64,000 bases of DNA from Rhodosorus marinus CCMP1338 (lineage: Eukaryota; Plantae; Rhodophyta), in contig JAMWBK010000012.1 in NCBI GenBank assembly GCA_029953675.1, forward strand, positions 806,001-870,000, read 5' to 3'. Below, one piece after another: positions 1 through 64,000 of the stretch (positions are counted from its first letter, which is position 1; every line of letters begins with the position of its first letter). The position numbers and the translations under genes are program-made. Below the pieces are notes generated by a model that worked only from the letters and a program-made list of their open reading frames with translations, did no database searches and was not told the origin of the DNA.

Positions 1-81
1 AAGCGCGAAAAAAGGGTTTTTCCCTTTCCCAGCGACAGAACAGTACTTGAGCACTACCATGAACTATATCATTAGGCGCAA

Positions 82-98
82 GGGGGGGGGGGGAGGGG
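82..98 (+). other. G-run (G12-A-G4) immediately upstream of the ALG10 start
   Basis: Seen directly; one of several poly-G tracts in intergenic DNA. Function unknown. Confidence 0.5.
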
Positions 99-115
99 CA
101 ACCCGCAAAGGCTAA

Positions 116-1950
116 ATGGCGCTGGAAGTACTTTCAAGGGAAGCTCTGGAAGGGAAATATATGGGGATCCGGATACATCTTCTACTGTGTCCACTTGTGT
201 TCATTCTGCAAGGATGGATCAACCTTCGACAACCCGAGCCGTACATGGACGAGCTGTTTCACATCCCTCAGGCTCAGGCGTTCTGCAGCTGGAACTGGAG
301 CTACGATGGCAATATCACGACTCCTCCAGGCGCTTATCTTCCGGTGGCAATGATCGGCTTTGCGATTAAGCAGGTTAATCCTGAAGCTGGTGAATGGGTA
401 AGCGCTCAACGACAGTCCAGTCTACCTCAGAGCTCAAACTAATGTGCTAGTGGGTTTGTCGCGTCGCGGAAGGTATGCTCCACAGCCGGTCTCCGGCTCT
501 GGAATATGTTCCTCTGGATTCTGCTCGTTGAGCAGTTGATCCTGCGAACGAAATCTGAAGCTACGGCGATCGCTCTCGCGCTCCACCCAGTCCTGTTGTT
601 CTACTCCGCCCTGTTCTACACCGACCTGACGTCGCTACTGCTGTGCCTGACGGCCTGGGAGCTGTCGAGGAGAGAGAAACACGGCTACTCTGCACTCTTC
701 AGCGCAGCCGCAACGCTGACGAGACAGAGTTCAGCGCTGTGGCACTTCTTCATTGCCGCAGAAGGAGCTTGTTGCATCGCATATAGTAAGGATCTGCCAA
801 ACCACAGTACCTAACCATCGTCCAAGGCTGAAAACTGGCCATTGTCTTGAACAGATAATCCAACTGTTCGCTCGGAGTTCGGTTTCGACTACAAGTCGTT
901 GCTTGGGGTCCTTCAGCGTCAACGCAGGTCTATTGCAGTGAATCTGTGGCCGCATATCGTCGTCGGTGTTGGCTATCCTATCGCAGCATTGGTCAACGGG
1001 GGTATCATGGTACGCCGCTAGTCGCGGTCGCGATGCAGAAGGCAACCCGAAAGGCTAGCTTTTGTTTCTAAATCGATCGGTTTACGTTCCTCTTGAAAAA
1101 GGTTGGCGATCAGGATCGACACGAAATGGTTCTGCACTTCCCGATGGTGGCCTACTTTGCTGTTTACTGGGTAGCGTTCACGACGCCGCTTCTCGGCTTC
1201 CTAAACCGCTATCACAGGTGCCTTAGAGAGCCCGTTGTGATGTCCTCCTTAATTTCCTTCCTGTTCCTCGCGTTCCTCAGCGCGATGTCCCTGTACTGCT
1301 GTTTCTACGTCCACCCGTTCGTCCTGGCGGATAACAGGCACTTCGTTTTCTACATCTATCGGGTACGTGACCTCGATGACAAGGCTCGTGTGCCTGTGGA
1401 TGAGGATGTGCCTGACCATCTGCCGGTCGTCCTTCCCACAGAAAATTTTGCTGAGAAGCAGTTGGTCAAAGTACGTCATGGTTCCGTTCATAGCGGTCAG
1501 TTCATCCTGTTTACTTCGGGACCTACAGATCGATACCTTTCGCATTGTACAAGACTTGTTTCCCGTCGTGGATGTGGCAGAGGTTCCAGCTGTTCCGAGA
1601 CGTAGAACTGCAGTACGGATGGTCTTTATCTTGACGCTGATTCTGGTTCTGGTTCCTTCAGGTTTGTCTTGAGAAGACCATTTCTCACAACGCGCTTCGT
1701 GGCTCGCTAAGCTTTCCCTGCAAACTATTCAGGACTAGTAGAGCCGCGGTATTTTATCACGCCTTTCATCTTCGGATCGCTTCTCGCCCTCGAAAGCGCA
1801 GACCAAGCAGAGCTCTTCGTCAAGAGCGCGGTTGCCGTGTCCGTGATGATCAGTGGAGCACTCTTCTACGTCTTCTTGGAGATGCCTTTCGATCGCGTGC
1901 TGGACGCTCACATGCCGAACGATCTGTCACCCGGACGATTCATGATCTGA
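116..1950 (+). CDS. ALG10: Dol-P-Glc alpha-1,2-glucosyltransferase (DIE2/ALG10 family), multi-exon
   Basis: Family motifs [41 protein letters not shown] and EPRYFITPF. First intron 398-450 (gtaagc...ctaat...tag). Last exon ends GRFMI-TGA at 1950. Start could be ATG 116 or 161. Confidence 0.93.
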
Positions 1951-2100
1951 GAGATAGAACCCGATCCTAGAGTACATTTGAAGCTTCGCTTCCACTTGCT
2001 GGAGCAGTCTGTCCAGAAAACCGTTCGTTGGGCTCTTTGATATGGCGAGATGGGGCCACGTTCCCCCTTTCCGCACTGGGGAGGTTGCTGTGATCGGAGC

Positions 2101-3297
2101 TCATGCCGAGGTTTCTGGTACTGTCCTCATGAAAGCCCCTGTGGCCCCATGAATTACTGCCTCAGCGTCCTCGATCTCGATGATGTATCCAACTGACGCT
2201 TCCGAACGGATGTATGATTGAAAGCAGCTTATCCCATGAATCCGCGATGGGTGGTCTTCTAGGTCGAGGTGGTCGCGTGAATCTCGCGCTTGGCTGGTGT
2301 TCTTTAAGTCTTTGAGCACCCTGCTCACGGTACGGATCTTCCTCGAGTAAGAATCGTCAACGACGACCAAATGTGAGAGTCCAACTTGCGTAAGCAGCAT
2401 CAAGACCGATGAGGATGTCAACAGGTTCCCATGAAACACAGGCTCTTCAAGGACTTCCGGCCGATTTTCGAGGCTCCCAACGGCGATGTAACTCCGCAGA
2501 AATTCCATGACGTCAGCATCGGCAAGGGTGAACGTGAACGACGGGAGCAGCTTGGCAGTTGGTGATGTCCCGCACAGGTCTTGCATCACATGGAGAAGAG
2601 AAGGGTTGTTGATAGTCATCTTGAACATAGAACGTTTCCCTTTGATCTTTGTCCGCGTTCCGGGAGCGAAGATCTGAAGGTCCTTCGCTAAGCTATTCAG
2701 CTGGTGCTGATCGTTTTCAAGAATCGACAAGCCGTTCTCGAGGTCAGTGGCCGCTTTATAGTGCATCTTGGCAACGTACGTTGCGCAAAACCGGAGGAAT
2801 GCCTTCAATTCCTTGGACTCGGAAGAGTAAATCCTTTGGATCCTCATCTCTGGGCAAGTGTTGTCGAAGATGACGTCAGGTTCGATCATACGCTCCTGAA
2901 CAGTGGCGCCGTCAAACGGATCTCTGCCGTGGATGTTTAAATCAACTAGCTCAGAAACCTCACGGGGGTAAATTTCGTCATAAATGACTTTCATGTTCCC
3001 AGGCACGGGCTTTCGGAAATCCAGGCTGCCTCTTCCCGCCGTGACTCTCCCCCTGCTCGTATTTAGCGCTTGGAACTCGACCGGTCCTTCAATCCTTCTC
3101 AAATTGTGGATCTTCCTCCACGAGACGTATTCATCACCAACCAACGCCAACGTGCTCAGCATGGTGGCCTTCTTCTTCCATAAGACTTCCGGAGTGGCTG
3201 CCTGAACCTGGCCCGAGCTGTTCCTTACGAGTATCACGCTCCGAGCAGGAAGCAACAGCGACCCGGACGTGCCTAGCAAAGTCTTTGCTTTCATCAT
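2101..3297 (-). CDS. Free-standing intein-like protein: degenerate Hint domain with an embedded degenerate LAGLIDADG (DOD) endonuclease, no exteins
   Basis: Intronless 398-aa ORF. Block A-like SLLLPARSVILVRNSSGQVQAATPEVLW; block B region WRKIHNLRR...ALNTSRGRVTAGRGSL; DOD-like FLRFCATYVAKM, DLCGTSPTAKLLPSFTF, EFLRSYIAVGS and TSSSVLMLLTQVGL; block F/G-like GYIIEIEDAEAVIHGATGAFMRT. Motifs matched by eye only. Confidence 0.75.
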   Translation of the reverse strand: MMKAKTLLGTSGSLLLPARSVILVRNSSGQVQAATPEVLWKKKATMLSTLALVGDEYVSWRKIHNLRRIEGPVEFQALNTSRGRVTAGRGSLDFRKPVPGNMKVIYDEIYPREVSELVDLNIHGRDPFDGATVQERMIEPDVIFDNTCPEMRIQRIYSSESKELKAFLRFCATYVAKMHYKAATDLENGLSILENDQHQLNSLAKDLQIFAPGTRTKIKGKRSMFKMTINNPSLLHVMQDLCGTSPTAKLLPSFTFTLADADVMEFLRSYIAVGSLENRPEVLEEPVFHGNLLTSSSVLMLLTQVGLSHLVVVDDSYSRKIRTVSRVLKDLKNTSQARDSRDHLDLEDHPSRIHGISCFQSYIRSEASVGYIIEIEDAEAVIHGATGAFMRTVPETSA

Positions 3298-3416
3298 GAT
3301 TTCCCCGAAACCTCAGAATGTCGACGTCTTCTGTTCTGAGCGCTCAATAGTACGCAGAGTCCTTTCCTCCTTCAGAGCATACTCAACTTCTTCACGTCAT
3401 AGCTCTGTGATGAGCT

Positions 3417-3698
3417 TCACACATCGGGCAAGCGTCCCCGATCATAAACGGACGAGAGTCGCCATCTTGGTACACCGAGGACAGACGTCCGCTGCAGCAT
3501 CAGGATGTTGGAGCAGGTCGGGTCTATCTTAAACGTCTGCGAACACTCCCAGCATATTTCTTTCATTGTCAGGTAATGCCCACCATCTACGATCTCCTCT
3601 TTGGGATGGACACCTGCAAAATCTGAGATAGACTCCAAGCCGACCAGTCCAGCACTTGCGTGACCCAGAACGTGCAAACTAAAGTTTTTCATATGCAT
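3417..3698 (-). CDS. Unassigned Cys-pair-containing coding fragment(s) upstream of the intein-like ORF
   Basis: ORF contains CWEC. Removing a putative 43-nt GT-AG intron (3492-3534) puts a downstream CPMC in frame. Confidence 0.3.
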   Translation of the reverse strand: MHMKNFSLHVLGHASAGLVGLESISDFAGVHPKEEIVDGGHYLTMKEICWECSQTFKIDPTCSNILMLQRTSVLGVPRWRLSSVYDRGRLPDV

Positions 3699-4640
3699 AG
3701 AGCACTCTTGAACGTTGGTGAAGGACGAAATCTCTGTCCATACGTCACCCGATCCGTATTAGCCTCCCATCGCAACTCCCCCAAGAATTTGCTAAGCACT
3801 GAAGTCGGTGTCAGCAATCAATCACATATACTGTAAAATTTTGTATCATTAATTTTCAATAATACATTATAAATTAGTATGTATGATATATTTTTATAGT
3901 ATAAACGGTACAAGTTTCCAGAAACGATCGACCCATCGCTGACCGAGGGTCAAAGATTGTGAACCGCTTGATAGATTATCATGTCACGAGCTTTTTGAAA
4001 GCTTACAGATAAAACCTGACTCGGAGCCGTATGAGGTTCTTTTCCTCCTATCTCTTTTACAGACCCCCCCTCCGAGGGTCCGTGGGTTTGAATCAAGGCG
4101 CTGGTTGATACGGAAAGGTCCTCCAAAATGTCGCACGCTTTGGCAATGAGACTGGAACCCACGGTTTTGGAGTGGATCGATTGCACAGGGTGGGTCTAGG
4201 TTCATCAAGGAGGAATCTGAGATTCGTACGGAACACGGCTGTCCCTAGGCTTGCGAAACCCGGACTTTGGAAACAGTGGACAGCAACATTGAGGATCTTT
4301 AAAGTCCTCTTAAAACAGAATCCAACTTTCAAACGCACCCTGTGATTCAATCTAGTCGTACAGGTACGATTCTCCATATGTCGAACCTCTGTCCTAGTCC
4401 CACGGCCAGGAAGGCCCTGGCTGGCGTTGTCAGCACGAGAATAATCCTGAAATCGAGTCTGGACCGCTGCACAGCACTTCCTATAGATTGTGAAGTTTTT
4501 TTGCTGCCAAGGCAATGCACCTACCCACCGTCATGAAAAACCCAGACGCAACCATGTCGATGTCCTCCGTGAAAGGCTGAGGAGCTAGGGTGGGAGATGA
4601 TTCCAGAGTCTCAGCTGTGGCTCGCAGGGGCGACGACGAG

Positions 4641-5883
4641 ATGGATTCCTTTTCCTTCTTCTACGGATTTTTCATACTCCTATGGGACTTTTTGACACAA
4701 AAGTTTGTGTTCTCGAGGAAGCGATCGCCGGTAGTTGAGCTGCAGGTCAATTCTGGGCTAGAGGGAAAGGTTGCGGTGGTCACCGGTGGGAACTCTGGGA
4801 TTGGCCTCGAAACTGTGCGTTTACTCGCCTGTGCTGGCGCGAAGGTTATCCTCAGTACGTCATCCGATCTGTTTCACCGTCCGTTCCCGAGCATGTGTTT
4901 GATTGTTTGGTTGGATGTACCTTTCTGTAGCGTGCAGGTCACGGGAAAGGGGACAACAGGCGGTGCGATCGATAGGGCCGGTCAAGCCTGGTTCAATAGA
5001 GATCAGAATTCTCGATACAAGCTCGCTCGAATCTGTTCGAGAATTTGCACAAGGATTGCGATCATCTCTGGCCAGCTTGGATGTCTTGGTCCTGAACGCG
5101 GGAGCAATGAGACTTCCATACGGACCAGCGCATCCAGGATCGTTTCCTGAACCCCATTTTGCCACTAATCATCTCGGGCACTTCTTGCTTACCTTGTTGC
5201 TCATCCCGTTGCTCCTTAAGGCTCCATCCGCCAGAGTTGTCGCCGTGAGCTCGATCAGTACGTCGTAAGATCATCAAAGTGCTGAGAATTGTGGGAGTCG
5301 AAGCTCAACGAGGAAGACCGGATCTTTTGCAACTAGGTTTCGTCCTGCATGATCTTGATCTAGATGATCTTGAGTTTAGGAAGCGTCCGTACAACCCAGA
5401 GACTGCGTACGCGAACAGCAAGATGTGTAACATTCTGTTCGCTAGGGAATTAGCCAAGAGGCTAGGAACAGGAAGCACTATCTGTTCTAGTGCAGTACAC
5501 CCAGGCGATATCGTCACGGAAATCTCGAAGAACATGGGAAAGTTCCTTGCGTTCGGGCACAGATATGTCGTCGGACCGATGCTCATCAAGCTCGAGAAAG
5601 GAGCTTGGACACAAGTTTACGCAGCTGTGCACCCGGATATGGAAGGTAGCTTGTGAATGGCCTTCCCAAACGAGAGAGGAAACACTCAAAAAGGCCTTTC
5701 TTATAATGCGTCTTTCACTTGGCACCAGGAGTCACGGGTAGGCTACTCTGGAGAGTTGACGAGACGATTCCCTTTGAAGAGAAACCTTTAGAGAGACTAG
5801 AACCGGACTGCCAGTCCAGACTATGGGACATCTGCCTCGATCTCTGCTCTGCAACTGACGCAGAGAAAGCGATGCTGCCGTGA
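4641..5883 (+). CDS. Short-chain dehydrogenase/reductase (RDH11/12-like classical SDR), multi-exon
   Basis: VAVVTGGNSGIGLETVR (TGxxxGIG), LDVLVLNAG, HFATNHLGHFLLT, YANSK (YxxxK) and VHPGDIVT. Probable last exon ends at TGA 5883. Confidence 0.92.
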
Positions 5884-6694
5884 CATCAAGTCGAGCTGGA
5901 AGGTGGGGAATACATAAAAAAACCCAGGTTAGCTTTGGTCGCCTTTATTAACAACGCAAAGGTTTCCTCAACAATCCATCAGAATCGAACTTCACATCAA
6001 GTAGCAGTCACACTGCTCCCTACCTTATCCAAAGGGCTCCACACCGCGCCTCATCCTGCGTCTACCTCCTTCAACTCCAAAAACATTGACTGATCTCAAT
6101 ACTAAAGACTGAAACCAATCTAAATCTGGAGGGTGCTTTTAGCGGGAGATGCTTTAATTGGTTAAAAGTTTTTCTATAGAAAACATGAAGTGATCCTAAG
6201 ATGCCTGGGCCAGAAATTTGGCCGATGATACCTTGAGCTGAAAAAATGAAAATATATTAAAGGGTTTTGGTCGGAGTGGAGTTTCCTCCATTGAAAAACC
6301 AGTTGGTCGCATACTAAAAAGGAGCTTTTTCGGAGTAAAAGAAAAGGGATTGGGGAGGTTGGAGAGGGTTGGGAAGGGAGGTTTGGGGGGGATATTGGAT
6401 GGAAGAGGCGTTTGAGGAAGACGTTGAGTGTTAATTAGTCAAAGGATTGCTAGATAAATGGTTAATAATCCCGACGATGGATTTTGATGTTGCTTCTGGT
6501 TCCGCTTTCGATGTCTTTCGGTCCTTAGCGTGACGAGTTTTGGAGCAGCACTTGGCAGGTTCTCTGTTTGAACTGATGTTCTTCGAATTCTGTGCAGCTT
6601 CTTGAAGGTGAAGAGGAAGGTTGAATTGCTTTGCTTTTGATATGGATCAGCTTGTAGTAGTTTTTAAGGGACTGGCTCGTCTGTGGAGGCTCAA

Positions 6695-11617
<4,923 letters not shown>

Positions 11618-14600
11618 GAGCTAGATAATAATGTGAATTAAATGTACTAACTTATTTGGCAGGCACCAGGGCAGTCTCAGGCTGACAAGGGGTAGAGCAG
11701 GGTACGTAGTAGCTTGAGGGGGTTCAGTCCACTACGCAAATTCCTCGGGGATGCAGACGACTGAAGAATGCAGAACGTATGCTTCTCCTTGTGATACGGT
11801 TTGGTCAATCCTTGTGGACAGGACTCAATCACGAGATTTAACTCAGGATAAATCTGGCGGTGCAGGGTTTTAATGGGGGGCCGGCTTTCTGCCACAAGGG
11901 AGTTTGAGGACAGGATGAGAAACTTATTCACGATTCGCGTCATCCCTCGAACACATAACAAGTCCAGTTAGGTGTTTTTGTTCCTTGTGGGTGAGATCTG
12001 AAATCATTCACGATGGAGCCCCTAAAAGCCAACTACCGTAAGAGCGTCTCACCCCCACCAACAAACAGGCATAAGCTGGAATAGTTTTCGATGTCTCAGT
12101 TGTGAATGCTTGGATATGATGGTCAACCGAATTCAGATATTCAGCTCAAGATTGAATTCTGATCAGTCAACGGACAGCAGATTGATTGAGTCAACGGTTG
12201 TCCGTAGCCGGTGGATAAGGGCTTCAAAACTTGCAAATGTTTGAAGCCACATGTTTGTCAGCACAAACCCGCTGAAAACCGGCCTTTCAGCGGATCCTTC
12301 CTCTTTGGATCTGTCAGTAAAACGTGAAAAACAATGATCGAGGTGATTTTGTTTGCACTTTTGAGCCTGACTGAAGGGTTACAGCCAAAGCTGTGCTGTG
12401 CAGGAGGAACGTTCCGAACAGAATGGGTCTAAAGGCTAGATGAAGAGGCGTAGACCTGGAGTTGAACAAAGATCCCCAAAGACTGCCAACTTTACTCAGC
12501 ATATGAGAATGGATTGGACCAAGGCTCCTCGGGGACAGGTGCTGGTGAGGACTCTTAGCTGTTATCTATGCAGATATCAGAACCGATCTGTGGCTCGTTG
12601 AGAAGATCAATTCACAACAAGATCTCCACGTCCCCAACGTCCGCGTTTCGTTCTTGGTGATCCTCGTAATGGCCAGCTTGGCATCCGCAGTCAGCTTTCC
12701 CCTCCCGAAATGCCATTCGTGTAGAGCGCCTCGCAATCCATCCTAGATCAGAAATCGTTAAAGTCGAATTCACACTGAAGCCGTTTTATTGGATACTTAG
12801 TACACTTGTCCATTCTCAATTCGCAAAACAAAGCCTAATTAACTCACTACCTCCCAAAAAACAAAGATTCTAAACATAGTTAATAAATACTTCAACAAAA
12901 CTCCATAAATACACCAATCAAATCATCTTAGCACCAACACTACCAAAATTAATATAAAAACGAACCAACGACAACAAAAAAATTGGACACCTAGTAGTCC
13001 CCAAAATTCTGTCGAAATAAATGGCCCTATTGTTCATCCACAAGTTAACTAAATTCAACATTTCTGTCCCTCAGTTCCCCCCCCCCAAAAAGGCTCCAGG
13101 CAATGTACCTAAATACATCTGTATTTAGGCAAGCTGCCTTTTGAAAATAATTGTTATTCAATAGCTGACGTGGTTCGGGATGCCCAATCGGGCGTAAATC
13201 AAACGGGTTGAACAGACCATAGGCAAAAATCATTTTCTAAATATAATTACTCCCTAAATTCCAATTTTTCTCTTTGGCGCCTGTCCACGTCTCCCGCGTT
13301 TTCCTATGTTTTTTCGAAGGCGGGATTTTTGCTCTTGTATGGTGTCCCAATAGTACATTTGTTTTCGAGAGGAAAGCTAAATATCAGAAACATTTACAGT
13401 CACGCAAATCGGTTTTCTTCACTGTCACAGTTTCGGCGGTTTTTTTAGTAAACAGACTTTTCCCCGACAAAACTCACTAACAGTTTGGATATACACCTTG
13501 ACACGTGTTTTTATTAATTCCCATGGAGGAAGGGGGGGTATAGTTTTCAACAACAATTTAAAATTTGAATTACCGCGAGAAAACTTACGGGTCCATTGTT
13601 CACCAAACGCACGATAATATGAGCTTTTCATATACTTTTCAAAGGATATGAACTTTTTTTGGAGCTCAAGCAAATGTAGCATCGCAGGGGGGGTAAGCTT
13701 TCTTTCTTGATCAAAGAGAAAGTAAACGATGGCCCGTTTTCGGGGTGGGCGGAGTGTGAAGAAGGGGCGGGGGGGGGAGGGAATTGGTCTGATATAAATA
13801 TTGTCTCGCGCGGGAAATATAATTCATAGTTGTAGTTGCCTTGTTTGGCAGCCCCGTGCTGTCCAAACTGGCCAGCACTACTCCTTTCAAAATCCCCTAA
13901 TTATAATCTAAAATTTAATATCTTCTGAGAAGGTTATCGGAAGAGTGCGTAGTAGACCCCCCTCTCCAGTGTTTCTACTTCCTCCATACATTCCCTGTCA
14001 AAATCAAAATTTAGCTGGCGCCCAAACCCAACAAAAACAATAAAAACAACTATACATTTAACCGGTACAATCGATAAACCTTATAAAATACAACCATATG
14101 ATTCTTCTATATCCAATGATGAGCCTCATCGAGATATTGTCAGAAAATATAACTAATGAACTATATACACGCGTCCTAAAGGCAATCAAGAGGCCACTGA
14201 CTACTCTCAGTTTCCTTGCGCTTCCTTAAAAGAACCTTTATTCAAGTTTTCAAAACGGTAACAAAGAAACGCCGCAAGCCCATGCTTTGCAAGAGCGCAC
14301 AGGCTTAACAGCGACTACTACTACACAACACAAAGGAAGCCGCTGGGAGAGAGGGAGAGGGGGGGGGAAAGAGGAGGAAAGAATTCCCAGAGTCACCCAC
14401 TGGAAAAAATTTTACCGGGGTAAAAGTGTTCACTAATAATTCCCAAATAGAGTATAAAATTCTATTATACATGAAAAATAGTTTACTTACCCCCCCTACG
14501 GATCTTCAATTGTTAGAAAGCAAGATTTGTAAAACTAGGGTGGGGGATAAATAGCTGGAGATTGGGTTGTCAAAAGTCTGACAGGAAACATATCAATTAA

Positions 14601-14929
14601 ATCTGTATGGATCTGTGAGGGTGGGAAGAACATTTGCCAACCTGGTGCGGTGGGAGTGATTTAATGTATACAGAAGAGGGGTAGGGTTACGTTCGTAATA
14701 GTTTGATGTTTTGTGTATTTGAGGTGGGGTTAGATATTTTTGGTTGTGATGGATATTTTCTATCCGGGGGTTATTTATGGTGACATGGCCGGAGTTGGTG
14801 TTTAGTATTTATAGACGTTGTTGAGGGCAGGGAAAGGGGAGGATTGGGGGTGAGTGGGGGGTGCGTTGGGAGGTGATTGGTATAGAGAGTGAGTAGATTT
14901 TGTAGGTTTTTGTTGTTGTTGAGGGAAAG

Positions 14930-16051
14930 ATGTCGAAGCCGGCTGTGGTTGTTGATAACGGATCTGGGCGATGCAAGTGCGGTGTCGCCGGGGAGGACTC
15001 CCCGAAGGCTGTGTTCCCGGCTGTGATCGGTGTGCCGAAGCAGAAGGGAATCATGGTCGGAGCTGGTCAGAAGGATGACTACGTCGGCGATGCCGCCCAG
15101 GCCCGACGTGGTGTGCTGATCATCAAGTATCCGCTCGAGCATGGAATCGTCACCAACTGGGATGATATGGAAAAGATCTGGCACCATGCCTACTACAACG
15201 AGCTCCGTGTCGATCCGTCAGAGCACCCGACTCTTCTTACTGAGGCCCCGCTTAACCCGAAGGCAAACAGGGAGCGCATGACCCAGATCTTGTTCGAGTC
15301 CTTCAATATCCCTGCCTTCTACGTCGCGATCCAGGCCGTCCTTTCCCTTTACGCATCTGGACGTACCTCGGGTATCGTTATTGACTCCGGAGATGGTGTT
15401 ACCCATACCGTGCCCATCTACGAGGGATACTCTCTGCCCCATGCTGTCACGCGTATTGATCTGGCTGGACGTGACCTGACTGGCTGGATGGCCAAGCTTC
15501 TTATGCAGAGCGGATTCTCCTTCACCACATCGGCCGAGCTCGAAATTGTGCGTGACATCAAGCAGCAGCTTTGCTACGTCGCTGAGAACTACGAGGCGGA
15601 GCTCAACGCTGGAAACAGCAACCCGGCCCTGGAGAAGGAGTACGAGCTCCCAGACGGACAGGTCATCACTGTTGGCACCGAGCGATTCCAGTGCCCTGAG
15701 GCCCTCTTCAAGCCGGACATGCTGGGTGTTGAAATGACCGGCATGCACAACACTTGCTTCAACTCGATCATGAGGTGTGATATTGATATCCGTAAGGACC
15801 TGTACAACAACATTGTCATGTCCGGTGGATCCACCATGTTCGCGGGTATCGCCAACAGAGTGCAGAAGGAGATGGAGACCCTTGCTCCGGCCTCGATGAA
15901 GATCAAGACTATTGCCCCGCCAGAGCGACAGTACTCTGTATGGATTGGAGGATCAATCCTCGCGTCTCTCTCGACCTTCCAGCAGATGTGGGTGTCGAAG
16001 AGCGAGTACGATGAGATGGGCCCGTCCGTTGTGCACAGGAAGTGCTTCTAA
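14930..16051 (+). CDS. ACT: Actin, intronless, divergent
   Basis: 373-aa ORF with [42 protein letters not shown] and C-terminal VHRKCF. Confidence 0.99.
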
Positions 16052-17047
16052 GTGTGTTGATCGTGGTGCGGTGGAGCTGAGGAAAATAGAAAACAAGATA
16101 CCAGCCCCTGTCGCTTTGATTAATTTCGTTGGAGAGGAATTTACTTTCGTCTACACAGGCAAATGTTTTCTTTTTTCTCTGTACTTTTTTTGATTTGTTC
16201 TTGTTGGGAAATTGTAGACCCTCACGGATGGGAACTGGAGATAAACCATTGCCGGTTCCTGTTATATAAACGCCCCTCCCCCATTCTTGACTAGGAACTT
16301 CTTAATCAGGTGCTTTCAAAGCCCTACCCTAACTCGTCCGCTGGACAAAGAGCACGGACCCTACGAAATCACATCACCCTTTCCGGCGGAGATCGACGGA
16401 GGGGCTTCCAACAGTGGATTTACAATGTTTCATGTTCTGAATACCGGAAGAAGGCAACGACAGTAGAGATTCGGTGATGATGATGAACAAACTTCAAGAT
16501 CCCTATCCTTTTGGACGCCGACTCCTTTGGGCAGAAGCTACCCTCACCCTCCCTTCCCACACCGCTCGTCACTTTTGGCTTCTCCTCTCCTCCTGACTCT
16601 GCCAGCTTTTCGGGAAGCCGAGGGTTGTTGCGTCTAACCAGGTCTCTCGTCTCACATAATTGATGAAAGCGTCGAAAAGCTGAAGCCCTCGTTAAACCAC
16701 TTCGGAAAAATGGTGTTCCTAGGTAGGCAGTGGTGATGGTCCCTCCCTCAGCGTATGTATAAGCAAGAAGAACCAGGTCCTTGAACGTCCATCTACGAAA
16801 CGGCTATGAACGAAACGGAGAGCTTCGATAATGATGGTAAGGAGCGTTCTTCCATGATATCCGCTTCGGGTTTGCCGAAGACGACAGAATCTTGTCTAGG
16901 AAACCTTAGCTTCCGCGCGTCACTCGGTTCCCCGACTCTCGCAAAGGTTGCGACAGCCCTTTAGGATTTGTTTGAGGCTACAAAAACAATACAGCGTAGA
17001 GCTAGTTGCCAACTCTGTTCTAGGGGGAACTGACGGAGCTCACGGGG

Positions 17048-17398
17048 ATGTGGAAAGGGTCACTCGAAGCTAAGATTCACTATGTCACCCATCTCGTCAA
17101 AGATGGCTTTATTCAAGTGACACTTCTTCTGCACAAGAGCACGCCTGCTTACGAGGTCTCAGGGCTTGTCAACGTCCGAGGAAACAGTCCGTTTGGAAGA
17201 GTATCTACTCGTACCACCTCAACGATGGGTGCAGCAATCATGTCCCTCGAGCTGATTTACGATCACATCAAAGAGTACGTTCCTCCCGGACATTTGGCTT
17301 GGATCGCGGACACCCCTTCCTGGCTGCCAGGTTCAAGAGCAGAGGAAGACTGTCCAGCAACTGTCGAGCTCACGATCTGTAGAAGAGCCAGTGCCTAG
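17048..17398 (+). CDS. Hypothetical protein (orphan ORF or exon)
   Basis: 116-aa ORF (GTG-initiated in the track) with globular-looking composition and no recognised family. Confidence 0.3.
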   Translation: MWKGSLEAKIHYVTHLVKDGFIQVTLLLHKSTPAYEVSGLVNVRGNSPFGRVSTRTTSTMGAAIMSLELIYDHIKEYVPPGHLAWIADTPSWLPGSRAEEDCPATVELTICRRASA

Positions 17399-17734
17399 CA
17401 CCCTGCGCACCAGTCGCTTCAGGCGGATTAAGGGCCTTAACTTAACCGTAGAAGCTGTTTTGATCGCATCCAGCCCGTTTCCGCGATCAGTACACCCTGG
17501 AAGAATTTTATCTCTTCCAGAATATGTCCATAAGCTTCCATCTAGCGCAAAATACTTGACACAGAGCCCGAAAATGAATATGTTCGCACGCATGACTTGG
17601 TCGAAGCAAAGCATCCAGCCTTGCAGAGGCTGGGATAATCGACAAGGTGTATTGGTCTCTCCGTTCCGTCCCCAGCGACGCCACAAGTTGTCCCCTGCAG
17701 TTCCCACGACGAGCTTGAGGAGGGGAAGTCTCCT

Positions 17735-17776
17735 AGTCAGTCCTGTTAGGATGTATTGATCCTAACAGGACTGACT
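17735..17776. repeat. Perfect 18-bp inverted repeat (hairpin, 6-nt loop)
   Basis: agtcagtcctgttaggat - gtattg - atcctaacaggactgact. Confidence 0.95.
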
Positions 17777-17900
17777 GGATTGGTGTTATGTCGCGTCCAG
17801 TCCGTCAGGATATCCCACAAGCTGAACAGCACCATCATCTACTGACCCACGCGTTAACCGCTAGTGTTGAAAGCTCCAGAAGAGCCGCGCCTCCAGAATC

Positions 17901-19414
17901 TCAATCAGTAAACTTCACAATGAGCTCCCGATCGTAAGCACTTGTCATATGGAGCGTCGTTCCGGACTCGAAGAGCTCCGCCAGGGGCTTGACGAGGTTC
18001 TGCCTAGTCGACTCTTCCAAAGCCGGGATTGTGGAGTTTCTTAACACCCGCGTCCCGATAGATAGCATCGGCTTGTCAGCTTGAAGTTCAATATCTGACT
18101 TCAACAGTTCCTTAAGCAAATCGACGAGGACGATGGACATAGTGAGCAAACCGTCGGACTCGCCGACAAGGACTGTAGCTGTGGGTCTTACCAGGAAATC
18201 TTCGAGGATCATAAGTTTGGAGACTAACAGCAAATAAGGGGACCGAGTCCCACAAACAGCGCAGTCCTTCTTCTTCTCCAAGTTCGTTACGTACGTGTAG
18301 ACTCCTGGGGATCCGTTGTAGAGGAGGTAGTCCTTGATGTACGGTGCGCAGTCCGTCACCAACTTGAGCGCCTCGTTGACGCAACCTGCGGCGACAATCG
18401 CGTTCGTTGAAGCAATCGCTGGAATAATGTTCTTCACAACACCTTGGGCAAGCTTGTAGGTCACTCCTTGGATCCCAAACTGTTCAGCTCTGAGGAAAGG
18501 CGTACGAGTCGGTTAAGCAGCGGAAGGTTTTCAAAAGCTGGAGACGGTGATGGTTACCTCTTCGAAGCTTCGCTATGGATCCATGATATGTGATCTGGAT
18601 TATCTCCGTCCAGTCTACATCGATCTCCGAAAGGTTTACGTCTGTCCCAGAGTATCTCCGATGCGTAGGCGATGCAGTGCTGTGGAACCCGCGGCGTTTC
18701 GGCGATAGTACAGAGCTGAATCTTCGTCTGCGGTGGAAACAGATCAATCGAGCATTCAAAACACGGAGAAACGCGTGGGATGATCACTCGAATGTGGCCT
18801 AGAAAGCTCTCCGTTCCCCCGTCAATCAGAGGAATCACTGTCTCACGGTTGACAGCTCCACTTTCGTCCAGTTTGGCCAGAGAAACCAGCACATTGTTGA
18901 TCCACTGAGTAGCGCAAGAAACACTCTTTCTCTCTTAGATGTGTGTGTGGGACGGGCTGTCGTCCTCTTCGTTGGAGAGAAACCTTACCCGACGAGCGAA
19001 AGCCGAATCCAGTCCAGCGATGACCAAATTAAATTGACTATAGAACGAGGATGGTTTATCCTGAATCGCCGCATGGTGAGCGGTAACCTTGACGTGACTG
19101 ATTCTCTTCATGATGAACTTTGCCGCAACTTCGGCCTTTGACTTGCCAATGTCCTCATCTCTGAAGAGGAACTGCCTGTTTAGGTTGGACATGTCGATGG
19201 TGTCCATGTCGATGACGTCGATGGAGCCAAGGCCTGCCAACGCCAGGCCTTTTAGGAGCTCGCATCCGAGTCCTCCCGCGCCGATCACAAGCACACGGCA
19301 GTCCTCCGCGAGAAACTTCAGCGTGTCCGGAGACGCCTCAAAGTTTACACCCGCCAGCGGCCCACTCCGTTCAAGCAGACGCCGCAAATCTTCTTGCCTA
19401 TCGTCATCGTACAT
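17901..19414 (-). CDS. UBA3: NEDD8-activating enzyme E1 catalytic subunit, multi-exon
   Basis: VLVIGAGGLGCELLK, IDMDTIDMSNLNRQFLF, IDGGTESFLGH, CTIAETPRVPQHCIAY (catalytic Cys) and KNIIPAIASTNA. ATG at 19414; an upstream in-frame ATG is possible. Confidence 0.96.
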
Positions 19415-20968
19415 CTTCGAGGTTCTGCCTTTTGCCTCTCGAAAAGGCGTCTTCCTGCTTTCCAGATAGCCTCCTTCCCCACGAACTATCCCTGTGTCCT
19501 GCAGGCCCAGCGCCAGTCTTTCCAGCTCCAGTACACAGCTCATGTAGACTTCCAAAAAGCGCGGTGAGGGTTTCTAACGAAGGGGCCGAGAGAGGTCCAC
19601 ACAAATCGCGAAGAAGGGGTTAAGAGGAGCACACAACCCGGCAAGCTACTCCTGAAACTGTAGCAATCATGTTCATTAGTAATGATGCCTTGCATAAAGA
19701 TACTTTTGAAGCCCTACCAGTCTTCCTCATAGGCTAAGACCTGGTGGCATAGGGTAGGGTTCTTTCTTCCAGTCACCTGTTCTGCCAGAGCACGGCGAAA
19801 CAAGTGCCCGCATCGATTTGGATAGGTTTAGAGAGAGATGTAAACCGGAAGCCTTCTGTTGAAACTCTATCAGTCATCTGCATCAGCTCGCAATGTATGG
19901 GGCAGTGTACTCTAGCTGATGACGTCGAGATGAAGTTTTGGGCTCTGCAAGAGACGTCCCTGAATAGTTTGGATAATTGCAGAGGTGCGTACAGACAGAA
20001 AGCTACTCCTCAAGCCATTCTCACCTTCATCAGCTTAGACCTGGTCAAGAGTGATGCGTGCTGTGGAGATTCTCCGTTCAAGTTCGCCTTTTCTGGTGGT
20101 ATGGGACAGACAAGTGTTTATAATCGGGTCGGACGCGGTTAGAGAGATATGAAAGCGGAATAGCACTGTGGTGAAAGCTGTACCAGTCATCTTCCTCAGC
20201 TCAAAACTGTTCAGGTGGATTAGTGTTCGGCTCTTCTGAGGAAGGTATCTGAGAGAGAGAGAGGGAGGAGAGGATCTGCAGATCATATTTCAAGAGTCTG
20301 ATGATCAGCAGTAGCTGTTCTCGAGCATTGTCTGCTCAAAACAAGTCACCAAGCGAGCCAAAACGCGGAGCAGTTGATCTGGTATTCGAAGCAACACAAA
20401 TAATGACCCGTTTACCTTAATCAAGCTACAAAAACAGCTCTTGCAGAGCTACATAAGATCTCTCTCTAAATAAAACATATTATTGAGGGTATCTATTCTT
20501 ATTTATCGCGATTAAATTCTTAAATAATGTCTTGTTCGTCTTAATTAACCACAAAATCTTCCATAAAACAATATTAGATCTACCTCTCCCTAAAATCAAA
20601 TCATATTATAGAAATATATCTACGTATCTCAAACCAAAATAAGCTTACTCAAATAATGACCATAATGCCTAATCAAGAAATATAATGCCACCTAAAATAA
20701 TTGTTTTACATGTTTAGAGCTAAAATTATCATATTTTGGGAATATGAGTCCTTTTCTTAATGCCAACGGATTTTTGATGACGTTTGACATAGGTCTTTGT
20801 ATCGAAGAGGATATTCTGTGTTTCCATTTCGGGACGTTGAGTCGAGTTGTGGTTAGTAGGGGTTTAGCGAGTGAGGAAACGAGGGGGTTTCGGAAGGAAC
20901 TATCGATGTTTAGGGCGTTGGATGAGAATATGATTTTAAGTGGACTAAAGTAGACGACGTGTTTCTTG

Positions 20969-22844
20969 ATGTTGGAAGGACTGCAAGAGAACGGTAGAAT
21001 GATGTCGGGGGCGGGGGGTGATGATGTTGAGGTGGTAAGGGCGGGTGAGGAAGCGATTGTCGGAGGTTCGGACAGGTTTGAGGAGGAGAGGGATGTGTCG
21101 CCGAACGATGATGGGGAGGGAGTTAGTAAGGAGGTGGAGGTGTCGCCGAGCAATATTGGAGAGGGAGTTAGCAAGGAGGAGGAAGTGTCGCCGGGCGATA
21201 TTGGGGAGGGAACTAGTATGGAGGAGGGTGCTGAGGTTGAAGATACTGGCGATGGAAAGGGTGAGGAGCGGTCTCGGCTGAGTATGTTTACAAACTTGTC
21301 CTTGGATCGTGATGATATGGACAATGTCCTGGAGGCGGTGAACCAGGAGCTGCTTCATATACGTCAGGGCGCCGCGAATAGACTGAAACGAACTGAGGCG
21401 CATCTTCAGAGGAGACTCAAACAGACCGAAGAGGCCTTTCGGGAGTCCCAGGCGGTGCTCAGTGCGCGGCTTCGGGAGAGCGAAAAGGCTATGAGGGAAG
21501 CCCAGCAAAGGATCGCTGAAGCAACAGAAGATCGTATTAAGGGAACACAGGCGACGCTAGTTGACGGTGTTCGGGACGCACAAGAGAAGCTGAGGGAAGC
21601 ACAGCTTAACCTAAAGGAATGGCAGGACCACTTCTTCGACCCAGTTCCCCTGAAGATCCCATTTGAGCGCCGTCGTCAGACCTTTTCATTGATGGTCTGG
21701 AGCTTCCTGTTCATCTTCCCCGGAATCTGGCTATTCTATGCAGTGTCAGGTCTCATGATTGTCCACGCCGTGCTCGCTATTGTCATGCTTCCGTACATCC
21801 TCTGGACCTTGACGGTCGACGTCGACTCGGCTTACGATGCTCGAGAAAGACCGTATCTCCGGGGCCTGCGGATATGGAAAGACATGGCGGACTTCTTTCC
21901 CAGCTCGCTTGTAAAAACGGTGAGCTAGTTCATCCTCAAATCGCCAGCCAGGAGGACGATTCGCTGAAATGTTCGAACTGCTTTTCGACCTTGCTAGGCC
22001 GATCTTGATCCCGAGAAGCGGTACATCTTCGGGATCCATCCTCATGGAGTAATCAGCTTGGGAGCATTCATTAACATCGCCACGGAAGCCACGAGCTTTT
22101 CCGATCAGTTCCCCGGAATCAGAGCCTATCTATGCACGCTGGAGCAGAACTTTAGGGTTCCGCTGGGAAGGGAGATCCTGCTTGGACTTGGTATGGTCGC
22201 AGCCAGCCGCAGAACGTTCAGAAGGCTCTGTAGGGACTCCTCTGAAACCACTAAAGGGAACGCTGTTGCGATCGTTGTTGGCGGTGCTGCTGAGGCCCTT
22301 GAGGCTTCGCCGGGCGACTACAAACTCGTGTTGGAGAGGTGCGAGCGGGAGACCGTCCCTACAAAAATTTATTGGAAGTTATCAGAACAATTTTTAAATA
22401 TCGATTCGTTTCGTTACTTGGTATTTTTCGGCCAGGAGAAAAGGGTTTGTGAGGATGGCACTGGAGACTGGCGCGAGCCTGGTTCCGGTCATCTCGTTTG
22501 GAGAGAACAACCTGTTCAAAACAATGGAGAACCCGCCGGGATCAAAACTTCGGAACTTTCAGGAGGCCCTGAAGAAGGTCGTCAATATCGCCCCAGTAGT
22601 CTTCTACGGCAGGGGCGTATTCAACTACAGGTTTGGGTTCCTCCCCTACCGAAACTCCCTCGTCACGGTCGTCGGAAAACCAATCGAAGTGCCCAAGTAC
22701 ACTGGCGAAAACGTCTACACAGATCCAGAGGCTGTCAGACTTACAAATATCTACCACGAGAAGTACGTCCACGCCCTTCGAGACCTCTTCGAACAGAACG
22801 TCCACAACTACGACGAGAGCTTCAAGAGCTTCTCGGTCGGCTGA
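20969..22844 (+). CDS. DGAT2: Diacylglycerol acyltransferase type 2 with a long repetitive N-terminal extension, multi-exon
   Basis: FGIHPHGVIS (HPHG motif), IVVGGAAEALEA, GASLVPVISFGENNLF, GRGVFNYRFGFLPYR and VVGKPIEVP. Hydrophobic segment near aa 240-280. Confidence 0.93.
21095..21229 (+). repeat. Three tandem in-frame 45-nt repeats (15-aa unit VSPxDxGEGVSKEEE) in the DGAT2 N-terminus
   Basis: gtgtcgccg starts at 21095, 21140 and 21185. Confidence 0.9.
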
Positions 22845-23867
22845 AGAAAACAAACCCCACCCTGAAACACTTACGAAAGGAGACACGCGCCGATATTTAA
22901 TTCGCCAAAAATAAAGACACGTTCAACATAACTAGTGGCTAAAAATTCCAATCGTCGTAACTCCATTGGATAACCTCTTACTGCATATCCAGGGGGGGAA
23001 GGAAAACCGCTAGTACTCACTAAAATTATTTATTTCAACAAGAGGATTGCCAAAGGGGTGCGGTAGACCAACCAGTTCCGAATCTAAGTGACTTATAAAT
23101 TTCAAAGTAAATCACAAATATTGCAAATATGAATAAATATTGGTCATATTGCGTACTAATATCTATTTAAGAGTCCGATTGAAGAATAGATTGTGAAAAA
23201 TGGTGACTTATAAAAATACATGTTGCCGATAAGTAATGAAATAGATAATAAAAAAGATCGAAATATGACAATATACTCTGCCTAAGAGTCCGAACCATGC
23301 GAAGGTGACGATTAGAGACCATGGTTGCCGCATTTTGTTCGCTTCAAATGCCATTTTGAACTGTTTTTGGGATGGACAGTACTTAGACTGTCACTAATTT
23401 CACCGACCGTGGCCTTGTGTTGGGATCGGGTTATAAAACGGTCGGGAAGATGGGGGGATGGAATGGGAGGCAGTGGGGAGGGGGAGAGAGCGGTGAAGGC
23501 GTCTTTGTGGTATTGAGGAGATGAAAACTTGAGGAAATAAGGAGATCTGGAAGTTAGTTGTGAAGGGTAAGGTTTTAGGCTCAAACGGGTTGGGTTTGAG
23601 GTGGTGTGAAGGATGAGTTGTGCGGGGAGATTGGGTGGGAGGAGGTATGGTGGTAGGATTGGATCTTTGTTGAGCAAGGGGACCAAGGGAAGTATTCGGG
23701 GAAGCAGCGGATCTACTGGGGCTACGAGGTTGATGAGGAGGTAATGTATGGAGATGTGGAGGTTTTTTGTTGGTGGTGTGGGACTGATGAGCTTTTTTTT
23801 TTTTTTTGGTTTGGGTGTAGGGCGCTGTCAAGGCCGGCGTCATCGTTTTCGCAGATGGTAGGGAAGA

Positions 23868-25295
23868 TGGAGAGGCAAGGTGAACTCGGATCAATGAGCG
23901 GGAGTCTTGCAAAGTGTGCGATGGCAGTAGCGGAGACGAAGCCGAATTCACCAGCGAGACGGGCGGGACTGGCTGCCTTGGCGGAATTGTGCGTGGAGGA
24001 GGATGACGACGGTTAGTAATCCACCCTTCACAACCTTCGTTTTGTTTCATCTAAAATGGAATTTTGTTCCCTTCCCCTGCTGATCTGTTATCGATTGGAT
24101 TTTTGTGTGTTTTTTGGCTTGGATCTTTTCGCTGGGAATATCTTTTTTAAGCTTAGACTTTTCTCGTCCTTTGCCTCTTTGTTAATAGCTCCAAACTGGT
24201 GATCAGATACCCCAGCACCAACCCCACCCACACCGCCCGCGCTTTGTTTAATTTCACGAAAATCACTCTTCTCATGTCTTGTGCTTTGCATCCATCTTTG
24301 TAGAGACACTGGTCAGGCGATCGCGAAGGCTCTAGTTAAAAGACCAAAACAAGAAAATTCCAACCACACTCGCGCTCCTCTGTTTCCTCTTCTTCTTCTT
24401 GGTTCCTCCTGTTTCTCTCCTTCCACCTCCGAAACGACAACGAAAAAGTAAAAGAGCAAGCCAAGCACGCACAGAGAAGAAGAACCTATGGTGCGTGATT
24501 TTTGCTCAGGAGAAAGGATGAGAAGCGCCGATATCAAGAGCTTTCTGAGGCGGAAGAAGACTTGTTGGTTTCTTGCGTTGGTTTTGATCCTTTTTCTTCA
24601 CTTGTTTTTTGGTCTTGCTCAAGTGATCTGGCGGGCACGTTTTTCTCACCATCTCCTCCTGTTTTCCTTTTTCATATGTACTTTTGTGATCACCTTCTCC
24701 TTCCCCCTCCGTGCCATCGTGAACAACGAATCTTCTGATTAGAAAACTAGCAGGCCCGAGCGGAAAAGAACCCCTATGTCGAGGAACTGGTAACGATTTC
24801 TTTACGTAGTGCACAGTGGAAAGAGACAGTTGTGATGTTGATAGAAAGAACCTGCTGGTTGCTTTGGATCATTGTTCCGGACACCACTTTCGCTGTGGAT
24901 CAAGTTGGAATAAGAAAAGCGAAGAAGATGCGAAACAGATCAGCGAGCAGTCGAGAAGAAGATGTTGGTTCATAGCAGAGTATGCGGTTATAGGAAAAAA
25001 ATGTACCCTTTCGAGTAAACACGGCCTTGAGATCCACAATCGGGGGCTCACAGCCCGGGAGACTAGCGAGCTGAAGAGTGGGCGTCTGCGACGCTGCCTT
25101 CACAAACGACTTGAGGAAAAGCGGATTTCTATGTCACTACCCTCTGGATCGGTAGCGAGGACGGTCGATGTGGAAGTGCTCAGCCGACTTTGGGGCTGTT
25201 TCAGCGAGCCAAAACCGCACACAAAGAGTAGTCCCTCACCACGCGGGCCTAGGCTGACTTCACAACTGGATACCCATGACCGCCTGGACTCCTAA
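23868..25295 (+). CDS. Unassigned multi-exon coding region
   Basis: First exon-like MERQGELGSMSG...GLAALAELCVEEDDD followed by a gttagt donor, then several short coding-like frames. Structure not resolved. Confidence 0.3.
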
Positions 25296-26505
25296 CAGCG
25301 GTCCGTTCTGGCTCCGGCCTGAAACCCTGCAGCAGTCGGCAAGGCAACGGTACTTCAACAAGTCAAGTCAACGTGTGTTGAAGGTTGCTTCAGCAGAACT
25401 GTTCCCCGGACTCTAGAACAACTCCGCGAGCGCTTCCATCAGGGCCCCCGTGCCAAACTCGATGGTAGACATCCTTCCTGATAGTCCATACCCCACCTGA
25501 GCGTTTGAAGATTCCCGAAGGTTCTTTGTGTCACATTTGTGGCCTAGGAGCTCGACTGAGCTCCGTTCGATAAGTTGTCACAAACAGACTAAACAACCCG
25601 TGCTAGTAGGCTTGGCCGTTTGTGGTCGTGGCAAATTCATCATCATCGTCTATGCAGAGAAAACAACCCTGAGAGGAATTAGTCCAGGCGAAACCGAGAG
25701 AACGGGCCTCTAAAACTAGAAGAGCAGCACTAGAACGCAATGGCGTGAAACTCAAGAAGAGAGGTACCCGCGAGCGGGTCTCATTGCGATCGCACAAACG
25801 GTCCTGACGCCATGCCACGCCTCTAGAACTAAGGTAGCGTTGCAGCACCAGAGAGTCACACACTTGTGACTCCCGTTTTCCTCTTGGGTCACCCACCCGG
25901 GGTGGTTAGTTTTCCACGTAAACCAGGCAGTCGGGCTCAAAGAAGTATACAGTCGAGGAAGAGCATCGGGACGGTCACGGTAACACTTGCGCCAACAAGC
26001 ACGCCCAGCGCTATCTAAGAATCCGAAGACCTCTGTAACTAAGGGACAAACCGATGAGCGAGGGCAGAGTGCAAGGCCCCATCGTTGGCAAGCACGACCA
26101 CCAATAGTGATTCCTTATGGCTCGATATGAACTGAAACCAAACGGTGCGAGACATAGATGATTGCGGGGTGGTCACATTCTTAAAGCGCTTCCTAGTACA
26201 CAACGTCCTTCGCGGCAAAGCACAGTTCGAGTAGCCGCATTGCGCTCTCGAATCGAAGACACCAACTTGCGCGTTTCAAGTGAGACGACGACCGAATTTC
26301 CGAGTGGAAAAGGTGAGTTCATACCAGATTCGTTCATTTTTCTAAAAACGGAAAAGAAGGCCAAACAGATCGGTTTAATCGGAGGGGTGCTAAGGTCTCC
26401 GAATGAGGTACGCTAGGAAGGGCACACAGAGAGCGCCTCCAAAACTAAGGCAGCGTTACAGCCTCATAAGGTTAGGACTTAAAAACAAAATCCTAAAAAG
26501 GAGCG

Positions 26506-26578
26506 TGATCCCGGTGGGATTTGAACCCACGATCCCCAGATTCAAAGTCTGGTGTGATAGCCGCTACACCACGGGATC
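26506..26578 (-). tRNA. tRNA-Gln (anticodon UUG), intronless
   Basis: Acceptor stem GATCCCG/CGGGATC, anticodon arm CCAGA-CTTTGAA-TCTGG, T arm GTGGG-TTCAAAT-CCCAC, and a T5 Pol III terminator just downstream. Confidence 0.97.
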
Positions 26579-28139
26579 ATCTCGACAAAACTGCGATTTT
26601 TATAGTTTATGAATGTGAGTATTTTTAGCCGACGAAAAATCCAGAGAATGAGAGTATGAGTAGAGCGGGATTTGAGGTAGGCCGAGAAGAGGTCTGTTGA
26701 GTACCAGCTGAAGGCCGCAGGTGTAGCCCATAACCCGAGTAGAATATCGGTCTATTCGTTTTCCCCCCGGTTCCCCTTACGACTGTACCCGGCGGAGGCG
26801 ACCTGCTGTAATACCCCAGTTGGAGGAAGGTAGAGCGAATTCGCTTAGAAACAAGGAGCAAGCCTACGCTTCGCAAAATCTACCACCATAAACGGTTTGT
26901 GTGTATGTATTGAACTGCTCTCTGAAAGTGAGTGCAGGATGAAACCGCGCTCTGATCATCGCATGTCTGATACTATCTGCACTTCGGAGTTCTACTAGAA
27001 AATGCTTCCAGCGGTGCGCTAAGGCCGTTATGGCCATGATCTTGCTAGGGAAGAAAGCAGGTTCGTTCTTTCGTCGTAGACAACGAACTTTGAAGTTTGA
27101 CGTGACCATCCAGACGTTGGGGAATATTGTTCAGTATGTCCTTTAAATAGTGGGTGACAGACTGCAGGCGCATTCCGCGGCCTGGCAGGAGAAAAAAAAA
27201 TCCACTCATGTTCTGGAGATCGAGTGGTGATCACCCTCCTCCTCCCTTCAACAACGTGCAGTTGACCAAGCCGTGAGCCAAAGTGCTCCCAAAGCACAAC
27301 ACTGTAAGCTTCTTTTCTCAAGCCAATACATCTCTATCGCTGGTAGCGCTGCCTACTCTAAGCTAATTATCATTAGACGCGTGTTCAAATATTCATATAT
27401 GATTGGATATAGTGTACTATTAAACGAATTATAAGGATCCACGTGTCTAGTCCAATCAATTGATCTCTAGCAAACGAGATTCTCCCGTCGTCGACCACGT
27501 CCACGCTTACCCCCCAGCTAATAGTCACCAAAACATCCTTGCCGGGAAAAAAATGAAGCTTAATCAAGGGGTATATATACGGGCAATAAAATACAAAATA
27601 GGCAAAACATAAATAGTATCACTTTATAGATGAAGAAAAAGGAATTTGGCTGAATGGGTAAATATACCAACCAGAAAATCAATGTTCAATCCATCAAGGG
27701 GAGGAGGGGACAACGAATGCTTCACCAAAAAGAAATAAAAAATCACGCATCAAGAAACGACTGAAAAACTGTAAAAGCTTTTAAGCGTCCATACCCGAAA
27801 AAGATTGAATAAAGTTTTCGTTCCTAAAAACCAACCTAAATTAGTCAATATATTGATTTTTAAAGTGACACTTATTACTTTACAGCTGTCCTTCGGGTTT
27901 CCGACGTGTTGGACGGAGATGGTGTGGGTGCTTGATGTCTTGATGAGGTGGATGGGACAGGATGGTGGGAGGAGGGGGAGGAAGGAATTGGGGAGCAGGT
28001 AGTGGTAAGTTTGGAAGTTTTGGATACTAAGTTTGTAGGCCAGCGTAGGTTTATTTTTTTTTGGTTGGGCTGGGGAGGGGGGATCTTTGTTGTCTGAGAG
28101 ATCATCGAAAAACCAACGGTGGGCCAGAGCAGAGCCAAG

Positions 28140-28959
28140 ATGATTGGATTTGTTGGTGTTAGCGGGTTTGGAGTGAGGGTGGCGGAGGATGTTGGGGTTT
28201 GTGGACGGGGTCAGGGTATGGTAATGATGGCTGCAAAGCCTCTTAAGGTGAACATTGATATGAAAGGAACGCCTGTGTGGACTTTGAGGGAGGCCACGAG
28301 TGAGGATGCGGGGAAGATCGCTGGTTTGGGTGAGGTGTTCAGCGCCGAGCTCGTTGACAGCTTGATTTTATCTAGTGAAGGGACTGCTTTGGTTGCATCG
28401 GTGAGTACTCAAGTGACATTCCTGGAGATTCTTTTCGGCATCCCGAGTTTTGCTGACTTGTGTTGTTTTGTGTTCGTTAGGTGAACCTCAAAGGCGGCGA
28501 AGAAGGCGGAGACCAAGCGCAATTGAGCAATGTCGTCGTTGGGGCAGTTGTACCGAATGTGTCAAAGGCTGCGACAGTTCCTGGTGGTCCAGCAGACCAG
28601 AAGCTTACGATGAGCGGAGACATCGCGCTCTTGACTGTACGCTTGAAAATGGCTTCCTCATCATCCCCAAAGAGGCCCTCGTCCCTCACCGCATGTTTTC
28701 CTTTCATCGTGGAACCAAATAGGTTGATGAACGTATGCCTGAGAAGGAAGACGTCGAGAAGAAACTGCTTCTCGGGGCTCTACGAAAGTTGAAGCTGGCC
28801 CAGGTTTCTGAGGCGTACGTGACGATTAAGAAGGGTTCAGAGCGCAAAACTGTGCTGGAATCGTCTGGCTTTGCTGCCTCCTCCGAGGAGGACGACGAGG
28901 AAACCCTGTTTGCCAACCTCGTCTCTCTCAACCCAGATCCTCAGAAGAAGATCGCCTAG
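28140..28959 (+). CDS. Probable plastid-targeted protein, possibly a degenerate GNAT-like fold, multi-exon
   Basis: Transit-peptide-like MIGFVGVSGF..., then WTLREATSEDAGKIA and VEKKLLLGALRKLK...LESSGF. The fold call is tentative. Confidence 0.5.
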
Positions 28960-29242
28960 ACGGACCTTTTCGTCCGGGCGATATAGCTTGGAAAGAAAAC
29001 ATAGGATGGGCTACGCAATCACAGGGAAAAAAGCCCTGGGAAAAGCAAACCGTGCAGTAGACCCAAGAACCGGTACAAAGAATCCACAGCGTTTAAGTGA
29101 ATAAGATGGCAAAAACCGGCACTGGTCACACCCGAAGCTGCGGGTTTTTAAGATTACCCAGATAAGTATATCCTTGTGCGCGAGGGCAGGAGGAAAGAAT
29201 GATAAAGAGAAAACAGATGAATCCCCTTTGCAAAAAGAAGCG

Positions 29243-29625
29243 TCTATTCACCATTGTCACTGCGCGTCTCACCACACATATTCAGAGCCTGGATTAGGTC
29301 GTTGAATGTCTTCAAGCTCGAGATCCTTGACGACTTGGGGACGGAGTCGGATCTTCCTGATACTCTCATCAAGTCTATTCACCTTTGTCCTGCGTTATCT
29401 CCACACTTTCGGACTCTGGATTGGGTCGTTGAATGGCTTCACCCTCGAGAGCCTTGACGACTTGGGAACGGACGGGTTGACCTCAACAAGTCTATGCGTC
29501 TCACAACATATGTTCGGAGCCTGGATTAGGTCGTTGAATGTCTCCAAGCTCGAGATCCTTGACGACTTGGAGACGGGGGGGGTTGATCTTCCTGATTACT
29601 CTCGAAAGTCTATTCACCTTTGTCA
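29243..29625. repeat. Degenerate tandem repeat, about 3.3 units of 105-127 nt
   Basis: Anchor ctggatt(a/g)ggtcgttgaatg at 29289, 29416 and 29521; ccttgacgacttgg in each unit. Confidence 0.92.
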
Positions 29626-29634
29626 AGGTGAGTC

Positions 29635-30717
29635 TCAACGGCGAGTGCGTTTGGCGACAGAGTTACACTCTTGAAGTCTTCGAGCTTCAGATATCTTTGC
29701 TTTCTTTGGTGCGGTATTGACAACTTTGGGGGGAAGGGGGGGTAGGCGGGTTCACCTTCCTTGTAGGGAACAGAGAAGCATAGTCTTAAGACCTGGTTCG
29801 TTCCAGGAACGCTGTGACAATCAAAGTCTGAAGATGGTCGAAGGACGCCTTATCTCCTACGGTAGTACTCCTCAGAGCGGTGCTTGATACAGTAGAGTCC
29901 ATGTGTTGGAGGTCGTATCCAAACCTACTGTACCTCTCTAACGTCTTTGAGATCTGAACAAGGGGGAGAAGGACACATCGAGGCCGGGTTCAGAAAACCG
30001 ATATTCTTTGCTTACTGGGTGACCAGATAGAGCCTACCTCGAATCGAAAAGCGCTCTCCACTTCCGCCATACTAATACCCTTCTTTCCAAACCACCCTTT
30101 AGTCTCCTCCTTAATCTTCTCACCGTTGATCACATAGCTCGCGGAAACGATGTTGTGCTCCTGGTAGGTCAGCTGCCTCTCAAAGTTGATGTACAAGAAC
30201 CTAGGAGAGTTGGGAGAGTTGGAACAGATCGCTAGTTAGGCACCAAAATCCGGTCGCTCACCACCGATGTTGTCACGTTTTACCTGGCAGTTGGTGCATC
30301 AGGGTCTGGAGGGGATTGCTCGAAGCAGCTGAGATTGGATTCCAATAGCTTCACTAGTCCTGGAATATTGTAATAAACAGCCTCTCGAAGGAGTTTCTTC
30401 TTCTCGTGGCAAGTTTCGGGTAGAACAAAGTACTGCGGCAAGGGATCCCTGAGGAAGTTGAGGATATAGGGGAACATCTCCGGATCCCTGTCGATGAATG
30501 GGACCTTCTTGGGAGTTCTGCAGGCAGCTATGATACTCTCGCCGGAGAGCACACATTGCGGAATTCGACGAAGGGAGCCGATCGTCGTTATGAAACGTGT
30601 CCCACCGATGTCGAGCTTGGCAAGAGTCGTCTCGTCCCCCTCTCCCTCCTGCTCGACTCCTACCACATCCTGGCGTACAGATGAAGCCACAGTACTTTCC
30701 ATGCTAGTTTCCATCAT
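29635..30717 (-). CDS. BTB/POZ (KCTD-type T1) domain protein, multi-exon
   Basis: KLDIGGTRFITTIGSL, FIDRDPEMFPYILNFLR and LLREAVYYNIPGL. The 3' exons were inferred by eye. Confidence 0.85.
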
Positions 30718-31220
30718 TTACAGAATTCACTTAACCAAGTCCACGACCCGTTCCGTCCCCAGGGGTGTTTCCCGCCCTTCTGTTTTATGCTCCTGCTCTG
30801 GCTGGATTTATGACAATCAGCATGAGAACTAGTCAGCGCTCAATTAACGAGACCGATAGAATTCCTAGCGATGAGCATTCAGAAAGTTTGTTTGATGTTC
30901 TTTGCATCGTATCCTCATTAATGTCTGCTGACCTGATCTTCTTTTGAGGCTTTAGAGACTTCCAAGGTTTGTTCCCTTGCGACTGCGGACGTCAGGACGT
31001 CATGAGAGCGCTCAGATCCCATCCAGACGATGAGAACGTAGAGTAGGAGCGTGAGCCTGGTGATCACGGGATCTTGGCCGTCTATACCATGTTCTATGTA
31101 TCGCGTCCTTGACTTTTTTTTCAGCTCCGCCTGAGGAGCAGAAGCTTGAGACTTGTTTATTTGCAACTTTAGCTCATGCTTGCGAATGTCCCAGTGTGGT
31201 AGTCCAGTGTTGTCCCACGT

Positions 31221-32182
31221 TCACAGTTTGCTGGTTGCGCTTCTAAAACCTGCGGAGAGACGTTCGATGGCAGACTGGATGGGAAGTAGGAACACAGCTG
31301 GAGTCTCCATCGGTATGTCGTGACCGGCACCTGCTGCGACGACTACTTGGATGTTGGGGAGAACTTTCTGCATTTGCGATATCATGATACAGGATAATGT
31401 CGTCTTTGACTTTTCGCCCTGGAGGACAGTGATGGGGCATTCCAGCAGGGAGAAGTTGATACTTTCCGAAGTAATCCGGTTCTGTTGGTAGATGGTCATC
31501 TCCATCATAGGAGGGCAGCGAAGAACAACCGAATCCCGATAAACTCTCAGTGCTCCTTGAATGTAACCGTTTCTGGCGCGGTAGTCCCACGACCTGTAAA
31601 CTCGGTTGACATACGCCGCTGCTTCCGTCAGGTCCCTCCACTGGCTCTTCCTCTTCCTGGTGAGTTCGATCAGCTTCGGATCCAAAACTGCGCCCTGACG
31701 AGCACAGAGAAGGATTAGCAATTTCAGACGATTAGGAGTAAGATTCAATCTAGGAGAACGCGTACTTGCTTCAAGCTCTCATCCAGTGGAATGGGCTCCG
31801 CGACAACCAAGCTGCTGAAAAGTCCTGGTGACTGCGCTTCAAGAAATAATAGCGTAGTTGCTCCTAAGGAGTGGCCTACTCCAACAAGCTCACCGGAGCC
31901 AGACGGATCGCAGCTAGCGATGACGTCGATTGTCTTTCGGACATCCATGAACATCTGATCCCAGAAGAGCTTTTCTCCATTCTCATCCCGGGATTGTCCA
32001 TGCGACCTCATGTCTATCAGAGCCGCGCGGAAGGAGAGGTTGGTTCCACAGCTCTCTAGCTCATTTAGAACACCGTTCCAGATCTGCCTACAGAACCCGG
32101 CTCCATGAGCAAAGATTAACGTAGGCAAGACCCCGCGCTTATCATCAGCTCCCACCACCCGAATCTCATGTGCTAACTCCAT
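31221..32182 (-). CDS. Alpha/beta hydrolase, two exons
   Basis: LIFAHGAGF (oxyanion), VGVGHSLGA (GxSxG nucleophile elbow) and C-terminal GHDIPME (catalytic His). Confidence 0.9.
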
Positions 32183-33069
32183 CCGCTGGGGTCTGCTCCG
32201 TCAACCGTGAAGGACCGACTACGCAGACCACTCGCCATGAAATCGTGACATGCCACACTCCTCTCTCCAACAATAGACTGTAGCTACTCACCAACGGCTT
32301 AGGACAGCCGGCTTCGACTATTTGATTCAAGCTCGACTATCCGCGGATGAACTGACACCGGGCATCGCCCCAAGAGTTTCTTGTTCTTGACCCGCAGAAG
32401 ACAGCTTAGTCGATTGGATGGGTGAGATTGTAATATTCAGCGATGTCCATCGTAAACCAGCCTGCCAACATCCAAGCTGCTGGCCAGTGAGTAGTCAGTT
32501 CTGGGTGCCCATCAACACGGGCTTAATGCCGCGAACTCTTAGAGTATTTTGTGAACCACATCACAGGTTGTAGTACTCTGCTACCTTGTTGGCTTGATGA
32601 CGCTGGAGAGAGGGGTTTCAATTATTGTCATCTTTACTTGAATGCAGAACGCATCACTCAGACACATTTAGGCTGATTAAAAAAAAAATTTAGACAGGCG
32701 ATGTCCCTACGAATGGATTGTTAAGGAACGGGTCCGGCTGTGAAGGAACTATCAAAAAACAGTTACAAGTTAATCTGTGGGAGCGGGCAACCGGACGTTT
32801 GCTACCGGGCAAAATCATGCAAGCGGGTGTTTCGTTGGGAAGTGGGGCCGAGGCCGACACTTCAAAGGTTTCCTCTTCTCGACCGATTCTAGAGATCTCC
32901 GTCGCCCTTACGTCGGGTTCCCTGGTGTCTCTCTTCGTACTCTGTCGTTCAGTTGGAGGAGTGCTCGCATTTAGGAAAGAGTCCTCCTTTCACCTATCGA
33001 TTGCAAACGCACAGTAGGTCGAGTCCGCGTTGTTGGAGTCAAAAACGTCGTTGTCTTCTCCGCGTCAGT

Positions 33070-34538
33070 TCAAGTCAATTCTACATGGTTAGCGCCCCCC
33101 TCATCACCTCCCTCATCAGGTTTCGCGCCTTGTTGCTGGAGATGGTGGCTTCCAGATTGCTTCCAGACACCACCACTCAGCCCTGCGAACGCGTTGCCCC
33201 ATTGTACTGGGCTGGACGAGGGGCCTGGCATATTAGGTCTCTGAACCGGAAGGCTACCCGCCACAGCGTTGTCCGCATTTGCCAGCGCAGACCACTTCTT
33301 CGCTGCTGCGTGCTCTTGCGGTGCCATCCTATCAATTGAAATCGCGTTCGATTCGTTCCTATGAATTTCTGCTACGCTTCGTCCATTTCGAAGACCACCA
33401 GTCTCTGGAATGGCCGCGGCCATGTCATACAAAGAAAAAGATTTGGAAGAGCCGAATCGATCGCCCTTTGCTAAGCCAAGTCCGTAAGCGTCCAGTCCGT
33501 ATTCCTCGTTGGTAATGTCGTCGATCGGAAAAGTCGCCTCGTCAATAGCGAAATTTTCCATTCCGTGCATTCGTCCCCCGCTCACGGGGAGCTGGTCATT
33601 CATCTCCGCAAATCTCGAGAAACCGTTTAACGACGGTACGGACTGAGCAATGGGCCCGTTCATATAAGCCCAATCTCTCGCTTGCTGCTTCTTTGTACCA
33701 TCTCGGTCGTCCGGAACGGGTAACAGTAGGTTCTCCACCTCCTCTTTGGCCATGGCCAATGCCCACCGAGCTGCGTTGTCTTCCAAATCTGTCTCAATTA
33801 TAACGTGAAGTGCCTCATTAAATACGTGCTCATAGCCCGGTTTGCCCCTGACTTCGATCTCCTTCTCTTTCCGAATCGAGCCTTTCCCGCGAATCATAAT
33901 CCTACACCCAGTCTCCTTTTCCATTGCTTTCAGGGTCGCGCCTTTTGGGCCGAGCAGGCGGCCTACAAAATTGTAGTCCGGATATCGATCAGTCGGGATC
34001 GGAATTTTGATTCGGTTTTTCCTCTGTCCCCCCGGAGCGGCTTTGGCAAGCCTTGAAGCCATGAAATCACCAAACGACGGTGAGGCAAACTGTGGATTGA
34101 GCGCGTCCACCCCATTCGTGGCAGGCTTCATGGATGTCTTCCTCGACAGATTCTGAAGTCGCAGCATTTCTGTTGAAAGAAAGGATCGATGGAACAAACG
34201 ATCAACACGGGGAGAAGGACACACCCATGACGTACAAAATCAAAGCCCTCTGCTAGCTGTCAAAACTTACCTGTATCGATGAGGTTCATAGTCAATGGCA
34301 AGACTGAACGCATTTGGTAGAGGCTCTGCTTCTCCTTGAGAAGATCCTCCATCTGTCGCCTGGAATTCAGCAAAGAAAACGATATGGCATATGACTCTTT
34401 AAACATCCAAGCGCGTGTGGGTCCGGCGGCAGCGCTCTTCCTAACAACAGATCCCCCCAAAAAGGAAACAAACCGAAGCATCTCCGCTAAAAAAACTTTG
34501 AAATGTGGTTGGGGAAAGTCTTACGATAAATCATCCAT
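33070..34538 (-). CDS. STAR/GSG-family KH RNA-binding protein (Quaking/SF1-like)
   Basis: YNFVGRLLGPKGATLKAMEKETGCRIMIRGKGSIR and EALHVIIE, QUA1-like MEDLLKEKQSL...LIDTE, QUA2-like DGTKKQQARDWA. Two short upstream exons inferred. Confidence 0.92.
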
Positions 34539-36774
34539 ACTTGCAAAGCATGCCTTCCCCGGTAACCACTGCTTTCAAAACCAGCAGCTCCCAGCGACGC
34601 AAAACGTAAAAAAAAAGAAGAAGAAGAAGAAGATCCTTTCCCTCCTTCTAAACAGGCAATTCCACGCTCGTCTTTTTGTGCTCGTCACCAACCTCCCACA
34701 ACCTGCTCGTTTCTTGTCACAAGAAACTCCAGATTTGAAGCAGTCAAACCCCCCGAGTCACTCGGAAGAGCGCTTAGTTTACCCAACGGAGCATCAGAAT
34801 CCTTCTCTAAATACCCAAAACCAGCTCCAAACTAACTGCATTCCCACGTGACTCCCCGCCCCCCTCCCCACTTTCAGCTCCCTATAGAGTCTCCATGTTC
34901 CTCACTTTCCGAAACCCTTCAAAAATAATAACAAATAATAAATAAAACCAGACATGTAGAAAAAGAAAACTTTTAGGCAAATCTACGTTTAAAAGAAATT
35001 TCGACATGGCCAAACCCATTTGGCCATTTAGCCAGAGCCCTATTCCTCCATCAATGCCCCTTACCCAGTCCATACTCTTTTGTTGCTCCATATTTTGGTG
35101 TTCGTCACTCCACCCCTTTAAAAAATACCTGTATCCCTTTGATTATTATTTTAAGGCTTCTTTTTTATCGATTACGGCTTTTGCTATCCCGTAACTTTTA
35201 AGCAGTCAACTCACGGCTATACGAATATCTCCCCCCAACACGCCCCCCTTTGTTTTTATTCATAATAGGTCTGCTTTTTAAATGCTCATTTTGGGGGAAA
35301 AAAGAATATACGATAAATATACCTATAATATCAATAAAATATTATAAACATTATCTGCTTATGTGATAAGTATAGCGTATATTAATTAACATTATCCAAT
35401 AAGAGATTTAGAGCGAACAGACAGGCGAACAGGGGGCTACCCAAAGGTCTATATTCGCTGATGGTCCGTTTGTATTCCATAATTCACACTCGCTGATACC
35501 ATAATATATTCCTCGGGGGAGTTGGTACAGCGTCACCGAGCAGATACTTAATGGAAAATAAATAAATCGTAGAAGTGTTTTTGGGATCATTTTAGCTGGT
35601 TTTTACGGCTTTCTTTTGTGAAATAAAAAGGTAAAAGTGTCGTCTGCTGGAAGTTCGACATTTCGGGTTTAGTAGAATAAAATTTAATGGAAAGGATGAT
35701 ACGACGCTTATGTGTTTTTTTTTGCATTTTTTGTTTTTCATCTTGATTGCCTCCGAGAATCATTAGTAAATGATTCATGTGCGAAATCTGCATTGCAACC
35801 AAGGAGTACAGAGATGGACAATCTTGGAGTAATAAACATGACGTAAATTGCGTCGTTTAGACATTGTGATAGAATTTTAGATTTTTTAGTCCTTGTTTGA
35901 AGAGCGCAATTGGCGGCGTTCAGAAGTAGACTATGCAATTACGAATATGTTGGTTTTTATTTGAAAATTATATATGCGAATAGTACTGACCTTGATGATG
36001 TTAAATTGCTCTTCTTGCCTATGATTCTTAGTAAGTGAAGACTACAAGTTTGGGACAAACTGGCAATATGTCCCACAAGGTTCGGCGTCTTCGCGAGAGG
36101 GCGGCGTAAAGAGATGTCACAGGAAACATTTCCATGTTGTTATTAAACCGCGCAGCTCCACATCCGTACCGTTGCGTTTAACTCTGTGCTGCCTGTTCGG
36201 ATCTGAGCTCCGGTTGGGACGACGTGCCCCCCGATTTGCTTTGGCAAAGCGGCTTTACGATCGCGCACCGTCTTCCTGAACGTTTGCATAGATTCTGATG
36301 GTCCTTGGATCTCTTCACGAAATCTTCCCACTCCGCTCTCAACCTCTCCCTCAAAATGAAAGGAGCCTTTCACGCTCATGGGGTGGTTCCTAAACCAATG
36401 CAATCATTATCAGCGTGCTGTACACATGTAGCTCACTGGCGCCTTGAGCATGAACATCTATCGGAGATCCTCACCGTACATCGACGGCTTCTGAAAGCAG
36501 GGGAAGCAAAACTCACCTTGAAGACCAGCATCCATGTACAAATCTGTTCCTACAGTCGCGCCAAACTTCCAATCACTACCGCCTAAGATTTCTGTTCCCC
36601 GTCGTCCAGCTTTTTCCACTGGGCATGCAAAAATGACGGAAACGCAAAACGCTTCTTTAGCAGGAAAACTCATATCGCGCACATGGCACCATCTACGGTT
36701 CGTTTCATCACGTCATCACAAGAGAGAGGGCTTTCAAAAAAATTCTCAGACGACAGCAGCCCCGGCCAACTTCT

Positions 36775-37909
36775 ATGACAGAGGCTTCGAAGTCGACCAC
36801 CAGATCATCTTATAAGTTGACTGTACTTATCAAATGATTGAATCAGTCGCGTGGTCTTACCTCCAAAAAGGCCTCCCTTGCTGCGTTATTGATATGCTTA
36901 AACCGATCGGGACCTAGGTGGATGCCCTTTAATAAAGAAACCAAAGGGTTGCTTTAGTTCTCATATTCCTTTTAGTGGAAGATTTAGTTTTCTTTTTGGT
37001 GGGATGCGGATCCTTGTTTATCTCACCCCGAACCACCTAGAAACGACGACTGCGACGTTTTCGGCTGGTAACATCTTGAGCAGATGCAGCAGTCGCTTCC
37101 CAGCAGCGGCCTCTCCGTCGTCGTCAAAGTCCTGACAGAGGCTTCCTGTTGTCTCGTCAACGAAACGATAGGCGAGGATATTGTGGGTCGCAGAGGCAAT
37201 CTTGTTCACGCTCTGGAGCGCGCGAAGAAACCTGTTTCCATGTTTAGAATTTCCAAAGGCCTGAGTTAGTATCCAGAGCGCGAAACTTTGTTCAGCGGGG
37301 GTTTGGAAGAAGCTAACGCGCTGAGATCAGCTTCTGAGTGGACCTCTGCCAGATGCGCCTGGAACGTGCTCTTTCTGTCCGTAAACGGAGACCCACTGTA
37401 AATTGCGGGGATCTCCTCGGGCTCCGCAATATCTTCTACATCCGACGAGCTGTCCCGTCGTGCAGATTTTTCTTCTTCGACCGGGATATTCTCCGCTAGT
37501 GTCAAGCAGGCCTCGTAGATGATCTCCGAAAGGGTAAACAGCAGAACATCTGAGCGGAAGCGAAGAACATAACCATTAGCCACAGCCCTGGTAGGTAAAT
37601 TTGTAACGAAGCCAGCCAACCTCCCGCGCTTGGCTCCAATTCAGCCAGCGCCTCCGTTGAAATCCGCACCCTCACGTCCGCATCTATCCACGTCGAGTTC
37701 ACGACAACGCGAGGGGGCTCCTCGGAAGGATATCCCTTTCCAAGATGAAATACAATCAGGACCGATCTATCCAAGACTGGCACCTTCCTGCTCACCCTCA
37801 CTGTCTTAATCTCACCGGATTCACCTCTTACTCCGTGGACATCCTCCCCAAAAATTGCCTGGAGAGCCTCCAGCTCCTCCTCTCGTCTCTCCAGATCCTG
37901 AGGCTTCAT
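36775..37909 (-). CDS. IMPACT: IMPACT-family protein (RWD plus UPF0029/YigZ domain), multi-exon
   Basis: RWD EEELEALQAIFG and YPSEEPP; DRKSTFQAH; ATHNILAYR; DDDGEAAAG; VVVSRWFG; GIHLGPDRFKHINNAAR. The 3' end is approximate. Confidence 0.92.
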
Positions 37910-37967
37910 TTTCGATTCACTCTAAACGTTAAGTCATGCACCTTATTGCTCCCAGCCAAACACCAGG

Positions 37968-38937
37968 TCATTCTACTCGCCCAATGTCAGTCAGAGCCTA
38001 GTGCTTCCGACTCCATCGACTTAGAGAAAACTTGGAGTTGCTCAGTTGCGCGATGAACTAATCCACGAGCTTCAAAGCCTCTGCTAAGTAATATCATTTT
38101 GTCGATGATGAGAGCAACAGTTTTTGACTCCCCCCGAGCGAAGAAGACGAAGGTGTAATCCGACTCCGTTGCAAACCTCTCGGGGATGGCTCTAGCTTGT
38201 CTTTCTGTAGAGCTTTATTGGTGTTCTGAGAGACAGCTGTTGCGCTCATCAAAGAAGAAAAAGAGCAAGTTCCTGACTCAGAAAACCAGAAGGCGCGGCT
38301 GGGTATCTACTCCATTCAATATCAGAGCATAGCGCTTCAACCCGATCGACGTGGAGAAGACTTGAGTTGTGTAACCGGACGGTGGACAGCATCGGTAAAA
38401 AACCCGCGTTAGGAAAAGCCTTTCTCTGTTAAGAGCTCTGGTTCAACCCACGGCGTGGAGGACGGAAATCCAACTCTTGGTGAAGACCTCGGGGACAGCT
38501 CTTCGTTTTTTCTGTTCGATTAGACAGCTGGTAGCTCTTCTCAAGGCGAAGAGATCGGCCAAGTTCTCAGCTTTGAAACCAGGACGCTTGGTTGGGAATC
38601 TCTTGTGATACGGGAAAGCGTCCATGTCCACAGCCTTGGCATCCATGTCTTTGCCGTTGTGCAACTCACAAGAATCGGACCCGCTGATCAGCTTCACGTA
38701 TTTTTTTCAGAAGGGTTGATAGTGTACCTTCATAAGCTCATTGGAGCCACTTCGTTGCGATGGAAAACTGGGAGGGACCGCAGCAAACTCTGCGCTGGAC
38801 TCTTTGAGGCCACGTCGTGATAACAGCGAGGCTTGAACATGGCGTCGTGGGATTCTCGACGAGCCAGGCAATGAATGAATCAAAGGAATGCTCATCACCC
38901 TTGCATATCGGTTCAAGTCTAAGGCGACCTGGTACAT
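37968..38937 (-). CDS. Unassigned multi-exon coding region
   Basis: Coding-like frames (FKAENLADLFALRR...SWISVLHAVG; AIPERFATESDYTFVFFARG...) between IMPACT and the CPP1-like gene. No family recognised; limits approximate. Confidence 0.3.
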
Positions 38938-39266
38938 ATATCTAGCGTTGGTACCGAAACCACTTGGATCCTAGGCAGATGTTGGGTTCTGAACGTAGTA
39001 TACGATTCCTCCTCCGAGATGCCGAACTCTCAGCTCCGGAAGACGTGCAAGCAATCTTGCAAATCAAACTCAGGGCCCTCAAGGGCACAGAGACGGGCCA
39101 TGTATTCTCACCTAGGCAGTGTCTTTGGTTTTTCCCTTTTACAAATTTATCTCGCTGCCGTTCTAACGTGTTAAGGAGGCCACTTCTCCGCCTGCTTGTG
39201 AGGTAAGGCCCGTCCTCACATGCGCCGCCAAAAAAGAGAACATCAAAGGTATGGGTAAATCGTTGT

Positions 39267-40453
39267 CTATTTCTTACGTTTACCACCCTTTCCGCCTTTT
39301 CCGCCCTTTCCTTTGCCTTTGCCGGAATTGCCCCATCCCTTGCCCTTCTTCTTAGCGGATGGAGCGGCGACTTCTTGGACCTGGAAGAACACACTGCTGA
39401 GCCAGAATCCGAATATGACCGACGTCGAGACGGCGGTTTCTGGTGCGAACCTGTGAATAGTTTGCAAACAAAAAAACAAGGCGTTGAGTCTTCCTGAAGC
39501 AATTTTGAATTTTTTTTCAACCCGCTGGCTCGGTGTGGCTTACCACATCGGAAGTGCGACGTAGGAGAGAATGATCTTAGCAAGCCCGAATCCGAGGCCA
39601 CCGAAGACGCATACGAGTCCGATAGTTTTCAATACAAGATTCTTCTCAACGGGTCGGACAGCTCCTGGTCTTCCCATATCATCCTTGGGCTCCTCAGGCA
39701 GACCTCTGTTGTAGAGGAACCCAAGCGAGGACATACCTGAGATCGCCATGAAGGATGACGAGAGGGTTGGGAGGAAGAAAGGCATTATTGCGAACACGCC
39801 TAGCAATGTTGATACCTGAAGATATCCCATGTGGATTAGAATTTGGGCACTTCTCTCCGGCGAACAAGGATTGTGTCTGGGATGGAGCTATCGTACCCTT
39901 CGAAGATGCGCCCTATCGGGAAGCTGGACAATACCACGCAAGAACCTCGGAACCACAAACCTCTTCTTCTTCATCGGTTTTCTCTCAAACGGCGATTCCT
40001 TAATCTTGGGGGTCGTGAGCCCCTTCATACGCTTCTGCAGTCGATCCTCCATGATCGCCTCTTTGTTGATTTCCACCTTCATCATCATCTTCGGGTCCTC
40101 AGCATACTTGGCGCACATCCTTCTGTACGCACTCTCAACTTCTTCATAGTCCGCATCCTCGGTAATTCCGAACATACGATACGGATTCGAGCCGGGAGAC
40201 TGCGACGGTTCAGCTCCTCTAGCCGCGCCTCCAAAGATCTACAAAAGCCAAACAAAAAGGGACCGGCCCAAAAAAGAATAAAACACGTTTAGCAAAGAAA
40301 TCTCACCAGAAAAAATCCTCAACTAGCAGCTCCTTCTAAAGCATGCCCACTCACCATCTGAACTCCATTCCCTCTCCTCTCGCACGTCTGCCTCCGGGCA
40401 GAACGTCCGGGCGCGCTTAGTCCGCTGCCAGCGTTAGGAACAAAACAGCTCAT
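39267..40453 (-). CDS. CPP1/CDF1-like (DUF3353, J-like domain) plastid membrane protein, multi-exon
   Basis: Transit-peptide-like MSCFVPNAG..., J-like FGITEDADYEEVESAY...IMEDRLQKRMKG, several transmembrane segments and a Gly/Lys tail. Confidence 0.78.
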
Positions 40454-41118
40454 TCTTCTTCAATCCTTCAAAACGATTCCTAAGTCCTCCTAACCCCTTT
40501 TTTATATAGCCTTTACTAGATCTCACAAAGATCTATATGTCCAATCCAAACCTAAACCCTTCCTTCTCCTTCCTCCCCAACCACCCCAAAGTAACTCCAG
40601 GACGCGCCTCCCCCACTCAAAACGCCATCTCCCTTAAGATTAATCCCAAAAACAAAAAAACACAAATAATTTCATCGATTTTGCCGGCCGTGGCGTTTTC
40701 GTTAATGACAGTTATAATGAATTAGTATATCTTAGTACATTTCCAATTTGATCAAAATACGTCCTATTAAATGAATAGTACATATATAAATGTCTAATAG
40801 GACAGTTAGACAATAAATTAATATGTACTAATATAATATTTTTTTTGTTATTTAGACTTGCCAGGAAAGATTTTTTTCGTACTATGCATTTTATTTGTCA
40901 ATCGGCGTTTCGCGATGGGAATGGCGGAAGGAATAGTGGCCGCGGGGCCTTGTCGGGAATGTGGCCGGGTAATTTTAATAAAAATACACCATACGCGATC
41001 TTGCGAAAATCTCAGGTTTCGATGGAGGTTTGGCGATAGTTTTGGGACTGTGTGGGACTGTGTGGGACAGCTTGTTTAGGGGGCCTAGATTGAGGAGCGA
41101 TAATATATTCAGAAAGTG

Positions 41119-42442
41119 TCTACCCTGAGGAGCGGAAAGTGAGAGGCTGATGACCCGCCAAACAATCAAGCAGCATTCAAACGCCAGAGACTCAGAGACA
41201 ACTGCGTGAGGAGGCTGTCAAGACGGCCAGGGGGCATGGCGGAACCAGGATTGAGCAGTGTATGAAAGCTCTCCCATCGAAAGCAGATCAGGGATCTTAG
41301 ATCGTGACGACGAGGTTTAGAGTTCACTGACGTGAGAAGTAGATAGAAAAAGAGCAGAAGGAGGGAGTAGAATAAAAGAACAGAGTTACTTTGGGTGTAA
41401 ATTGAAATAGCCGGTTGAATCCCTGCGTCCAGTTTAGCCGCATTTGGCATGGAGTCAACATCAACAGCAATTTTCTCAGAGCCTATCTACCCTGAGGCGC
41501 GGAAAGCGAGACGCTATGAGACGCGTCCAACAACAAAGCAGCCTTCGAACGCCAGAGAGTCAGACACAGCTCCGCGAGGAGACTGTCGAGAGGGCGGGGG
41601 GCATGACGAAAAGAACGAAGAAGCCAACGAGAGGCAACAGTGTCTCAGACAAAAAGGAACTCGATGATCAGCGGTACAAACCGATGAGACGGCGCCGAGT
41701 CCCAAAAGATTGGATGAGTCATCGCCTCAGCGTACTTAGACTCCATCAGTCCTCGCATTGAACCCGGCGGCAGCTTCAAGACGTTGAGGACAAGGAATAG
41801 ACCAGTCAATGTACTCGCTCCTGCGCTGCGCCGCTGCGTTACCGAGTCGGAGACATCGAGTAACGATAGACCAAAGGGTTAGGGAAGGTCAAGATCAACG
41901 CACGACAATGTGTTCGACAAATGAGGCGACTTTGTTCTCCAGCCCTACGCGAAAGGGTTACCCCACAAGTAAGCAAAGTCCTACAGTAGGGGGTAGCAGG
42001 ACTATTTGGGAGCTGCCTAGTATTCATCTTTGGCGCTTGTTAGGGTATTCCATTCCTAGAGCACCTCATTCGGGGGCCTTAGCCTCCGATTGAAGTCCGC
42101 GGTACGGACTCGGAAGGACGGTCTAGGATCAGAACTTCTGGCTGTATCAGTGGACGCTACGTAGCAGCTGGGTTAGTCAATGACGCTGGGGCTTTCCGCT
42201 GAGGCGATGACTCATCGAATTTTTCGGGGCTCGTCGCTGTCTCATCGGTTTGTACCGCTGATCATCCAGTGCTTTGGTTTTTTTAGACAGAGTTGCTTCT
42301 CGCTGGCTTCGTCATGCTTTTCGCCGTGCCCCCGGCCGTCTCGACAGCCTCCGTCTACGGCTCTCCGGCGTTCGAATGCTGCTTTGTTGTTGGACGCGCT
42401 TCATCAGCGTCTCCCCTTTCCGCTCCTCAGGCTAGATAGGCT
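41119..42442. repeat. Triplicated segment: copy 1 41119-41244 (+, partial), copy 2 41480-41732 (+), copy 3 42197-42442 (inverted)
   Basis: Shared ccctgaggagcggaaag..., caacaacaaagcagc... and an exact 28-nt block at 41663-41690 whose reverse complement lies at 42239-42266. Confidence 0.92.
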
Positions 42443-42654
42443 GCCAGAAAGTGGTTGTTGTTAGTGTAAGTTCGTGGAGACCAGAACCCCGCATCCACCG
42501 CATAGCAATCGCGTGGGCCAGGTTTTTCAAAATCATTGGATTTGATTCACTGCGAACCACGGACGAGCAGCGATTGGAAGTCCGAGCACTCCAGGAGCCC
42601 AAGTTCAAAGAAGTATTGGAGATTATCACCACTGCAACACATAAGAAGCCAGAC

Positions 42655-42777
42655 CCATGCGAATGATATTCGCCCTCGATGTGTCCTTCTGGTATCGGTC
42701 AGAGCTGGCGCCTGATCCATGCGAATGATAGTCGCCCTCGAGGTCCTTCTGGTACCCGTCAGACCTGGCACCAGAGC
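42655..42777. repeat. Tandem duplication of an approximately 62-nt unit
   Basis: ccatgcgaatgata(t/g)tcgccctcga...gtccttctggta...gtcaga at 42655 and 42717. Confidence 0.88.
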
Positions 42778-44147
42778 AGGTGACCGACCCAGCTCTCTAT
42801 GTAATGGCAACGTGTACGGCTGCGGTTCAAAATGACAGCGAGAGCCCACGATGTCACCGGAATGCAGAATTCAACACAAGCATCAGCATACCAGCACGTG
42901 ATTCGGGCACCTGTTCTTTCAGTTCCCACGCGCAGAACAGGTTTCTCACCACTGCATTCAAAAGGCAGACATTCTCCTTTTCTAGGTCGCCTAGTTGGGC
43001 CAGCTTAGTCTCCAGCAAAAGCCGAAAACAGTCGTGTGGAATGCTGCGGCAGCGCAAAGCGATCGAGAGAATCCAGGATGTTCAGCGCAGAGTCAGAAGC
43101 TCCCGCTGAACCCAAGCATCAGCTCACTAGAACATCATCCGGATACTGGTTCTTCCAGTCCCGAGAACTTCATTCAAGCAGAGGACAACATACGTACGGC
43201 AATCGATACCAACTACTCAATTACCTTTGAAGCATCAACGCAAGAACAGCAATGAGACCTCAACAGGAAGTCCTGCCTAGAGAGCTCACTCTTCCATCCA
43301 GAGCAACGCTGAGTTTAAGGCAAGCCAATGGGTAACCTTCAGAAAGCTGCAGTATCGAGACTAACATTCGTACAAGGTAACGAGATATCTTCTCTGTTCT
43401 TGCTCAGGCTGAAAGTGATCCCAACAAACCATCAAGCAGAAGCCAGAACTTAATAGAAGCATCAGCTAACCAGAACATCATTCCGCACCCATCTATTCTA
43501 GTACTAACGAGGACAACGTGATCGCCCTCCATTCACACTCCACCATATTCCATGAACGAATCGTAGTAACAGACTTGTGAATACCCTTTCCATGTCCGAG
43601 GATACCAATCCGGGCTGGTTGGTGCTCTAGTAAACTACCAAGGAATCCATCCATTCCCCCGCAGACAACAGACAGCTTCCCGAATACAATTCAGAACTCG
43701 GCGTGGGAAGATACGTTCTCGTCAAATTGCTTGAAACAAATTACCAAAAAAGCTAAAAATTGGTTGGAAAGGGTTTGCGATGAAGAGGTTGGGGCGGGTG
43801 AACGGGAATGGTATCGAGTGTGGGAATAGAAGAGAATCACAGGGATAAGAGAAGATACGAGGTCGAATGCGTAGACACTCAGAGTAACCCATTGCAGAGT
43901 TTTTTGTGTGGGCTTTCCTTTTTAGGCGAAAGGAGGGCTGCAGGGTGGCAAGAATTGCCTGGTCTTTGATGGGAGGCGGACATCGTCTAGCGCGCGATTC
44001 TGATCTATTGGTGAGGTTCAGAAGGTTCTTTGGAGGACAGATCAGCTGAAGGTATAGAGACTATGTTCCTGTTTTCGGTTAGCTGAAGTCGTAGGCGGCT
44101 TGAGGGTGAAGCCCAAGTGTATTTCGGCTTGTTGTTTTCACCTCACG

Positions 44148-45678
44148 ATGGAGGACAGGTATCGAGGTATAAATGATCAAATCCACGCATACTACTTGTT
44201 GCTTGGAATTCAGAAGACGTACTCAGAGCCGGACTCTTCTTGTTTTCTCGTTCCACGTTTTGTACCGATGTATTTTACTTTTTTTAGATTACCAAGACGA
44301 GCAATACGACGCACCGCATGCAAGCTCAATCGATGGACTTGGAAGGCTTGCGAGTATGGGTTCAGATGGTACAAATGAATTACTACTTGAACGTGAAGTT
44401 CGAGAAGCGTGGTACCCTCAGCTAAGTTGGCTTTTCTCTTTCACTTTGATATAGACCGTTGGGGAAGCTATCCAGATGATGCACCGAAAAAACGAGGTCC
44501 TGATCAAAACCGTGCCGGATATAGAATACAAGGAGAGGAGCCTACAGCGTACGGAAACCACGTTGTGGACATAGTCGATGATCCTGTCGAGGAGGGTGGC
44601 AACACTGGAGTTTTCGAAGGAAACCGGGCTGTTCAAGAGCCTGAACATGAGAACACTATTAGCCACGAAGAACAAGAGAGAAAAAGAAAGTATCATCTGA
44701 TGAGAAATAATCTAGTGCATAGAGACAGGGCGAGAAACTCTGAGATTGCACGCCCACCTCCACGGGTTGAGGAAAGAGTCGAACGCAGCTCTGAACGGAG
44801 ACCAAAGGTCTGGGCTGGTGTGGTCAAGGATGGAAATCTACCCTCCCTAAGAGTGAACGCTTTCTTCCTAGAGGGAGACAACCAGGTGAGTGTGCGACCT
44901 CCAACATGGCAACGATGTTCCATAGACGATAAACGCTGAAAGACTCGTCGCTCGTTTACATTGTACTCTAGCTCGGGTCGTTTCTTCCAGACAGACTGTC
45001 TGTCCTTGGAAGGACCAAGCTTGGAGACATAGGTGGTTACGTGACGGCTGTTATGAAGAACTCAAGCACACGTGCCACAGTTCTGACGTACATCAATCCG
45101 GTAAGGTTGAAGTCGCGGAACACAATGTGACTATGGTAGGCCAAAGCTGATGAAAAAGAACTGAAAACGTGTCTGTGGGTATAACTAATAGGGCAGTGCG
45201 AGGGACGAAAAGAGATACTGGACGATGTGCGACTCGCTGCGTGAGAAGGAGAGAGCCGCGCTCGCGTTTAAGGACTCCTCCACGGAGATGTACCTCATCC
45301 CACCAGGCCCCGTATGCAATGCGAAATGTACACAGTAGCACGAAAACAAATGGGGTTTTCTCAATAGCTTCATGCCATATCTCTCTTGCCATACAGGTCG
45401 CCGTCAAGCTTCACGAGAAGGGGAGCTCGAGGCTACTAGGTAAGAGTCCTCCGCGACACCAAATCAGGCTTCTTTTGCAAAGCAACCAACTTGCACTCTT
45501 GTCACCTCGAACTTTGCTCTAGGAGCGATTATCGTGCGACGGGGAGCCTCATCCAGAGGGCGGGTAAGCCCGGTTTGAACCCATTGCGCTTTTCATTTAT
45601 CAGCTCATGAGCTCGGTAATCGTTACACACACAGGACAACGGAGAGGCAGAATCGAGCAGGCGCGTCAAGGACCCTAG
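44148..45678 (+). CDS. SPOC-domain protein (BYE1/PHF3/DIDO-like C-terminal domain), multi-exon
   Basis: VWAGVVKDG..., FLPDRLSVLGRTKLGDIGGYV and RYWTMCDSLREKERAAL...EMYLIPP resemble consecutive SPOC elements. Boundaries uncertain. Confidence 0.6.
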
Positions 45679-45974
45679 GAGCTCACTGCCCTCGGAACAG
45701 CACTCCGGGCCATCGCACAGCTATGCACGAGCTCCGAGCCCACCTCGCCAGCACTACTCTGGAAGATACGATCATGAACACCCTGAGCGATTTCCTCCAC
45801 CGCCTGGGCATGCTTCGGACTCAGTGGACGTGGCTCCACCCCCACCTCCTTACCCACCACCTGGCCCCAGATGACTAAGTCGCACCGGCCATCACACAGG
45901 ACGACGCGATTACTCGATGGCAGAGATACGAATGCGGTCTTCGTATTCATGTGAAACTGTTCAGACTCTGCCAA
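45675..45974 (-). CDS. Hypothetical protein (terminal exon of a small gene)
   Basis: 99-aa coding-like frame convergent with the SPOC gene; probable upstream exons up to about 46300. Confidence 0.3.
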   Translation of the reverse strand: MAESEQFHMNTKTAFVSLPSSNRVVLCDGRCDLVIWGQVVGKEVGVEPRPLSPKHAQAVEEIAQGVHDRIFQSSAGEVGSELVHSCAMARSAVPRAVSS

Positions 45975-46413
45975 GCACGACGCTCAGCGCTGCTCCAGAA
46001 TGCCGTCGAAACTGCTTTTTGTGGGAATCGGAGGGGTTAAAACTATGTATTACAAGTCACGTTAGAAAGAAAGGGGAGAGCAGAGGACCATCAGCCCTCC
46101 AGCTCACCTTGCAGGTTTAGCACACTTTTTTTTTCGCCTTAAATGCGAAGATCAGCTGTTCGGTCTCAATTGGGCCAGGAATATCCGTTTCAGGGCGGCC
46201 CTGGGTCATCTTCAGACCCTGGATGAGAGCCAAGCGAGTTCAAAACATCGCAAGGGTGATTGTATCAGTAAGAAATCTTCGAAAGGAGGACATTCCAGTG
46301 CAACCACCCCTTGTCCAGGTCTGTCCGAGCTCCTTCAAAACCGCCGGTCGTCGGGCAATGCTTTAGGTGTTTCAGAGTGCACAGGTTGGTTGTTGAGGTT
46401 TGCGGGTTTCGGA

Positions 46414-48031
46414 ATGGGTGTCGGTTTCTGTTCACCTGCGGGAGACCTTGTTACGTCACGGCGAGGCTCTGACCGTCGTCGTCGCTGTGTCCGAATGACG
46501 GCGCTGCGAGCATCAGATCGATCCGCAAGTGCTGAACCAGCAATCATCGAGAAGCTTCATGCGGACTATATGAAACCTGGTGTTCTATCTCTAGCTGCGG
46601 TGAGCTGTATTCTGGCCGAGCTAGAGAGAAGAACCCCCTTCAACTCTGACAAATAGCTCATTCCATGCATGGTAGGGAGTTAGCTATATGAAACCGCCTC
46701 AGGATTGCCTGAGTGAGGCGCTTGAAGCGGTCTTGAAGTCGGAATCCGCCGATCCCCATCGATATGGTGATGTCGTTGGCGATCAGGATCTTCTGGAAGT
46801 AATCCGTTGGAAGTTGGAGACGGTTAACAAGCTGAGGGGACAGGAAATCATGGTTACCGCCGGTGCCAACCAGGTGAACTTTCCTCAGGGACGAGCAGGC
46901 CCACCATGCAGCTCGTCTTACCCCATCATCCGTTTGTCCAGGCTTTCATCAACGTCCTTCTCAGCATCACCGACGTCGGCGATGAGGTGATCCTTATCAA
47001 ACCGTACTACTTCTCCCACCTCGTAGCTCTGCAGCTGTGCGATGTTGTTCCGGTCATGGCCAACAGCGACTCGGAGCTCAAACCAGATCCGATGGAGATC
47101 AAGGCTTCCATAACACCCAAGACAAAGGTTTGCGAAGCCGAGGAAACTGGCTGAGACCTGGCAGTACTCTAGCGCTAAGCGACATACCCTGAACTCCCCC
47201 AGGCGCTCGTCCTAGTCAACCCGGGCAATCCATCCGGGTCCGTAGCTGATCGAGAACTCGTGGAAGAGCTTGAGACGCTCTGTCATGATGCTGGAATCTG
47301 GCTAATCAGCGACGAAGCTTATGAACACTTTCTCTACGACTCGGAGGCGCACTACTCGCCGTCGCTCTACCCGAATCAGGTCATCAACATATTTACAATG
47401 TCCAAGTCTTACGCTCTATCGGGATGGAGAGTCGGGTACTTATCCTATCCTAAGAACCTCTCCGATTCCATGCTTAAGGTACGTTACAGAATCAAAATCT
47501 CAACGGCATGAGGACCAAGTTCTTATCGTTCGTTTTGACGGGTGTTAGATCAACGACACGGTTCCTACTCACGCGTGTAGAACCAGTCAATCCATCGCGG
47601 CCAAGGCGTTGGAGGACCACGGAAACTTTCCAGCTGTTCACGCCGAAGGTGAGGCGCCGTAACATAGTTTCGTTGCTTCGATCTCGCAGCTGAAAGGCAT
47701 TATCGTCTTCACAGAGCTCGAACGCAATCGTGACGAGATCTGGCGCGTTGTGGAAAAGTACGCGACAGTGAAGACCAAAGGTGCCTTCTACTTCTTCATC
47801 AAAGCCCCAGGCGTGTATGACGACCTTGAAGCTACTCGCGTACTGGCGGAGCAGTACAACGTGCTTGTCGTCCCCGGCACCGCCTTTGGAATGCCGGGGT
47901 ACCTTCGAATTTCATACGCTGGATTGCGCTATGAGGTCATGAAAACAGCCGCCGACTGCTTGGAGCAGGGGCTGCGGTACTTGTCTCGAATCCCACCGGA
48001 AGACGAAGACGCGAAGAAGCGCCGGGATTGA
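46414..48031 (+). CDS. PLP-dependent class I/II aminotransferase (aspartate aminotransferase-like), probably plastid-targeted, multi-exon
   Basis: VTAGANQ, NPGNPSG, LISDEAYEHF, SKSYALSGWRVGY (PLP lysine), GAFYFF and PGTAFGMPGYLRISY. Transit-peptide-like MGVGF... start. Confidence 0.93.
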
Positions 48032-48248
48032 GTTCCATTTTCTAAGAAACTGGTCCAGCTCCTTCTGAAGTCTGGCACAGAAGCAAAGACCAAAGGACGA
48101 GCGGTCCGAATATTGTCCTTTCCTTCCTCACAATTGAGTGAAGACTGTCGTTTTCTGGAAGTTATCGGAGGTTATGTGAGCCAGGAGCGCCGGGATTGAG
48201 TTCCATTTTCTAAGAAACTGGTCCAGCTCCTCCTGAAGTCTGGCACAG
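48018..48248. repeat. 63-bp direct repeat (48018-48080 and 48186-48248), one mismatch
   Basis: agcgccgggattgagttccattttctaagaaactggtccagctcc(t)(t/c)ctgaagtctggcacag occurs twice with a 168-nt offset. Confidence 0.97.
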
Positions 48249-51180
48249 TAAGGCGTTTCCAGCAGCTCCATCCCTGGTTTTAAATAGAAGAGAGCGGGGT
48301 TAAGGCATTTAAACGCATGGTTGACAGCTCGAGGTTCGGCGGGCTTACCTCCGCTTTCGTTCCTACCAAAGCAAAGGACGTCTTCCTCACGATCAGCGTA
48401 CATTGAAGAAAGCCTGCATAGGAGGCGGGTGGGTAAGACTGGAGAACTGATGAGTGCCAGGAGTGGTTGGGTCCACGATCACGTACGTGTATTTGGCACC
48501 GCTCACTTGCATTTTGTAACCGAAGAGATTATAGCAAGCTAATCTGAACTCCTCGATCTTCATCCGGGCGACTTCTCTCGTGCGAAGAGCACGCTTTTCA
48601 GCTTCGGTAACCGCCTTCGCGACCTCCTAGAGTCACCAGTGCATAGTTCTGGGGGGTGAGCGAGAAACTAGTAAAGGATTCTTAAGAAAGATCGCACCTC
48701 CTTCGATAATCTCGTTGCTTCAGCCTCGAGATCGGCAATGCGCTTCTTCAACTGAGCCCCGGCGTCGGAAGAGCCGTCGGTATTATCTTGTTCAAGTCGC
48801 GGTCTCTTACGTTCGCTCGTTGGCTCCTCTGGTTTAGAGAGTATGGATGGGTTGTCCTTCAGATGCAGGATCTTGCTGCCTTCACTCTCTGCGGACGAAA
48901 GGTCGACAAATTTTAAAACCAAGTAAAGAATACTCCCTGCTAGTCTTGGGTTAAGTACCTTTCTCAACTTTCTCGCGGGCAAGGAGCTCCGACTCCAGCT
49001 TGGCAACCTACCAGAAGCGAGACAGTACTTTAGACGATGCGTTTCCTGCATGATATTTCCACGTTTAGTGGAGGGCACAAACTAACCTTTCGCTTCAGGC
49101 CGTCCGTCTCCTTTTCCAAGCTTTGGACGTTGCTCAGTTTCGTCAGCTTCTCGGAGAGTTGATCACGCTCCTTCACCGCTTCCAGGACTTTCGATCTGAG
49201 CATCTCGATCACCGAGGATTCCTGATTCTCCGAGAACCTTCGTGCCTGGGCCTCAGCAAGCTCCACGGTCAGTTCTCTCACACGATCTTCGCCCCTGGCT
49301 ACGTCCTCAGCAAGCGTCTTGACCGTCGCCTCTGTCTCCTTCAGCGACCCTTCCAGCGCCTTGATACGCTCACTACGTCTCTCAGCCGGCTCGTTCGACA
49401 ACATGTCCTCTTCATAGGCGTCCACGATCGATCGAAGCGCAGCGCGCTCCCTTTCCAGGACCTTTACTCGCCGACCAACACGAACCAGAGCCTGAACGTA
49501 CCCAAGTACAGAGGTTCAGAAACTTCACTGATGGACTGATCGGGAATGTCCCGGAATGCTTACAGACTCGAGAGCAGTGGTCTTCGCCTTGAGGCTGTCA
49601 ACTTCAGACTTCAGTTTCGAACTCTTCAGTAATATAGAGTCTACCTCACCGCCCTTGTTTGCGTGCACAGGACGTTTGAACGTTGAGTCCTTATGTGCAG
49701 AGATGCTCTGCAAAATCTGCGCAATGGGAGAGTTGGCCTTGAGCATTACGTAGAGCAAACGCGTGAAGGGTCCCGGCTATGGATAGCGTCTTACTCTGAT
49801 TCCTTCTTCCCGATCTCCAGTAGGAGAAAGTTCCTCCACAATACTCGAAATGGCCTCCTTCTCCCTGCGAAGCGCGTCGAGGTGCTCCTTCGTGTTATCT
49901 TCCACGGACTGAATCTTCTCCATTGCATCAATCTTCGCACGCAGGTCAGCAACCTCCGCAGTGCTCTCTCTTCCGCTGGTCAGATGCTTTTCCATGGCCC
50001 GGATCTGATCACGAACCAGGTCTATCTCTTTCTCGAGTCTTCGGTTCTGCACAGAGCCGTTCACAGAGACAATCATTTCAGCCGAACAGCCTCGGATGCT
50101 GACCAATAGATAATTATCCAAAGCGTGGTCTTCATTCCAATCGGTTTATCACCCCGTACCGAATCCACCAACTCCGCGTTCCGCCTTGTCAGCTCAAAAA
50201 CTCTCTCATCACCACCAGAGCTAATCCTGCGCCCTTCCACCTCACCTGAACTCCTCCTCTCCAGCCCAAGCCTCCGTTCCTTCTCAGCCTTCAGATGACT
50301 TTCAAGAACCTCAATCTCCTGCGCGCCCGAAAAACAACCGAAAAACAACCAAAAAACTTAATATGCAAAGAAGTCAATCATAATTATGAAATAATACTCT
50401 GATTATGGATTATCAGTCTTAAATCAACGAACAATCCTTGTTCAGATATCTCAGCGACAATAACCAGATGGTCCATAATTATGAAATAATATGCTACATT
50501 TGGAAATAAATCTTAAATCAAAGATAATTATCCTTGTCCAGAAAACGAGAATAGACAGCTGTCCTAGTTTCCTTTTTGAAAACTTAGGATGAGGATGGCT
50601 TTCAAAGGAAAGTCCTTGCCTTGGGCAAGGAACGGGCAACAAGGTAGCAAAACGAGGTGGATTTTTTGGGCTTACGTACTTGTTTTCTGGAATCTTCCAT
50701 CTGCTTCATCAGCTGTTCGGCGTTGGCTGCGCGCTCCTGGGCGGCGGCGAGCTGGTTCTGGAGGAGTTGCCTCCTCCTCTCCGATCCCTCGATTCGGTTG
50801 TTTTGGTCTCTTGTGGCAGTGCTCAGCGAATTTTCGACGCCCCTCAACTGTGACTCGAGTTCCTTGATTCGCGATTCTCTGTCCTCCAGCCTCGTATTCA
50901 GCGACTCCCGTTCCTCCAAGAGTTCTCTCGTTTGACCCTCGACCACTGCAGCTGACCCGTTCAATTTAAATATCTTCAAATCCAATTCCCTTCTTTCCTT
51001 CTCCATCATATCCTCCTTCTCACGTATGTCCCGCTCCAGTTCTCTTCGTTTCTCAACCTCGCGCTCATACCTCTCCTCAGTCTCTGCGAGAACCGCCCTC
51101 ACCGAAAACAACCTCGCCGAAGTAGAAGAGCCACCAACGGCCTCCTTCAGATCCTCCGACAGCTCTTTTACAGCCTCCAT
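48128..51180 (-). CDS. MAD1: Spindle assembly checkpoint protein MAD1, multi-exon
   Basis: Long coiled-coil exons, MAD2-interaction-like KILHLKDNP, EFRLACYNLFGYK, MYADREEDVLCF and MELLETPY...FLRKWNSIPALLAHIT. An upstream exon is possible. Confidence 0.9.
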
Positions 51181-51349
51181 AATAACAGGATCTCAGCAAG
51201 AAAACCTCCAGAAATCAACTCCAACTACGGAGAAAAAAAAAAAAACAGCTCCGTCAACGTGACTAGGCCCCTTTGAAAAAAGACCCAGCCAGACCTCACC
51301 AAGCTTTTCCTTCTTAAGAACACAACCAAAACAGAAAAGTCAACGAGGA

Positions 51350-52121
51350 CTTTAGTCATACCTCGAAAAGGTTGAGAGGACTTCATAAGCATCTCCCCTG
51401 CTCTTCAAAGACTTGCCCGACCAGAGATCTGCTTCAAAGCGCTTCCTCTTAAAGCGCTGCGATGAGGAAAGCCATTTCACCATGTCACACATAACAGCTG
51501 TCTCGTTCCATCGGTGTAAGACTGGTTTGAAGTCTCAGATGAGGACGAAACGTGATTTGCTCAATCGGTTGCTAACCATTAGGAGCTTCCGAAACAACAT
51601 TCGTCCTCTTTAACGCTGACGAGGGGGCGTCGTGGTCACGTCACTCGTGGGACGTTTCCCAATGCGAGCATCGAGGTATTCTAATGATATCACCAGATGT
51701 CTCGGCAGCGGAAAAGCTTGCTTGGTTGATTAGTTGGTAGAGTTCTCCGAACGCTGCCTGTAAATCTACGGCTTCGACTTGAGTCCATCTTCGAGCCGGT
51801 CAGACTTTTTCTGCTGGCGAGAGCTTGAAGCTGGTCCATGATGGGTTTCTTATTCCATCCGCGTACTTCGTGAATAGTCTGAAGCTCTGATAAGGCCAAT
51901 AGGGAGCCTTCGATGCGATCCATCAATTAACGGCCGCTCAGAGCTTCTTCAGGAAGTTGCCTGTGATATCTGATGTAGTCTGTTGAAGGTTGTCTAATCT
52001 GAATACTAAGAAGATCAGCAAGTATTGACACGATCGGGTGAGGAGACCCGTGAATGTGCATATTCCGACTCTTCGACGTTGGTCGTTGGCGTGGAAGTCG
52101 TTCCACTGAGAGACGGTTCAA
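51350..52121 (-). CDS. Unassigned multi-exon coding region
   Basis: ORFs 51927-52121 and 51690-51926 share a frame across a TAA that a 45-nt GT-AG intron would remove. A further exon-like frame (KRKRFEADLW...) ends in a gtatga donor. Confidence 0.3.
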
Positions 52122-52627
52122 CAGGCTGTTGAGGTTTCAGCCTTGATGAACACGGACATCGTCATTTGTTCGTGGGCACCCACTTGGTTTCAAGTCAAGA
52201 GTTCTGTTGTCTTCTGGCGTGATGGTTTCGAGGTCGATCTAACCACACATTTGCCAGGTCGCAAATACACCCCGTGTATGTAGGAATAGACTCATGGCCG
52301 CTATTGTTTATTTTGTCGCAAACAAAGAGCTCTTTTCTCGTTCTCGATCGACTTGACTAAGCAGCTGGTCGGCAGAGCGCAGTATTAAATATATCAATGT
52401 ACAGGTCTAGAAGTCCGCCCTCGGTTGTTCAACTGCAGGTTCGAATGGAAGACTTGGCGGAAGACAGCATAACTCTGGTGAGAAATGCTAGTGCGCAGTG
52501 CTCAAAAGCTTTTGGGGCCGTATCCGAGCATGTCAAGCAAAGCACCCTAGTGAAAAAATAAGAAATCTCTCAAGGACACGTGCCCGCGCTGGGGTGATTA
52601 TATAGAAGATTCGACTAGTTAAAGACG

Positions 52628-53692
52628 TCACTTGACGTTCTCGTGCACGTCCTTCACATGACGATTGTAACTGCTCTTCCAAGTGAAAGACTTTGAACAA
52701 ACTTCGCAGTTGAAATGATTTCCTCCCCCGTGCACTGCCCGCATGTGCTCGCTGAGATGTCCCTTCTGTTTGAACGACTTGTTGCATTGACGACACTTGA
52801 ATGATCGTTGATTCAGGTGTGTGCCCTCAACATGTCTCCGGAGATGGTAGGATGAGTGAAATTTCGCGCTGCACAGGTGACAGATGTGAACCGGCGCAGA
52901 TTTCGCGTAGCTCAGTTCTTCACTGCTCGACTGCACATCGGAACCAATAGCATCCACGGCCTCATTCAACAAGTTCCTTCTCGGCATGGGCAGAACGTCA
53001 GTACAAACCTTTTGCATATAGTCATGGGTTCTTTCGTAGCCATCCATCCGCAAACACATTCGTATTCTTATGACGTAGTCTCCCATCGCTCGAATTCCCC
53101 ATCCGTTGCAGCTTGCGTTTACGTAGTAATCGTTGATGCCCTTCCACGGATCGCTAAATCTGGTGAGCCGCATGCTTTCGAACTGCCTCATCGACTCGGT
53201 ACACTCACAAATATCACCCCTAACCGCACAAAACGGACAATCCCTTTCCCACCTGGAAAACACTGGTGTGTGAACAGTGCTGTCCTCCTCCACAGTATAC
53301 TCAATCGACCTCACGTCCAGCGTGTTGTAAATTGCGAACATTATTTTCTTCTGCCGTCGATTGTAGTCCACAGTGCAGAGATTGTTTTTTCCAATGTAGA
53401 GGAGAGCAACCTTCCGGTCGAAAAGCCACTTTCCGTCGTGCTTCTCTAGCTGGAAACACAAGCAGTAGTCTGGATGCCTAACGGCCAGATTCGAACCCAT
53501 AACGCCTCCCTCAGCGCTCTCAAATCCCCACGCAGGCCCCGGCATCTTCACCACCTGGTGCAAGAACATCGACTCGGACTTCAAAGCATCAACTCCTATC
53601 TGCATTTCCTCGCTGTCAAAAATCCAGCTCCGGACCTGTTCAACATCGAGGATCGATTCGACCCACTCGGGGAACACTTCAAAGCTTTTCAT
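52628..53692 (-). CDS. C2H2 zinc-finger transcription factor, intronless, three C-terminal fingers
   Basis: CHLC..HLRRHVEGTH, CRQC..HLSEHMRAVH and CEVC..YNRHVKDVH; internal CPFCAVRGDICEC motif. Confidence 0.93.
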   Translation of the reverse strand: MKSFEVFPEWVESILDVEQVRSWIFDSEEMQIGVDALKSESMFLHQVVKMPGPAWGFESAEGGVMGSNLAVRHPDYCLCFQLEKHDGKWLFDRKVALLYIGKNNLCTVDYNRRQKKIMFAIYNTLDVRSIEYTVEEDSTVHTPVFSRWERDCPFCAVRGDICECTESMRQFESMRLTRFSDPWKGINDYYVNASCNGWGIRAMGDYVIRIRMCLRMDGYERTHDYMQKVCTDVLPMPRRNLLNEAVDAIGSDVQSSSEELSYAKSAPVHICHLCSAKFHSSYHLRRHVEGTHLNQRSFKCRQCNKSFKQKGHLSEHMRAVHGGGNHFNCEVCSKSFTWKSSYNRHVKDVHENVK

Positions 53693-55991
53693 TCCGCCAC
53701 AAACAGGTTATTTCATCTCTCAAAACCTGCCCGCCCCCCTTTTTCACCTTCCGCACGAGAAAAAGACGGAAAAAACTTCAACTCGTCCTAAGCCTATCCC
53801 CACAAGCTTTTGGGAAACTATTAAAGCGAGACAGTCCTTCCGCCTTCCGCAGCCAAAGTCGACTTCCACACCACCAAAACACAGAAAATTTTAACCCACT
53901 CTACTCCACAACCCGTTCGTTTTCCCAAATGAACAAAAACAAAACCTCAAAATTTCTCCACCCCAGAGTCTCAGTTCAACACCACCTCTCTCAAACAACT
54001 TCAGCTCTGTTCAACTTTTTCAACCTACCCTCAAAAGAGCTTTTTCCCCAACTTGGCCCCTTAAAAAGGTCTACCTTACTCTCCTCCTTTCAAGGCGAAG
54101 TTAGTCAACCCTCCTCCTTATTCTCCTCTCCTCTCCTCCTCCCCGCCCAAAAGAGAAAGGAAACAAACCTTCAAATTCACCTCCGAAGTCAAACCAAAAC
54201 AAAAGAAAACTTTAGTCCCTCTCAACCACATTCCGCTCCTCCTCCTGCCCTACCCCTTCTCCCTCAGCACCCGCTCCATATATGTGTACTCTGAAACCGA
54301 TCTTCTATTGCTAGATAGCCCTTCCCATTTTCTAAAAACATGAAAACTTTTGCCTGGACAAGCCGGGATTTATTTTTGGGCGAATGTTCTCCGACTTGCT
54401 CTGCCCAGGCTTGCTGGATACCACGCGCAGTAATGTTACCCCGCAGCCTTCTCAACTGCTCCCTAAATACCCCCTAAATAAGGATGTCATAAAATGTCCG
54501 ATATACTAAAAGTCTGTCTTAATAGAAGATGAGTAATAGCAAAAAAAATATTGGACAAAAAAGCTTTCAGCAAACCTGCTGAAAATTTATCATGGTTTTC
54601 AAATATTTTCCCCATTTTTTCTTTTTTTTTGTTTATTCAGCGTACAGCGTAGGCTGGACATTTTATGACGAAGATAGTCTAAAGAATCCATTTTATGGAA
54701 GTGGATTCATCGGATTTAGTATGAAGCACTTTTTTTTTTCCCCCCCCTCTTCACTTATCCTCAAAAATCGTATCGATTGACACTGAGGTGGGTAGAATAG
54801 AGAAGGGAGAACGCAAAAATTATTATTCTTACACGTACCCCCTGTGTACTAGAATAGATTCGAATTAAAATACTATTTGGGAAGTATATTTTTACTTGGG
54901 CAACCCTCACCCCCCCTCTTCGAACGATAGATATATCTGGGACGGGTAGATATTGTCTCCCCCTTTGGTAAATTCGACTCCAGTCGAGCAGAAACCCTAA
55001 AGAGCACCTAAAACCCATGGGGTTTCAATATAAGTTGGTGCCCCTCCATAGCTCGATGGAATTAATATGAAAATGCGGACGAGGGTTCCACGGAGGTTAA
55101 ATTTTATAATTAAAATGAAACTTTGAGGTGTACGAATATGTGCCAGTCTAAATTTTAAGTTGCCGCCCTATATTAAGTAGCTTTCACCATCGCTTACACG
55201 ACTGGGTAGTTGAGTTCCACGTACTCAAATATGATACGAAACAGATAATAATTGGATAATGATGTAGCACTGATCCAATCATAAAGGGATTAGTATCTGA
55301 TGCGGAACAACTCTTTGGGACACGCGGCTTGTCCCGTTGATTGTCCCATTTCACCCCGTCGAAAGCTCAGGGATCAAGACGGGCACCGAGCTCCTGTTGT
55401 CAATGTTTGAGCGTTGCCTACGCAGGCGATGGAGATAAGAAATGGTTTAATGGATAGTCTCTAGGGAGCGGATCGATGAAAAAGTTCTGCCGCGCGCCCT
55501 GTCCCGCGCTGCTAGTCACCCTTGGCTCTGGATGGAGCTCGCTTTCCCTGTTAGTTCTGTCTGTAGTTTTGTTGTTGAGACTTCTTTAGTTGTCTGTGCT
55601 ATGTGCAACTGCAGACTGAAAGTCCGGGACTTCGATTTGCGCGCCCTGTGCTGCCAAAAGTGTATTCTGCAAGTCTCGTTCGATGTCACCGCTTGGATAG
55701 ATGCGGGGTGGCAAGGACAGGCCCCTCCTCGAGCAAGTCCCGGCGACAAGCGGAAGCTCTGGTTTCCAGAAGGGACCGGAAACTTGCCCTTGTGGATGAA
55801 TTTCGACCGGCCCCCACGACGGTCACGGGGAGGGGGGCCAACCAGAAAAATGACGTGTTGGCTTGTGGCCTCGCCTAGATTACTACTGAGCCACCTCTAG
55901 GAGGACCTGGGCCAAGGGGAGCCACACTTGCGGAAGAGCACCAGTAGTCTTTACAGTTTATTGACACAGCAGTCTCGGTTCGGAAACGGGT

Positions 55992-57314
55992 TTATAGTTC
56001 GTCGTCAGAGAGTCCGAGCCCATCATCGAGTGGTGGGAAGTCTCCCGCAATTACCTTCTCGGGCTTGACGAATTCTCCGCAGTTCCTACCACAGGTGAAA
56101 AACCTTTTGCCTTTGGCCCTGATCGTTTTGAAACAGACGCGGATGTGTTAGAACTCGGATTATTCCCGAAAACTGTCAGAAACCTCCATTGCTAGCCAGA
56201 GCTTGAGCATTGCTGGTGCGCATTTCCGGACCATGTGCACCACTTTGGACATCGGCGTAGAATACACCCTACTCACGCACGTTCAGGGGCTCTTGGTCCG
56301 GAATTCGCTCGGAGCTTGTACCACAAGCGCAGCTGAAAGCAAGATTTTGGATTGGGTTTCAGGGCTTACTCTCCGTCGTTCCTCCCGACTGGCTCATCGT
56401 ACTCTATACCCACCCAGTATCCCGCTGGGAACTCGTCTGCGACCCCAGCGAACCGGATGGTTCCTCTTCGTTGTCCTGGGCTTACCTCACAGCGGTTCCC
56501 GACCTGAGGAAGCAAGTCAACGGTTAAACGAATGGGCTCTGCGCTTGTCGGCCGGCCTTCCGCTGGGGCTGGCTTACCTTCAAGTTTCTACCGAGTTCCT
56601 CCCCATTGCTATTCTCCTTTCCACAGCAACTGCTGCTATCGCTTTGTTTCGCTGCTTGGGTTTTTTTGTACGCTCGAAGGGTGTCTTTCCAGAGAAACGA
56701 AATAGTGGAATGCCTAGTGTCAGTACAGTTCAGTGGCGCAACTTGCGATGGCGGATACTATCGCTTGCATGATTTTCGAGACCCCAGCGACTTGAAAACC
56801 TGTACCTTTCCTAGAGTCGTACGCCTCATCAGTCATTTCGTACTTTTTCACCAGGGAGAGGTCTTCTAGCCATCCATTCCGGCTATTTGAAGTGGGGTCC
56901 AGGTCTATGACGTGGAGCGTATAGCCGTCCATTGGGCGGTAAGTCCTCAGAGGTGCCTGAGGGTTGCTTAGTTCCGCCAACGTAGCCCCTCGTTGGTCAG
57001 TGAGAACGAGCCGCATGTGCGATGCCGAAGTCCCGGTCGAAGAATAGATCTTATCCTTGATCCGATCAACAATCATATCCAAGTCAAAGCGCATATCAAG
57101 GAACTGGGCTTTTAGATTCGAATGCGATATGGTAAGCAGAACGGTACTCGACGACCTCCTTTGCGCGCTACTGGGTCCGAGCACATACGATCGCAGCTCG
57201 GTCTGCAAAGAAAATCAGGCGAATTTTAGTGGACAGAAAAGCTTTGAACCTCTTCACCATGAACATGGTATCGCCTACCATCGTGACTGGCGGCACGTAA
57301 TCTCCGGACGCCAT
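55992..57314 (-). CDS. TBCB: Tubulin folding cofactor B (ubiquitin-like plus CAP-Gly domain), multi-exon
   Basis: Ubl [10 protein letters not shown]...[21 protein letters not shown]; CAP-Gly read on the minus strand: VGNRCEV...[24 protein letters not shown] / [25 protein letters not shown]. Confidence 0.93.
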
Positions 57315-59195
57315 CCTTAAAAACAAACAAAAACCAGGTGATGCTTCGCTCTCTTCTTCCAGTCCTCGTCCTCACAAAACCAGACCTCAAGTCCCCCAAA
57401 AGGCAGTTCTCTCCCCGCTGCCCAACCCCCCAGCATGCCAGCACAATTCTCTCACAAACCCCATCAGGTGCATTCCCCATCCAACTTGGCGTTTTTTTCA
57501 AATATTTAAAAACAACGCGCACTGAATATAGTTATAAATTTTGGCGGCGAAAACTTTCGGGTTGTACAAACGTACCTAAAATTTACCTTTAGACATGATA
57601 AGGATACACATGTATATGATTTTCATATTTTTAGTGCTAGACCAATGCAAAGCTGAATGTTGCTTTCTTTATCAAATTAAAATATAACACGCGTCATCTA
57701 ATGAATGAATTTTTGTAAAGTTTATTCGAAGTCGGATGTAAAGCTTCACGGCAACGGACACCAGGCCACGAAGCGCTCATCGGAGGAGCAACGGCGCTGG
57801 AGTTCGGCTTTGGGTACAGGGTGCCCATGGATATTGAAGCTGCGTCCTGTTTGCACTAGGGGATGTTTGCCAGGAGTGGCTTTGCAAGTTTTTGTTATGA
57901 TTGGTGCCACAAGTACCGGTTGGATGGTGCTCACGGAGAACTGAAATTTTTTTGGGAGGGGATTTTGGCGGCAACTTCCAAGTAGGTGTACTCAGGTCCT
58001 AAACCGGTTCGTGGCTGTTCCTAACTACCTACCCATTTCTTAGCAGTTGTAAAAGCTGTGACCCATACACTGGTCTGGCTCAAAATTCCTTGGTGGCGAT
58101 GTTTTGCCCGATGCACCACGCGCCCTCATTAGCGCGAAACCCTGCCCTCCCATAAGGGGTTGCTTGATTTCTTCCAACAGGATCAATCGAGTCCCAAGAC
58201 CTTGGATGAATCCAAGCCACCCCGGTCTCTACTGAACTTCTTCGCGAGAAAATCATAAAAATACCTCTTCGCAGTTCGGATTCAGCAGTCATACAGCTTG
58301 CTGCCCAAACAGTGCAAACAATAGACCTTTCTTCATCCTCAACCGGCCACCGCAGGTACACCAAGAGAGAAGCCCTTTCCACGCAGCCAGCCACCTGAAA
58401 TGCAACTTGCTTAGATATTTCTTCGCCCCCTCCTAAGCACACGAACAAAAACACTCCTACTTTTCTGATGCAATGAATCGATCAAAACCCAACTTTTCTC
58501 ACTCGCTCAACATGAAATCCTTCCAAAACTTTCCATATTTCAAACTCCAAGTGATCCACCAACGATGCGATGGATTTCAGCCGTTCAAAATTTCCCGATC
58601 AACTATTGGTTAAAACTATACACGTCCATCCATACTATTCGACAATTCGCTCGCTAATTAATCCTTTTATTATAATTTAAGTTCGTCAAACAAGTGAATA
58701 AGAGGTTTTATTGGATAAAATAGTCCTTAATCTACTCTAAAACGCCTCTAGCCTTTCTAGAAGAATCATTCCCAGAAGAGGGGGGAGGTATCATTCGCCA
58801 CGATTCGGGTACCATTGTTTGGCCAAGGAAAAATATTTAAAATAGGGTTTTTGGACAGGGTGAGGCGGGTAAGCGTTTAGAGACGAATACTCAACGGTTT
58901 TTGATGGTATATTGAATAAAATTTGGATGGTTGATATTGGGAACTTTTGCGCTTCCTAATAAAAGAGAGGCGGGAGGGGGTTTGTGGGGATGGGAAGGGG
59001 GAATGAAGATGGGTTAAGAGAAGGCTAAGAAGGGTGGATAAGGACGAGAATTAAGTACCTGCTTACTGATTCGAAGAACAGGGGTGTTTGGGGGCTACCT
59101 GGTGTGGTTTTGTGGTGGGAGAGCGGTTTTTGAGGCGGGGTTGTCTGAAGGTTGCGGGGGTTGGTGGGCGCTGGGGCCGAGCAGAGTGGAGATGA

Positions 59196-60706
59196 GTGGG
59201 ATGTAGGTTATGGTGCTGGCTTTTTGTTCTTTTTAGGGAGGGTGGGAGTAGTTCTCTGGTTGGTTTACGGGGTGGAGGAGGGCGGTCTGAGGAGATGCTT
59301 GGAGATCAAACCGTGTTGGGCTTTTTGAGCTCGGTGTTCACTACCTCACCGGCATTCCGAGAGGCACGTTGCAGGGTATGGAGAGGTACGAACTTTAGGT
59401 CTACAGCACTCGACAGCGGGTTTGTTTTGAACTCTTTCAACTTCACGAAAGCAAGCGGCTAATTCGTTTGTTCGGTTTGCTTCCGACGAAACAGGATGTA
59501 CCTATAGCAGGAGGGACAGATTGAGACCTTTGGTGAAAACGCTTGATTCCGGAGGTGGGAACAGGAACAATGATACCTACATGGATGTGGACCTGTTCCT
59601 CTCGAGGGAGGAGGTAACGGGGATCGAAAAGGAGAAGAAGGTCGCTGAGGAGGATAAGCAGGGGATTGAAAGTTTTAAGGAGCCACCAGCTCCTTCGAAA
59701 CCCGAGAGAATACAGGTCATCACCGACATTGACGATACAGTGAGCAACATAGCCGTACCACTATTGGACTTTAGTTTCGGTAGCGTTATGCTCTCTGTTC
59801 GTGCAAGGTGAGATCTGACATTCATCGTTTTGCTCGTATCAGGTGAAATCAAGCGGCGGACTTCGAGTAGCTGGGCAGTACCTCGGCGGGATAGATTCAC
59901 AATACAAGCGCGGAGATTGCTATCCGGGTGTGTTCCAGTTTGCGCTGGAGATGGCGACGAGCGGACTACCTGAAGACGTGGAACCCTTGCCTATGGCAGT
60001 CCTGACGGCGAGAGCTCGAGAACTCAAGTTTGCGCTTGCGTTGGAGGAGCACCATCCCATCTGCAGAAAGTATCGATACTGCGGGATGGAAAGGGGCTTT
60101 GATGATTGGGGAATTGGACCAGTGCTGTACGGCAGTGTGAAGGAGTGGGTCTTCCAGTCTAAGAAAGGCGTTCGAAAATTCCGCAACTTTCAGCTCTTGC
60201 ACAACTATAATGCGAGCAATTGCGGTGTTGGTATGGGTTGCCAGACGAAGTACATATACGTCGGAGACACTGGGGAATTGGACTTGCACGCAGGCAAATT
60301 GATGCTGCAGAAATACCCATCGGAGATGAAAGCAGTATTTTTGCACGTAGTCTACAACGAGCGGGACGACCCAGCTCTCAAAAACTACGAGGACACCCAC
60401 GTGAAGAACGTGCCTGTCCTGTTCTTCAGAACCTACGTCGGCGCTGCTCGAAAGGCGGTGGAACACGGCATTATTTCTGAAGCGGCAATGAGAAGGTGCG
60501 ACCTACTGTACCGGCGGGATGAGATTCTCGTTCCGTTCGATGCTGATTTTTTTATGTGTCTCCTTTTGTTTCGCAGAGTTGCTGCTAAAGCGCTTAAGGA
60601 TCTTCTGCGGATTGAGCCGGACCACAGCTCATCGAAATGGGTAGATCTCAGGAAGGACATCAAGGACTCCGATCTGGTACCTCGAAGACACTGGCTCTGG
60701 AAATAA
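59196..60706 (+). CDS. HAD-like APP1/DUF2183-type phosphatidate phosphatase-like protein, multi-exon
   Basis: VITDIDDT/VKSSGG (DxDDT), YPGV, VLTAR and YVGDTGELD. Start codon uncertain. Confidence 0.72.
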
Positions 60707-61281
60707 GCTTGGACCCGAATTTCTGGTTGCTCGCCTGTACACATATTGCCATGACTACACCTGGTGTTTTTTTTGTCTAGACCTTATTCGAGGAGTAGTC
60801 GTCGGATCAGCGCCAATTATATTTATGGAGAAAGAGGAGGTCGGCGATACGGATCTCTATGGGGGCTCTGCGCAGCAGGGAAGGTTTCCGCTGGGGAAGA
60901 AAACCCAAGGCTTTCGATCCCGAAAAGGTGGAACCTCCCTGGCTCACGTTGCTTCTTTTTGGTGCTTTCTTCTTCCCCCAGAACACCCGAGCCAACTGAA
61001 CAAGACTGGGCGGAAGAGGACAAATAAACAGTTGAGAATGAATAGTTTTTTTTACAACCGAAGTTTTGGACCTCTTTCGCGACCATGCCACACCCGTGTT
61101 TGAAGAATCGCTCAGGATCGCTAAAAGCCGGGTACAGGTGACACATCGATCGGATATATACATCTAAGCTCACGTTGGGCCCCTCCGGTGCCTATTGACT
61201 GTTCAGCTCTCAGCTCGGACTGCTACAAATCCGTTTTCCTGTTCCTGAATCGGGAACCGCTTACAACAGACCCTGCTGTAT

Positions 61282-61731
61282 TCACTTTCTGTGCCTGCGG
61301 ATCTGATCGTAGACCCCACGATTGTACCCGAGCCAGTAGGACGAGTTAACGAGGGCGTCAAGAGCGGTTGCTTCTTCATCCCCTTGAGCGAGCTGTGAGC
61401 GCACCTCGGGGGGAACCGCTGCGTTCGCATGAAAGCTAGAAAAATCGCCTTCCGGCATCTCTGGTGCCGGAGGTGCAGGGGGCACGGACTCATCATTCTC
61501 TTCCCTTTTCACCTCGCCGTCCTCCTCTCCTTCAACCTCTCTCTCTTCCGCTGCCCCGAGTTCCATCTCGCGTCTTCTCTTCTTCTGCCGTCTCCCGCCC
61601 TCCAACGATGTCCGTTTCCCCAACGATCGGTTGCCAGATCCCTTCTTGAAGCTCGAAATTGATCGCTCATAGGCATCAATCAGAGCCCGATCGTCCCACG
61701 CGTGCTCTTCTTCCTCCTCACCTGGTTCCAT
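61282..61731 (-). CDS. SMN: Survival motor neuron protein homologue lacking a Tudor domain
   Basis: Gemin2-binding WDDRALIDAYERSISSFK and C-terminal YG-box-like LDALVNSSYWLGYNRGVY; single exon, 149 aa. Confidence 0.8.
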   Translation of the reverse strand: MEPGEEEEEHAWDDRALIDAYERSISSFKKGSGNRSLGKRTSLEGGRRQKKRRREMELGAAEEREVEGEEDGEVKREENDESVPPAPPAPEMPEGDFSSFHANAAVPPEVRSQLAQGDEEATALDALVNSSYWLGYNRGVYDQIRRHRK

Positions 61732-62869
61732 GTCGACGGCTGTCGACTCAGCGTCCGCAAAAGAAGTAGGTGCTGACCGAACAAAGCTCAGGCATGCCGT
61801 CGTCCCGCTCTTCGTGACCAAACTTCACTCACATCAAGCCAAGCGTCCGCCGCGGATGGCCTAAGCTTTTACAGCACAAAGGTTCAGGTCGTTCGATCAT
61901 GCGCAAAGCCCAGCACACCGTGCTGTCGCCACTGCTGGACTACTAAATACGCGAAGGGAAAGTGCTCAGGTTTTGTATGCAAGCTTCAAACTCCGCACAG
62001 TATGATCTACTTCAATCGCTTAGGTTACTGCTCGTTGCGGGCGTTCCTCCGGACCGGCAGAACAGTACTGGAGCTCAACCCGATTGAGGATGAATACCTG
62101 CTCGCCGAGAATACGCTTTGCTGGAAGGAGCTTCGGGAGCCCAAGCTCAGGGTCTGGCTAGGGAATTTGTCGGCCTCGCGACGAATAAGCTAATTCGCGA
62201 TTCAAACGCGTTGTTCCCGCACGTACTGTGTACGAGTGATACCCCGGAAAGCGCTTCGTTTCCATAGGGGTTTTGCTCGCCATAGTCATATCAACCTGCC
62301 TGGAGACCAGCAGCTTTCCAAGGCGACGGACTTGCCGCAGCTCCCGACTTTGGCAAGCTCATTCCCGGACGGTCGCTGAAGAAGCCTGGTGGCTTCAGTC
62401 TTCAGCTGCAGGTGCCGTTGAGAGAAGATTGTCAGCTTCTGAGCAAACAGTAAGAATCTCTGAAGCTTCCTGTGACCTGAAGAACGAAGCGGCTGCCTTG
62501 CTGACATGACTAAATGTCCCAAAATGTTGCATTGGGCTCTGCCAAACTTGTTTTGTTCATATGTACACCCTAATCCTATCCAAAACAAAACCGAAGACCT
62601 CCACGAATCCAGAACGAGAGACTGAGAGCTGTTTTCTTTCTCTCCATGGCTGCGAAAAGTACAATCTCCTATCTACGAGCTCGCTCTGCCATCCTCGGGC
62701 GGGCTGTCTGCTTCTCTGCGTCTAGTGGACAAGCGCGACATACCATGAAACCCGCTTCATCTCTGTCTTTCGGACAAGTTCAATTCGCGCTTCCCACAGT
62801 CTCGAGCTTCCGATTGCGAGCCGGGGCTTCTTCTCTCAGTCGATAGGTCGGGTCAACTGGGCTGGTGTC

Positions 62870-64000
62870 TCAAGCTCTATAGTAGATCTGAAGTGAATTG
62901 AGGTACGACGCTCTGAACCCTCCGAAGAGGATAAGAGGTAGGTGTGGGTGGAACAGGCAGCTGGGCTCCGTCCCCGGGAACAAGTTCAGCATCCGGTGCG
63001 CTCGAAGACGGAAAAGCAGTCTGCTGCTATCCGCAGAGGAGAAATCATGAAATCTGTTCATGGTCCTCATTCGTGGTGGCGTTGTCTGAATCTCCGATCC
63101 GTCCAGCGTGGGCAACACCGTAATGTCATAGTTAAAGACGCTCCTGGCAAGGAAACACACGAGCTTCAGTCATCATCGCCCAAGTGGGGTTGACGGCTTA
63201 TCCAGGGTCTCTCTTACCGGTCTAAATAGGGACTCCAGTTCCTCTTCTGCGCCTTGGCCGGGAGACTGCGAAGCAGGCTGTCCTCTCTGTACACGGCCGT
63301 TTTGAAACTTACAATCCATGGTACAGCGTCCGCACAGCCAGAGCTCGCGCGTTCAAAGATTTCGGGATCTCTCTGCGAATGTGAGGAACAGAAATGGAGC
63401 TCACCAGGTTAACGACAATCACCGTGAGAGTCCGAAGCTTGTGAACACGTACTTTGTAGATGCGAAGTAGTTCGGGTGATGCGAATTTGAAGACCGCGAG
63501 GGGTGCGCTCTTGGATATAGAATACACGAGGAAGAAACCCTGCGGGTTCAACATTATGGGTCCGAAGAGAAGCAAAACGGTGAAGTCATCCAGTAATTGG
63601 ATCTATTGGAAATTGGAGCAAGCCCGTTGAGAGAGCACGTGGGGAAGATGGAAAGCAGCTTCGGCTCCGTCGGGACGGCACGTACGCTCATGATTCGCCA
63701 GTGACTTCGAGTTTCAATCGTCTGCAGAATCTTGCTCACGCTCTCTCCTTCACGCATCTGCCCTCGAAAAGTCGCCACCAGCGCCTGCTGCATAAGGACG
63801 GATAGAGAACTCGGCGGCCTAGCCTCCTCCGGTGGCCGCTCCGCTGTTTCTTCTCCTCCTTCGCCGCCGCCGGATGTCGTTTGCTGGCTGCCACTCTGCC
63901 GGACTGGATCTACCGGGGATTCTCGTCGCCGATCCCGGTGCAACGCTGAGTCAAGGCTGAAGTTCGATGCCTCCTGCTCTTGCGCTCGAAACTTCTCCTC
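62870..64000 (-). CDS. DET1: De-etiolated 1 (DET1), 3' part; the gene runs off the window end
   Basis: WRIMS/IQLLDDFTVLL...FFLVYSI...AVFKFASPELLRIY, SPYLDR/SVFNYD and LFHPHLPLI match DET1 C-terminal motifs. Confidence 0.85.

Follow-up and report, generated by a model that had tools for sequence, protein, structure and literature searches.

A probable domesticated, extein-less derivative of a PolB-type intein in the nuclear genome of the red alga Rhodosorus marinus

A gene that very probably derives from an intein, with neither a host protein nor catalytic activity left, was found in the nuclear genome of the red alga Rhodosorus marinus, in a window of 64,000 nucleotides (the whole stretch of DNA that was analysed, and whose coordinates are used below). 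We lean towards reading its open reading frame (ORF) as a former PolB-type (motif C) LAGLIDADG intein that lost its exteins and was domesticated, and is now a nuclear, intron-less Rhodosorus gene retained as a binder. As judged from its residues, the product could neither splice nor cut. Being transcribed and kept by natural selection despite the lost catalysis, the gene has probably taken on a new, non-enzymatic role.

Inteins are usually seen as pure parasites, which either home or decay. To our knowledge, HO and its WHO relatives are the only well-studied stand-alone inteins kept by cells, and all of them still cut DNA. If our reading is true, the Rhodosorus gene would mark a second, independent route, taken by a complete PolB-lineage intein in another eukaryotic supergroup, with both chemistries gone yet the gene conserved. 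It would also be evidence for intein gene uptake by red-algal nuclear genomes.

The reading frame and its surroundings

In the ORF listing, the gene is a single uninterrupted frame of 398 codons on the reverse strand (2101..3297), which encodes 398 aa without introns and begins with ATG ATG, exactly as an earlier note on this DNA had described it. The earlier note had also called the frame host-less, and both genome and transcripts bear this out. An in-frame TGA precedes the start codon in the genome, the CCMP769 transcript L004 likewise has a stop in frame, 7 codons ahead of the start, and transcripts match the genome collinearly over 290-400 nt upstream of the ORF. The TGA at 3313-3315, being in frame, excludes an N-extein within the same exon, and since the transcripts are collinear with the genome upstream of the ORF, there is no spliced extein exon. 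The parts of the gene are as follows.

3313..3315, reverse strand: upstream in-frame TGA, 6 codons before the start codon (read from the sequence)
2101..3297, reverse strand: entire ORF of the putative intein-derived, host-less gene (TGA stop at 2101-2103; gapless and 100% collinear with transcript L004)
3262..3297, reverse strand: leader of 12 residues, MMKAKTLLGTSG, ahead of the intein-like body (from alignments)
3067..3261, reverse strand: putative N-terminal Hint remnant, residues 13-77, block A region and next strands (hhalign E=1.6e-6; pLDDT 70-86, beta strands; dN/dS 0.22)
2974..3066, reverse strand: degenerate block B region, residues 78-108 (T86-A-G-R89 for T-x-x-H; low model confidence; indel-prone)
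2368..2970, reverse strand: LAGLIDADG (DOD) domain, derived from a homing endonuclease, residues about 110-310, in two pseudo-symmetric halves (phmmer, hhalign, hmmsearch; pLDDT 85-96; Foldseek)
2764..2808, reverse strand: first LAGLIDADG helix, residues 164-178, LKAFLRFCATYVAKM (catalytic-position table)
2473..2514, reverse strand: second LAGLIDADG helix, residues 262-275, DVMEFLRSYIAVGS (alignment and catalytic-position table)
2206..2367, reverse strand: linker, residues 311-364, poorly conserved (low model confidence; dN/dS 0.60)
2122..2205, reverse strand: putative C-terminal Hint remnant, residues 365-392, with block F 'GYIIEIEDAEAVIHGATG' (hhalign marginal, 3/150; pLDDT 54-79, strands; dN/dS 0.17)
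2104..2121, reverse strand: tail VPETSA, the 6 residues after the intein-like body, neither C-extein nor zinc finger (from the sequence)

The intein-like body thus leaves about 12-14 residues on its N-terminal side and 6 on its C-terminal side. In the alignments, the 'M-x-x-A-K' start of the leader is common to the ORF and to a distant relative, P0006, and the tail VPETSA is also present in P0012 and P0003. The flanking genes, ALG10 and a short-chain dehydrogenase (SDR), are cellular and both contain spliceosomal introns. ALG10 is convergent with the ORF, their stop codons being about 150 bp apart, and the GC content and composition of the ORF equal those of its flanks. The adjoining ALG10 and the red-algal origin of the DNA, both named earlier, are confirmed.

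Intein homology and placement among inteins

No family reached significance when the ORF was scanned with the standard Pfam and NCBIfam models, the Pfam Hint, Intein_splicing and LAGLIDADG models staying without a match even at E<=10, and single-sequence phmmer of the ORF against the PDB returned a sub-threshold PI-PkoII match only (E=1.1). Searches of Pfam, NCBIfam and, with a single sequence, the PDB are too insensitive here and are not negative evidence. The matches of an exhaustive phmmer search (1.84 billion representatives) were confined to GDP-mannose dehydratases and PolBs that carry inteins and to one free-standing relative. The top distant match of this search, P0004, a protein of 1498 aa with 13 matched stretches of a repeat, was treated as a repeat-driven false positive. 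No DnaB intein appeared among the relatives in this search, and an origin from a plastid DnaB intein was rejected. The family profile found no further members and nothing among viral contigs, and a protein search with the intein profile returned 3 proteins only.

Profile-profile comparison links the family to complete inteins. Aligned by hhalign with five true inteins, the family profile gave E=1e-17; with only these five, the Hint ends were not reached (N part E=0.033, C part not significant), and a custom profile from 54 true inteins was needed for reaching them. Against the 54 inteins, hhalign of the family profile gave 99.4% and E=6.7e-22 over residues 19-314, and hmmsearch with the 54-intein profile gave E=1.3e-21 over residues 146-273. 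In these comparisons the homing-endonuclease domain sits between the Hint halves. The N-terminal 125 residues alone matched the 54 inteins in register with Hint-N (hhalign E=1.6e-6); their score of 39.2 compares with 11.7±2.7 in a column-shuffled null and was reached by none of 150 shuffles (z about 10). The C-terminal segment alone was marginal (13.8 vs a null of 8.7±1.9, reached in 3 of 150 shuffles), and within it Y371-G387 aligns to block F in the correct register. The length of 398 aa compares with 386-396 aa for the closest true inteins. The strings which the earlier note had quoted as collinear counterparts of intein motifs are all present, each aligned to its assigned block, and the order Hint-N, LAGLIDADG, Hint-C is upheld by the profile-profile comparison and by the structure model matches, the C-terminal Hint homology being weak.

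Structure prediction from the 4-sequence family alignment alone was uninformative (pLDDT 34). The usable model was obtained with an alignment that included full-length intein-bearing homologs, and it is not independent evidence, because the alignment behind it contained true inteins. This model (pTM 0.73) has strands at 11-77 and 357-391 and helices at 162-177 and 260-273 (pLDDT 85-96), the latter aligned to both LAGLIDADG motifs. Complete LAGLIDADG inteins take all the best places among its PDB matches, namely PI-PkoII (2cw7, E=3e-9), the Tli/Pho VMA inteins and PI-SceI. At the domain level, Foldseek also matched I-DmoI and WhiA (8dy7_I, E=2e-3; 3hyi), and whole inteins rank above I-DmoI-type enzymes. 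The structure comparison that had been suggested earlier puts whole LAGLIDADG inteins, PI-PkoII and PI-SceI included, in first place, with true inteins in the model alignment.

In a neighbour-joining (NJ) tree, the family including P0006 is monophyletic in 200/200 bootstraps and has the PolB motif-C inteins as its sister group in 151/200, which agrees with the PolB-intein affinity claimed at first. The A-ATPase (VMA-b site) inteins stand farthest away among the four intein groups in the comparison, which speaks against descent from the VMA1/VDE lineage as far as a set without yeast VDE, HO and WHO sequences can show. Uncultured archaea, bacteria and viral contigs harbour the true inteins that stand nearest. 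The viral or prokaryotic PolB kinship named in the earlier note stands in so far as PolBs of prokaryotes or of prokaryotic-virus-like type, rather than any demonstrably from giant viruses, hold these nearest true inteins.

Catalytic positions, orthologues and selection

The catalytic degeneration first noticed in the letters (TAGRG for T-x-x-H, the terminal Asn gone, YVAKM and YIAVGS as LAGLIDADG motifs) recurs in a residue table set against 17-54 true inteins, with the invariant residues replaced. Intein position 1, a Ser in 54/54 true inteins, aligns with L15 of the ORF and S13 lies two residues upstream, the register being uncertain by 2 residues; P0006 has Cys in the same column as S13. 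In block B, T86 is retained and the His is replaced by R89. Both T and H occur in 17/17 true inteins, and P0006 has K and E there. The acidic metal-binding residues of LAGLIDADG motifs are, by established enzymology, essential for cleavage (PMC3384342). In the first motif (YVAK177M178, aligned to YvsEG) K177 stands where the metal-binding Glu would be and M178 where the next Gly would be; this acidic position holds E or D in 17/17 true inteins and S in P0006. In the second (YIAVG274S, aligned to eGDG) the metal-binding Asp corresponds to G274 or a gap, at a position that is D or N in 17/17 true inteins and T in P0006. At the C-terminal end, the block F Asp is I372 and the His-Asn of block G is R391-T392 (FMR391T392 on vHN in the end-to-end alignment). 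Among the 17 true inteins, the block F Asp and the terminal Asn are present in all, and the terminal His in 16; P0006 has S, P and T at the block F Asp, His and Asn positions, respectively. The block F pattern itself is common to Rhodosorus and P0006. The latter is a free-standing distant relative, collinear over its full length at 23-29% identity, and is also devoid of the catalytic residues.

Orthologs (P0012, P0002 and P0003) are transcribed in two other Rhodosorus lineages, and ALG10 adjoins there too on the transcriptome contigs, so that the syntenic orthologues to be looked for beside ALG10 were found. Purifying selection across three Rhodosorus lineages, where selection had been suggested by the open frame, is indicated by a dN/dS of 0.32 (bootstrap CI 0.22-0.47, Fisher p=6e-10), together with the transcripts in these two transcriptomes and the conserved synteny. 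The ORF (omega 0.32-0.45) lies somewhat higher than its ALG10 neighbour (0.21-0.28), and the Hint ends are at about 0.2. At dS about 0.25, two lineages have an unbroken ORF.

In one Rhodosorus lineage, the transcripts L001 and L002 are without window positions 2995-3094 (±8 nt), a frameshifting gap of 100 nt by which the first 66 codons are cut off. No GT...AG is found in any register within the ±8 nt ambiguity; a spliceosomal intron was for this reason rejected and the gap treated as a genomic deletion. In this lineage, the C-terminal 297 codons have an omega of 0.38 in all three pairs, without a rise. The same block B stretch is rearranged otherwise in P0002, the second CCMP769 transcript isoform, for which a single in-frame deletion is insufficient and a 1-nt deletion plus a deletion of about 74 nt are needed. 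Given the frameshifting deletion in one strain, some lineages may be able to do without the gene; at least its N-terminal part may be dispensable, or decay of the gene may be under way in some of them. The known distribution is very narrow, comprising Rhodosorus and one sample (SRR22824282, the source of P0006).

Proposed role, precedents and alternative explanations

We infer that the function is probably nucleic-acid binding, possibly of DNA at specific sequences. The scaffold would be retained for binding a specific nucleic-acid target through the LAGLIDADG beta-saddle, and the Hint-derived lobe might assist target binding by analogy with PI-SceI and HO. The product would then act as a non-catalytic DNA-binding factor (regulatory or chromatin), or, with lower likelihood, as an RNA-binding factor. 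For a selected, binding-type function as such, the case is evenly balanced. The fullest account is put forward tentatively, our confidence in it stopping just short of even: an old domestication, before the split between Rhodosorus and the carrier of P0006, would have turned a PolB-type intein into a non-catalytic sequence-specific nucleic-acid binder using its Hint lobe for target recognition, and this would be the first extein-less intein kept by a cellular genome after losing both splicing and cleavage. Stripped of both chemistries yet conserved, the gene would combine the 'extein-less intein' ancestry of HO with the reuse of a 'dead LAGLIDADG scaffold' as in WhiA. It is a concrete test case for what a Hint lobe contributes after the loss of splicing, and it offers a putative naturally evolved, non-cleaving LAGLIDADG binder, which is of interest for engineering.

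HO and WHO ('weird HO', Coughlan et al. 2020) are confined to budding yeasts, belong to the VMA1 (VDE) lineage, and join an active LAGLIDADG endonuclease to a CxxC zinc-finger domain at the C-terminus; the WHO genes lie in polymorphic clusters, together with fragments of their target genes (PMC7282813). Like the Rhodosorus gene, they are free-standing, independently expressed, extein-less and non-splicing, have no functional motif G, and keep a Hint-like region and LAGLIDADG, and some members lie directly downstream of a housekeeping gene. In contrast to them, the red-algal gene lacks both catalytic acidic residues and any zinc finger or Cys-rich region (the Hint body is followed by VPETSA alone), falls with the PolB motif-C inteins in the tree, and is single-copy and stable in position. 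The PolB motif-C (Y-x-D|T-D) inteins (P0008, P0009, L006, L010, L012) are its best relatives by profile and tree; they share its domain order, its length and the N-terminal pattern R-x-V-x-V-R-x-x-x-G-...-E-x-L-W, and PI-PkoII/PI-TkoII (PDB 2cw7) is the best structural match of the ORF model (E=3e-9). However, these inteins are in-frame polymerase inserts with an initial Ser and a terminal His-Asn followed by Thr, and T-x-x-H and the two acidic LAGLIDADG residues are conserved in them (17/17 to 54/54). The ORF has no polymerase around it and lacks the His-Asn end, a complete T-x-x-H and the two acidic residues; L15 aligns with the initial Ser, S13 lying within the uncertainty of the register.

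For dead LAGLIDADG scaffolds as regulators, WhiA, which is among the structural matches, is a precedent (PMC3384342). The WhiA/DUF199 regulators (Kaiser et al. 2009; PMC3384342) resemble the ORF in their two-lobed LAGLIDADG scaffold, the replacement of acidic metal-binding residues and their retention by the host as non-nucleases, whereas the ORF has both putative Hint halves, no HTH or other extra DNA-binding domain, and a lineage-restricted distribution. LAGLIDADG maturases without endonuclease activity (yeast bI3; PMC3384342) likewise keep the fold after the loss of cleavage and reuse it for nucleic-acid binding, but their genes lie within group I introns of organelles, they bind the RNA of their own intron, and they are neither intein-derived nor nuclear. 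The 2018 survey of eukaryotic inteins lists for red algae plastid DnaB inteins only, and no nuclear one (Green et al. 2018, PMC5784728); these are plastid-encoded true inteins inside DnaB, unlike the nuclear, host-less, PolB-type Rhodosorus ORF. Within the literature library searched, no paper joins Rhodosorus with inteins.

Several other explanations have to be weighed against domestication. That a horizontally acquired intein or homing-endonuclease gene was inactivated and is now drifting to a pseudogene without cellular function would fit the lost catalytic residues, the narrow taxonomic distribution, the linker omega of 0.60, and the frameshifting 100-nt deletion of L001/L002 with a second indel variant in the same stretch of CCMP769. 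We nevertheless regard such a relic as unlikely. The confidence interval around the omega of 0.32 does not include 1 (p=6e-10) and the Hint ends are at about 0.2; the ORF is intact in two lineages and in a relative of only 23-29% identity; even in the deletion-bearing lineage the C-terminal omega (0.38 in all three pairs) is not raised; and the composition is that of the flanks. An RNA-binding, 'maturase-like' factor, in which a dead LAGLIDADG scaffold aids the folding or splicing of organellar introns, is quite unlikely too. A scaffold kept while the endonuclease residues are lost is the very pattern described for maturases (PMC3384342), and residues 1-36, rich in S/T/R/K/L and without an acidic residue (P0006 is similar), are compatible with an organelle presequence without being evidence for it. 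However, this N-terminal stretch is homologous to intein block A strands, so that targeting is not needed to explain its composition; moreover, just 12 residues stand ahead of the Hint body, and the maturases known so far are intron-encoded, not intein-derived.

We also consider it very improbable that the gene lacks intein ancestry, being a free-standing or intron-encoded LAGLIDADG gene with unrelated terminal extensions that merely look Hint-like. The silent Pfam models (E<=10), the marginal C-terminal segment and the uninformative family-only structure model would suit this explanation, but the N-terminal 125 residues fall in register on the Hint-N part of the 54 inteins (E=1.6e-6, z about 10), the significant sequence relatives are all inteins with no intron HEGs, the length equals that of related inteins, whole inteins come before I-DmoI-type enzymes as structural matches, and the block F pattern is present in both Rhodosorus and P0006. 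Scarcely credible is a still selfish and active element, either a WHO-like homing gene beside its target ALG10 or an endonuclease whose active site departs from the canonical one. A free-standing, intein-like gene directly downstream of and convergent with a housekeeping gene, its stop codon only about 150 bp from that of ALG10, superficially resembles the WHO genes downstream of FBA1 (PMC7282813). Yet both acidic metal-binding residues are replaced in every family member (K177; G274 or gap), the 64 kb contain no duplicated ALG10 fragments, extra copies or pseudogene cluster, the position is stable across three lineages, and the zinc finger is absent. Contamination or mis-assembly, with DNA of a prokaryote or virus attached in error to a red-algal contig, can be practically discounted: uncultured archaea, bacteria and viral contigs do supply the nearest true inteins, but two other Rhodosorus lineages have the gene beside ALG10 on independent contigs of their transcriptomes, its GC content is the same as that of the flanks, the flanking genes carry spliceosomal introns, and the source contig measures 1.16 Mb.

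A gene without a host protein

The uninterrupted 398-codon ORF with an ATG ATG start, described in the earlier note, is found in the ORF listing at window 2101–3297 (-). Its upstream sequence on the minus strand reads TGA GGT TTC GGG GAA ATC ATG ATG, with the in-frame TGA (window 3313–3315) six codons 5' of the ORF start. The locus is arranged as follows:

window 116–442 and 1093–1605 (+): pieces of ALG10 (Pfam DIE2_ALG10 in ORF pieces)
window 404–471, 784–856, 1010–1102 and 1663–1727: ALG10 introns (transcript-to-genome alignment)
window about 1950–2103: ~150 bp separate the ALG10 (+) stop codon from that of the ORF (-)
window 2101–3297 (-): the ORF
window from ~4590 (strand not given): short-chain dehydrogenase, a neighbour gene

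The 65-nt ALG10 intron at 1663–1727 is retained in L004, a CCMP769 transcript contig, and spliced in contigs L005 and L001. Elsewhere, the window holds its sole tRNA, tRNA-Gln (TTG), at 26505–26578 (-), and a possibly coding tandem repeat at 21084–21227 (45-bp unit, 3.2 copies, 81% matches).

Transcriptomes of Rhodosorus marinus (taxid 101924, Stylonematophyceae) were the sole source of close relatives of the ORF. P0012 (UniProt A0A7S3EQU3, MMETSP0011; 397 aa) is 84% identical to it and collinear end to end. The corresponding contig, L004, aligns with window 3696–1103 without a gap across the ORF, and therefore the intein-derived gene has no intron. The leader of L004 follows the genome without a break over 400 nt and contains an in-frame stop seven codons 5' of the ATG, so that the claimed absence of a host protein holds in both genome and transcript. 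The same gene, at ~88% nucleotide identity, occurs in a second Rhodosorus transcriptome (JGI 3300016967, contigs L001/L002). In both transcriptomes the contig of the ORF ortholog continues into ALG10 on the opposite strand; thus synteny is conserved, as the earlier note had proposed to check, and the convergent transcripts joined in single contigs imply overlapping 3' UTRs. The expression asked about there is shown for these two Rhodosorus relatives, not for the sequenced strain CCMP1338 itself.

Relation to inteins and catalytic residues

Stock profiles say little about the ORF: the Pfam scan gave no family at E≤10, NCBIfam yielded only a sub-threshold match, in the part of an archaeal PolD model that bears an intein, and phmmer against the PDB reached PI-PkoII at E=1.1. 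The decisive evidence came from HMMER, run exhaustively over 1.84 billion representatives. Its top-scoring distant match, P0004 (1498 aa, ~13 near-identical repeats, DUF5486/CshA-like), covers just ORF residues 223–259 and was rejected as a repeat-inflated false positive. All other matches were either a free-standing 381-aa protein, P0006, or carriers of true inteins:

GDP-mannose 4,6-dehydratases P0005, P0007 and P0010: intein-bearing, E from 3e-6 to 8e-4
family-B DNA polymerases P0008 and P0009: intein-bearing, E=3e-4 and 8e-4

The inteins excised from these five proteins are ORF-sized (386–396 aa), and their profile matches that of the Rhodosorus pair over residues 127–277 (98.9% probability, E=1e-17). 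From viral, metagenomic and genome contigs, 54 complete inteins, relatives of the first five, were excised; all begin with Ser and 53 end in His-Asn, the exception being Arg-Asn. The 54-intein profile finds the ORF at E=1.3e-21 (hmmsearch), and hhalign places ORF 19–314 on intein positions 5–307 of 366 (99.4%, E=6.7e-22), extending at a permissive threshold to L15–T392 on positions 1–366. When the ORF ends were scored singly against a column-shuffled null (150 shuffles), residues 1–125 scored 39.2 (E=1.6e-6; null 11.7±2.7; 0/150 as high), and the C-terminal segment 13.8 (null 8.7±1.9; 3/150), with Y371–G387 on block F in the correct register. Of the architecture claimed earlier, these alignments establish the LAGLIDADG domain at the core and the Hint half at the N-terminus, whereas for the C-terminal Hint half the sequence is no more than suggestive.

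A structure model from four family sequences alone was uninformative (pLDDT 34). The second, with an alignment of the family and eight full-length intein-bearing proteins, has pTM 0.73 and pLDDT 70–96 at residues 11–77, 110–275, 290–310 and about 365–392, with low confidence at 78–108 and 312–364. In the Foldseek comparison with the PDB, suggested in the earlier note, complete LAGLIDADG inteins rank first: PI-PkoII (2cw7; E=3e-9, TM 0.53), the Tli and Pho VMA inteins (7qsu/7qss/7qst) and PI-SceI (1ef0/1vde); lower in the ranking come I-DmoI, a single-domain match, and WhiA, a regulator with a dead LAGLIDADG scaffold. A viral structure library returned intein-bearing polymerases, reductases and RNA polymerases. 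Because its alignment contained true inteins, the model serves as corroboration and not as independent proof.

Protein splicing requires the block B His and the terminal Asn. The catalytic positions were compared in a 20-sequence alignment of 17 true inteins and the family.

Catalytic positions (true inteins; ORF; P0006)
Block B Thr: T (17/17); T86, kept; K
Block B His: H (17/17); R89; E
First LAGLIDADG acidic residue: E/D (17/17); K177; S
Gly after it: G (17/17); M178; G
Second LAGLIDADG acidic residue: D/N (17/17); gap/G274; T
Block F Asp: D (17/17); I372; S
Penultimate His: H (16/17); R391; P
Terminal Asn: N (17/17); T392; T

The counterpart of intein residue 1 is ambiguous: the alignment gives L15, and S13 (Cys in P0006) is two residues N-terminal of it. 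The catalytic degeneration proposed earlier is seen at positions kept in 16–17 of 17 inteins. LAGLIDADG catalysis requires both acidic residues (PMC3384342). Since these, the block B His and the terminal Asn are all replaced, the ORF protein should neither splice nor cut.

P0006 (Logan assembly SRR22824282, contig L003:807–1952) likewise lacks all catalytic residues. It aligns over its full length with the Rhodosorus protein at 23–29% identity, has the M-x-x-A-K start, LPSF motif and block F pattern in common with it, and groups with it in 200/200 bootstraps; the ~800 nt 5' of it contain no recognisable domain. A reading frame still open across such divergence has been selected over the long term.

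Selection and lability

Between the window ORF and L004, dN=0.086 and dS=0.27, giving omega=0.32 (bootstrap 95% interval 0.22–0.47, no replicate at 1; Fisher p=6e-10), in agreement with the selection inferred earlier. For ALG10, one transcriptome against the other, omega is 0.21–0.28.

Omega by region of the ORF
Leader and Hint-N: 0.22
Block B: 0.19 (few sites)
LAGLIDADG domain: 0.37
Linker: 0.60
Hint-C: 0.17

The Hint ends, with omega at or below that of the core, are constrained no less than it, and this speaks for a structural part that they continue to play.

Lability of the gene is the chief argument against the full-length protein being required everywhere. L001 (compared at 290–310) and L002 lack 100 nt (window 2995–3094, ±8 nt; codons 68–101, the block B stretch), a frameshift that splits the gene into an N-terminal ORF of 66 codons and one of 297 codons from the conserved M102. 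An intron was rejected: no GT...AG fits around the gap, which therefore resembles a deletion in the genome. Omega for the 297 C-terminal codons is 0.38 in all three pairs; in the first 66, dN is 0.13–0.15 in pairs with L001 vs 0.06, consistent with relaxed constraint on a severed N-terminus, though on few sites. P0002, an assembled CCMP769 isoform, has lost 1 nt and a further ~74 nt between GAATT(T)AC repeats, again in the block B stretch (L004:645–800, equivalent to window about 2940–3090), which coincides with a low-confidence part of the structure model. In P0002/P0015, a 1-nt C-terminal frameshift turns the last 9 residues into a 56-residue tail. Among the several MMETSP0011 isoforms, P0012 is intact and P0013/P0014 are split; these variants may be allelic or paralogous, or may stem from misassembly.

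Putative role and origin

Of the readings weighed, a non-catalytic binder is the likeliest for the ORF product. The two-lobed LAGLIDADG saddle would bind a particular nucleic-acid site and leave it uncut, and the Hint-derived lobe may contribute to recognition, as the Hint lobe of HO and PI-SceI does for DNA (PMC7282813). No added domain was found, neither zinc finger nor HTH, which leaves the intein body itself as the source of any binding. WhiA illustrates that a dead LAGLIDADG scaffold is able to act as a regulator (PMC3384342). In ancestry, the ORF is most similar to HO/WHO, from which it differs in lacking the zinc finger, in not being of VDE lineage and in being, by sequence, inactive; in state, it is most similar to WhiA, but has Hint halves and no HTH. 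Unlike inteins it lacks exteins and splicing residues, and unlike active homing endonucleases it lacks the acidic residues.

The rival explanations are each rated as unlikely, contamination as the least likely. An RNA-maturase-like role would share the binding saddle, with RNA as its target. Neutral decay would fit the deletions in L001/L002, and has to face the omega of the intact gene and the open frame of P0006. A still-active WHO-like selfish element recalls the free-standing, intein-like WHO genes, set against the replaced acidic residues. A LAGLIDADG origin other than intein could draw on the marginal C-terminal segment and the silent Pfam models; it would leave the Hint-N alignment to be explained. 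Contamination would suit an intein with viral and prokaryotic relatives, and is confronted with a 1.16-Mb source contig, two ordinary cellular neighbours, GC (0.49–0.54) that does not differ between ORF and flanks, and a region that is eukaryotic nuclear and intron-bearing.

We rate the ORF as a probable domesticated homing-element protein; its significance is limited by narrow distribution and by evidence of dispensability in one lineage, and its role is putative. A 2018 survey of eukaryotic inteins gives red-algal ones in plastid DnaB only (PMC5784728), and no paper in the library searched treats Rhodosorus and inteins together, in line with the earlier statement that no described red-algal case is known.

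By host gene and insertion site, the 54 true inteins form four groups:

PolB motif C: Y-x-D / T-D
GDP-mannose dehydratase: A-A-Q / S-H-V
dTDP-glucose dehydratase: F-A-A-E / T-H-V-D
archaeal A-ATPase subunit A: G-Y-P-G-Y-M-Y / T-D-L-A

Of 200 neighbour-joining bootstraps, 151 make the main PolB clade the sister of the host-less family and 187 give that place to some subset of it; with its plain distance method and long branches, the tree is no more than indicative of the PolB-intein affinity noted earlier. The giant-virus link fares less well: the PolB hosting the P0009 intein has ~30% identity to Halorubrum tailed-virus PolBs and bacterial Pol II, and the other relatives come from IMG/VR contigs, a single giant-virus MAG and archaeal MAGs, DPANN among them. 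A giant virus is only one candidate donor among viral, bacterial and archaeal affinities.

LAGLIDADG inteins also form a large set of close relatives at the GYPGYMY/TDLA site of archaeal A-type ATPase subunit A (loci L019–L086, e.g., L041, L074 and L079), in soil and groundwater MAGs (Bathyarchaeota, Thermoplasmata, Woesearchaeota), and related inteins occur in dTDP-glucose and GDP-mannose dehydratases, IMG/VR viral contigs included.
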